Below, piece by piece: positions 1 to 64,000 of a stretch of DNA of 64,000 nucleotides. A program made the position numbers and the translations under genes. The notes under the pieces were generated by a model, which searched no databases, had not been told where the DNA came from, and saw nothing but the letters and a program-made list of their open reading frames with translations. Origin of the DNA: Raja brachyura (Eukaryota); assembly GCA_963514005.1 (NCBI GenBank), contig OY740810.1, forward strand, positions 10,850,001 through 10,914,000. Direction: 5' to 3'. Each line of letters begins with the position of its first letter. Positions within the stretch are counted from its first letter, which is position 1.

Positions 1-1375
1 GATTATTAGTAAGTACAGAAGCCTGAGGTATATGATATATCAGCTTGATCCAAGAAATACATTTTGGACCAATCTTAAATTTTTCAAGTGTATTGAATAA
101 GTATTCCCATTCTACTCTATCAAATGCCTTCTCAGCATCAAGTTAAATGACAGATTCTGGAGTTTTATTTGAAGCAATTTTTTACAATATTCATTAATCT
201 CACGTTAAAGTATGAACAACGATTTTTAATAAAACCTGTCTGATCTTCAGAAATTTGCGGTAAAATGTTTTCCAATCTCATAGCTAATTTTTTGAAAGAA
301 TTTTAGAATCTACATTTAACAATGATATAGGTCTATATGATGCCACTTCTGTAGGATCTTTATCTTTTTTGAGAATTAAAGAGATAGATGCTTCATAAAA
401 GGATTGTGGTAATTTATTCATTAAAAGGGCTTCTTTAAAAACTTTGCATAGCCAGGGGCACCATAAACTTGAGAAATACTTAAAGAATTCCACTGAATAC
501 CCGTCTAAGCCAGGAGCTTTACCAGAGTTCATCGATGGATTGCTTTCTGAATTTCTTCCTCCGTGATGGGTTCATCTAACAACAAAGACTCATTATGTGA
601 TCAATTTGGCAAGTTCAGTTTCTTTAAAAACGCATGCATTATATTGGAATCAGTAGGAAATTCTGATTGATAAAGATATAAAATTCTTGAAAGGATTTAT
701 TACTTTCATCATGATCTACTTTTAGAGTACAATCTCGTTTACTAACTTTAATAATCTGACGTTTGGCTGACACAGCTTTCAACTGATTGGCAAGAAATTT
801 GCCAAATTTATCACCATTTATATAAAATTGACTTTTGGTTTTAAGTAGTTGATTCTCAATTGGTGATACTAATAACAAATCATGTCTCATTTGAAGTTCA
901 ACTCTATTCTTATAAAGCTCTAAACTAGGAGCTTTTGAATATTTTTTTATCAATTTCTTTAATCTCTTTAGCCAAAATACGCATTTCATTTTTAATTTGT
1001 TTTTTTAATCCCGCGGAGTACGAAATAATTTGTCCACGAATATATGCCTTAAAAGCATCCCAGACTACCCCATTGGATATTTCTTCAGTAGAATTTGTTG
1101 AAAAGAAAAAGGCAATCTGATCTTTAATAAAATTAACAAAATTCAAATCTTGAAACAAAGTAGTATTAAATCGCCATTGTTTAGCACTAGAATTGGAATC
1201 AGATAGTTTGATTGATAGTTTCAATGGTGCATGATCAGAGATGGCAATTGCATCATACTCACACGCAGTGACTGATGAAACTAACCGGGAGTCTATTATA
1301 AAGTAATCAATCCTGGAGTAACTATGATATACATGAGAGAGAAAAAAGAAAATTCTCTATCATTTGGGTGTAAGA
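1..1375 (-). mobile_element. L1-clade LINE ORF2 fragment (endonuclease-linker-RT start), degenerate
   Basis: Broken minus-strand ORFs with L1 motifs: WRFN, VWDAFKAYIRGQIISY, KAPGLDGY, SYRPISLLNVDSKILSK; several frameshifts. Confidence 0.9.
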
Positions 1376-1426
1376 TCTAAACATCACAGTACAAACATCT
1401 CTAAACTTACATAAGTAACATGGGCG

Positions 1427-1748
1427 GTAGACAAAAATGCTGGAGAAACTCAGCGGGTGAGGCAGCATCTATGGAGCGAAGGAAATAGGCGACGTTTCGA
1501 GTCGAGACCCTTCTTCAGACTGATGTGGGGGAGGTGGGGGGGGTGGGAAGAAGAAAGGAAGAGGCAGCGACAGTGGGCTGAGGGAGAGCTGGGAAGGGGA
1601 GGAAAAAGCAGGGACTACCTGAAATTGGAGAAGTCAATGTCCATACTGCTGGGGTGTAAACTGCCCAAGCGAAATATGAGGTGCAGCTCCTCCAATTTAC
1701 GGTGGGCCTCACTCTGGCCTTGGAGGCCCAGGACAGAAAGGTCGGATT
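1427..1748 (-). mobile_element. Penelope-like element 3' part (GIY-YIG C-terminus plus terminal repeat)
   Basis: Minus strand encodes HRKLEELHLIFRLGSLHPSSMDIDFSNF, typical of PLE GIY-YIG C-termini; followed by the ctgaagaagggtctcgac...gaaacgtc terminal motif, which recurs elsewhere in the window. Confidence 0.75.
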
Positions 1749-1759
1749 AAGTAATATGG

Positions 1760-2036
1760 ACGCACAGTGGCGCAATTGGTTGAGCTGCTGCCTCCAGTAC
1801 CAGAGAATCGGGTTTGATCCTGATCTCAGGTGGTGTCTGTGTGTAGTTTGCACGTTCTCCCCGTGACTGCATGGATTTCCTCCGGGTCATCCAATTTGTA
1901 GGTTAATTGGCCTCTGTAAATTGTTCCTAGTGTGTAGGGATTGGATGAGAAAGTGGGATAACATAGACTAGTGTGAACAGGTGATCGATGGTCAGCAAGG
2001 ACTGAAGGCCCTGTTTACATGTTGTATATCTAAACT
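1760..2036 (+). mobile_element. tRNA-derived V-SINE (HE1-like)
   Basis: tRNA-like head gcacagtggcgcaattggtt, B-box-like ggtttgatcc, V-domain gtctgtgtgtagtttgcacgttctccccgtg, CR1-like tail; homologous copies at 29042, 51346 and 57462. Confidence 0.8.
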
Positions 2037-2779
2037 AACACTGTAACGCTGCAACAAGGTATAGAGCTTGGGTATTGTACAAACTCCAGATATACAATAA
2101 GAAATTGTATGATATACCTAGGCCAGCAAAGCACCCCAGCTCTATCTGTTTTTATGTTATTGCTTGTGTATGTTCAGAGATATTTGTACTACAATGTTTA
2201 GATCTCTCTGCTTTTTTCGTACTTGTTTATTGAGTATTTACCCACCCCCTTTACTTTGAGTTTTGTCCAAGCAAAACATGAGTTCATTGTTCTAAGCCAT
2301 GCATTATCCCCTTTGCTCTGACACACTCAAATCTTGCTAAGGGCTCTCTTTATCCCCCACCCCTATCCAGATTATGTATGAAGATCCATGCACCTGACAT
2401 CGGTCCCCATGGGATACCAGTGTTCATGTGTTTTCCAGATTCGTGTGTCTCCAGATTCTGTGAGGACCATCCCACAGTGCAGTGAGCTTTTGGAAAATAT
2501 GCTTGCAGTATTTGCAAAACACATTGCCTGAGGACCCGGGTGGGGAGCATCTGGCCCAGCTCTTCTGTTTGTTTAAAGTCCTGGAAACAATATATTAATC
2601 TAATTTAATACTACTTTTATTAAATAATAAGACTGTTACATGGGCATTCTCGATTTTGGAATCTTGCTACAAAAGAGAGAAAAATGATTTATTTTCACAG
2701 GCCCTCCCATGGCCTCCAATGCCCCTGTGATCTCAATCTCCAAGACCACCAACAGTGAACCCTTGGAAAGCGTCTGGTC

Positions 2780-3640
2780 TTAGTTTAATTATAGTCATGT
2801 GTGCCGAGGTACAGTGAAAGGCGTTTCGTTGCATGCTATCCAGTCAGCGAAAAGACTATACATAATTACAATTGAGCCGTCTACAGTGAACAGGCTAAAG
2901 AGAATAATGTTTAGTGCAAGGTAAAGTCCAATTAAAGATAGTCCGAGGGTCTCCAATGAGGTAGATGGTAGCTTGTGACTGCTCTCTAGTTCGCGATTCT
3001 ATGGTTCAGTTGCCTGGTAACAGCTGGGACGAAACTGTCCCTGATTCTGGAGGTAGGTGTTTTCACACTTCTGTACCTCTTGTCTGATGGGAGAGGGGAT
3101 GTGGAAGTGTGAGACTCATCCTTGATTATGCTGATGGCTGTGCTGAGGCAGCATGAAATGTAGATGGATTCAATGGAAGGGAGATTGGTTTGTGTGATGG
3201 TCTAGGCTACGTCCACAATCCTCTGCAATTTTTTGTGGTCCTGCGATGCATCCCAATAAAGTGCTTTCTATGGTGTATCTGAAGAAGTTGGTGAGAGATA
3301 TTGTGAACATGCCGAACTTCATAATCCTTCTAAGGAAGTAGAGGCGTTTCTATGTTTTCTTCTGCCATTGCTTCGATGTGGCTAGCCCAGGATAAGTTGT
3401 TAGTGATATTTACTCCTGGGAACCTGAAGCTTTCAACCATCTCTACTTCGGCGCCATCAATGTGTACCACTTCGCTTCCTGAAGTCTATCACTACGTCCT
3501 TGACTTGCTGACATTGGGAGAAAGGTTGTTGTCTTGACACCAGGTTGCATTCTGATTCCTGTATTCCGTCTCATCATTATTTGATCTCTGACCCACTATG
3601 GTGGTGTTGCCTGTGAATTTGTAAATTGAGTTGATGGTGT
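2780..3640 (-). mobile_element. Rex1/Babar-like LINE 3' fragment
   Basis: Minus strand gives decayed RT C-terminal phrases (ggtacagaagtgtgaaaacacctacctccagaatcagggacagtttc); near-identical tail at 53660-54000. Confidence 0.65.
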
Positions 3641-3759
3641 ACCTGGTCAAAAAGCTGCATGGATCAACATGAATGAAGTTATGTGGACATCTTCAACCTC
3701 TTACTACTACAATCCGAGGCACTTACTCCCCACTTACTTTAAAAGGTCTTCTGTGATTC

Positions 3760-4075
3760 CGGAACCCAAGAAGAGCAAGTAGATCTATCTCGATGATTAC
3801 AGGCCAGTGGGCACTCTCTTCCATATGAAGAAGTGATTCGAGAGGTTGATTATGATGCAAGTCAACTCTCGCATCATCAATGACCTGGACACATTTCAAA
3901 TTGCCTACAGCCACAACAGATTGATAGTGGATGTGATGTTGCTCTCTATTCTGTGCCAGATCACTTGGACAACAGGAATATGTACATCGGAGTGTTGTTC
4001 ATTGACTACAGCACTGTGTTCAACACCCATCATCCTTTCCAAACTCATCATCAAACTCTGGATACTAGGTCTTGT
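3760..4075 (+). mobile_element. Rex1/Babar-like LINE RT fragment
   Basis: Decayed motifs DYRPV, LDTFQIAYSHNR, FIDYSTVFNTII. Confidence 0.7.
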
Positions 4076-4149
4076 CCTCTCTGATCAATACCACCAAAGC
4101 AATGATCCTTTTGCATGTGTTTCTGAGACATTGACTATCCACAGCAGGC

Positions 4150-4545
4150 GTCACTGAAAAGCTGCTGCTTGCGAGGTATTTACAAAATCCTCTTACTTTA
4201 TAGATAAGTAAATCAATAATATTGGGTGGACATTCCCTCCATTGCTCAATCCGCACTTTATTCCAAACTTTGCTATTGAAAGATATTATCAAGTGGACAG
4301 AGTTTCCTCTGACAAGGATGCTCTCAAACCCTGGGGAAAACAAGACACCTCCACAGACACCTGGGATTCTCTGACCCAAGACTACTCGAAGCAGAGAGGT
4401 TTCATTTGGCATGGTGTTCAGATCTTGGGAGTCCATCGGCTAGGAGCACACAGAACAGCAAATGAAACAGGATAACAGCGTACCACTTTACACCATCTAT
4501 TCCATCATATATCTCCTTTCCCCATTTGTGGAATGGTCTGGTTCC
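4150..4545 (+). mobile_element. RTE-clade LINE 3' end, degenerate
   Basis: KDALK...TDTWDSLTQDYSKQRGFIWHGV resembles the RTE ORF C-terminus. Confidence 0.55.
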
Positions 4546-5060
4546 CACATTGCAAAAAGAAGCAAGTGCAAGTCATCCTTAATCCTGAGGCACCATTGAA
4601 TTTGAACTCTACTGGTGTCATGTCCTTGATAACCTTTCTATTTTTATTCATCTGAGCATGGTCCATTATTACTCCTGAGTGCTGTTTGAAGAAGTGTTAT
4701 TGTTGGAAATTTTTGACATTTTAATTACACATGGAATGATAAGGATCGCAGAATTGGTGGTGAGCCACAATCCAAAATAATCCCTTAATGAGAAATTGTG
4801 ACTTTTTACTCATCTGGGCTTTAATCTATCAATGGTATTTCATAGGGTAATTCATCAAAATACTTTGAAAATTTTTGATTGTGCCCTTTGCGCAGTAATC
4901 TCAAAGAATTGTATTCATCATCAGGTAAAATTTAAAGGTTAGATTTATAAATGTATAAGGGCTGTAGCCTCAAGTGGCTTTATAATGCATAATCAGATAC
5001 CAACTATAATATGCAACATCAGTTGCTAAATTTTACTTTTGAGAAATGAAGCATTTTAAG

Positions 5061-6498
5061 AATAAGCGAGTTCGGTATTCCGATAAACGCAAGGAATTAT
5101 GGGTTTTGTCAAAGGTCATTCGGGGAGAAAAAAACGAACGCAGTGCTGTATAAATTGTGTATAAATTGTTAACTATTCTACCAATTAATTAATCTAGAAT
5201 TCTGTCAACGCAATAGCTTCCTTTCTTGCTGTGCTGTTCACACGCTACTTGCACAGTCCCAATTCTAGTTCTGTTCATTAATCTGCAACTATGAGATATT
5301 CAAAATGTTAAAGAATTTATTATTTTCATTTAATCCTTAATGTGTTTGCTACTGGAATAAGAATATATCACTTGTGTTTGAAACATTTTCTTATCTTTAT
5401 TAATTTATGTGTCAAAAATTTATTTAATCTGAGGCAGGCAGCGACTGTATCAGTGTGATGTGGGCTGATGCTTTGCCTACAGGCAGTGTGAATGTACTGT
5501 TGAGACGGGGGTCGGCAGCCTACGGGACAGTTTTGACTAAAATGGTTTTACATTGTGAAGTTCACTGTGCCTGAGTTATTGATCAGAGTGAACACCCGCT
5601 CCTGTGGACACATCTCACTGTGGAGTCTGTCACAGACGGATTCCACTGCCTGTTCAATAATTGGATCGATCTCCTGAACCAGTGGCTGCGGATCTACCGC
5701 TGTGTGTTCTTTCTGAACTGAACTCGCTGTTGAATGAACCCATTAACAGAGTCACTCTGTTGCCAGATTCTAAGTTGTCCCTGCCTTCCCTCTGGAATCC
5801 TCCTCATCCCCATCAGATGCCGAGTTCCCAGAGCCCTGGTTAAATGTGGCCGGTCATGGTTAAGTCTGTGAAACTGGCCCCATCAGAGACTGTGGGGAGG
5901 ATTAACAAAAGAAAGATGGCAGTAGCGAGAGTGAGAGTCTGTTTCAACAGTTTGTTTATTTTCAGCTGAGTTAAAAAAAAAAACACAAAGCGACCTGAAT
6001 GATCACCGCACTTATTGCTGATGTCCTACATGCTGCCATTGATTACTATGGCAGTATATATGATTACAAGTTACAGTACTATACCACAAGGAGTGAACAA
6101 ATCCAAATATAACAGAAAACTGTAAAAGTTCGTTTGCCGAAGTTCTTACTAGGCACACTAATAACTGCAATGAGCTTTAAGCAATATTATGTCTACTGAA
6201 CATGGCAGTTAGTTTGAGACACTGGTATAACAGTTATATACACCTGAAGCATAAAACAATAAAACACCAAAGCATAAAGCAATAAAACCAACAAAATTGT
6301 CATAGTTTTGTACAAATAAACCATAAATACACCTAGTTGATAGTTTTGAAAGCAGTATTTTCTTACCTCGAAGAAGCAAAACTGGAAAATACGGATGAAA
6401 CACAGCTCTCTGCACGCAGCAGCTCGGCTGGTGAGAATTTTTATCGCGAATGACTTATGACATGGGCATGAGCAGTTGAAATACCGAACTCGCTTATT
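5061..6498. mobile_element. Element A: non-autonomous DNA element with perfect 19-bp terminal inverted repeats (AATAAGCGAGTTCGGTATT)
   Basis: 5061-5079 is the exact reverse complement of 6480-6498; both subterminal regions are homologous to the ends of the elements at 12949-14493 and 16278-16980; no TSD evident. Confidence 0.8.
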
Positions 6499-6949
6499 GA
6501 TAGGACACTTCTTTTGGAGAGTAGTAATAAAAACTTGGACAAGGAGAAACATGTGATCAGTGCCACATTTGAAACGGCCAAAGCTCCAATAAATTTCATG
6601 TTGACTCTGCAGTCTGGTCTGTAAGTACATTGTTTATTGATTTATTCATTCTCCTATACCCTTCGCATTTGGCTTCTAGACCACTTTGTGTTATTGGATA
6701 TTTGATGGATATTTCGGAAGGTATGGTACCATGCCAGTTGCAAGACCTGTAAGAGCTATGTTTTGACTAATATTGTTTTTAGAAAAATTATATTCTATTT
6801 TTATTGATATATTTACTGCTGTCCCCAACTCTAAATTGTTGGAGCGTAAGTTTGGTCCTCTGATCTGTTTTGACACTGATATGTTTTTTCCATATAATTG
6901 GAGGGATATATTTCTACGGTCTGAAATGAGTAGAATTATGTTGCATACA

Positions 6950-8625
6950 CCGTACCCTCCATAATGTTTGGGACAAAGACCATCATTTATGTATTTGCTT
7001 CTGTACTCTGTAATTTGAGATTTGTAATAGAAAAAATTGCATGTAGTGCACATTATCAGATTTTAATAAAGGCTATTTTTATACATTTTGGTTTCACCAT
7101 GTAGAAATTACAGCAGTGTTTATACTTAGTCGTCCGTCGTTGTCCGTCTCCGTCTTCTCCCCCCCCCCCCCCCCCCCCACCCCATTTCAGGGCACCATAA
7201 TGTTTGGGACACAGCAATGTCATGAATAGTAAAGATAACTACTTTCATATCTTGTAGCATATCCTTTGCATGCAATGACTGCTTGAGGTCTGCGATTCAT
7301 GGGCATCACCAGTTGCTGGGTGTCTTCTCTGGTGATGCTCTGCCAGGCCTGTATTGCAGCCATCTTTAGCTTATGCTTTTTTGGGGGGCTAGTCCCCTTA
7401 GGTTTTTTCTTCAGCATATAAAATACATGCTCAATTGGATTCAGATAGGGTGATTGACTTGGCAACTCAAGAATTGATCATTCTTTAGGTTTGAAAAACG
7501 CCTTTGTTGCTTTAGCAGTATGTTTGGGATCGTTGTCTTGCTGTGGAATGAACCGCCGGTTAATGAGTTTTGAGGCATTTGTTTGAACTTGAGCGAATAG
7601 GATGTGTCTATACACTTCAGAATTCATTATGCTAATAACATCAGCAGTTGTATCATCAATGAAGAAAAGTGAGCCAGTACCTTCAGCAACCATGCATGCC
7701 CAGGCCATAACACCCCCACCACTGTGTTCCACAGATGAGGTATATGCTTTGAATCTTGGGCAGTTCCTTCACTCCATAATTTGCTCTTGCCATCACTCTG
7801 ATATAAGTTAATTTTCGTCTCATCTGTCCACAAGACCTTTTTCCAGAACTATGGTTGCTCTTTTAAGTACTTCTTGGTGAACTGTAACCCGGCCATCCTA
7901 TTTCTGCAGCTAACCAGTTGTTTGCATCTTGCAGTAGAGCCACGGTATTTCTGTTCATGAAGTCTTCTGCGGACAGTGGTCATTGACAAATCCTAAAGAG
8001 TGTTTCTGACCTGTCACATGTGTTTGTGGATTTTTCTTTATTATAGAGAGAATTCTTCTGTCATCAGCTGTGGAGGTTTCCCTTGGCTTGCCAGTTCCTT
8101 TGCGATTAGTAAGCTCACCAGTGCTCTTGCTTCTTAATGATGTTCCAAACGGTTGATTTTGGTAAGCCTAATGTTTGGCTGATGTCTCTAACTGATTTAT
8201 TCTTGTTTCTCCGTCTCATAATGGCTTCTTTGACTTTCATTGGTACAACTTTGGTCCTCATGTTGATAAACAGCAATAAAAGTTTCCTAATGTGATGGAA
8301 AGGCTGGAGGCAAGACAGGGTGCTGAGAGCTCTCTTGTACCTGCATTAAGGAGGCAATGAAACTCACCTGAACAATTACAAACGCCTGTGAAGCCATGTG
8401 TCCCAAACATTATGGTGTCCTGAACTGGGGTGACTATGTGCAAATACATCTGTAATTTCTATATGGTGAAACCAAAATGTATAAAAATGGCCCTTAATAA
8501 AATCTGACAATGTGCACTTTAACCACGTGTGATTTTTTTTTCTCTATTACATATCTTAAATTGTGGAGTTCAGAGGCAAATAAATAAATGATGGGTCTTT
8601 GCCCCAAACATTATGGAGGGGACTG
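6950..8625 (-). mobile_element. Tc1/mariner transposon with IR/DR-type long TIRs; transposase pseudogenised
   Basis: Terminal ccctccataatgtttggg inverted repeats, with inner repeats at ~7189-7210 and ~8398-8420; minus-strand fragments WTDETKINL, GGGVMAWACM, QQDNDPKHTAK, SPYLNPIEH (DD34E type) in different frames; TA at the right flank. Confidence 0.92.
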
Positions 8626-9329
8626 TACTTAAAATGTTTTTGAGGTTCTCTGTTAGTTATGAGGTTTGTGACATTACTTATTCTTTGGAGCTGCCAGATA
8701 TATGAATATCCAGCAATTTGTCCTCCACAGCTTTGCTGATTTCATAGAAATTGTAAATTTAACGGCACAAACTTCAGATTTCCAACAATAAAAATAATCT
8801 TGCATCTTTTCTGCCAAATACCTTAAATTCATGTTAAAATTGAAATTAAAATATCTCGTTCCCAATGGGAAATGGTTTGGCGGAGTGCATGTAGCCTGTA
8901 AATGTTTAGATGTGGAATTTACTTTTTTCCAAAAGTATTGGATGTGACTTCAGAATGAAGACAAAATGTTTCTCGCTTCCTTTACTTTGGTTACCTTCTA
9001 TCCATCAAATGCCCACACGTGTAGACTGCTTCTTACTTTCCATGACCAAGAACATAAAATTTGAGGAAGATATTTCTCAGCACAATTAAATAAATTGTAC
9101 ATACTTAAATATTGCATCTACTTAAAATGATTTTGAGATCTCAGTTAATTATGAGAAATTGGATTGTGGCACTTGTGACTTTTCTGATTGACAGGAGCTA
9201 CAAAATATATGAAAATACAGAAATTGTCAAGCTCACGATCAACTTGATAGTATTGCTGATATATTTCATTAAAACGATGATTGAGAGTAGACCTGGTGAT
9301 AATCAGCCATATTGGATGTTTTGTGGTCG

Positions 9330-10270
9330 GGACATAATGTAGGTAATTTTTCACATTACTCGTGTTGATCAGCATTGCCAGTGTATTGGGACAGCTCATT
9401 CTGGAACACAAATCTTTACTACTATAATCACAATGTCTAATCTCAGGGTTTTTACAGTCTCCTGGGCTCTCAGCTGTTTCTTTATACCGCATGGACTGAA
9501 TTATACTGCAGAAGACTGACTTCTATAATGGTGGTGATCTCAGGAGGCCTTTGATGGATCATCCACTTGGTACTTCTGGCTGAACATGTTTGTAAATTCT
9601 TTACCCTTGTGTTCAGCACTCATGCTGGATTGTTCCATGGTGGAGTATGGGGATGTTCTTGGTGTTTCCTCATTAACTATTTCATGTTTGACCTCCTGAA
9701 TTTAACTGAGCTACAGAGCATTCATCTGATGCATTATTTTTGGGATTGGTTAGTCCTAGCTGTTTGCAGGGCTTTTTGCTCTTTACCATGCATGTAGTTT
9801 TATGTGGCGGCTTCACCAGATTGGCACTCAATTTTTAAAATTAATTTATGGTGTTGATCTCTTCTGTAGTCTTGTAGCAGGATTGATCCCTTGGTTAGAT
9901 TGTAATGTCAACATGAGGAATAGGCTGGGGTTTCTTATTACATTAACAGTAGAGTACATTTCTGTTGCTGATGGTTCATACTGAATGACCTCATGGATGT
10001 CCACTTTTGAACTGTTGTATGTTTTGAGCACAACCAGATGCTAGAGTTGTCATGCCGGGATGTTAAGGCAGCACTGATACAGCTAGGTGACATGCTGCCT
10101 CACCATTAACTGCGAGGGAATTCTAGGCCTTTTCACTCCTGTGTGTACACTACGGTACTGCCACATTGGCAGCCGACTTGGGGTGTGATCTGAAGAGATT
10201 GAACTGGGATCTGTTGCGTTTATATGATTGATTGAACCCGTGTTGATTGACGCTATGCAAGTAATAATAA
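9330..10270 (-). mobile_element. Old CR1/L2-group LINE fragment
   Basis: Minus strand ...FSQKYQVDDPSRPP-like phrase at ~9545-9590 plus decayed flanking RT-like sequence. Confidence 0.45.
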
Positions 10271-11819
10271 CGTGATCAAAATTTGATTTGAAGTTGACTT
10301 GGTATTTGCAGAAAGCGGACCAAGAACCTTTTCTCACTGTGAGAAATAGACCATGAACCAGGTGGATCAATTAATGGAAATCTTATGAACACCTGTTGGG
10401 GATATCCGTGAATATCAAAGGATATATGGTCAAAATTCTGACTACAAATCCAGAATTTAGCCACAACAGTGCAAAGGCTCCATTTGCTCACTTAAGGATC
10501 CAAGGGGAGACTGAGACATATCAAAGTAAAATGAATTTGAGAAACAACAGGGGCATTGAGTGCAGTGAGATACAAAATGCTGCTATTAAAATGTGCAAAT
10601 GTTAAAACCGTACAAGGTTTTTCTCCCTTAATAAAGGGACAACACAGGTTATTAAAGACAAGTAGGCAATATTGTTAGGCACTTTATTAAATTAAAACTT
10701 TGCTGATTAAAAAGCAATTAACTGCAGATGTTGGAAATCTACAATCAAATGCTGAAAATGCACAACAATTGTGTAGAGAGAAGGCAGTAGTTAAAGTTTA
10801 AGAACATCCCCCTCCTCAACTCTGTTTTAGTCTTCCACGCCCTGGACAACTCATCGCTGTACCTTCTCGGAACATTCTCCTTTCTAACTCTTTTCTGCCC
10901 ACCATTCAGGGAAACCAGCAGTGATTCACTTGTATATCAATTTAACGAGAAACATTCAGTGTTCACTTTGTTGTTGTATTTATATTGCAGAAATCAGATG
11001 CAGATTAGGTGACTTCTTTGTAGAACTCTTCAGTTCAGAGACAACCATAAGCTTCTAGTTGCTTGTCACTTTAATTCTCCATCCCATTCATACTCTGATC
11101 TCTTTCTTAGAAGCTCGCACTGCTCCAATGAAGCATAACACAAGCATAAGCATGCATCATTGTCTGAGAAGGCCATTTGCAGCTATTGGGTGGGACTCGA
11201 CAATAAATTCAGCAATCGGATAACCAACCTTTCCAGTGTGTGTCAGAACTGATCAGTTCCGCCACCAGGTCCTTGACCTGTAATGTTGATTCATTTTGTT
11301 TACTTCCATCAGAAATGCCACCTGACTTCCTGAATGTTCTTTTATTTAATATTTCCAATTAACACTCTGTTCCAGTATTTTGTTTTGCTCTGTTTTCCTG
11401 CATCTCATTGGACAAATCAGTAAGTGTTAACAAGCCTTCACCATTTGTTAACCAATGTTAACAAGGTCAAGCAATGTTAACTGTTTCTTTTATTGATTGA
11501 TCCACTTGTTAATTATTCATAGATTTGTTTTATTGGATCTGTTGCCTTTTATATATTTCCAACATTTCCTTTTTATCCAAACTTTGTTCTTTCTGCAGAG
11601 AAAGTTAAGAACCTGCACAAAGGAATCTTAGATTCATTCAATAGGAACTGATGATGAAATTATAATAAATCCAAATTTGCAGATATTGCGACACAGCTGT
11701 ATACATCAATGGGAATGTAAACTGAATGAGAGATGACAGATACAGTGGCTGATGGAATTAAGGGACCAGATTTTGCTGTGTATAAATTTTACAGTTGCTG
11801 CCTAAGACTGGTTTTAGTC

Positions 11820-12280
11820 TTACTGAATTCATTTTCAAAAGATTGAAGTTAAGTTTGCCTTAAGTATGAATTCAAGTTTGGCTCCTAAAAGATGGGGAAT
11901 TGAGAATCCGTGCAAGCCTGATCCACATAATGGCTGAGGAAATCTTTGTCCGATGCCTTATTCTTACCTTTCGTCCTTGGAGCCCTAAAATCTCTGTTCA
12001 GATGAGTAGGTATGGAGATCCCATGCACGTTGTGCTTTGCTGACTCTGTGGATAATCCAGTGGGTGAGTTTGGCAACGGATTCCTCTGGTATTTTTGTCT
12101 TTTGATAGGTTTAAGCTGAAATCCTGAACTTGGTTGCATTTTCAAGTAGAACTATGGTATTTATCAGCAGGTTCTGGACCACTAAAAATTATGATGTCAT
12201 CCACTTTGGACATAAGATTCATACTTAAGCTAATGGCAAACTGATCTTCATCTCTAGCAGATTGACTATTGGAATTTAGT
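11820..12280. mobile_element. Possible old MITE with degenerate inverted ends
   Basis: CTTAAGTATGAAT (11859-11871) and ATTCATACTTAAG (12217-12229) are exact inverted repeats, with looser complementarity extending outward. Confidence 0.35.
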
Positions 12281-12948
12281 ATTTGGTTCGGAATAGTGCA
12301 TGTTGGAGGACATGAACATGTTGAGACTTTGAGACAAATATAGCAATCTCCAGAATGACGCCATGGTTCAAAAGTTTTCAGACATGATTGGAAAAAATCT
12401 ATTGAAATGAGGCAGACATGAGTTGCATTTCCTTTTATCTTAAATTGTTGAAGGTGATTTAACCAATGTATTTGTATTGACTTAAGTATTTAGTAGAATG
12501 TCTGTGCAAAATCTGTTCTCTGGATGACTTCTGATTAATAGAGTATAATTGCAACTAGGGCTGGACTATTTAAGAATTAAAACCAGGAAGCGCCTTTCTT
12601 CTTCAATGCAAATCCTCAAAGACTCCTTTCCAATGCTTCTTCCCACCCCAATCTATTCACTCTCACAACCACCACCCTCAGTAAATAATGTGAAATGAAT
12701 TTTTCAAGGTTTGAGATTACCATGTTGTATTTGGCAGATCTATCGATATGGGGTGCGGTCGGTGCAAATCAGTGTGATCTAACTATGGCGTATGCTTGGC
12801 GCTAACTAACCTACTGTACATGGATTTCAGTTTAGTGTTAGTATTCACATTGCAAATATTTTAGGCACTCCTATTAACATTATTAAGGGACTTCTGCACA
12901 TCCATATTTTCAGTCCATACCTTATTTGTCAAAGGAGTATCTTCATTT

Positions 12949-14493
12949 AATAAGTGAGTTCTGTATTCCGACTGCGCATGCCCAAGTCATAGGTCCCTCG
13001 CTATAAACATTCTCGGCAACTGTGGTGTGCAGGCCTGTGTTTCGTCCGTGGTCGGGTCTCTAGCGCTGCGAGTGCTGTTGAGTTGCTGCTGGGCCGTCCC
13101 CTCCCGGGTGTCCCGTCCCTGTCCGAGGGCAGCCCCAGACTTGCGGGGGGTGGGGGGGGTGCTGGCTCTGCTCTGGCTCCAGGGGAGCCGTTCCCCGACG
13201 GGCTGGTGACCTTGGCTGCACTTCTCGCCTTTCCCAGTGGCTGTTGAGAACTTGCATTCCCTCAATGGGAAAGTTGCCACCGCCCCTTGCCTCCAGTCTT
13301 TCACACTAAAGTACAACAGCCCCCCACAAAACCAGAGGGGAGGATGACACCCTATGGGAGACGGCACCCAGTCACAGCTTGGGAGAGGCAACAGGGAGGT
13401 CTTCTCCACCTCCACCCCCCTCCCCTCAGCCCGACACCGAGATCCTGCTGAAGATGGGCAGCTGCCAGCCCTGTTCGAAGACAGGCGACTCGGAGCTGCT
13501 GCTGGAGTCCTCCTGGTCGGAGAGAGAGGCTGCGGACGGGCTCCTGCCGGCCATTGGCAGGCCGGACGCCCACTGTTGGTGCTGGCGGCAGCAGCAACCT
13601 CCTCTAACTCCCTTGCCCAGCCTCAAGCCCAAAGTCCGGTCCAACTCCAGGTCAGGGCTGAAGGCCACCCGCAGTGCGGCCCAGTCGAGCGCCGGGCCGG
13701 AGGAGGCTGGGCCCAGGCCGGGGCCCTCGCTCCCCCTCAGGGTTGTGGATGAAGTGGCAGCTGGTGCCATAGGGGCAGAAGCCGGTGGTGTGGAAGGTGC
13801 GGCATGGTTCTGTCGTACTTGGGGCGGAGGCTGAGGGAGCGCAGCTTGGCCAGGTCATGGGCGAACTGGGACTTGTCGTTGTAGCGGCCCATCGGGGAGT
13901 GGCGTCCTCTGGAATTGGAATGGGGTTGGGCTGGAGTTGACGCTTCTTCTCTATGCTGGCTGTGGGCCTGAGACTGCTGGTGTCATTGGGCGACTGCTGG
14001 TGCCAGGGCTGTAGGGAGAGGCGGAGATGAGCTGGCGTTGGCGCTTCTTCTCCGCGCTGCCTGGGGGCCGGGGACCCGGGTTTGATCCTGGCTGCGGATG
14101 AGGCGCGGGGCTGTGTGCGAATGTCTCTCCGCCGGTCCAGTCTCCCCCTCCCCCCCTCCCCCCCCCCCCCCCGGTTTCCCATTCGCATCTGCCCCCTCTA
14201 TCGCGCTATTACGCCCCGCTCTCCCGCCTGGCACCCCCTCTTCCTCAGATTAAATATATTTTTACACATAAATCATGAATAAAGATAAGAATTTATTCAC
14301 GGTTTATACAGTCAGCGTTTCGTTCGTAATTTGAGTCAGCCTTGACAAATATAAGCTAGAAATAAGACGACAAATCAGACCCAAACTACACTCACTGTAT
14401 CGACAGCACTTTGTTTGATTTTTCTTTATAGCGTTTGACCTTTGACAAATCCCATGATTCCTTGGGTTTTTTGGAAAACCAAACTCGCTTATT
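12949..14493. mobile_element. Element B: same family as element A, inverted, carrying ZFP36-family cargo
   Basis: Begins AATAAGTGAGTT (12949) and ends AACTCGCTTATT (14493); 12949-13050 matches the A right end; 14243-14291 and ~14400-14493 match the A left end (reverse complement). Confidence 0.8.
13426..13886 (-). pseudogene. ZFP36/TIS11-family (ZFP36L1/L2-like) gene fragment, frameshifted
   Basis: Minus strand: [24 protein letters not shown] /frameshift/ [24 protein letters not shown] (tandem CCCH finger) and, in another frame, SLSDQED...ESPVFEQGWQLPIFSRISVSG* (C-terminal NOT1-binding motif). Confidence 0.88.
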
Positions 14494-14565
14494 AATTGCA
14501 AAGCAAGTTGTTTCACTCCTTAATGATCTTGCATTTGTCATATTGTTGTATTTTTGTCTTTGTAG

Positions 14566-14609
14566 GACAAACATCATGACGCTGCTCATGAAATTATCGA
14601 AACCATCCG
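14566..14609 (+). CDS. DOT1L: DOT1L exon 2
   Basis: ag|DKHHDAAHEIIETIR|gt, 44 bp. Confidence 0.96.
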
Positions 14610-14869
14610 GTAAGAATTGAAGTGGTTTTATTATTTTTTTTGTATTCTCTATTCCAGTTATCTCGTGTAATTTAGATGTATATATTAATTAGGATTTGTT
14701 CTAAAATGTAATAAAGCTGAAAAAATCAGGTTAAATGGAGCAAGCACGTTTAAAATAATACTTTCAGCCACCCCAGGCATAGACCGCCATGATGCATATC
14801 TTTGTTCAATACCCTGGTCAATTGAATTAATTAATTAATTACTGGGATTGCATGGGGGAAAAACCTGCA

Positions 14870-15002
14870 TGGCCGTGGGATGAGTGGCCAGAGCATGCGG
14901 AGGATACATGGGGAGAACATGCAAACTCCACACGGACAGCACCTGTCAGGATTGAACCCAGGCCTCTGGCGCTGTGAGGCAGCAGCTGTACCATTCTGAC
15001 GC
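14870..15002 (-). mobile_element. V-SINE fragment
   Basis: gggagaacatgcaaactccacacggacagcacc...ggattgaaccc is the reverse complement of the SINE head and V-domain. Confidence 0.7.
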
Positions 15003-15024
15003 CCACTTAGACGCTGAGTTATAA

Positions 15025-15126
<102 letters not shown>

Positions 15127-16277
15127 TAAGGATGTCTTCTGATAATTTTGAATTTAATTAACAATGAAATTAACATTTGAATGTGAATCATGCTGATGCT
15201 GAAGAGATTTTATGAGTACAGGCAGTTCTCCTATATCGTGTGTTTCCATAATGTTAATGGGATAAAATGCGATGGATGAATTGGGGAACACTATTTATAT
15301 ATGCAGGCCGAATTGTTTATGAAAATATTTCAAACGATAACTAGAAAACCACTTGAGTTACTTTGGAGGATAGAAAGTGTTGGAGAAAATGGATAGGTGG
15401 TGGTTTGGTGTCTTCAGACTGCAGACTCTTCTGCAGTCTGAAGCAGGGTCCTATTCACTTTCTTCACAGATGCTGCCTGACCCGGCTGAGTTTTTTTTTG
15501 TAAATCAGCATCTGTGGTTCTTTGTGTCTTAAGTTACTTTGGAAATTGTTGAGCAGAAAAAACACTGTCTTGGTTTTTAAAAAACCTGTCACGGTGAAGA
15601 AGAACTGTTTCCATGGAGGCTACCAGCTAGTTTCACAGCGTGTGGTCAGTGAAATTACCAAGCAATTACTTTGATTGATACTGGTGCAATTATACTATGT
15701 TAAACAATGTAACCTGCAACTTTCAATAATTTTAGCTTGCAGTAACCAAAATTAACTTCCAATATTAAAAAAAACTGTTTTTGAAAATTCTGCAGGAAAA
15801 AAATGTCAAGCACTTTCTAGTCCCTAACCACCACCGCCATATTTGACGCAATTGTTTTCAAAGGAATTTTCTATAATGTGAGATTTCTTATAATACAGCA
15901 ATAATGTTGTAACAGACCCACCTATAGTGGAAATTAAGGCAGTTGAACAAATTCCATATATCCATCCTAGAATATTAAAAACAAAACAGAAAAAAACTGA
16001 AATGCTAACTCGATTTCCCTTTGCACAGATGTGGCCTGACCACCTGAATATTTCCAGCAATTTTTTCTTAGATTTTCTCAAAACTTCATTGTTCATTCTA
16101 AGGGATAAAAACTACGAGCCACTTATTGGAATAGGGAGACCTGAGATTCTAAAAATAGTGCATTCTTAAATACTCTTTGTGTAGTGATTAGCAAGGTTTG
16201 TGTAAGGGTTCTTTAATAGGACATTTACTTGAAAGCTCCCAGTATGAAAATTACTATTTATTAAACAATAACGATGA

Positions 16278-16980
16278 TGGGGTGGGGGGGGGGGGGTGTG
16301 GAGATTGGACCGGCACTCATCCGCAGAACTGCGCCTCATTTGTAGCCAGGATCAATCCCCGTGTCCCTGCAGCCACAAGAGCTGCCGAACCGCCACTGGA
16401 CCATCCCCGGTTCTTCCCCCCACTCGAGTGTCCCATCCTCCCCCGGGGGGGGGGGGGGGGCGACCGGAGATGTCTGGACCAATGGGACACCGCCCCCAGG
16501 CCCACCGCCAGCATGAACCCACAGCCAGCGCCAACTCTAGCCCAACCCCCAACCCCGCTCCAACTACAGAGGGACTCGCTCCCCGATGGGCCGCTACGGC
16601 GACAAGTGCCAGTTCGCCCACGGCCTAGTCGAGCTGTGTTCTGCCCCTATGGTAACCCCTGCCAGTTCATCCAGCCGGCGGCTGCCCATCTTCAGCAGGA
16701 TCTCAGTGGGAGAGTGAGGGGAGGTAGGTGGAGGGCTGCCGGCCAACCCGGCAGAGCCGAGCAGGAGCCAGCGGCTGCAAGTCCGGGGCCGCTCCATCGC
16801 CCCGGACACCTCTGGATGGGACACTGGGGAGGGGACGGAGACGTCCCAGCAGCAAGAAGAGCACCCCGACCCTGGACTAAACGTATGCCTGCACATAATG
16901 CAGCACCACCGTTGCCGAGACTTTGTAGCTAGTGACCTATGACCCGGGCATGCACAGTCAGAATAGCGGACTCGCTTATT
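16278..16980. mobile_element. Element C: internally deleted relative of element B; left end not clearly preserved
   Basis: Ends gacctatgacccgggcatgcacagtcagaatagcggactcgcttatt (16980), homologous to the A right end; 16278-16400 aligns with the reverse complement of B ~14050-14175. Confidence 0.75.
16592..16717 (+). pseudogene. Deleted ZFP36/TIS11-family fragment
   Basis: Three out-of-frame pieces: RYGDKCQFAHGLVEL / FCPYGNPCQFI / SRRLPIFSRISVGE*. Confidence 0.85.
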
Positions 16981-17617
16981 GCCCCAGGCGCTCTTTTTAA
17001 ACCTCCCGAACTTTACTCACCTAGGAGAAAACCTTCCTTCAGCCAATCCACTCAGTCGCTGGTCTGGCTGCTGCTCCACCGCAACCTGGTGCTCTGGTTT
17101 CCTTCCTCATTCCATTGAAGAGCCCATTTGTGGGTTCATTGACTTCTGTAATTTGTCCCTAGTGTATTAAATAAAACTTGTGTGTTGGTCGGCGTGGACT
17201 CGGTGGGCCAAAGGACCCGTTTCCATAGCTGTTTCTATAAAGCTAGGAAAGCCACTTGAATCCATTTGGATTTCTTTAGAAGTGCATGAATATTTTACTT
17301 ATAGGCTTTGATAATTTACTTACAGACTTTGATAATACAAATTTCACTAACTAGAGCCATTTAAAAATATCTGAAAATGACTGGGATCTGACAAATACTT
17401 ATTTTCATCATAGTTTGATTTTTGACTTATGTTGACTCTTATTCAGAGTATTCAAGGTACATGTTTTTATGTATAGTGAAACTTGAGGTCGAAGATTGCA
17501 TGTCAAAGTTTAGTCATTTGTAAATACTCTCTTATATAACCAAGATGATGAATCATTTTACATATTTACTCAATGTTCACTTTGGTTTCTCAATTATTTA
17601 CACTCCTACTCTTCTAG

Positions 17618-17681
17618 TTTTGAGAGTATGCAAAAGTTATGTGAGAAGTACAACCGGGCCATGGATAGCATTCAGCAGTTG
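17618..17681 (+). CDS. DOT1L: DOT1L exon 4
   Basis: ag|FESMQKLCEKYNRAMDSIQQL|gt, 64 bp. Confidence 0.96.
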
Positions 17682-18454
17682 GTGAGTAATTTTAATTATT
17701 TACTGTATTTAAACAAAAGTTGCCATTTATTTTAAAATTTAAGCTGTCCAACATTCAGCCCAAAACCCATTTTCGATTTTATTGGTTTCATTGCCTCGAC
17801 CAATTTTTTGTTTCCTCGCTTTTTTAGATAATTTTCCATTCTTACAATGTGCATGTATCTCAACTTTAGCGAGATCTAGGTTCCAGATGAGTACACAAAC
17901 TAGTCTGAGATACACTGTGTCTGAGATTACACTGTATCATGGGCCAAATTGGGGTTTTGAGTTGGTTTTGATTATATTTGGAGGCATGGTCTAACATCCC
18001 CTTCCTATAATTAGTAGTAGTTTAATTTGAAAAGTGGTGAGAAGGAAAGTTGACATTGGGTGTTGAAGGAAACTATTGACAAGTACTGAAACGCAAAAGT
18101 TTGAGAGGGAACATGTTTGACTATCTTAAGCTGACATCTGCTCCTAAATGGATGCATTTAGTAAGGATCTCCTCTTCGGTGTGTTATCAAATGGAGGAAC
18201 TGAAGAGATACGTGATTCATTCTTTCCCTGGACTCGGCAGCAGCACAATGGTTTCTTGTAGTCTATTTTGTATTTTGACATCTTTAAAGAAGCGTTGTCT
18301 TGCTGTTTTCGAATTTGGAACTTATTGGAAGGGGTGAGATTGCTCTGCATCTCTGACTGAAACCCATTGAAAGTTTAGAAAAAAATAGTGGTAATGGTTG
18401 CATTAGTTTCTTGCCTTTGCATTAATGCTTTAGAAATGAACTCTGCTCCATTCA

Positions 18455-18607
18455 AATGGGGAGACTATGTATAAACACAGCTGTAATTTCTACATTGTGA
18501 AACCAAAATGTATAAAAATGTGATTTTCTTTCTATTACAAATCTCAAATTGTGGAGACAAATAAATAAATGGTGGGTCTTTGTCCCTAACATTATGGAGG
18601 GCACTGT
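18455..18607. mobile_element. Solo Tc1 terminal-repeat fragment
   Basis: Matches 8425-8625 (...gggtctttgtccctaacattatggagggcactg). Confidence 0.8.
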
Positions 18608-18858
18608 CTATCATAAATTTATCCAATAGTGATCCTGGGAAGTGATTGTACTGTTGTCACACGACTTTGTAAATACAAGTAGTTGTGGTTCAGAGAGGTA
18701 ACTTGGGGATTAGTTGAATTGTCAGTTTAGGATATAATTTGAGAGGATCATATATGGCTTTCTGTTTTCCTTTTAAATGCTATTTTGTGGTGAGCAGAAG
18801 TTTAATTGAAGTTCCAACTTATTGCATATTGTACAACCTTGCTCTACGCTTAGACTAG

Positions 18859-19206
<348 letters not shown>

Positions 19207-19317
19207 TAATGCATCATTTACCCAAGTTAACAAGAGTAATTTATATTGGGGGGGAAATAATAATTCTGGCTTATTTGCTGATTGCATCACATTGATTTTT
19301 GTGTACATTTTTATTAA

Positions 19318-19488
<171 letters not shown>

Positions 19489-19999
19489 TGAAAGCACTTT
19501 GATATGAAAAGAATGTTAAACATTTGGAACTCTTACAAAATTGCATTCAATGTTGGTTCACGTGTTAGTTTTAAATCTGAGAGTGATGAGATTTTTGTTG
19601 ACCATAGATTTTGTGGCATTTGGGGGGGGGGAAAGGTTGGCGTGTGTGTGTAATTTATATGTGTATGTGTGTGCGTATATATATTTATATGTGTATATAT
19701 ATATGTATATACACACACGCGTTCTTCACAGTCGCTGAGTGACAATCCCTCCTTAACAGCATGGTCTGTCTACCCATGCATCAAGGGCTGCAACAGTTTG
19801 AGAAGTCACCTCATCATTGCCACCTTTTCAAGGGCAATTAAATTTCTTGCTCTGCCTGTAAAGTCCACATCCCCTGAATGAACAATAATTACAATTTCTC
19901 TGATCTGGCGTGATATCTTTGAAGCAGGCTTGAGTTAATTGATCAACCACTGTGTGTATAATCCAAATATTCATGGTATTGTTTCTCATTCTTACAAAG

Positions 20000-20062
20000 G
20001 CAATGGATACAGAGTTCAGGAAATGGATGCGATGGTACGGGAAGAAATATGGGGAGTACACT
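20000..20062 (+). CDS. DOT1L: DOT1L exon 7
   Basis: AMDTEFRKWMRWYGKKYGEYT, 63 bp. Confidence 0.96.
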
Positions 20063-20439
20063 GTAAGTGTGTTTTATGCTAAGCTTCAGCCCCTAGCTAC
20101 AAAAATAATAGTTTAATTTAAGTGGTGAGCGTTTTCTTGCAGTTACAGTTTGCCACCTACTTGCTATAATTGATTAAAGGCACTTGCTAACCAACATTAC
20201 TAGTGTTGCATAGGTTACGTTTTAAATTTCTTGATCTGCAAGATTCTTCCTGCCCCATCTTAAATGAAATCGCCATTTGAATCCATCTTCTAACATGTTC
20301 TGTTACACTTAGTTGGACCTCTTGTCTGCATGTGTCCCATCGCTTCGTCACTGGCACAGCTATGAAACAAAGGAATGATGGTGATCATTTAAATCGGTTC
20401 CAAAATTTCCAAATCCATTGCCTTTTCCGCTTAATGATT

Positions 20440-20750
20440 GTTTGAAAGACCGAGATAGAGTGGATGTGGAGAGGATGATTTCAATGGTTGGAGAGGGCAC
20501 AGTCTCAGAATGAAAGGATGCACCTTTGGAATAGAGATGAGGAGGAATTTCTTTAGCCAGAAGGTGGTGAATCTGTGTAATCCATTGCCATCGTTGGCTG
20601 TGGAGGCCTTTAGTAGTCAGGGTGCCAAAGGTTATGCACAGAAGGCAGGAGAATAGGGTTGAAAGGGAAAAATAGATCAGCCATGATCGAATGACTGAGG
20701 ATTCTCGATGGGCCCTATGGCCTAATTCTGTTCCTATTAACGTCTTATGG
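20440..20750 (+). mobile_element. CR1/HER1-like LINE 3' end
   Basis: gagatgaggaggaatttctttagccagaaggtggtgaatctgtg...gatcagccatgatcgaatg tail. Confidence 0.75.
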
Positions 20751-21767
20751 TTTTTAGCAAAGCCTGGTTTACCTCTATATCGTGCTACGATGCCTTTCAA
20801 TTATACTTTAAAGGAGAACTTGCATGACGATATTACTGGCTTTTTAACTAGATTGTTTGGAGGTGCAATTATGTATGCAAAAGCAGACAATTGTGCACAA
20901 TAAGAAACTAATGAAAGCATGGATTTTTTTTCCTGGAATCTGTTGAAACCGGAATGCTGGAAAGTTATCGAGAGAGCACCATAACTCTTTAGTTTACATC
21001 CATCTAAATGAATAACAAGGGGGCTTTGTGCAATGTATCCTAGAAGATGTCATTTGCCTACATTACCACACCCTCCTTAATGCTGTACTGAAACCACCAG
21101 TATATCTAATGTAGCTTGCATTGCAGTTTTAGTTCCAGAACCTTTTGACTTGCTAACTGTAAGTTTTGATTTTGTGTAATCTTAGAGTTGCTTCAGTTGA
21201 GTTGGCTCTTTGTGTGTTTAATTTGCTTGCTAGATTTCAGTCTCTTCACCCCAGGTTAACATTCTGTATGCATTCTCTGGCATTGTACATGAGTATTCTT
21301 ATTTTGCTGAATATAATTTTACTTGCAAGTCTATCTAAATATAGATCCACAATCCTATCATCACTTGAAAGGCTGGATTATAATAGAGCAAGACTATTTG
21401 TGACTCATCAACCTTATTGTGATCATTGTTGTAAGTGAGTGATTTTATAATTATAGAATGTGGGAACTTTAAACTGGCCTCCCACAGTTGTTGAATAGGG
21501 CTCAGACGTATTGTGAAAAAGATAATCTGTACAAAACTCTATAAAAGATCTTAGTAATTGTCTGGTAATGTTGAGAATTCCAAGGTTGTAAAATTTGCAG
21601 GAAAAATATAGCGATGTTACTGAAAAGCCTGGACAGCGAACAATAAGTTCTGAATCGGTAATCGCTGAAGAATTGTTTAAAAGTGCATGCCTTGGCAAGC
21701 GTGTATTTTTCTCCAATATATAGGAACATTCTGTTTTGCTACTTGAGCTGCCTCTTGTTTCTTTCAG

Positions 21768-21823
21768 CTGGAAAGAGGTGATTTCCTTTCTGAAGAATGG
21801 AAAGAAAAAATTGCAAGTACAAG
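21768..21823 (+). CDS. DOT1L: DOT1L exon 8
   Basis: LERGDFLSEEWKEKIAST, 56 bp. Confidence 0.96.
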
Positions 21824-23504
21824 GTGACCAGTCCAACAGCAAAATATATTTCAATTTACAATTTAAGATTTATTGTTGCTGTTGAGGTTTGTGCATTGAT
21901 CTTTGCGAACAGGAACTATAACATTGAAGAAAAATAGTGCCATTTCAAACAGACTTTGCACCCAAGTTGCTGATTTGCATTCAAATATGTTCTACACCAT
22001 CTCCACAGATCATGGGCAACACTTCTTTGACAAAGACCATAAAAATGTGCTAGGAAATGAATAATAGTTATTGTAATGGTAATCCAGAAACTGGAGGGTT
22101 CTAAGAGTGATTTCAAATCTGTAACCATCTGAGAATTTGAAGTAGTGCTTTATTTAAATTCTGGAAGTAAAAAGTCTCCATAGTTGAAAACCACCTTGAA
22201 ACTTTCAGATCGTTGCTATTGGTTCACTGATGTATTTTAGAATAGAAATTGGGCCATCGTCAACCATTCTCACTGACGGATGATGCCTGTTAGACATCAG
22301 TGTGGTTGACAGCCCATTGAAGCACGATAGCAGAATGCATGGTTGCACGTAAATGTTTTCAATGATTCAAGGAGATCTTCCACTGTGCATGCAGTGCATG
22401 TGTGGATGAACAACTAGTGGCCTCCATTTGGGAGTGAACACAAATATGGTCTGTCTGCAAGACCACGAGGCGTCTGTTAATTGAAACTTGTTTTCCAATA
22501 TTTCCTTATTGAATATTTCCTTATTCATATTTGGGTATTTTCCTTGATTAATCCTTGAACCAGGACTAATACTGCATCTTTTCTGGCTGGTAATGCTAAT
22601 GACTAACCTTGATTGTGCTCACAAGCACAGTTGTTGGTATGATCTCATTGTTTCTATAATCTGGAATGAACTATCCTTCAGTTTGTTAATAACAAGACCT
22701 AAACATGTTCCTGATTCATGTCACATGTGCTATTATGCTTTATGATAATCATCTCAGCTATGCATTAGTAGTCTTTTGTATAATAATCAATGTATTGTCA
22801 AAAAATGCCCTGCAACCAGTTCTCATTTTTAAAAGTGGCATTTAATCATGGCAACTATATTAACTTGTGTTTTTAATGAACACATGCACAAATGTATATG
22901 ACAATGTTTACAAGATGGCAAAGAAACTATTAATTTGAATGCCAAGGTTGCTGAGAAGTATGTTAAGAGACTGCTAATTGGATTGCTTAGTTGCAGCATT
23001 ATGTATGTTCATTTAAAATAGACTTCTCACGCTAGGTAGCTTGCCCAGACTTGATTTGAAGGTTCTTTTTCTCTTTGAATCCCATTTTCTTCACTCTAGT
23101 AAAACATCCCCAGGTACTAATCATGTTTTTATATCTGACAAATGCTTCGTTTTCACCTTCAAGTAATTTGTTCAGTATTTGAAAATTGGCATTAGGATTG
23201 TATGTAGTCCCAAAGTTTTTCGACAGATTTTACTTTTTTTTGAATCCCTCTCAGTTTCCTCCTAAAATGGTCGTAGTTTAATTTGAATTAGAATTTGCTA
23301 TCTTCAAATCTGCTTTCCCATCGGAATTGAGGGTTTTGCTCTGCAGTAGCTGCAGGGTTTTTTTTAAGTTTTATTTCATTTTTAGTCTTGAATCAAGTCC
23401 TTTTTGGGCTTAAAAGAAAATTAACTTTCATAAAGTCACTGCTGAAAAAAATGTACATGTTATGAAATACATTAGAACATTTTGAGCTACTCTGCCATTT
23501 GGCA

Positions 23505-23795
23505 ATTGACATGAAAAGAGTTGAGGACTTAATATTTCAAAGCTTGAGAAAGATTTAAGGGACCTGAGGGACAATTTCTATACTCGGACGGTGGTGGGTA
23601 TAGTGACCAAGCTGCCAGGGGAAGGTGCATAAGTGGGAACAGTGCAGCGCATAAAAGACGTTTAGACACATAGATGGATAGAAAAGGTTTAGAGGTATCT
23701 GGGCCAACGTAGACAAATGAGACGAGCACATTTATAAAACCTGGTCAGCGCAGACAAGTATGGCCAAAAGGATTGTTTCCATGCCATATGACTCC
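23505..23795 (+). mobile_element. CR1-like LINE 3' end
   Basis: agatttaagggacctgaggggacaattt...aaaagacgtttagacacatagatggatag-type tail. Confidence 0.65.
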
Positions 23796-24074
23796 AGCTG
23801 CTTAAGTGTTTCAAATTATTTGCATTGTCTATTATTGTATTGTTATTTCATTAGTTTATACTTTGGTAACAACTGTTTGCATTTTTCTCTTAATTCATTG
23901 ACATTTTCGCATCTATAGTTGTCGACTGATCCTTGACACCATGTTAAATAATGCAGATGTTTTCAATTATTAATATTTTGAGTTCTTGTATGCTTTGGTA
24001 CAATGTAAAATTTAACACAATGAATTAATGTAATTATATGTGTACTGCTTTAAGTTACAATTTTGAATGGTTGA

Positions 24075-24356
<282 letters not shown>

Positions 24357-25119
24357 TGATAATACTTTAAGTGGACATGGAGTTTTCAATTTGAAATTGA
24401 TGATCTGAAAATAGCTAAACCTCTTTCTTGTAGCAAATAGTTAAAGTCTGGGTAGGGTAGCACCAGATTGTTGAAACTGAAAGTGCCCGGATGTATTCTG
24501 TGCTGCTTTGATTCAATGAAATTATTCAACAGGAGTGTACATTGTACTCCATTCTATTTTAATGGTAAAATGTGACTTGGGTTTCTTAAATTGGTGTTAG
24601 ATGTGCATTAAGTGAAGTCTAACTGTTAGGTTGTCAAGAGTGAACTAAGATTGTAAACAGGGTAATCAACTTAAATCATTTTTCTGTAAATTTATTTTCA
24701 CATACTTCCCCTAACTTGTTCAATAGTTTTCTGTGAATATGGGCACTTGGTTGGGTGTGTTATGCAATCCATGGTAAATTTATCTTTCAAATCATTTGTA
24801 TTTATACTTGCACTTCCATCACATTGGTCTATGCACATCTCCTCAGCCCAAACTAGATCTACTTGGTCTGGTCATCTCCTATTACTCCCATCTTCAATAG
24901 AGACAAATTAAATTGAACAGCTATGGTACATAACCTATATTTGTGTCGGGACACAGAACCCTATTCGATGGTTGTTTAAGGTCATGTATGTTTTGGCTGC
25001 AGGCTAGTATTGCAGTTTTTTAATTGATTAACCTAGGCATACACTTGTATTTAAATTTAGATCAATATTAATTGTATTAATTTGAAATGGCAAGCAATTA
25101 ATGGTGATAAGGAACATGA

Positions 25120-25257
<138 letters not shown>

Positions 25258-26215
25258 TAATATGGTTCCAACCCCATACCTGTCAATCTATTTTGTCAAC
25301 ATTTTACATAGATAGGAAATTAAATTGCATTTTATGACTAATTTCTTAAACTTAGTTAATTTTTTAAAAATTGAATTGGTTGAAATTCATTAGGAATGTC
25401 AATATTCATGTCTCTTTCAAAGTCCTTTGCTGGACTGGGAAAATCAATTAGTTTTGTCTCTGGTTATGATAATAGTATCATTTTATACTTAGGTGAAGTG
25501 AAACTTCTGTTTAATTGAAGTTGAGTAGTTTCTTAATTTTGTTATCTTACTGCTGTGCTTTGTGGCTCAACATCTTTGCCCAGTAGGAAGCATCAATTCT
25601 TTACTATTTACTTTCATTACTGAGTGGATGTTGCTTATCTTGCATGAACATTGCTGCAGTAAATAGAATAATTGGGAAGCAAGTTTCTCAAATATTTAAC
25701 TAGTACTTTAGTTAAGTAACTGGCAACATGCAAAATTATGACTTTTATAGAGGGAATATCCCTCGGTGCTTTAGAAAGCACAGATGTAGAGCACCAATTA
25801 TTTTCGGAGAATCGATGGTCAGAAAGAGACTTTTGAGGCTTAATGATATATGGGAATTTAAGACTGTTTTATGAAAGTTAGCCTAAAAATAGTCACGGTG
25901 TTTTGGTGAAATCCAAAATTGATGTTTTGAAACGAAGATGCATTTTGGGCATGTCCTGGAGTCTGGTTATTTTAATTACTGGAGGTGACAATTTTAAATC
26001 ATGTTCATTTTCATAATATCTTATTGGGGAAATCTTGGAGATAAATCCAATGCAGTTGAAATTTATTGCAATAGGCACGCAATTACACTCAGTAATCTAT
26101 GGAAGGACCACTCATTGCTATTTAGTTACTATACTTGAAATTTGGTTATTAAAAACACAAAATATTTCTGCAATATTTAACCTTTAATTCAACAAAAAAA
26201 ATGTTTTTAATGTGA

Positions 26216-26419
<204 letters not shown>

Positions 26420-26631
26420 TAATGGTTCTGTGTATTGCTTGGAATATTTTGGGTTTCTAGATGACTGCAGGAGGAACATTATTGATTTAAAGATGTCCTT
26501 AACTTTTTTCATAACCGACAATGATTTTTAGTACAAAGTTTCGTAGGAAGGCAAATTGGTAGCCAAATTGTGTATTGCCTTTTGAGTCGCATCGAGACGA
26601 TAACAAATTATAATTTTTGTTTTTATTTCAG

Positions 26632-26673
26632 CTTGAAAATTACTTTTCTAGTCTCAAAAATCCAAAACTCAGG
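26632..26673 (+). CDS. DOT1L: DOT1L exon 12
   Basis: LENYFSSLKNPKLR, 42 bp. Confidence 0.96.
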
Positions 26674-27194
26674 GTAAGTTATTTTTGAGCTGTTTATAAA
26701 TATTGCTGTCAACATAGCAAACTCATGCATTTGAAGTAAATACAAATATTATTCTTGAACTTTAATGTTTGTTACATGTTTTTTGTATTTGTTCTACATA
26801 TTTTTACCTCTACATTTATAGGGGTGTAGTCATCTTCATTTTAATAAAATCTGTGGAAAGATCTTTGGGGAAAACTGAGCATACATGTAATGCTAAGCAT
26901 TGATTAATCTCTTATTTCATAAGCACCTCTAATAATGAAAACTTGTGTGAATTGTAATGAATAACTGCAGATTCCCATATTCAAGTGTCTTAAGATAATT
27001 CGTATTCTATTTTATGATATTTGAGGAAGCCATTAGGCCCATCGAATCTAATTTGGCTCTTGGTGCACACTCCATGTCACCCACTTCCCACGTATTTCCG
27101 TGAACCCAGTTCCCCCCTCATGCCCTTTTAATACCAACTAATTCTACCACCCATTATAGTTGTGGTCGATTTCAGTAGCTATATAAATGATCAT

Positions 27195-27325
27195 GCAACA
27201 TATGTTTGGCATGTGGGAGGAAACCATAGACACAGAGAAGGTGCACTCTCCCCACAACACTGGAGGTCAGGATTGAACCTGGGTCACTGAGCTGTGAGGC
27301 AGTAACACTATCCTTTGCACACTGT
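27195..27325 (-). mobile_element. V-SINE fragment
   Basis: tgtgggaggaaacc...ggtcaggattgaacctgggtcactgagctgtgaggcag. Confidence 0.6.
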
Positions 27326-27547
27326 CACTAAAACTGCATATAAAGTAAAATATTGTTGTGCGATTTAATCTGTTTTCACCACCACCACCACTCCACTTAT
27401 CATCCTACATGGCAATTTCTTCATTATAGAAAGAAGGGTGCCATTTGTTTTCCGCTTTATCTTTCCAAAATTTAGTCCTGTGTATTGATAGATCCAAATT
27501 CTTTCAACCATCTTGCTTACACCCCAGCAGTATAAATATTGACTTCT

Positions 27548-27699
27548 NNNNNNNNNNNNNNNNNNNNNNNNNNNNNNNNNNNNNNNNNNNNNNNNNNNNN
27601 NNNNNNNNNNNNNNNNNNNNNNNNNNNNNNNNNNNNNNNNNNNNNNNNNNNNNNNNNNNNNNNNNNNNNNNNNNNNNNNNNNNNNNNNNNNNNNNNNNN
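27548..27699. other. Assembly gap (152 N) within a Penelope-like repeat
   Basis: Run of N; left flank encodes SCLHPSSINIDF (PLE C-terminus-like) and right flank carries the PLE terminal motif. Confidence 0.95.
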
Positions 27700-28145
27700 G
27701 TTAGCTTTGTTGTTTCCTTCTAGCTAACTAGGAGAATAGGTATATTCTACGTTTTCCTTGATCTCCAGGTCTCGATCAGAAACATCGCCCATTCCTTCTC
27801 TCCAGCGATGTTGCTTGTGCTGATGAGTTAGTCGAGCATTTTGTGCCTATCTTTTGTTTACTAACCAAAAATGTTGTGCAGAGCAAGGATAAAAGCAGTG
27901 CTGGCTCGAAGGGCCGAATGGCCTACTCCTGCATCTATTGTCTATTGAAATAAAGTATATTTACCTCTTTATGGGGGGTTGTTCTGCACTTGAATGTACT
28001 GCAGGTTTAAATGATGTTTGCTTTCTGATTTCTAAAACTGTTCATTTGAAAAATGTCATCCCTCGTTCATGATAAATCTGAAGTGATGAAAATGCATGAA
28101 TCGTACACCACACAATATGGACGAAATTTTGATATTTGGTTACAG

Positions 28146-28223
28146 GAGGAACAAGAGGCAGCTAGACGTAGACAACAAAAGGAAAACAAAGAAAATAAGA
28201 GCAGTACAACAACTCCAACCAAG
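28146..28223 (+). CDS. DOT1L: DOT1L exon 13
   Basis: EEQEAARRRQQKENKENKSSTTTPTK, 78 bp. Confidence 0.92.
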
Positions 28224-28466
28224 GTGAGGTGATGTTTAATTTGCATGAAATCTGTTTTATAGACCATCTCATTATGAAAATGTAACTGCAATATACTGTT
28301 TGAATAGCTCTTGTGGTTCATCAAGCACACTCGTCTCTCTTTGTGATCCCTTTCCACATTCCACAATTTCTATTGAATTATCTGAGCACCTTTTATCTTT
28401 ATTCATTTCTTGGATAGTGGACACTGGGATCTAAACATCATTGGAAATGCTAGCATTCACTGCTTA

Positions 28467-28925
28467 AGGGGCTGTACCACTTGAGCAACCTAATCTGCGA
28501 GTTTGCCCTCGACTCGTACTCGCAGCATGGTCGACACGAGGTCGTAGGAGGTCTTTAACTCTCCTTCATGCTCGCGAATAGTCCCCGTGTACTCGAGGCC
28601 TCAGCTAGGTCGCAACTTTTTTTTCAACGTTGAAAAATGCCCCCGTGTAAAAAAAAAAAAAAAAGGTCCCCGTGGAACGGTCCGTTTTTTACTCGTAGGT
28701 TTAGTCGTAATATGTCGGCATGTTAGTCGTAGGTAATCGAGGGTAGTCGTAGATAGTCTTCATCATAGTTGAAGGAGGTCGTCTTCACTCTCCACTATTT
28801 GGTGTCCAATTTTGTCGAAGCTAGTCTTCAACATAGTCGAAGGAGGTCTTCAACATGACATATTTTCAAACTCTCCTAAACTCTTCTAAACTCGCCAATT
28901 AGGTTGCCTAAGTGGGACAGCTCCT
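28467..28925. mobile_element. MITE, probably PIF/Harbinger-like
   Basis: ~37-bp imperfect TIRs (aggggctgtaccacttgagcaacctaat / attaggttgcctaagtgggacagctcct), TTA/TGA flanks, internal agtcgtag repeats. Confidence 0.75.
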
Positions 28926-29041
28926 TGAGGAGTTGCAAAAAAGCCAGACCATAAAGGTTGGCAGATTTTCTCTGCTGAGGAGGGCATTCATGCCTGACTG
29001 AACACTTGATTCCAAACAGTTGCCTGTGTTTCTATTTTTAG

Positions 29042-29325
29042 CAGCTCATTGGTGCAAGTGGTAGAGCTCCTGCTTCACAGTGCCAGAGACCGACGATTGT
29101 TCCTTCCTCGGGTGCTGATTGTGTGGACTTTGCACTTTCTCCCCATGATTGAGTGGGTTTACTGTGGATGCTCCGGTTTCGTCACACATCCCTAGACGTG
29201 CTGATCTGTAGGTTAATTGCCCTCCGTAAATTGCCCTGTCGGGAGTTGATGAGAAAGTGGGATGATATAGAACTTGTGTGAACGACAGATTGATGGTCAG
29301 AGTAGACTCAGTGTGCTGAATCTTT
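29042..29325 (+). mobile_element. V-SINE (HE1-like)
   Basis: Homologous to 1760-2036 and 51346-51665. Confidence 0.75.
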
Positions 29326-29625
29326 CAATCAATTTTTCAATCAAGACTCTTTGGTATGCTTTCTACTCACATGCTCTGTCTCCTTGACATTTGTTTGCTC
29401 ACCTCTGCATCTTGCAGACACAGCCTAGATATTTTAGTATTTATGGATACAATACTAAATGAAATATAAAAGTTTAAGCTTTTCCTGCAAATCCTTTTAA
29501 CCAGCTGACTTGGAAGGCGTGTCTGTATTATGAGCAATGCTAATTTAATTGCCAGAAACCTGGCTTTCATTTTCTATGATCAATAAAGGAAACTCCATAT
29601 TATTTGTATTCCATAATAATTGTAA

Positions 29626-29979
<354 letters not shown>

Positions 29980-30531
29980 TGAAAATTATGTCCACATTTT
30001 GTGCCAGATTAATAAATGACAGACTGTTCAGTACCAGAAGATCAAGCAAACAATCTTGGGTTCAACTGATATATGTTTGAGCATTTCTGATAAGATTTAT
30101 GGATCTGAAGAGGAACTTGAAAACGTGAACATAATAAACCTTGTAGTCTTTTGTTCATTTTTACTTATGTTCACTCTTAAATGCACCAAGAAAAATCTGC
30201 ACATATGGTTAGATTACAGTATTGTGAAAAGCATGATCTTTTAAACCAAACGCATTCAATACTTTTATTTCTAAATACACTTTTGATGTTGCATTTAATT
30301 ATTTTGAGCTATTATCACTTAATCTGTGGAGAATTTGCAAGTTCCTCAGTTTCCAACAGTGTACAGCCTATTGCACTTTATCTGTTTATATATGTATGTG
30401 TATATATGGTCTATGCTATATAGTGACACTGAACTGTTCTGTATTTATGCTTACAATTCTCTGCTGTACTGCAGCAAGCAAGAATTTCATTGTCCTATCT
30501 GGGACACATGACAATAAACTCACTTGACTTG

Positions 30532-31508
30532 GAATAGAATAGAATAGAATGCTATTTATTGTCATTTAAACATCTAGGTTTGAACGAAATTGCATTTCCT
30601 ACAGTTTTGTTTTACATTACAAAAAAACCTAAGACCCACACTTAACACAGTTTACACAAACATCCATCACAGTGAGTCTCCAGCACCTCACTGTGATGGA
30701 AGGCAAAGTCTTATCTCTTCCCTTTGTTCTTCACCCGCGGTGCAGCAGTCCAACTGCAGCGTCTAGGCGAACTCGGGCTCTGATGTTAAAGCCCCCGGCG
30801 GACGACGGTAAGTCCTGCGGCCTTTAAGCCACGCCGGGCGATGTTAGGCCCCGGGTCCGTGTCCTTTAAACCCCGCGGTTCAAGCAGTCCAAACCGCGGT
30901 CCAGCAGTCCAACTGCAGCGTCTAGGTGAACTGGGGCTCCGGTGTTAGAGCCTGCAACGGACGATGGTAAGTCCCGTGGCCGCTTACCCGCGCCGGGCGA
31001 TGTTAGGCCCCGCTGCGTGTCCATTAAACCCCGCGATTCCAGCGGGAGAAGTTGCCGTTGCGGGAGCTCTGATAAGCCGTCTCCCACCAGGGACCTGGAG
31101 CTCCCGATGTTCCTGTCCACCGGGCCTGCAGCCGGAGCTTCCGAAGCTCCAAAGTAGGGTCGCAGTCGAGTGCCACCACAGCTCTCCCTGCTCCGAAGAC
31201 GGCCAGCTCCGCGATGTCTTGTCCGCAGGCTCTGCGACTGGAGCCCTCGGGCTGGTCCCGGCCGGAGGCCGCCGCCGGTTCCACGATATTAGGCCCAACG
31301 ACACCAGAGACCCGACAGAGAAAAAGTTGGGTCCCCGTACAGGGAAGAGACTAACGGTTTCCCCCACATCCCCCCCTCCACCCCCCACATATACACAGCT
31401 AAAAAATAATAAAAACTAAGCTCAAGACATACATATAACAAGATAAAAATTTAAAAAAAGACGGACGACTGTAGTCGAGTCTCTGCCGTTAGGCACCGCC
31501 ACACCCAG
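30532..31508 (-). mobile_element. GC-rich non-autonomous retroelement with internal tandem duplication
   Basis: (aatag)n tail plus tttattgtcatt LINE-type 3' end on the minus strand; ~120-bp internal direct repeats at ~30734-30852 and ~30893-31011; inserted in a (cttga)n tail. Confidence 0.6.
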
Positions 31509-31769
31509 ATGACTTGACACTGTAAGATCAGTGGTTTATTAATTATTGTATTACTGGTCTCAAGTTTTCAGAGAAAAATCTGGTGAATATTGAATAAAAG
31601 TCAACATAATTAAAATTAGTTAACAAAAACATGGTGCTAAATTTAATCTGTCAGTTGATTTTATTTTGCATAGTTCTGAGAGTCTGTTTTCAAAATAACC
31701 ATTTTATCTACGAGGATTCATTATCTACAAATGTGGACTTTATTGGGATTGAAAACAAATCCCAATAAA

Positions 31770-31927
31770 GTAAAAACCAAATAATTAATAAAGTCAAGAG
31801 AATTGCAGTTAGAAAAAGAGGCTGCCCCAAGAAAATGAGCACTGCAATTTCAAAAAGAAATACAAAGAAAAGTCAATCTGCACTGGATCTTTTACATGCT
31901 CAGACTCTCTCAGCATCCTTGCTTCAG
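31770..31927 (+). pseudogene. Intronic partial copy of DOT1L exon 14
   Basis: Near-identical to 29711-29868; no flanking splice sites; RGRP changed to RGCP. Confidence 0.92.
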
Positions 31928-32411
31928 TATCTACAAATGTGGACTTTATTAGGATTGGAAAAAAATCAGATTACTTGTAAAAATATAATATTTAAACCTG
32001 CATGGAAAAAGGTAGAAATAGACTTTGGTAATTGACAAATAATGAAAATATTGATTAGGCAATGATGTTAAATGTGGCTGAATGTCATGTTTCGTTGCTC
32101 TTTGGCACAATAACTTGCTATTAAAATTCATTTGCAGTTTTAAAGATATTACGTTGGCCTTGTTTCATGTATACATATTTGATTCTTTAATTACAACAGA
32201 TGGAGTTCAATACCAATTTTGGCTTTGTCCTCATGCATTGTGTCAATATGCTGTTTCAGCTTTATAAACATTTTTGGCAATCTTTAATGTAGTTGAGAGC
32301 AATTTGTACTTATCTTGGGTGCCATTTAGCTGAATCACTTTGTTCATTGCAACTGATAATTATCAAATTGTAGCACGGGAAAACCGTTACTCATTTGCTT
32401 TCATTTTTCAG

Positions 32412-32525
32412 ATGCATACAAGTCACCTCATAGTCCATTTTACCAACTACCTCCCAAAGTGCAACGCTATTCACCCAATCAGTTTTTACTGGGTCCTACA
32501 CCACCTGCACTACAGAAGCTGCTAG
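32412..32525 (+). CDS. DOT1L: DOT1L exon 15
   Basis: DAYKSPHSPFYQLPPKVQRYSPNQFLLGPTPPALQKLL, 114 bp. Confidence 0.95.
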   Translation: MHTSHLIVHFTNYLPKCNAIHPISFYWVLHHLHYRSC

Positions 32526-33399
32526 GTGAGTAATACAGCATTTACTGAGTGAACTTGGATAGGATTTTATCTGTTTGCATAGAATCTAATGGCTCCACTA
32601 GACTGTTTGCAACTGTAATTTGATTCTTTCCGCTTTCATCTTTACAAAGCTGTCATACCTCCAACACTGTTCTTACCTCCAACACTGTTCTATCTCACAT
32701 GTTTGCTGCTCTTTTCTATTTGTTTCTTATTGCTTTTATAATTGTTTTCCGTCTCAATTTCCAAAGTCAATCAAATGCTCAGTTAAAGACTTGTCACAAA
32801 CATGTCACGTCTTTGTTTTCACCTTAGACTTATCTATTTTTGTTTCAATAAACATCTGTTTATAGTTAACAAACAATAAACCTGACATGTTACTGTTTTG
32901 AGACCGGTATTAATAAAGACAAGATTTGTTTTTTCCAAATTACAGTTGCTATGCAAATGATTACAACCCCTATCATTGTGGGCGTTGATTATAGAGTTTT
33001 GAAAGTTAGAGAGGGCTGGATATAAACCTGCATGTATAACCTGTAAATTAATTCTTTTTGTCACATCTATTTTGCTCACTTTCATGTGAGAAATTCCAAG
33101 AAACAAGCTAATCATATATAAAGAACAGTCGACCCAAAACGTCACCCATCCCTTCTCTCCAGAGATGCTGCCCGTCCCGCTGAGTTACCCCAGCTTTTTG
33201 TGTTTGTCTAATTATATTTTTTGCCTCACACCGACCTTGTAATCTCTATTCATTAGTATTCAATGTGGTCACGTTACCCTCCCTGTTGAAACTTGCGGCC
33301 CATATTAATGTTGACAACTGGCATCTTGGATTGATTGCAGAAAACCTGATTGTGCACATGTAGTAACACAGCTTGAGTTCCCTACACCATTGGAATAGG

Positions 33400-34078
33400 T
33401 AAGGCATGAGTAGTAAGTTTGCAGATGTTACTAAAGTGAGTGGTATTGTAGATAGTGAAGATGGTTATCAATAATTATAGCAGGATCTTGATTAGTTCGG
33501 CAAGTGGGATGAGGAATGGCTAATGGAGTTTAATGCAGATGAGTTCAAGGTTTTGCATTTTGTGAAGTCGAACCAAGGCCAGACCTTCACAGGGGCTTCA
33601 CAGTGAATGACCGGGTTCTAGGGAGTGTTAGCGTGCAGGTACATAGTTCCTTAAATGTTGTCAAGAAGGCTTATGGCGCATTGGGTTCTGAGTGTAGAAA
33701 TTGGGATGTTATGTTACAGTTCTACAAGATGCTGGTGAGGCCACATTTGGAATATTGTGTTCAGTTTTAGGTACCCTGCTATAGGAAATATGTTGTTCAA
33801 CAGGAAAGGGTGCAGAGAAAATTTACAAAGAGGTTGTCAGGACTTGAGGCCCTTAGTTATTGAGATGTAGGGCAGGTTAGGACTTTATTACTTGCTGTGC
33901 AGGAGGATGAGGGGTGATCTTATCGACGTGTAGAAGATCATGAGGGGAACAGATACGATAGATGCACAGTCTTTTGCCCAGAGTAGAGGAATAAAGAACC
34001 GGAGGACAGGGTGGTGGGTATATGGAATGAGCTGCTAGAGGAGCTAGTTTTGGAAGGAACTATAACAACATGTAAGAT
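33400..34078 (+). mobile_element. CR1 LINE RT/3' fragment
   Basis: Decayed KFAD.TK, QQDLD...W...W.MEFN, LVRPHLEYCVQF motifs. Confidence 0.8.
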
Positions 34079-34079
34079 A

Positions 34080-34590
34080 CATTTGTTAGACTTCCCAAAA
34101 TGCAACACCTCACTTTTCTCTGTATTAAATTTCATCAACCTTTCCTCAGCCCACCCAGCCAATCGATCAAGATCCTGCTGCAATTTTTCTCAACCATCCT
34201 CACTATCTGCAAAACCACACACTTTTGCATCATCAACAAACTTGCTAATCTTGCCATGTAGGTTCTCATCTGTATGTAAGTAACCTTTCATCATCACCCT
34301 CTGCTTCCTTCCATGAAGCCAATTTTCTATCCATTTAGCTATCTCTCCTTGGATCCCATGTGATCTAACCTTCCAGAGCAGCCTACCATGCAAAACCTTG
34401 TTGAATGCTTTGCTGAAGTCCATATATACAATATCTGCAGTTCTGCTCTCATCGACCTTTTTGGTCACGTCTTAAAAATAACTCAATCAGATTTGTGTGA
34501 CACGACCTCCCATGTACAAAACCATGATGACTATCCCAGTCAGCCCTTATCCGCCTAAATGCATGTATATCCTATATCTCAGAACACTCT
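34080..34590 (-). mobile_element. CR1 LINE RT fragment, inverted relative to its neighbour
   Basis: DIVYMDFSKAFNKVLHGRLL...WIENWLHGRKQRV and QQDLDRLAGWAEERLMKFN. Confidence 0.85.
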
Positions 34591-35829
34591 TTAGGTGATT
34601 TGTTTAAATCCAGCCAAGTAAACAGTCTTTAAGCCGTTGGTATTTATAAAGACCTGTCAATTGTGGTTTGCAGGTTGATTTTTTTACTTTGGCAGCTAAT
34701 TGTGGGGAACCAAGTAAATTTAAAAATCTTGTTGATGTCATCCAGCAGTCAGGTGACTGTCTAAAAGCCTATGTGTAACTTAGGTGATAATAAATGGACT
34801 GAAAATTGTACAAGCAGACCTGGGCCTGTTACTATTTCTGCCCAAACCTTTGTTTCTTTATGCTGTGGGCTGGGAACAATGCTATATGTATCTTGGCACA
34901 GCTCAGCTGGTGTCATTTGCAGTGTTTCCACAACAAGTGGAACTATGGACCTGGGCAAATCCATTTTGGCCTTTAGTTGTAGCATGCTTTTAAGTTTGAT
35001 AGAACTGGCAGATGTAAAATCCATCAGATTCCTTACACATTATTAACCAGAATCTGGTATGATGTGACAGGTCTCTGTTATGGCAAAATCTGTGGATAGA
35101 TCCTTGAAGCTGGGCAACCATCATCTGATCTTGACTGAAGATTGCAATCTGCAAGGCAAAAGTATTTCCCCTCTGGTTCGGCCAACCACATGGGATGCTG
35201 CTGGTAAAACTGATTTTATTTTTGACTCATTACAACCAATTAAATCAAGCAAGGATTAAACATTTTTACAATGGTCTCGTTTCAACTTTGGTCTAGAAGT
35301 ATAAAATAGAATTTAGATTGGGAGACTAAAGGCACCATAATTACAACTATTTGTATTCGCCATAGCTCTTTTAATGTTACCATCAAGGGGTGCATAACGA
35401 ATGTTATCAGTCAAAACCTGCTCATAGTCACAAAGAAAAAGATTAGGGCAGATAATGAAAAAAGTCAAAAGCTAAAATATGAAGAGCTGCAGACAGGTTT
35501 AAAGAGTAAATTCTACAATACTTTACCGCTAAGACACAAACTGTCAAGATGGAGCTTTTCAATTTTGGAATGATAGAGACTGGTACTGGCGAAGTGCTGT
35601 TGGAAAGTTATAGAGTTGGATGAAGTTGCATAGACAGTAAGGAGCAAAGTCTTGGGAGGACGAGAGAATGAGGAGGAGAATGTTCAGAGTTAATTATGGT
35701 TGTACCTGGAGCCAGTGTTGATCTTTGAGTATTGGGCTAATGGGTGAATGTGACTTGGTGCTTATAGTATGCGCAGAGCGTGACATCTAGCTAATGGAGA
35801 GTTGACTGATGGAGTTTGGTTAGGAGTTG

Positions 35830-36175
35830 CGACCAAACGCTGCATGTCTAAGGCCAGCAGTATTATAAAAGACCCCACACATCTCCATCACGGACTGTTC
35901 ACTCTGCTGCCCTCGGGAAAAATATATCGCAGCATAAGGAGCAGAACATCAAGGTTCTGCAACAGCTTCTTCCCACGAGCCTTCAGACTCCTGAATGCCA
36001 TGTAATGGGCTGCCACCATTGTCTATTTATCCTTTTCATCCATGCCTATCCTTCGGTTAATTTATTGTGTTGCACAGGGAGCCAAATGCAACGTAATTTC
36101 GTTTGGAACTGCATATATCAATGTATTTCTAAATGACAATAAAGTTTGTTTGACTTGACTTTTGACTTTGACTTG
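35830..36175 (+). mobile_element. Rex1/Babar-like LINE 3' end
   Basis: KASSIIKDPTH.HHGLFTLLPSGK.YRSIRSRTSRFCNSFFP; aatgacaataaa followed by (gactt)n tail. Confidence 0.8.
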
Positions 36176-38175
36176 ATTGTCAGTCGAGAAGCAACAAAGG
36201 GTTAGTTAAGGTCTTCAACAACATACCAACTTAGTTGGAGTATTGCGGTGGAATGCTACGGAGGTGCAAGATGGTGGCGTGTGGATATGTGTCCAGAGGT
36301 TCTAGTTCATTGGCAATTGCCAGGGATATTGTGTTGGTAACTAAGGAACAGAGTTTTCAACTAGTTGCAGTGACTTTGGGATAAAGTCAAATAAGTTTTT
36401 CGAGCTTGTGTTGAAAGACAGCAAAAAATAGGGAACTAAGAACTAATACAAGACCTGGAGTATAATGTCTGAATGATAGAACTCCTCAAAGGCAAGCAAT
36501 GACCAGTTTCAAGATTGTTTAATTGTCATTGGCTTCAGGACTGGGGTAATTAGATTACATCTTGGTGCACCTTGCAGGCAGATTCAACACAACAGCTCAG
36601 CAAACAAATATACAATCTATTATCAGTTATCCTGGCTAAAGTAGACCACGATGGTGCAAGTCAAAATACACAGTGCAGTTGTTTTGGAACCAACATGTGT
36701 TTTACAGCCAGAGGAAGAGCTTGAGAAGGTACTGACACTTAGCAAGGTTAGAGAAGAAGAAATAAAATGTTGAAATGGGTGCAACACTGCGGATCGATAT
36801 AAATTAAGTTATTAGCATGTGTATGTATTGATACAGAAGGAGATATTCAACTTTGAACTAATGAAGCACAATCTGTAGATTTAATATTGAAGGAGCAAGA
36901 GAGGATATCATTACAGCACTGGAAGGTGACTGAGTTGAATGTTGAAGGTTGCAGCTGGAGATAACAGTTGAGCCAATTGATGACAGACGAGAAGTAGGAG
37001 TGTTGATGGGATGTGAAATGGCTTCAATTTTATCCTTCAAATGGAAATAATTTTAATTAATTCATATCTTGATAACTAAAAAGGTACGTGAAGTATTGTA
37101 GCACAACCTTGAGGTACAGGAGGAGAATCTCCATGCATGTGAAAGTGTAATGTTATGTCATTGAAAGTAAGTGACTTAAAAGGAACTGCCTTTACACTGT
37201 AGAGATTGTGTCCAGAGCTCTCCTCCTTTTATTCATACAATATTCTGATTTTACGTCGGCACACTGTGTCCAAGCTGAATTGTGCCCGAGGGATCCTGGA
37301 GTTGCATTGAATGTAGAGAGGATTCAGTGAGGAATGTGGAATTATACTGCACTTCTACAGCACGATGTTTGTGATTTTGACTACTGTAGAGGAGGTGGAT
37401 GATGTTCAGAGGGAGAATTATTACAGTGAAAATTTGTTAACACTGAGGAGATTCATTCAATCTTGTTCTTTGTTAAAAGTTAGGTTTCAAGATCCTCTTA
37501 ATTTTTATGACGGCCACCTTTGATCAGAGGGAAAAGGCCCAAAGTAATTAACCCTGTAATCATTTTGCTTTTATTTGTTGCGCTGCTTCGTACCTTCTTT
37601 ATAGGCAAACTGGCAGGTTGCTTTTTCAGCAGAATGGTGCAAACGTTCACACCACACACACTGGGGTGGGTAGGTTGCTAGTGTATTCATGAATGCTACC
37701 ACATTTTATGCCCAAAGCATCCTTTTAAATTGTGAAATGGAAAATGCTGAAAGGCCACTGCAGCTCGATACTACGTTCTGAATGTTTTCAACGTTTTTCT
37801 AAAATTGATAACAATTGCACTTTTTTTTGTGTGTGCTTTCTTCTCAATAACTTTAAAGTTGGCTATTTATTCTGCAGTACTGTGAAATGTGACTGGAAGT
37901 TAAATATTTTCAGCACAAATTAGTTTTGTTGATCCTCTATTGCTGGATATTTACTTACTAATATTTCTTCATTTTAAGCTTGTATTTAAGTTTTTTTTTA
38001 ACTGGTTCACATAGTATCAGGAAATGTCCGCCGAAACTTGGATTTAATTTAAGTTCAAAATGGTGTTTAAGGTTTTGAAAATGTCTCTTCAATAAGTTTT
38101 ATTCATTTCACTGCTTGATTGAAGGAATTAAATGAGTTGCATATTGATATATTAACTGGTATTGGTCAAATTCAG

Positions 38176-38267
38176 AGTCTTTCAGGTTGCAGTATCTGCA
38201 GTTCATGGCATATATGAAGACGCCTCAATATAAGACAAATTTGCAGCAATTACTGGACCAGGAAAAG
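38176..38267 (+). CDS. DOT1L: DOT1L exon 16
   Basis: ESFRLQYLQFMAYMKTPQYKTNLQQLLDQEK, 92 bp. Confidence 0.95.
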
Positions 38268-39365
38268 GTATCTTTTTATTTGACTGTAAAATGACAGTAA
38301 ACCTTTAATGTTTCAAAAAGATATGGCAGATGTAATGGACTAAAGATTGTGCCGGCTTAACTTGAGAGTATTGATTTAGATGTACATGCAGCAAGTGTTA
38401 TTTCAAAATCTTGGCAAAAGTGAGCTTTGACGTAAAGTGTAGTACTGCTTTCCTTGAAGCTGTAGGACTAGGACTAGATGTCAAAGACAAACTACCCAAA
38501 CATATTCTCCAATGAGCGAGTCTTTGGCTTGAAGCAGCCAAAGTCTCTGGCTTGAAGCAGCAGCAAAATACCTTGACAGATTTCCAGTGAGCCAGCCACA
38601 GGCTGATGCTGCTGTGAAACCTGTCAATTACATTGTTTATTGAGCATTACTGATTTTCAAACAGGCTGCTAAAAGGCAATGAATGAATTGTAAAATATCA
38701 TAAATTATTGCACATTAAAAAAAAAGTATAGGCCCAATGCAAGCACCACCACTGCTCATCTAATTTATCTCATTCTCACATGTCTACGTATTATCTTTCC
38801 TCTCTCTGCTTCCACACCCACACTTGCCCCAGCTCTCTGTTTAGAAATTTATTTTTAACTCCCTCTGTCCCTCATCTGCACCCGATTCATTCCATTTACT
38901 GCTTTTCCAATTTTTCTACTATCATATTTTGGGATTCTTTCTTAACTTGTTTCGGCAATAACATTCACAAAATGTGATGGGCTGCACCAAGCAAAATTCC
39001 TACAAGGCATGTCCCAATCTTTTATGCAGTTATCAGTGTATACCTTGGAGTTTCTGTTGATGTTAAAGGATACAAAGACACATCAGGGGCAGGAGAATAA
39101 ATAGTTTTTGGTTTATCCAGTTGACTTCTGAATTAACGGACTGTATATTTACAATACTAGTTAGTGGTTGAAGTTTTCTAACTAAAATCCCTAGGGAAGT
39201 GTTTTGGTATAATCTTTTACCTTAAAGGAAAATAGAATCGCCCCGAGCCTTGAATGTGATCCAATTAGATCAAAGGTTGAGGCAATCCCTTTTGTTTGAC
39301 AAATTTCAGAAGATACTATCTATGTAGGTAGTTGTAAACAAAATGTAATCTTGTTTTGTTTGCAG

Positions 39366-39467
39366 TTGAAGAACATGCAGTTGACAGGAACAGCACAGCA
39401 GCTGTTCAGACATTGTCAGACGCAAAAGGAAGAGGTCCGCCATCTTTTTCAGCAGAAACTTGAAGAG
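39366..39467 (+). CDS. DOT1L: DOT1L exon 17
   Basis: LKNMQLTGTAQQLFRHCQTQKEEVRHLFQQKLEE, 102 bp. Confidence 0.94.
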
Positions 39468-40187
39468 GTATGAATTGTGTGGCTTCATGTGTAGAATGTA
39501 AAATACTTGCTAAGCCCTGCATTACCATGAGGTTTCTTTATATATGACTAAATCATACAAATATGTTAACATTTCAAGTGGGAATCTTTGTAAAACTCAT
39601 TAGCCTGTATCACGTGCACTGAACTTTATTTGCTGTGTTTGTATTGTATACACAATCTTGCTGTCACATAACATGTTAAGAATTGGTTATGAGTCCTATC
39701 CCCTTTATAAAGCTTTCATTCTGAATCCTTAGTATGCACTTAATACGTAAAATGACCTAATTGAAAAGTTGACAAGATAGGATAGGGGAAGAAACTGTCT
39801 AGCTTCTCATAATGTGGGGCACATTATGTGAAAACATTGCTCAGAAATTAATTACTGACATTAGCAGGAAAGGCACTCGCTTGCCTTGTTACCTCGCTGG
39901 CAATTGCCACGGATTGAGGAGACATTTTCTAACTGGCATCTGTTTCAGTGTGGCGCTCTCTGCGGAGACTCTGAACAGGACAAGAAACTGTGAGGCTCTT
40001 CAACCAAACGTTTTGAGGAGTCTTCACTGAGACGTGCAGAGCCTTAACCAGGAGGTATAATCCTGGAAATATAAATTAGATTTAAAGATGTGCAAAAAGC
40101 AAAACAAAGATTGGACAGCAGGCAGGGCTTTTTAAAAATTATTTTTAGATCTATAATTCAGATTTTCATTTGCAGGTATGACAGTTG

Positions 40188-40662
40188 TAAAGGTTAATTC
40201 CCGGGATGGCGGGACTGTCATATGCTGAGAGAATGGACCAGCTGGGCTTGTACACTCTGGAGTTTAGAAGGATGAGAGGAGATCTCATTGAAACATATAA
40301 GATTAAGGGCTTGGACACACTAGAGGCAGGAAACATGTTCCCGATGTTGGGGGAGTCCAGAACCTGGGGCCACAGTTTGAGGATAAGGAGTAGGCCATTT
40401 AGAACGGAGACAAGGAAACACTTTTTCTCACAGAGAGTGGTGAGTCTGTGGAATTCTCTGCCTCAGAGTGCGGTGGAGGCAGGTTCTCTGGATGCTTTCA
40501 AGAGAGAGCTAGATATGGCTCTTAAAGATAACGAAGTCAGGGGATATGGGGAGAAGGCAGGAACGCGGTACTGATTGAGGATGATCAGCCATGATCACAT
40601 TAAATGGCGGTGCTGGCTCGAAGGGCCAAATGGCCTACTCCTGCACCTATTGTCTATTGTCT
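40188..40662 (+). mobile_element. Young CR1/HER1-like LINE 3' end
   Basis: Nearly intact GLYTLEFRRMRGDLIETYKI...FFSQRVVSLWNSLP ORF end and (tctattg)n tail. Confidence 0.9.
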
Positions 40663-42030
40663 GAAGTTAAAATTAAGTATGTGAGTGATTAGGTGAAAAC
40701 AAATGACACGCTATTGTAAGCCATCACAATCCTTAATGTACTGACCCTGGAATTACAACTGGCTTTAGTGCAAATTGACAGACATCTGTATTAGTAGTAT
40801 ATAAACCTAGTTGAGACAAATTATTTTCTCATTCTCTTTCTGTTTTATTCCACCGAATCTGTTTACAAGCTTTAATAACGTTGGGTTCCTTTAAAGCTAT
40901 ACAGTAGTGTAGGAGCACATTTATGCTTAGGCCAGCTACTGTTGGCATATTATTTTGTCTATATATATATTTTGAACACTTGGGGGCGGGCACTTGGTGC
41001 ATAGAAGGGCGTTACATATAACAAGTGGACAGGGAGTGTCCAGATCAGGCCAGGCACTTGAGAGAGAGCACACAGTTGGGAGATGGGAGAGAACGGAAAG
41101 TTACGGCTTGTATGAGAATAAGGAGAACCTGATATGATCATCTCTTTGTCTGTACAACCACTTCAATAAAGAATCAATTAAACTGGAAATAACGACCGGA
41201 AGATCCGTTCTTTTGTAATCTGCGTAAGATCACTCCTACCTACTTGTGTAGTAATGGCAACGGTAAGTTGGACATTGGAGAAGAAAGAAATTGCCATTAC
41301 AAGTAGTGTTTGCATAGAATAATCAAAAGGAAGCCAGCGGGCAAAATAGTCTCCGGTTTTATTTTAGTAGAGCTACAGAAATTGACCTAGATTTACCATG
41401 CCACATTGAGCCCTATTTGTTGAGTAAATAGATCTTCTCTTCCCAAATCCCTCAAACTGTCCCTTGACACTAGCTGTTTGATATTCTAAATATTTAATTG
41501 CCATGACGTGTTTCAAGACTACTAACTTTATAAGTACTTATGTTTTTTTGGCAAGCCTTTTTGGTCAGCTGCTTGCACTAAATTAAACTGATAATTATTG
41601 CCTTATTTGCTAGGATTTAAACATTTTTCTTGATTAGTACGGGTATCGGGGCTTATGGGGAGAAGGCAGGAGAATGGGGGCTGAGAGATGAAAAATAGGT
41701 CAGCAATGATTGAACGGTGAAGTAGACTTGATGTGCCGAATGCTCCTATGACTTATGAACTCATGTAGATTTTAAATAATTTAATAAGGTAGGTTGAACA
41801 AATACATTGTAAATCTTCACTATATTGTTTTAAATCCATTCACTAAATTGTATTTGGGTTTGACAATCAAAGTTAGTTTTCTAATTTTTCTCAAGTTTCA
41901 GAATAATTTAAGCTTTTTGGTAAATAATTGAATAAGGCTACAATGTGTGTATGAGCAGTAATGAATTGAGAAGCTGGCTCTGCTCAGCAGCATTTAAAAT
42001 TGACATTTGACACCTTGCGTTTTCTTCCAG

Positions 42031-42168
42031 TTGGGTATAAAGGCCATGACGTTCAATGATTTACTCCAAGCACAGAAAGAGATTATTGCGCACAACAGGC
42101 AGCTAAAAGAACAGACAAAGCAGCTGGAAAAGGACAATGGTGACCTCAGGAAACAAAGTCTGCAGCTG
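42031..42168 (+). CDS. DOT1L: DOT1L exon 18 (coiled coil)
   Basis: LGIKAMTFNDLLQAQKEIIAHNRQLKEQTKQLEKDNGDLRKQSLQL, 138 bp. Confidence 0.95.
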
Positions 42169-42682
42169 GTAATTATTTAATGGTTTTGGAGTGGGATGTA
42201 ATTGAAAATAAACATGGCCTTTTTCAAAATTCAATGCAGGTTGAGTGGCTTAATCTGTTGAATTGTAATTAGAAAGTAGGTGTTGTAATATCAGTTTTTA
42301 ATCAAAAAAAAATTAATCGTACGTAAAATAAATTAATTATGGTTTTAAGATAATAATGTTGCAGGGAATGCAATGAAAGATACATCTTTGGTTCTGATGG
42401 TCAATTAAGGAATATTTGTACTCTAATTTGGTTAATAGTGGTGCAGAGTAAGGGTTGAGGAAGAAAATAAAAGATTGTTCCATTGTCTTGTATGGTAAAG
42501 CAAGTTAATGATCTAACGGATATAAAAATTTGCTTTAAGCTAACGACAATTTTAAGGAGAAAGTAATACAGGGCAATGGACTTAAATATTTAAGAGATAA
42601 TGTAATCTAATTTTTCAAACAAATAAATATTATGTGGGTGAGGGGCAGTTGATGGGCATTTCATGCGGTTCATATTCTCCAG

Positions 42683-42808
42683 CTGAAAGCACGATGTGAA
42701 GATCTGAGTTTGGATTGGTCTTCACTGTCTTTGGACAACCTGCTGAAGGAGAAACAAACTTTGAAGGGCCAGGTCTCAGAAAAACAGAGGCACTGCTTAG
42801 AGCTTCAG
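42683..42808 (+). CDS. DOT1L: DOT1L exon 19
   Basis: LKARCEDLSLDWSSLSLDNLLKEKQTLKGQVSEKQRHCLELQ, 126 bp. Confidence 0.95.
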
Positions 42809-43921
42809 GTAGGATAACCTCAAGCTGTTCTGTATATATTTTTTGCAGGGTTGGGGGGGGGATGTTATCAGGCATGTAAGAAGGATGCTTATCGTGTACT
42901 CAAATTTCAGTTTTGATGGATCTGCCAGAGTAGTTCATTAATGGTTTGGTAGTGGACAGGCATTGATAACGAGGAGCTGTGATAGCCATTCCTATACTGC
43001 AACTTGACTTTGCATCATGTCTGACGAGGATGATACGGGTTGAACATCTTTATTTTTACAAACCGGTTAAATGTAATGGTTCTCCTGTCCACGTCAGCGG
43101 TTGTCGCAAGCCATGTTTCTGGGTCTGTTCCTAACTCGACTGACTTAATGAGCTTTGTTATGATCACAGTACAGGCCCGGAGTCCGCGTGAATTCTTATC
43201 AATTTATGAACTCCTCCAACACCTGCCACTCACCCCCACCTCCACTCCATTCTAGGTGAGACCCCCACAGGGAGAACAAACAGAGAGCATTGAAGTTCAG
43301 GGGTGAGCCCAGGTCACTGGAGCTATGAGGTAGAAGGCCAAGAACATACATACTTAATCACATAATAGTTAGTGCTTCTCAGACTTGGTTTGAACGTACT
43401 GAGCACACAATTTTTTCCTCTTAAATAATTTTGGAAAATTAGCTATTTGTACTAATGTTTTGTGATCTGGCCATAATATTAAATTTGGAACTGATGTTTA
43501 AACAGAGAACAGCAACTGTACAGTTGTTGGCAAAAATGTGTAAAGGCACTTTACTGGAGTGTTGCCATCCAAAATCTAATGGTAAGCCGTACAAGAAAGC
43601 TGGAGCAGATGTTGAAAATCTTGTTTGAAGATGTTCTAGGGGTTATTAATGAAAGTGCGGTCAAGAGCTAGAATTGGAGAGGGAGTTCCAAAGGATGGTG
43701 GACTTGCTTGTTTGAGGCATAGGCCTCGGTAGGAACCGTTTTCTTTGTGGGTTACAGTGCACAATGAGAAATAAATGAAATTCCATTTCAGCATAGTTAA
43801 AATTGCTTCCTCTCACAGATTTAAAAAAATAAACTCTTAGCTTATAACCATATTAGAATGTGCTGATTTTAATATGGCTCTCAAACCTGTTAATATTAAA
43901 TTTGTCACTTTTGTCATCTGT

Positions 43922-43922
<1 letters not shown>

Positions 43923-43982
<60 letters not shown>
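43923..43982. repeat. (AC)n microsatellite
   Basis: ~30 perfect AC units. Confidence 0.98.
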
Positions 43983-43984
<2 letters not shown>

Positions 43985-44332
43985 GCACACACGTTCCACT
44001 GATATAACAGGTTTTGATTCCATTGGTGTGGATTGAAACCCATATTTCAGGTCAAAAGAATAATTGTGTGTATAATTGAGTTTTGATTAAGTAATGTAAA
44101 ATATTAAAGAATTTACACTCTGAAAATGAAATTTAAATAAGATTATGGGGAAGATAATAGTTTACAAATTCCCACTGATACTCATATAACTTCCATTGTT
44201 ATTTAATTATTTTTAAAGGAAACTTTGCATCCACTTTAGATTTTAAACTTAAAATTATGTTTACAGTTAAATTCGGAGAAATACAATAATGGATTATAGC
44301 TTTTTCTGTTCTCTTCCCTCTGATACCATTAG

Positions 44333-44817
44333 ATAAGCATTGTGGAATTGGAGAAGTGTCAACGACAGCAAGAATTAATACAGCTTAAATCTTACATGCC
44401 ATCAGATGATGTATCCCTTCAGTTACGTCACAAAAACAAGAATTATGAAATAGATACCGAAAGAAATAGATTTCAACTTGAAGTTGAATGTCCTAAAATT
44501 CCAATGGGAAGTATGAATGGTTTGAGCCCCGAACTCTCTATTAATGGAAGTGCAACTCCTTTTGAAATTCACAGTTCTTTAAGCCGACCTTCTTCCAAAT
44601 CACAGAATGTATACAACACTGTGTTCCCAGACCAGGAAAATGGACTGTGCATGCCAAATCTTATGAGCAAACACAAATTGGACCGATCGTTGAGTCATTC
44701 TCTTCCTGACTACACCAGATTTTCTCCAGCGAAAATAGCACTTCGCCGCCATCTGAATCAGGATCACACAGGAGGGGGAAAGCTTGCACATGAAGCACAG
44801 CTGACCTGTGCCCAGAG
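44333..44817 (+). CDS. DOT1L: DOT1L exon 20
   Basis: ISIVELEKCQRQQELIQLKS...PDYTRFSPAKIALRRHLNQDH..., 485 bp. Confidence 0.95.
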
Positions 44818-45589
44818 GTTAGTGACGGATTAGTGAAGAGTGAATCAGAACTGCAGTAGTGGTTTGTTAGCACTACCCAAAATGCAAGATGAAAATACTG
44901 CCCCCTTGTGGATTTAAATATTGCTTCACTGTTTATTAAATAAACCTTCACTCTTGCATTTATTAAAATCAATCTCCAATTAGAACAGTGCTTAATGTTG
45001 TAATCCATCTTCAATCAGCACTTTTAATGATTTGACCAAATCTAAAATCATTCGGATTTTAAAAAATTGGACTACTGCACGATTTTGACAGGATGAATGT
45101 GCAAAAGAGTGAGTCTAAATTTATTGAAATTTAAAAAAAAAGTGATAACTGAACTCTTAAAATAAACTAAATTTGTTTTAGTCATGACGGCATCCAAAAC
45201 GCCTGAAATTTAGAAGGTAAATGGCATTTTAATGTGCTTGTGTTCATGACAACACTATCACTTTGCGTCTGGTATTTTCAAAGAATTTAATTCACAGAAT
45301 CTCACAAACATATCTGTGATACACAATTCTGCAACAGAAGGATTCTAAACTTGATCAATGGAGGAGAAATACCAAGAAACTACAGATACCAAGCAACTGT
45401 ATGGCAAGATCAAAGTTTGGAATGCTTTTGTTTCAGAAACCTTTAAATCCTAGGAAATTTACAACACATTTGCAACTTTGCTTTTGGGGATGAAGGGTCC
45501 CAAATAGAACTATTTGTTACTTTTTAAGTGCATAGTTGTGCAGTCAGTTAATTTGTTATATTGAAGTGCAACAACCTCTTGCGTTGCAG

Positions 45590-45728
45590 GTTTGAAAACC
45601 TGAGAGAAACTGGCCTTCCTCATCCAAACGCAGGACTTCCTAATGGTATTCAGCATGGTTCCAGCGAACAGCTACAACCATCGTCACCAATAATCCAGCA
45701 GATGGCATGTGAGAAAAGCATCGAGAAG
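45590..45728 (+). CDS. DOT1L: DOT1L exon 21
   Basis: FENLRETGLPHPNAGLPNGI...EKSIEK; phase matches neighbours. Confidence 0.88.
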
Positions 45729-46554
45729 GTATTATTATATTGAAGGTTTACGAGATAAACACAACGTGGCATCATTCACATTAGCTGAATGATTCCCAAT
45801 CATGTCACCCGCACTTCATTTACATTCATTCACTTGTCTGCCTCGGCAGAGTGGCATATTTTATAGTTCACAACACACAAAAACTCTTTTCAAAATGTAT
45901 GGAGGAATGACTCGCTTGACTTCAATTATACAATATGTTACTGCATGTAAAATCATGAGACTTAAGATTTTTCTCTTTTTTTAAAAAACCAACACGATGA
46001 ATTTAAGGATGCAAGTTATTACTTTTTCAATTGGCCTCAATATCCAGTCTTTTGGTCACTGAAATAACGGAATAAACTCCCAGTCGGTTCATGATAAATC
46101 ACCAAGAAACTTCCTCTCGTCGCTAAAACAACTGCATGCATTGCATAAGCTTGCATTGTTTTTTTAGAATGTATTACTAGGAATCCAGAACCACTTTAAC
46201 TTTTATTAATGTTATGGAGGATGGGGAATCCACAAACTGTGACATCTGACAGCTTTTTGCTGACCATATTGTGCTTGCAATGAACACTACAGTAAATAAA
46301 CACACCCTTGAAATGCCCCTAACGTACTCTGACAGCTGAATAGCTAGTGCTGCGTTTTGGCAGCTATTAAAGTTCAGTCAGAAATTTAAAAGCTTTTAAA
46401 ATTGATCTAAATAAAATATTAAAATAAAATGCATGACTAAAACATCTGCCAATAATTAAAAGCATGAAGGCATGATGATTAAGTGAAGGAACATGCTCCC
46501 TTTCCCTCCTAAATCCTTGCCCTGCCAACTCTATTGAAATTGAGCAATCCTGTT

Positions 46555-47260
46555 TACCGTATTTCCCGCCAACGAAGATGCTATTTTTTACCTGAAAATA
46601 AGGCCCGAAAATTTACCCACGCCTTGGAAGCCGTAGGTTAGGTTGTTAGCCAAGAAAGATAGACTTGACTATCCCTCAGTACAGCTTCTGTGAAAGGACA
46701 GCACTGTTGGTGGGGGAGAGTTCCTTCCACAGCGTGTGGGGAGTCAGACCTGGGTCAACACGGCTGGGCCGCCAGGGGTAAAGTTGCAGGGAGGGCAGGA
46801 GGGTTGAGAAAGAGGGGATCGGGGATCATGCCAGCAATTCACTCTGTAGCTCGGGTGGCTGCAAGCGGCCGCCGGGACCGGACAGCGGAACTGCAGCAAG
46901 ACCCGGGGCTCGCAGGCAATCTGGGAACTGCAGCTAGTCCTGGGGCTCGCAGGGGATCTGGAAATTGCAGAAAACGAATTGAAAAACACGTGAAAACTAT
47001 GTATTATTAGTATGTATTATTACTAATTTATGTATTATTAGTGTATTATTACTAATTTAGTTAGTATGTATTATTACCTCCATTTATTAACTATGGCGAT
47101 AGATGTGGCCCACCATCCACTCACAAACATGGATCCTGGCCCCTATGCAAAAAAGGTTCCCGACCCCTGGGCTAAACCAAGCCCTTGATCCTGTTCAGCC
47201 AGCCTTTTTTTCAAAATTTAGCAACTCAAAATGTGGGTGCGTCGTCGATGCAGGTGCGAT
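46555..47260. mobile_element. Composite DNA-transposon remnant (pogo/Tc2-like TACCGTATTT start with a nested hAT-like end)
   Basis: taccgtatttccc at 46555; GC-rich internal short repeats; aaaaaggttcccgacccctg at ~47150-47169; tagtatgtattattactaattt tandem units at ~47000-47075. Confidence 0.45.
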
Positions 47261-47686
47261 GAAAGTGACCTGCTGATCCTGCCTGTCATTTCTAGTGTAT
47301 TCCTTTATACTTTTTCTATGGCTTTTGTAACCTTTCTATTGCATAGTAAATAGTTACCAAAGAGCAGGAAATCCTGTCTGGGTTAGCGTTGCTTCATTTG
47401 GATTGATGAATTTACTGGCACGATGAAACTGTCCCAGTGATGTGTCCAGTGGAGTTGAATGCTGCATCAGCATCTGTTCAGGAATAGATTAGGTATGGCC
47501 TTATCTCCTAGCTGAGCTATTTAATTCTTGGAAGATTGGCACTGTTATCAATGAGTGTTACTTCAAATGATGCTGACACAATTCAGTGCCATCAACCTAA
47601 TCTCAATTTCTACATGGTTGCATTAATTTTACTTTCTACCTCTTTGTACTGTTTTATAACATGTTTATTTTTTAATTTCCCCACAG

Positions 47687-47839
47687 CTTTCGAAAGAGTT
47701 TAACAAAAGTCCAGTTAATAATTCAGAAACCATAACCAGCCTACCAATCAGTATTCCATTGAGCACTGTTCAACCAAACAAATTGCCTGTTAGCATTCCT
47801 TTGGCCAGTGTAGTTCTACCAGTTCGTGCTGAGAAAGCG
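47687..47839 (+). CDS. DOT1L: DOT1L exon 22 (AF9/ENL-binding LPxSIPL motifs)
   Basis: TSLPISIPLSTVQPNKLPVSIPLASVVLP, 153 bp. Confidence 0.96.
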
Positions 47840-48959
47840 GTGAGTAACATTTTATCAAAACGCTCCATTTCATAAGAAATTTTAATTTGTTTAGTGCTTT
47901 TTGGATAATAATATTCCCATGTCTTTGCTAATCTTACCAATTTGGTGCCCTGTTTATGTCTGAAGAGTTCATGAATCAGTAGCTGTAACACCATCACTCT
48001 CCTATTTAGTCATGTCTCTCCTCGAATCTCATCCATTCTTTTCATTACATTACTAAATGTCCAGTTAAACTTCCACTGAAACATCGCATACAAATCTGAA
48101 CTCCCACTAACGACTACCCTCTGTTTTGACTTGGTCATTCTGATGTGTTGCCGTGGTTTGCTTTGCTGTTTTGAAATTACTTTCATTAGTCCTTCCACAT
48201 TCTCGCTTTAGCCCTTCCACCTCTGCCTTTATCTCACTTGTTTTTTCATTTTGATGACTCCACTTCTGAGCCTGTTGATTTGATTTGTTCTGATAATTTA
48301 ATAACCTGCTGTCGATGGCAGTGTTACCGCCAGCAATGCTTGGATCACACTTTTCTGTACCTGCAGTGTCGCAGTAAAAAACCGTGGCAGCTACTTCAAA
48401 GAGCATGCGATTTTAACCCAGTAATGACCAACATCTTCTCCATGTATTTTCTCATTTGCTGTGGCATTCCCTTCAAATCTTTGGCAATTTATCAATTCAT
48501 TAAACAGTATGATGATTTAATTCACAAAAAGCTTGAGCACCATTCCAGCCGTAGTTCCATCTGCAGACCTGCAGTTCGTCCTTAAAGGAGATGTGCAGGG
48601 CATTTATTTATTTTTTTTACACGGAGGGTGGTGGGTGCCGGGTGTCTGGAATGTATTCCTAGGAGTGGTGGTAGAGGCAGATAGGATAATGGTGTTTAAG
48701 AGGCTGTTAGATAGGCATGTGGAAATGCAGGGAATAGAGGGATGTGGTCAAGTGCAGGCAGATGAGATGGCATGGACTTATTGGGTCAAAGGGGCTGTTC
48801 CTGTGCTGTATTGTACTTTTATTCTTTGCCTAAATTGGGATTTCCCTTAATTCTCTGCAGTGTCTCTTAACCAAGTGGAACTGGTCCAAGCAATTCCCAG
48901 ACCCAGCGTGTTCTAAATTTGTTATTGAACATTGATCTTCAACTCGCAAGGTCATAATT

Positions 48960-49430
48960 AATGGGAGCAGAATTAGGCTAATTGGCTCATCAAGTCTACT
49001 CCGCCATTCAATCATGGCAGATCTATCTCTCCCTCCTAACCCGCCCCATAACCCCTGACACCTGTACTAATCAAGAATCTATTTATGTCTGCCTTAAAAA
49101 ATATCTATTGACTTGGCCTCCACAGTCTTCCGTGGCAAAGATTTCCACAGATGACTAAAGAAATTCCTCAATCTCCTTCCTAAAGGAAGGTTCTCTAATT
49201 TTGAGGCTATGACCTCTAGTCCTAGACTCTGCCACTAGCAGAAACATCCTCCACTCTATCCAAGCCTTTCATTATTTGGTACGTTTCAATGGTGGCCCCC
49301 CTCATTCTTCTAAACTCCAGTGAGTACAGGCCCAGTACCGTCAAACACTCATCATATGTTCACCCATTCATTCCTGGGATTATTCTTGTAAACCTCCTCT
49401 TGGCCCTCTCCAGAGGATATGGTGCCCAAG
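48960..49430 (-). mobile_element. CR1-like LINE 3' fragment
   Basis: Reverse complement of the CR1 tail seen at 20440 and 40188. Confidence 0.75.
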
Positions 49431-49825
49431 TATAATTAATGCCGCATTGCTGTGGCTTGGCAATTATGTCTATATTAACAATGCTGCAAGAAGGAGTCCT
49501 TCAGGAGGGTCAATGACAGGAAAATGAATCTTTGTAACAGGCCTGAGTGACAAAAATTGTAAACCACTGTTGAAATATACTAAGCAAAACGTGATGCAAA
49601 TATATTGGACTCTACCAGTCCATTGAACAACAAGGGAGTTGATTTTCCAGGCTGCAGTTAATACTTAACAACTCATTTTTTCAGTCAAAGTTTGTGTGAA
49701 ACAATACGTAATAGTGTTTGTACGTTTGTCTCAAGTATGTTATTTTAAATATCTAGCAAGAAGTAATATCAAAAATACGGCTTTACTGCTTTAAGCTAAT
49801 TATTTTGGCATGCTTTCTTTTATAG

Positions 49826-49943
49826 AGAAACACACCTAGTCCTATTCATGTTTCAAATCGTGACTTTTCGATGCTTGACAAACAATATGGTGCTAATTAT
49901 GGAAATGCAGCTGCAAACAAACCACAGTCTTTGGCTACCTCAG
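49826..49943 (+). CDS. DOT1L: DOT1L exon 23
   Basis: RNTPSPIHVSNRDFSMLDKQYGANYG...LATS, 118 bp; phase consistent. Confidence 0.88.
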
Positions 49944-50591
49944 GTAGCGTTTCTTTTCCATTTGTTATCTAATTATCCTGTATGATAATGCAATTGATAC
50001 AATTAACAGGAGATACAAAGAACTGTAAATATTGGTTTACAAAGAAAGAGATAAAGTGCTGGTGTATCTCACCTGGTCAGGCAGCATCTCTGGAGAACAT
50101 GGAGAGGTGACGTTTGACGTTGGGAACCTTCAGACTTCAATTAATACTTTGGTCAGATCTTAATTTGTCTCTATAGTAATGTGAATGTTCCACAATTTAT
50201 TATTTTGATGCTGGGCAAAAGGAGATTAAAGATCACACATTTATCAAATCAAATTAATGATAGTTATCTAATATGTATGGATATCAATATGCTAGTAATG
50301 TGGGATATGGAACATGTACAGGCAGGTGAGATTAATTAATCTTTGCATTGTGTTCGGCTCATACATCGTGGGCCTTTGGGCCTGTTCCTGTGCTATCCTG
50401 TTCTATATTCTGTAAAATTTCAAGCACTTCCAGTTCAGTAAATGAATGTAAAAATTGCATTACTTTAATTTTGAGAGAAAAATGCTGCTGAGATTTTGTG
50501 AATTAAAAAAAAAATTAATTTTCTTGAGTGCTTATGTACCAATTAGCACAAGGTATTATTCTCAAAACTGGGATTGTTTTTCGTTTGGTAG

Positions 50592-51226
50592 GTTTTTGTT
50601 ACTCAGCTGGTTCTGTGACAGTCAATGGACTCCATTCTGGTTCTTCCATCCAGTCAACACCGAATAGTCACGACAAGACATTGGAAGAATCTGATTCCAC
50701 CAGTGTAGGTATCCTTGCCAACAGTTCTGCCTTGCAGAGTACAAGCTTGCCGCATCCGACAATGCCGCTGATGCAGCCTCGGAGTTCTGAACACAACTGT
50801 CCAGCTTCGCAACATTCAGCCAGCCCTAGGCTCCCCAGCTGTCAAAACCCACCAGCCAGTTCACCGAATATGGGTGGGGTTTTACAGTATGCCGACACAC
50901 AAAAGGCCTTCTCGGAGGTAATGAATAAAGATTTACCATCGGACCAAGGTGCCTCTGATCAAGAGAACGAATCTAAACGAAGAATAATATTTTCCACTGC
51001 AAATGGTGGAAATATAAAGCAGCCGGTTTTAAACAAACAGGCTTCAATTCCGTCAGCCATCAAGTTGGAAACTGGACAGCCAATGTCTCAAGAAGGCAAA
51101 AAGAAGGGCAGAAGAAAACGTTCTTCCATGACTTCCAATATGAATGTAGGCAGTTCTCCTAAACGGAAATCCCTGCTTGCTTCTCTAGGTCTGTCTTCAG
51201 GATCTCCTTTGAATATAAATTCAATG
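50592..51226 (+). CDS. DOT1L: DOT1L exon 24
   Basis: GFCYSAGSVTVNG...ESKRRIIF...EGKKKGRRKRS...SSGSPLNINSM, 635 bp. Confidence 0.94.
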
Positions 51227-51345
51227 GTAGGTGGTTTGATTTACTTGTGTTGTACTGATAAATTTGCAGGAGAATCTAGACGTTGAGTTCCAAACCTATT
51301 TTGAATGAACATAGATATTGCCACAAAGTAAGAAGAAACCCTGAA

Positions 51346-51665
51346 GGCGGCACAGTGGCGCAACTGGTTGAGCTGCTGCTTCACGGAGCTAGAGACCTGG
51401 GTTCAATCCTGACCTTGGGTGCTGTCTGCGTAGAGTTTGCATGATCACCTTGCTATCGCGTGGCTTTCCTCCAGGTGCTTCGGTTTCCCCCTGCATTCCA
51501 AAGACGTGTGGATTTGTAGATTAATTGCTCTCTGTAAATTGCCCCCTGTGTGTAGGGAGTGGATGCAAAAGTAAGATAACTTAGAACTACTGTGAACGAG
51601 TGATTGATGGTCGGTGTGGATCGGTGGGCCGAAGAGCCTATTTCTAAGCTGTATATTTCAATCGA
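51346..51665 (+). mobile_element. Full-length V-SINE (HE1-like)
   Basis: ggcggcacagtggcgc A-box region, ggttcaatcc B-box, V-domain, gggccgaag CR1-type tail. Confidence 0.85.
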
Positions 51666-52548
51666 TCAGTAACTTCTTAACAGATGGCAATCTATGAATG
51701 CAGAGACACATTTTGATGTAGCTTTGAACGGTCTATCAATCATAGACTAAAGATGGGAAAAGGTGGTAATTAAAATATTGTCTTTTAAAAAGCTTTTTGA
51801 ATGTCCATTGGGGCAAATCTTGTTAGATGCCGTTAGCAGCTCCAATTTGAATAGCCGGCCTTCTAAACTTGAATAGCAGACCTTCCAGCTTTATTGAAGT
51901 TTAGAACTTGCCCATAGGGTTGCTGTGTAAAAGTTCAAGACTTAATGCAGTTATCAGTCCAACCTACTGCTGGACTTCAAATGAAATCCAGTGGCAGAGT
52001 CCCATCCGCTTGGAATTTCCAGCACTCTAATTCCATGACTGAGAAGGGTGATCTTTGTAGGGAACCTTTAACGGCAATGTTCTTGCAATAAAGTTTATGT
52101 TGATCACGTAGAAATACTAGTTCTGGGTCTAGTTACCTGATAGGTGTGGTTTATGACTTGGAGACCAGCTTATATCCCCTGTTTCTCCCTGTGTGGATGA
52201 CAAAATCACTGTAACAAGACCCCTAAATGTATGCCAGCATACAGAGCAAGAGGTCATAGAAGTGTTGTAGATAAATCTAGTAAATATACCTAATTAAGAC
52301 CTTTTTGGTTATTGTTCCAAAGTGTAAAAGATTATTAACAGACGTATATAGAATGGATATAAAACTGCCTGACAACGGCAGAATTTGTTTTTGGCAGCCT
52401 TTGTGAATGTTTTAATGTTTTTTTCATTATGGTTCTCCGAGTTGACCACTTTAATAATTAATTACACACCCAGAAGGTAATCGACTAGCAAAGGCAGGAA
52501 GCTACAAATGTTACAAAATGATGGAGTTAATTTTTCTTTGCAATTTAG

Positions 52549-52751
52549 GTCAATAATATCAATCAACCTCTGGAAATAACAGCAATTTCATCACCAGAAA
52601 CGTCAGTGAAAAGCTCTCCAATTCCACATCAGGATAATGAAGGACCTCCAAACTTGAAAAAGAAGAAAATGTTTGCGTCTAATGGCGTTCATTATTCACC
52701 ACTTACTTCTGATGAAGAACAAGAGGAGGAAAATCAACAAATTAATGGAAG
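52549..52751 (+). CDS. DOT1L: DOT1L exon 25
   Basis: VNNINQPLEITAISSPETSVKSSP...HYSPLTSDEE, 203 bp. Confidence 0.95.
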
Positions 52752-53395
52752 GTGAGGCTCTTTCTTCCAAGTTTCATGCATTCATAACTTTTAAATAATC
52801 CACATAGGGGAATCCATATAACTGAAGTTGATTAATTGCCCTGAAGTGTAGTGCAATAACAATTGTATAATCACCTCTATCTTTTTGAGTCAAAGAATTA
52901 TAATGGCATTTGTTACAAAAGAATGGAGCTAAGAACTAAAGGAAATGGTGACATCTGAATTTATCAGTTGTGGTTGCTGATCTTCTGGTTGTACATCCTC
53001 TGATCTATTTTTAAAATTAGTTGTAAGTGATAAAGCAGGGTTGTTTGAATTTTAATTTAACTGGACAAAATTGAAATTACAATAGGAAGGTTTGCAATGA
53101 ATAAGAAATGGTATTGCATATTGAAGCGTGTATAACCTTTAAAATTAGCTACCTCTTTAAAATTTTAGTCCATTAACATCTATGTATGCTTAACGTTCCT
53201 TCTGGCACCATGCTAGTGCAGGTAAGTGTTTAATTACATATTTCATTTTTCATTGAGTTTAACTTTATTTTAATGGTTAATCCGTTGTAAATGTTTTTTT
53301 AAATGTCTGATTATCAGATGGATCAGTATCTGCATAGTCACGAACGCACTTATCAACACTCTATTTGTAAAGGTGCATTTTGTCTTGTTTTCAAG

Positions 53396-53466
53396 GATTG
53401 AAAGAAAAATAACTCAATGCACTGTGTCGATTGAGAGTACATCTGTTTCTGCAGAAGGCGACTCAG
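53396..53466 (+). CDS. DOT1L: DOT1L exon 26
   Basis: RIERKITQCTVSIESTSVSAEGDS, 71 bp; phases match. Confidence 0.88.
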
Positions 53467-53659
53467 GTAAATGGAGTTTGTGAAATCACACTAAAATTAC
53501 CCTTTTTAGCTGGAAGTTTTATAAATTATCTCGCTGTATCACATATTTCCCCATATTCCATAGTCAACATAGACGACGTATTGTGAAACACATTATTTTT
53601 GAATTACCGATTAACCTTTTACACTTTCCATGCTTGCCTTTTATTTTACCTTATATCCT

Positions 53660-54005
53660 CATGATGTGTACCGAGGTACAGTGAAATGCTTTTTGTTAAA
53701 TGCTATCCAGTCAAAGAAAAGATTATACATAATTATAATCAAGCTATCCACAATGTACGGATAAAGGGTACAACATTTAGTGCGAGATAAAGTCCGATTA
53801 AAGATAGTTCAAAAGTTTCCAATGAGTAGATCGGAGGTCAGGACCACACTCTAGCAGCTGGTGAGAGAACCGTTCAGTTGCCTGATAACAGCTGGGAAGA
53901 AAATCCCTTAATCTGGAGTTATGAGTTTTCAAATGTGAGAGGGGGTAAGAGGGAGTGACCGTGGTGAGACTGGTCCTTGATTATGCTGATGGCCTTGCTG
54001 ATGTT
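53660..54005 (-). mobile_element. Rex1/Babar-like LINE tail
   Basis: Homologous to 2795-3150. Confidence 0.65.
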
Positions 54006-55065
54006 GCTCGCAGGAGGATAAACAGGTGAGGGGTTGGGGTAAAGGCTGGGAGGAGTAGGTCGGCAGGTGGTGTGATTGAGAAGAAGTCGTAGGTGGTCAA
54101 GTAGGTTTAATAAGATAAACGGGCTAGGCCAGGATAATGAGCACAGCAGAAATGATGGTCTAAAGGAGTATCACGGGTAAGGCAGATGAACTTAGAGACA
54201 CTGAACTAAGATTTTGTAGCCACTGCATAAAATTGGTTGAGGGAAGGACAAGCTGCCGGAGAAGGTAATTGATGCAGGTACTTTAACAGCAATTAATAGA
54301 CACTTGGACACATATGTGGATAGGAAAGATTTAGAGGGATGTGGGACTAGCTTTGGTAGGGTATCTTGGTCGGCATGGATGAGTTAGGCCAAAGGGCCTG
54401 GTTTTGTGCTGTATGCCTATGACTGGCAGCTCAACATTCCAGGGAACAGATATTTCTGATGTGAGAATGATCTCTTCAATCACACGGTTCAGTTGCAAAG
54501 AAATTCCAAAGGATCTCGTGGAAATGGCTTCAAATTATTATGTTAGGTAAACTTGTAGCACTATCCAAATATAGACAAACTAAACCACGACCGATTTGAT
54601 TAAAAATAATAGGATGTAGGCTGATTTAAATGTTTAAAGAGTGTGTAAAAAAAAAAAATATATAGTGATAGACACATGGAATGGCTTCCCCATATTCCAA
54701 GATGGAATACAAGACTGGTTAGGGAAGGTGGTGGTGAGAAAAGTAAATGTCCATGCTTTGTTTTATCTTGAATAGCTGACTGAAGCAATATTCATCTTGT
54801 GAGCCACAATTTGTTTTCAATCTTGTTGTTTTCTGAATATTGAACTTTTTTTTTGCAGGCTACAGATGTTTAATGTTACATATGTGACCTGTGATTTGAA
54901 TTGTGAAATGGTTCAATTATCCTGGTGTATCAAAGCACTGCAAATCATCTTTAGAAATCTACAAATAAATGACTAGTTCTTACCTTAAAAATGTAAATGT
55001 CAATTATTTCTTTCACATCCAGTTTATTGAACTGATCATGTTTTTGGTTTAAAATTTCTTTTTAG

Positions 55066-55245
55066 TTGGAAATTTAACAATACGAAAGCAAGGACTCAGT
55101 TGCAGTAGTACAGACAACAGCAGTAAATGGAAATCCACTTTTTCTCCAATATCTGATACCAATTTGACCAAGAACTCTGACAATGGATCACAGACAGCAT
55201 CTGCTTTATGCCAAGCCTCTCCTTTTGGCACCAGGCCTATTACAG
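55066..55245 (+). CDS. DOT1L: DOT1L exon 27 (short form; predicted internal donor ACAG|gtgac)
   Basis: SKWKSTFSPISD conserved motif; a phase-1 donor at 55245 joins both terminal exons in frame; read-through stops at 55370. Confidence 0.75.
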
Positions 55246-56470
55246 GTGACCTTTCCGTTAGTAATTTTAAAATGGTTTCTCATGAGAGGGTGCATATCGA
55301 AACTCAATCTCACTGGAGGAAAATGGCCGCCATGCACTCATCTGCCACTTTTAATTATAATTCTGGATGATCTGCACTTCAATTTACAGAGGAATAATCT
55401 GTGGATTTATTTTCCCCATAACATTCCAGAGATGAGTCTGAGTTTTAAGGTGTTGTACCGACTGTCTAAAAACAAAACATACTGTAAAATTGACTCGAAT
55501 CGCTCCTCAAACAAGATGCCAAATATGTTGGCCGGAGCAAGGGGAGATGAGTTGAGCAAATAAGGGGCCAAAGGTAAAGAACATTTATGGGAATAACTAT
55601 CTTTGGGAGGCCGTTTGGAGAAGAGTACATTGCTTCATAATATAAATATGCAAGGAAATAAAAGCAGGCAAAATTCCTTCTCCGTCTCCAAACAGAAGAA
55701 AAATCTAGTGGTAAAATGTACCAACTACTGTTTCTACATCAACCACTCCATGGCTATCCATGCACCGTGCTGAAAACTAGTTCATATCTCTTTGCCGATG
55801 ATTTATTCTCCGTTAGGAGGAGTATTAATTGGCAGAGGTTTGCCAGCAGTTGCTTCATGCATCGGAGAACACCGCTATTCGTGCACAGTGGTCAGTTACA
55901 TTTGCAAACTCTGCCGGTTCTATTTCTGGCCAGCTTACAGCGATCATAACACTATGTGGAATCCATTTTGTGAAGTACTGCTTGAGTTCCATGAAGGAGC
56001 CAACGGTTCAACACTTTCCTTGGATCAATGCCAGTTATCGCATGTGATCCTTGTTGTAACTGCTAGAGTTGAATTGACTAATTTCTTCCCCCACAAGGAC
56101 TCGCATCTATTTTGCCTCTTTCCCACTCTTTCCACCTACATTCCTTCCTCTAGCTTTGCAATTCGCAACTCTTAAATCCTTTGTCTCACACCTTCGGTCT
56201 TTTCATCTCTGGCCTGTCCAACCATCTGCCTATCAAATCCCCCCTCACTTGTATCCACCTCTCACTTGCCAGCCTTTGTCCTATCCCTCCTCTCTTCCAG
56301 CTTTCTTTCTCTTCCCCCCCCCCCCCCCCCCCCCCCCCACACACAATCGTCCTGAAGAAGGGCCCCGACCTGAAAGAACACCTATCCATGTTCTACTGTC
56401 TGACCTGCTGAGTTACTCAAGCACAATGTGTTTTGACTAATAGTTGGTTTTGCCTCTAGTTGTGTGGTGG
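55246..56470 (+). pseudogene. Decayed 3' remainder of the ancestral long DOT1L exon 27
   Basis: Out-of-frame remnants DSNRSSNKMPNMLAGARGD..*GAKGKE, GGVLIGRGLPAVASCIG and HV....ARVELTN resemble my recollection of mammalian exon 27 segments, in the same order. Confidence 0.6.
56083..56432 (+). mobile_element. Penelope-derived insertion with 9-bp direct repeats TTGACTAAT
   Basis: TTGACTAAT at 56074-56082 and 56433-56441; internal ctgaagaagggccccgacctgaaa and gacctgctgagttactc motifs. Confidence 0.7.
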
Positions 56471-57461
56471 GTGGGTTCTGTACATTAACATGTAATTAAT
56501 ATGGTTAGACTAGCAGCTAGAAAATATATTGGGTTTTTCATTTTTACGATTTGTGGATTTTGAAGTCGAAACTCTAAAATTTATCAAATATTTAAAAAAT
56601 AAATCTGTCTTTTTAAATATAGACGTATTCGACTTTAAAGAACGGTATTCTCCGTTCAAAAAACTTTATTCCCTGACTCCATTAGCATTCTATTCACTTG
56701 ATCGGCCACAATGCCATTCTCAAAAGTACACCATCTATTGTCCTAGTAATCTGAGGGGCAAATGTAAAACCAGTGAGACTCTTCCCCCATTTAGTTTGCT
56801 TGCTATTAACTAAAGTGCCACGAGAGGCAGTTTTGTACTCAAAAACCAAAACATTGCAGATATTGGAAATTCCAAAATAAAATTGGCGGCGGCTGAGAGT
56901 TGAGACACAAAGAACTGCAGATGTAGGAATCTTGAGCAAAACGCAGGGCTGGAGTAACTTGGCGGGTCAGGCAGCATCTCGAGTGAATGGATGCAAGACA
57001 GGAATGGTCAGCATGTTGGGGATGATGTTGCTTGACCTGCAAAACAGCAGCATTTTATGTTCTTGATTGTTACTTTGCTATACTCGCTGTCACATGTGGG
57101 AAAAACGGGTCCTTTTCAGGCTGAAGCCAATTTCTTTTATAGATGAGTCAGTCATTTAAATTTTTTGTACATTTTTGTTGCTTGAAAAGTTGTGCTTGTC
57201 TTGTCCAATTTGCTTGATCTGCTATTATGTTCCATTTAGACAATGGAAGTTCTTAGACATTTACAGACTTTATTTAGTTAGACTTGGTAGATACAAATAT
57301 CCAAGAGAGGTGAGGAAGCATGTGGGGAAAAATAGAATTAATGATTAATCGTAAGAAATTCCATATGAACACCTTTAGCTTCTGCCCTGGTAAGAGCTGT
57401 TTTCTCGCCACGTTATTCCATCGCTTCTGGCCTTTTCAAGATTCATCAGGCATCCTTACTG

Positions 57462-57720
57462 CACCTTGCTGCCTTACAGCGCCAGAGACCCGGGTTCGAT
57501 CTTGACTGCGGGTGCTGTCCGTGCGGAGTTTGTACGTTCTCACCGCGTGGGTTTTCTCCAAGATCTTTGGATTCCTCCCACAGTCAAAAGACGTACAGGT
57601 TTGTAGGTTAATTGGGGTTTGGTGTAAATGTAAAATTATCCCTAGTCTGTGTAGGATAGTGTTAATGTGTGGGTATCGCTGGTCAGCACGGACTCGGTGG
57701 ACGGAAGGGCTTGTTTTTAA
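57462..57720 (+). mobile_element. V-SINE
   Basis: gcgccagagacccgggttcgatcttgac...gtgcggagtttgtacgttctc. Confidence 0.8.
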
Positions 57721-58889
57721 AGCAACAAGGTACTTCACTTGCATAGCGTGATCTCAAAAGTGTATCTGCTACATCAGGGTTTCCATTGCACTGTCAGATT
57801 CTTGAGCTTTGTGTTTTAAATGTTCACAAGTACTGCTGGAACAAAGTGCTGGATTAACTCAGTGGGCCAGGCAGCATATGTGGAGGGAATGGATTGACAA
57901 CATTTTGGTTCGTGATTGCACTGAAAAAGGATGCTGAACCAAAACATTGCCTGTCCTTTCCCTTCAGAGATGCTGCCTGACTTGCTGAGTTACTACAACA
58001 CTGTTTTGCTCAAGATACCCCTGCAGTTCCTCATGTGTGCAGCTGAGAAAATTCATTGAACTTGTTCCAAACAGTTTCAAGCATTCTCTGCTCATTAAAC
58101 CAGCCAGGGGCCATTGTAACAAGATGTGAGAAATTCCACCTCTGCTGGAAATATTCAGGTCATGCTTCATCTGTGGAAGGGGAAATGGAAAAAAAATTCA
58201 GGTTGAAGACCTGAAACAACTCTTTCTACACAAGTGTCATTATATTGGTGTCGGCTCCCAGAAAGTTTGCCTCATCGTGGACTGAGGCATCACGATGTTT
58301 TTCGTGGTGTTTTTCTTTTTGTTTTTCATACTCTTATAATATCTCATTATACTTCAACCCTGATTTGTTTCCCAATGTATTGTGAACTTCAATGAGTTCA
58401 GTTATGTTGTTTACACTTGGGTATCTTGACCAAAAAATATTTCTGCTGATGCATAAAATGATTTGAAATGAAGTAGCCAGCTCCATTTGCTGTTATAAAA
58501 TTAAACTGAATTCCAAGCACTTTTGGTATAACCTCAATGAACACATGCTGGGAAAGTATTTCTGAGCAGGGGTGGAGACAGGAAGGAGAAAAGCATGGTG
58601 AATTAAGATACTTAGTGTATGGTTAATTCCAATAATATCCAAGTTTAAAATAAGTCTGTTTTTAAGTTTAGTGCAACACAAACACATTTCCTTGTAAATG
58701 GTAGATTTTGATGAAAAAGGAGAGTTGCTCTGCTTTGGGTGGCCTGAATTGTTTTGCTGTTTTTTTAAAATCTATTTTCTTTTGCTTTAACTGTGCTTGC
58801 TGGCAAAAAAAGTCCTTAGCTGCTGTAATGATGCTTTGCTTTCTGCTAGACCAAAATCTTTGAGCTGTTTTTTTTCTCTTCTGTTTTAG

Positions 58890-59473
58890 GTATTTTTAAC
58901 CATGTGGTGCCTTCAGTCTCTTCTCATCAATTTGGAGCCAATTTCAGCAATGTTCCAGTATCTAATAGCACAATATTAAGCTTTAACCCATTACAATCTG
59001 TTCCTGCAACCTCCCAGTCATTTCTTTCCGTCTCTTCCAGTACATTATCTTCCACTGATAGTAGAGTTAGTTCTTACCTTTCCCAAGCACCCCCACAGTC
59101 CATACTTAACATACCTTCCCCTAATATTTCCTTGCCTCCGCCCCCTCCATTGTTAAATTCAACTAGTTCTGACCCCTCGCTCTTCCGGACTATGTCTTCT
59201 GTTAGCGATGGATACTTGCCTCCATCCATCTCTTGCTCTTCTTCTACTTCGCTTCAATCTGCTAACACCGCATTAGCCTTGAAGCTTGCGTCTTTGCAGC
59301 CCAAAGCATCTCACCCTTCTTTCACAGTGCATCACCCACCTCTGCCACATTCAGCTCTTGCGCAGTCAGCACCTCTAATCCCTCAGTCTGGTACAAATAC
59401 ATCTGCAATGTGGGTCACACTTGGCATGCAGCCTCCTTATGCTACACATTTCTCTGGGGTTAAGCCTCGATAA
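58890..59473 (+). CDS. DOT1L: DOT1L long terminal coding exon
   Basis: Strong acceptor ttttag|GT; GIFNHVVPSVSSHQFG...MWVTLGMQPPYATHFSGVKPR*. Confidence 0.9.
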
Positions 59474-60037
59474 GAACTTGCGTACTTTATCAGTCTTATA
59501 AGGTAAGGTTAGAAAAATGTGCAAGGTTATAACTATATCAATGTGTGCAGCTGTGTTAGTAATACCTTGATGAAATGCAAACTAAGCAGTGTTTTAAAAA
59601 AATATATTAAATAAAGATCATTTTAGAAATGTTCTGCTTTTCTTGGGGTACCAGGTGCGTGTGCTTAAGAGCTGAACTGAATATACAGGTATCACCATCG
59701 ATATTTTTAAATTGCAACAAACATTGGCTGGTTTTAACTTGTTTTTAAAATTTGGTACTAGCAATCTGACTAAACATCACTACGTTATGATGGATAGAAG
59801 ACCAAAATTATTTTATTGACTAGACGTTTGCTCAGTAAAAATAAAATCATTAATATTTCATTATTATTAAATTGAATCTGGCGTTTGTTAATGTCCAAAT
59901 TTTAAAATGTATCTAATTTTTCAACTAAGCGAATGGGAACATCACCCCCTCTATTAACTTCATTATTTGTCTTTGCATCTGAAGAAACAAGTTATTTGTG
60001 GAAGGTAGATAATGTACGTTTCCCCTTCTATCTTTAG

Positions 60038-60045
60038 GTAATTAG
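60038..60045 (+). CDS. DOT1L: DOT1L short terminal coding exon (G-N-stop), followed by 3'UTR
   Basis: tccccttctatctttag|GT AAT TAG gaattctacctcaa, matching the GN* ending recalled for canonical human DOT1L. Confidence 0.75.
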
Positions 60046-62869
60046 GAATTCTACCTCAAAACAATGTGACCTATGCAAGGACAATGTGGACCAAGTTCAT
60101 CCACTTCCATCAAACTAAAGGTGCTTGAATAGCCTGCAAACATTGTTTTGCTTCTTTACTACTGGAAAATAAAATAAAATATATTGTACTGTGAATTGGT
60201 TTGTGTTGCTGCAAAAAAAAAGGCTCCTGTTGTACAGCATTTAAAACAAAAACTATTTATCTTCTTGCCAACTGATTGGGGCTAGTTGTTGTTCCAGCAA
60301 GCCTACAGAGGCTTTGGGGTGTGGAGTGCAGCACACACCAGCATTCATTTGTTAACCTGCTGTTGGTGCTATTTTAATCATCACAAACTGTGCCTCTGTG
60401 GGTTCTGATCCCTGGTGCTTATTATTCTGAAAGGTTGATTACTGAATTGTTTGCTGAGAATTTCTCAGCAGCAGATAATGTCCTTGTAATATTTTGCATC
60501 ACTTTAAGCTTGGTACGATGCAAATATTGCTGAACCATGAATTTATTTTATACAACTATGATCGTGCTCCTTTCTTCCTCTGCCTCTGGTCTTTTGTATG
60601 TTACGTGATAGGTTATTAAAACACGGAAAAATACTGTCCTCACTGTCATTCTTTTAATTTAATGGTGTTTTTTAGCATTGTAAATTGCAGTTGAAACAAT
60701 GTAATCTAATACCATTAGATACATTTATTATACATTTTAATTATTGCTGTGTATAATTTTAATTGTAAACAATAGCACATTGGTTTTCTGGTGAGCTTAG
60801 TATATAATGAAGTGTAAATGTTACCATTTTCTACACATTTTGTTTGAAAAATGTATTATGTATAAACAACCCAAGAAAGCAAAATATGAAAAAGTCTGAA
60901 ATTTAAAATGCAGTGGGATTTCATAAACTTTGTCATTTTAAAAATGTATTTTAAACAATTCTTTTTCACAGTTTTGTATATTAATGGTGGGACATCTTTA
61001 CTAATGCAGTTTTTTAAGAAGTACCTCAAGTTTTTTTAATATCCTTATAAAAGTTTAACTTTCTGGTTTAGGAATTCAACATTGGATTCTGCTTGAAGCT
61101 TTTTTTCTTTTAACAAATAATTTTAAAGGATTTATTTTATAGAGAAGGTCTGAAACAAACAAAATGCAGTAATTTTTTATGTAATTGTATTCACTAACCA
61201 AGCTGCAGTTAAGACCAATGCCAAGCATTTTTTAAATTATAATGTGATTGGATTCTGCAACAGAGTGACTTAAAAGGTTTTGTAGGCCAGCAAAGAGCTG
61301 TGCTTCCTCTGTAAAGCTGATTCACATGCTTCGTATGTATTGCGTTACAGCAGAGGCACCCATGAATTTAAAAAAATCTTTATCCAACATATTAAGTTAA
61401 TATTAAAAGCTATCAAGGGGAGGTGGGTCGGGGAGGGACTGGTCCCCGAGTTCTACTGACTGTTAGGAAACCACATTGCAGTTATATTTTACTCTTATAT
61501 TTTACCTGAGGGAATTAACTCTTTTTGCTTTGGAATGTCTAGAAAGTAGTTATAGTGGTGGTTATGTGGGAATTTGAGTTTGTGACTGAGTAATTGTAAT
61601 AAAATGATAGCTTGTAAAAGCAGAAATGTTGGTTTATTACGTTATGGGGATTTGTGGTTCAGCTAAGATAAATTGACGTCAATGTGCATGCACCTTTTTT
61701 TGCATGATGCACACTAAAATAGTGACATGTCTTGCAGCTACATGCTTAGTGCTACATTATGCACAATGTAATAAAAGTAAGTGTTCCAGTGCAAACACTG
61801 GACACCTTCCACTGGTTATCAGCTTGGGTGCGTAATCATAATTAATACCTTGACATTTACTTGAGGTTAATATTTATTCAAGTTTAATGCAGTACTGTAG
61901 AATTTTACTCCCCTTTCTCTGTTCTGGCACATTTTTGGGCAAGACCCCATGAAATGAGGCATATAACCTTTCAGGAAGAATGTGATTGCTAGATGGTAAT
62001 CTTTAATTTTCTTCTTTTTTGAAATAATCAAAAGGATAATTGAGCTAGGAAATAGCTGCCTACATTCAGATCTCTAGTCTGTTGCTGGTACAGATGCAAT
62101 AGTCACCATGTGTTATTAACTTGCCTGTTGAGATAGAAGTCAAATATGTTAGATCCTGAGTTCAATTCTATTAAAATAGACACTAAAACAGTAAAGAAAA
62201 AGTCTGATTTGTCCAAGATTATGGTCTTGGGTTGGATTTCAATTTTTTTTAAAGAACCTACTTTGTAGAAACCAGTGATATGGACTGTTAACTGCAGATT
62301 GTTAACTTGGGTAATAAATTATGCCCATCAATTATCTACAGGAAAGCTATGAATTTGTTGTAAATCTGACTTTTTGTACAAAGTGACAGATGACATTCAC
62401 ACTAGTATTTGGTAGAAAGCTAGTAAGCCAGTAATGAGTAAACATTAAAATAATGGCAGGATGTTCTCATAAGTAGCCTTAAATTTGTAGGTATATTGAG
62501 GTGTAATTACATGCTGTGAAAACTGAGCCATATAACTTAATAGAGAAAAGATGCATTTACGTCTTTTTATGTCGGTTTCTAATAATACAAACTGCTTTGA
62601 CTTAAGCATACAAAGTCAGTTTGTATAATCCGTCAGGGGTGCCTCTAGCATGCAGAAATTGTATATGAGATTTGCCCCCTTGAGAATAAAGCATCTATTG
62701 TAATCTGTACACTATTTATCGAGTTCAGTTTATTGTAAGGAAAAATGTATAAAGTAATACCTATTATTTTAATATATATTATCAAAATGCCTGAGATATA
62801 TTAAAAACTATTACCTAATTTTCTTTAGTATATCTAAATACTTTGGAGAATTTTTTTTTTTCTGTTTGT

Positions 62870-62875
62870 AATAAA
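62870..62875 (+). terminator. Candidate distal polyadenylation signal of DOT1L
   Basis: AATAAA preceded by a U-rich tract and followed by a U/GU-rich tract; other AATAAA at ~60168, 61598, 61770 and 62685. Confidence 0.45.
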
Positions 62876-63434
62876 TTGTGCTTTTTCTATTTTGAAAAAA
62901 GTAATCTAACCTGTTCCAAGTCTTTCTGTGAACCCTCACAAGGCACAGATGACATTTTTACAGCACTGAAAGATAATGTCCATCATATGCTGGATTTTCA
63001 ATGTTAATTATATTTTACATTTTACACTTCCCCACGTGCACTTAAGGGTATTTGAACAGAGTTTAACTTTTTTTTTTAATGCTTCTGTTGGGAAAAATGT
63101 TTGAGATACAAAAAATATTTTAATCCTCTTTGCACTGCATTTGATTGAGCATTTAAAGCAATGCATCTGTAAATAACTAATTTCATGTTTTAAAATATTA
63201 CAATTTATTGTAAATGGTGCATTAAGAATCCTGTTTCAGGTGAAATCACATGGGTGCTCTACCTACTAGAAATTAACCACACAGGTAGTACAAAATGCAA
63301 TAAATGCCATAAATATAAGTTTGCTGTGATCGCGGACTACAAAAGGGGATTACAATATGGTGTTAAAACTCCTGATTATTTTGGGCACATATCCCCAAAA
63401 TGTTTACATATAGAGGAGTTTGGATTAATAGGAG

Positions 63435-63592
63435 GTAGACACAAAATGCTGGAGTAACTCAGCGGGTGAGGCAGCATCTCTGGAGAGAAGGTATGGGTGA
63501 CGTTTTGGGTCGAGACCCTTCTTCAGACTGATTGTTACTCCAGCATTTTGTGTCTACCTTTGATTTAAACCAGCATCTGCAGTTCTTTCTTA
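63435..63592. mobile_element. Penelope-derived repeat with inverted terminal segments
   Basis: gtagacacaaaatgctggagtaac ... gttactccagcattttgtgtctac inverted pair; core shared with 1427-1522. Confidence 0.75.
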
Positions 63593-64000
63593 CACAAGTT
63601 TGGATTAATAGTTCCTTTAAAAAGATGCAAGAATCTGAATCTTTTAAATGTTTATCCATTCAACTCCCCTTCAACTCCTCCATACTAGCTTTTAACATGT
63701 CAAGATTTGCATCATTTTGATCAGGTTACATATCCTGTGTAAGATGGACGTTACCTTTAAAAAAAAAACACAAGTGGAGGATGAACCAGATGTTCTTTGC
63801 ACTTGTACAATGTAGTCTGTCTTTTTTTTTTGTGTGGCTATAGTTAATCTTGTATAATGTTGCTTGGCGTGGAAGAGCAAAGAAGCTATCCTAAATAAAC
63901 ACAATGTTAAGGAAATAAAATCTGTGGTCATTTAAAAACTTGATTACACACAAGTCAGCCAGTATGTACAGATGAGAAGCTGATGGCGCTCAGGAATTGT

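Follow-up and report, generated by a model that had tools for sequence, protein, structure and literature searches.

A high-copy Pack-TIR carrying a ZFP36 fragment in the genome of the skate Raja brachyura

Animal transposons that hold host DNA between their TIR ends, such as Pack-hAT-N8_XT and Drosophila Ssk-FB4, are known as Pack-TIRs. The available portion of a survey of 100 animal genomes (PMC8277862, Tan et al. 2021) gives four multicopy cases in vertebrates, namely frog and alligator, and puts the copy number at three to five in the examples; 87% of the surveyed Pack-TIRs belong to hAT and Tc1/mariner. The same portion covers rice Pack-MULEs, for which small-RNA effects have been reported. 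In bat Helitrons, host gene pieces occur at hundreds to a thousand copies, for example NUBPL in HelibatN3 (accessible text of PMC4224331).

ISL2EU elements target A-AT-T and have TIRs that usually start with GG, which is a tendency (PMC4482050, sections consulted); their gene set consists of a THAP-HTH-DDE transposase and a YqaJ gene (PMC4482050, PMC4122938). The target of Spy is AAATTT (PMC4122938), and Spy has a single ORF, usually without THAP. Within the sections consulted of three sources, ISL2EU is reported in vertebrates from teleosts only, with none in the elephant shark (PMC4482050, PMC4122938, PMC9179366); one describes ISL2EU as absent from the elephant shark and tetrapods (PMC9179366), another describes PHIS as absent from sharks (PMC4482050), and the same sections of all three contain no case of gene capture by ISL2EU.

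Here we describe element B, located in a window of 64,000 bp of Raja brachyura DNA (GCA_963514005.1, contig OY740810.1, positions 10,850,001 to 10,914,000), which is the whole stretch analysed. The family of element B is a Pack-TIR: TIR sequence is present on both sides, the single parent gene is not flanked by the element, and the copies were multiplied by transposition. As in Pack-hAT-N8_XT and Ssk-FB4, host DNA lies between the TIR ends, the parent is distant and unflanked, the target sites are distinct, the cargo is GC-rich, and microhomology is found at a junction. In contrast to the surveyed Pack-TIRs, this family has more than 270 copies, an ISL2EU carrier and, as cargo, coding sequence of an RNA-decay regulator. 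With ISL2EU it shares the A-AT-T target, the TIRs and, in its relatives, the THAP-HTH-DDE transposase and an opposite-strand YqaJ match, but its TIRs start with AA and its host is a cartilaginous fish. Bat Helitrons are rolling-circle elements that carry mostly 5' gene ends, whereas the present element moves by cut and paste, has TIRs and carries the 3' half of a coding sequence; rice Pack-MULEs are alike in that transposition multiplied a GC-rich genic cargo acquired by copying in trans (PMC8277862, available portion), but belong to a different superfamily and kingdom. A literature search and a term search of the little skate genome paper (accessible text of PMC10115646) found no description of the element; Repbase, Dfam or supplements could hold one. 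We put the probability at roughly 0.85 that element B is a non-autonomous ISL2EU transposon with 0.6-0.7 kb of ZFP36 that was captured once by DNA template switching and spread by the transposase of its relatives.

Element B, its target site and its setting in DOT1L

Elements A and B are located in intron 1 of DOT1L, B in antisense orientation, and element C in intron 3 (Table 1); the gene is on the plus strand, with exon 1 upstream of the window. The exon closest to B is probably DOT1L exon 2, judged by the protein sequence and the exon order. Five TIR matches at up to 3 mismatches (0 in 100 shuffles) define A, B and the right end of C. Element B represents the long-UTR form of the family and element C the short-UTR form. 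The presence of three family members within 12 kb of DOT1L introns (5064-16977) is more than an even spread would give, and B and C, being inverted around exons 2-3, could pair in the pre-mRNA. A search with element A gave 990 candidates, with matches in all 40 that were scored, and no Pfam match was found in the frames of three copies of A. Elsewhere, the window contains a 159-bp GC-rich tandem pair (30735-31047) and a 158-bp direct repeat with copies 2 kb apart (29711-31995).

Table 1. Coordinates of the mapped features in the window
Feature	Position	Strand	Remarks
Element A	5064..6495	+	same TIRs, different interior, no ZFP36
Flank A and one copy of the AT target duplication	12949..12951	+	
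Element B, predicted non-autonomous ISL2EU-family transposon	12952..14490	-	1,539 bp; copies elsewhere end at exactly the same bases; TIR matches
Right TIR of B, 20 bp	12952..12971	+	2 mismatches; same end on L198
GC-rich (68%) interior downstream of the cargo	13060..13245	-	common to cargo-free members
Captured ZFP36 fragment	13255..13888	-	matches L026:1430-2128; 89.5% identical, gaps ignored
Parental 3'UTR, ~170 nt	13255..13425	-	AU-rich element (L026:2694) and poly(A) signal (L026:2840) lie beyond its end
LPIFSRISVS C-terminal motif and TGA stop	13426..13461	-	
CCCH finger 2	13745..13804	-	Pfam zf-CCCH match, E 1e-9
CCCH finger 1 (second half) with linker; a 2-nt deletion follows	13815..13886	-	
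5' junction	13885..13892	-	element-derived ATG in frame with the cargo; 4-nt GCCG microhomology (13888-13885)
GC-rich (67%) interior upstream of the cargo	13891..14240	-	common to cargo-free family members
Left TIR of B, 20 bp, then left-specific subterminal stretch	14471..14490	-	3 mismatches; also the left end of L198, which bears transposase remains
Second copy of the AT target duplication and flank T	14491..14493	+	
DOT1L exon 2	14566..14609	+	72 bp from left flank of B
DOT1L exon 3	15051..15125	+	E 5e-9 to DOT1L chains; further exons found
Element C, second family copy, short-UTR form	16278..16977	+	left end lost, most of the cargo deleted internally

The right end of B (12949) together with its flank is bridged by single contigs in four public runs from four organisms, so that three other organisms (B, C and D) share the insertion; over 652 bases, the contig of organism D shows 40 differences and 15 gaps. 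The cargo is covered by many contigs in each of the four runs. The left junction is bridged in X1 and X9 only, the flank at 14556-14850 being without cover in X3 and X8. The bridged insertion and the cargo contigs in four organisms together imply that insertion and amplification predate their split.

Sharp ends at window positions 14493 and 12949 are common to 20 of the 40 scored cargo-matching loci. The flank consensus is AAT on the left (67 ends) and ATT on the right (41 ends), with the AT letters present, per position, in 64-65 of 67 left and 38-40 of 41 right flanks; AT is kept on both sides in 29 of the 36 two-ended cargo copies. One copy (L005) is inserted in another repeat, whose 11 paralogues serve as an empty-site comparison: six have AATT at the insertion point, and the others are variant or unaligned there. 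Because an AT duplication in A-AT-T and T...A ends without duplication give the same letters, the empty sites alone cannot separate the two.

Transposase-bearing relatives and the class of the carrier

Assignment of the carrier to a class comes from relatives that have the same ends. A DDE_Tnp_4 search gave 152 matches, and among the 30 loci fetched, one (L110) has a family end. Its relative L108 contains an open frame of 542 codons with THAP, HTH_Tnp_4 and DDE_Tnp_4 domains, and a genome search for this transposase yielded 37 candidates that were scored. Of the 21 longer transposase stretches, 17 have one family end or more, and both ends, in variant form, are present at six distinct ones (L183, L186, L188, L190, L193, L196). 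Most transposase-bearing copies have the variant left end; the B-type left end occurs only in L198, a 4,158-bp element with exactly the two ends of B, AT on both sides, and transposase remains in between. On the opposite strand inside L198, there is a YqaJ match (C13:16253004-16253348, E 5.7e-8); the genome search for YqaJ gave 17 matches among 26 scored candidates, and none of the eight single fragments of L138 gave a YqaJ match. An autonomous copy with both ends and intact frames was not found among the 21 loci, all end-bearing copies being decayed.

Because relatives with the same ends carry a THAP-HTH-DDE transposase and YqaJ remains, which is the ISL2EU gene set, we assign the family to ISL2EU (PHIS superfamily). 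That the resemblance to ISL2EU is superficial, and the element is of a different class (Spy or Crypton-like) that makes no target duplication, is very improbable. Such a reading would accommodate the AA at the start of the TIRs, in place of GG, and the A-AT...AT-T arrangement, which can also be read as a T...A-ended element in AA-TT. However, the relatives encode the ISL2EU set, and the fourth flank base is variable (A in 8 of 67 left flanks and T in 3 of 41 right flanks), not fixed as A/T, which excludes the AAATTT target of Spy.

The proteins nearest to the transposase are from the skates Leucoraja (95%) and Rhinoraja (77%, partial), followed by oyster, echinoderms and amphioxus (~45-53%); the best 120 of 307 include none named as coming from a shark or another ray. 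The transposon may have entered horizontally.

The intact L108 frame (527 codons; L108:424-2007; G000:C16:2678286-2679869, plus strand) has no family ends nearby, and a full-length protein of Leucoraja erinacea matches it at 95% identity. The two share DREF at a place where the siblings read DRGF, and the siblings carry several stops and frameshifts. A comparison against the family majority gave no sign of purifying selection on L108 (N/S 0.92 versus 0.95 in the siblings, p 0.87). L108 can be considered a candidate domesticated gene.

Several other transposon families were encountered. A young high-copy DDE family (L111-L137, for example, G000:C15:41466066-41469563), considered as a mobiliser, was rejected because it does not share the family ends; it is Harbinger-like, has dozens of copies, many of them 98-99% identical, with frames of ~469 codons, and is possibly still active. 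A second ISL2EU-like family (L109, G000:C19:10822352-10825858) has a 457-codon HTH-DDE frame and a YqaJ match on the opposite strand, and three YqaJ-domain frames of 376-389 codons lie within 50 kb at G000:C14:29040295-29089073.

The ZFP36 cargo, its donor and its spread

The cargo corresponds to a 699-bp stretch of the donor that extends from the middle of finger 1 through the stop codon and ~170 nt of the 3'UTR, and its GC content is 68%, against 39% in the window. An initial annotation, made from the sequence alone, had described half of finger 1, the linker, a complete finger 2 and LPIFSRISVS with a stop, broken by frameshifts, and both the frame reading and the Pfam zf-CCCH match agree. 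The span that it proposed, 13426..13886, contains these core parts, but the cargo starts at 13888 and runs on to 13255, into the 3'UTR. The three blocks (the finger 1 half with the linker, finger 2, and LPIFSRISVS) are in three different frames, and the frame changes are explained by deletions of 2, 23, 6, 33 and 3 nt relative to the parent gene. One finger-1 cysteine is replaced by serine, and an intact pair of CCCH fingers in one frame is not present in B. The C-terminal motif presumably corresponds to the one with the CNOT1-binding role. Compared with ZFP36/TTP proteins (PDB 1rgo, 1m9o), finger 2 and this motif are recognisable, whereas finger 1 is without its first cysteine, the frames are broken, and there is no promoter, exon 1 or AU-rich 3'UTR element.

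A zf-CCCH search detected three intact tandem-finger genes in the genome, on C8, C9 and C40. The cargo aligns to the C40 gene (L026:1430-2128), an intact gene of two exons, the second of which contains the entire captured stretch. This gene is the best-scoring parent for all 62 copies compared, so the search for a donor paralogue that the initial annotation had proposed ends in a single parent. MED29 is located ~80 kb away (C40:16.664-16.666 Mb), a linkage that we take to be that of human ZFP36; for this reason, the donor is likely ZFP36 (tristetraprolin, TTP) itself, apart from the L1- and L2-like genes on C8 and C9. The ZFP36 type of the fragment had been recognised from the start, whereas the class of the element and the donor had been left unnamed; the element is now assigned to ISL2EU, and the donor is the C40 gene near MED29. 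The closest named relative of the donor comes from the skate Rhinoraja (83%), followed by sawfish and manta, an order that puts the genome among the batoids, and the database names of its relatives are mixed. No family ends were found within 50 kb of the donor. Finger 2 of the donor reads KTEPC (L026:1500-1530), compared with KTELC in the other two paralogues, and the copies inherit KTEPC.

In a fragment search of the genome, 40 of 401 candidates were scored, and all 40 match at 73-100%. A cargo 23-mer, at up to 2 mismatches, has 274 matches in the genome, one of which is the parent, and the reversed control has 0; this count leaves out the other two paralogues, which differ at three or more positions. 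Since the motif is present in 22 of 36 independently found copies, the total is suggested to be ~450, as a rough estimate. Among the first 29 places by position (30 rows), 16 have both ends, 12 have one and one has none, so that 28 of the 29 keep an end; over the full set of 63 distinct cargo loci, both ends were located within 1.5 kb at 36, a single end at 25 and neither at two. The count of cargo hits flanked by the element ends, which the initial annotation had called for, is thus 61 of 63 with at least one end. The long UTR is kept in six of 62 copies, B included, and most copies end ~20 nt after the stop (the short-UTR form). In a tree of 43 copies and the parent, the topology is star-like, with the parent on a short branch and the long and short forms unordered. 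With no mismatch allowed, a 38-mer from the left end gives 50 genome matches, and only two of the 30 loci fetched contain ZFP36, so the larger, mixed family consists mostly of elements without this cargo.

The dispersed matches, the one 5' junction found in most copies that reach that point, the one parent for 62 copies and the star-like tree indicate one capture followed by a burst, as the initial annotation had proposed on the basis of two copies. Its null case, in which only two copies exist and arose by local inverted duplication of a processed pseudogene, fails given the 274 dispersed matches. Local duplication or, more broadly, spread by segmental duplication would be in line with the location of B and C, 1.8 kb apart and in opposite orientation, but the probability of this origin is negligible: no two cargo loci have common 150-bp flanks, and B and C are of different forms and 82% identical over the aligned columns.

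Other coding cargo was searched for in 141 open frames (drawn from 227 listed, with seven ZFP36 controls added) of 21 ZFP36-free family loci, and no Pfam match above the cut-off lies inside the element. An XLF match in L094 was rejected as cargo because it is located outside the right end of the element. One family member (L142:638-2669; L103) is open in six frames over 1.1-1.4 kb, likely a tandem repeat between the ends.

Capture route, decay and possible effects of the copies

Five cargo-free siblings share the interior upstream of the cargo, and four of them continue with GCCG, the same letters with which the cargo starts in the parent. The upstream junction is the same in B and C, as the initial annotation had it, and is placed here in this GCCG microhomology (13888-13885). 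At the 3' junction, ~9 nt of filler separate the cargo from sibling sequence, with no microhomology. In the siblings L105 and L106, the slot between the junction points is ~280 bp long, and part of it comes from a repeat of which the window has five occurrences; the cargo would thus have replaced an interior slot that in siblings is filled by a piece of another dispersed repeat.

The 5' microhomology, the replacement, the lack of poly(A) and the distant parent are in keeping with an origin by template switching and later transposition, as has been proposed for Pack-TIRs that occur in several copies (PMC8277862, available portion). Alternatively, a fragment of ZFP36 mRNA or cDNA could have been patched or retroposed into one element and then amplified by transposition. 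The cargo lies wholly in exon 2 and in mRNA sense, with no intron or upstream DNA, which would suit this alternative, and missing introns indeed cannot separate DNA from RNA capture, as the initial annotation had pointed out; the siblings hold the dispersed-repeat piece in the same slot, and retrogenes nested in bat Helitrons provide a precedent (PMC4224331, accessible text). However, the cargo ends ~710 nt short of the donor poly(A) signal, and the marks of a processed pseudogene are missing: comparison of the junctions showed neither poly(A) after the cargo, in agreement with the initial annotation, nor a target-site duplication of its own around it. Furthermore, interior sequence appears to have been replaced, not added to, and microhomology is present at the 5' side. 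The junction features lean to DNA-level copying, and entry through RNA appears unlikely.

The likely course of events starts with a broken element under repair, into which 0.6-0.7 kb of host ZFP36 would have been copied once by DNA template switching, and continues with the likely spread to several hundred places by transposase from autonomous relatives. A later deletion probably gave rise to the common short-UTR form, and the burst would have taken place before the lineages of at least three other sequenced organisms split off. The copies present today are probably passengers without protein function.

Over 44 copies, N/S is 0.96 (at codons where the majority and the parent agree), and 43 of the 44 are frameshifted; against the majority sequence, N/S is 0.79, lowered by one site class. 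The dN/dS check that the initial annotation had suggested thus yields no selection signal. There are 36 premature stops in 43 copies, the majority sequence of the copies and the parent disagree at 15 codons (10 silent changes), and the median distance of a copy from the majority is 5.5% outside CpG sites, compared with 18% within them. The evidence on function points to neutral decay; given the broken copies and the lack of any sign of selection, the capture was likely neutral and unusually prolific.

Could copies be functional, now or in the past, as a truncated TTP of 177 residues, with one finger and the C-terminal motif, translated from the junction ATG, or through intronic copies whose antisense transcripts or small RNAs adjust the level of ZFP36 mRNA? 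The element-derived ATG is in frame in 35 of 42 copies that reach the junction, five of the 42 read through from this ATG to the C-terminal motif, and B, antisense in the DOT1L intron, retains close identity to the parent (Table 1). However, four of the five read-through copies depend on compensating frameshifts, and a truncated annotated protein resembling the L009 frame was not found among 183 candidates, which include one full-length protein only. Together with the N/S value and the frameshifts, this makes a function of the copies distinctly improbable.

Most of the 30 fetched zf-CCCH loci match element B, and these repeats inflate the number of CCCH fingers counted in skate genomes. In this family, a cut-and-paste transposon has brought coding sequence of a vertebrate regulatory gene to hundreds of copies, some hundred times as many as in the multicopy examples from vertebrates in the available portion of PMC8277862, and the carrier belongs to a group that, in the sources consulted, is reported in vertebrates from teleosts only. 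Because the cargo-free siblings and the parent gene both survive, both capture junctions are readable, which makes models of capture testable. We consider it doubtful that an ISL2EU transposon from a marine invertebrate entered the skate lineage and that, because it turned half of the TTP gene into a repeat family of several hundred copies, ZFP36 mRNA became a target of the small RNAs with which the host silences transposons, or of intronic copies in antisense orientation, B in DOT1L being one, with a few copies that may express a one-finger TTP tying up CCR4-NOT. The question that the family poses is whether the silencing of such repeats may spill over onto the parent mRNA.
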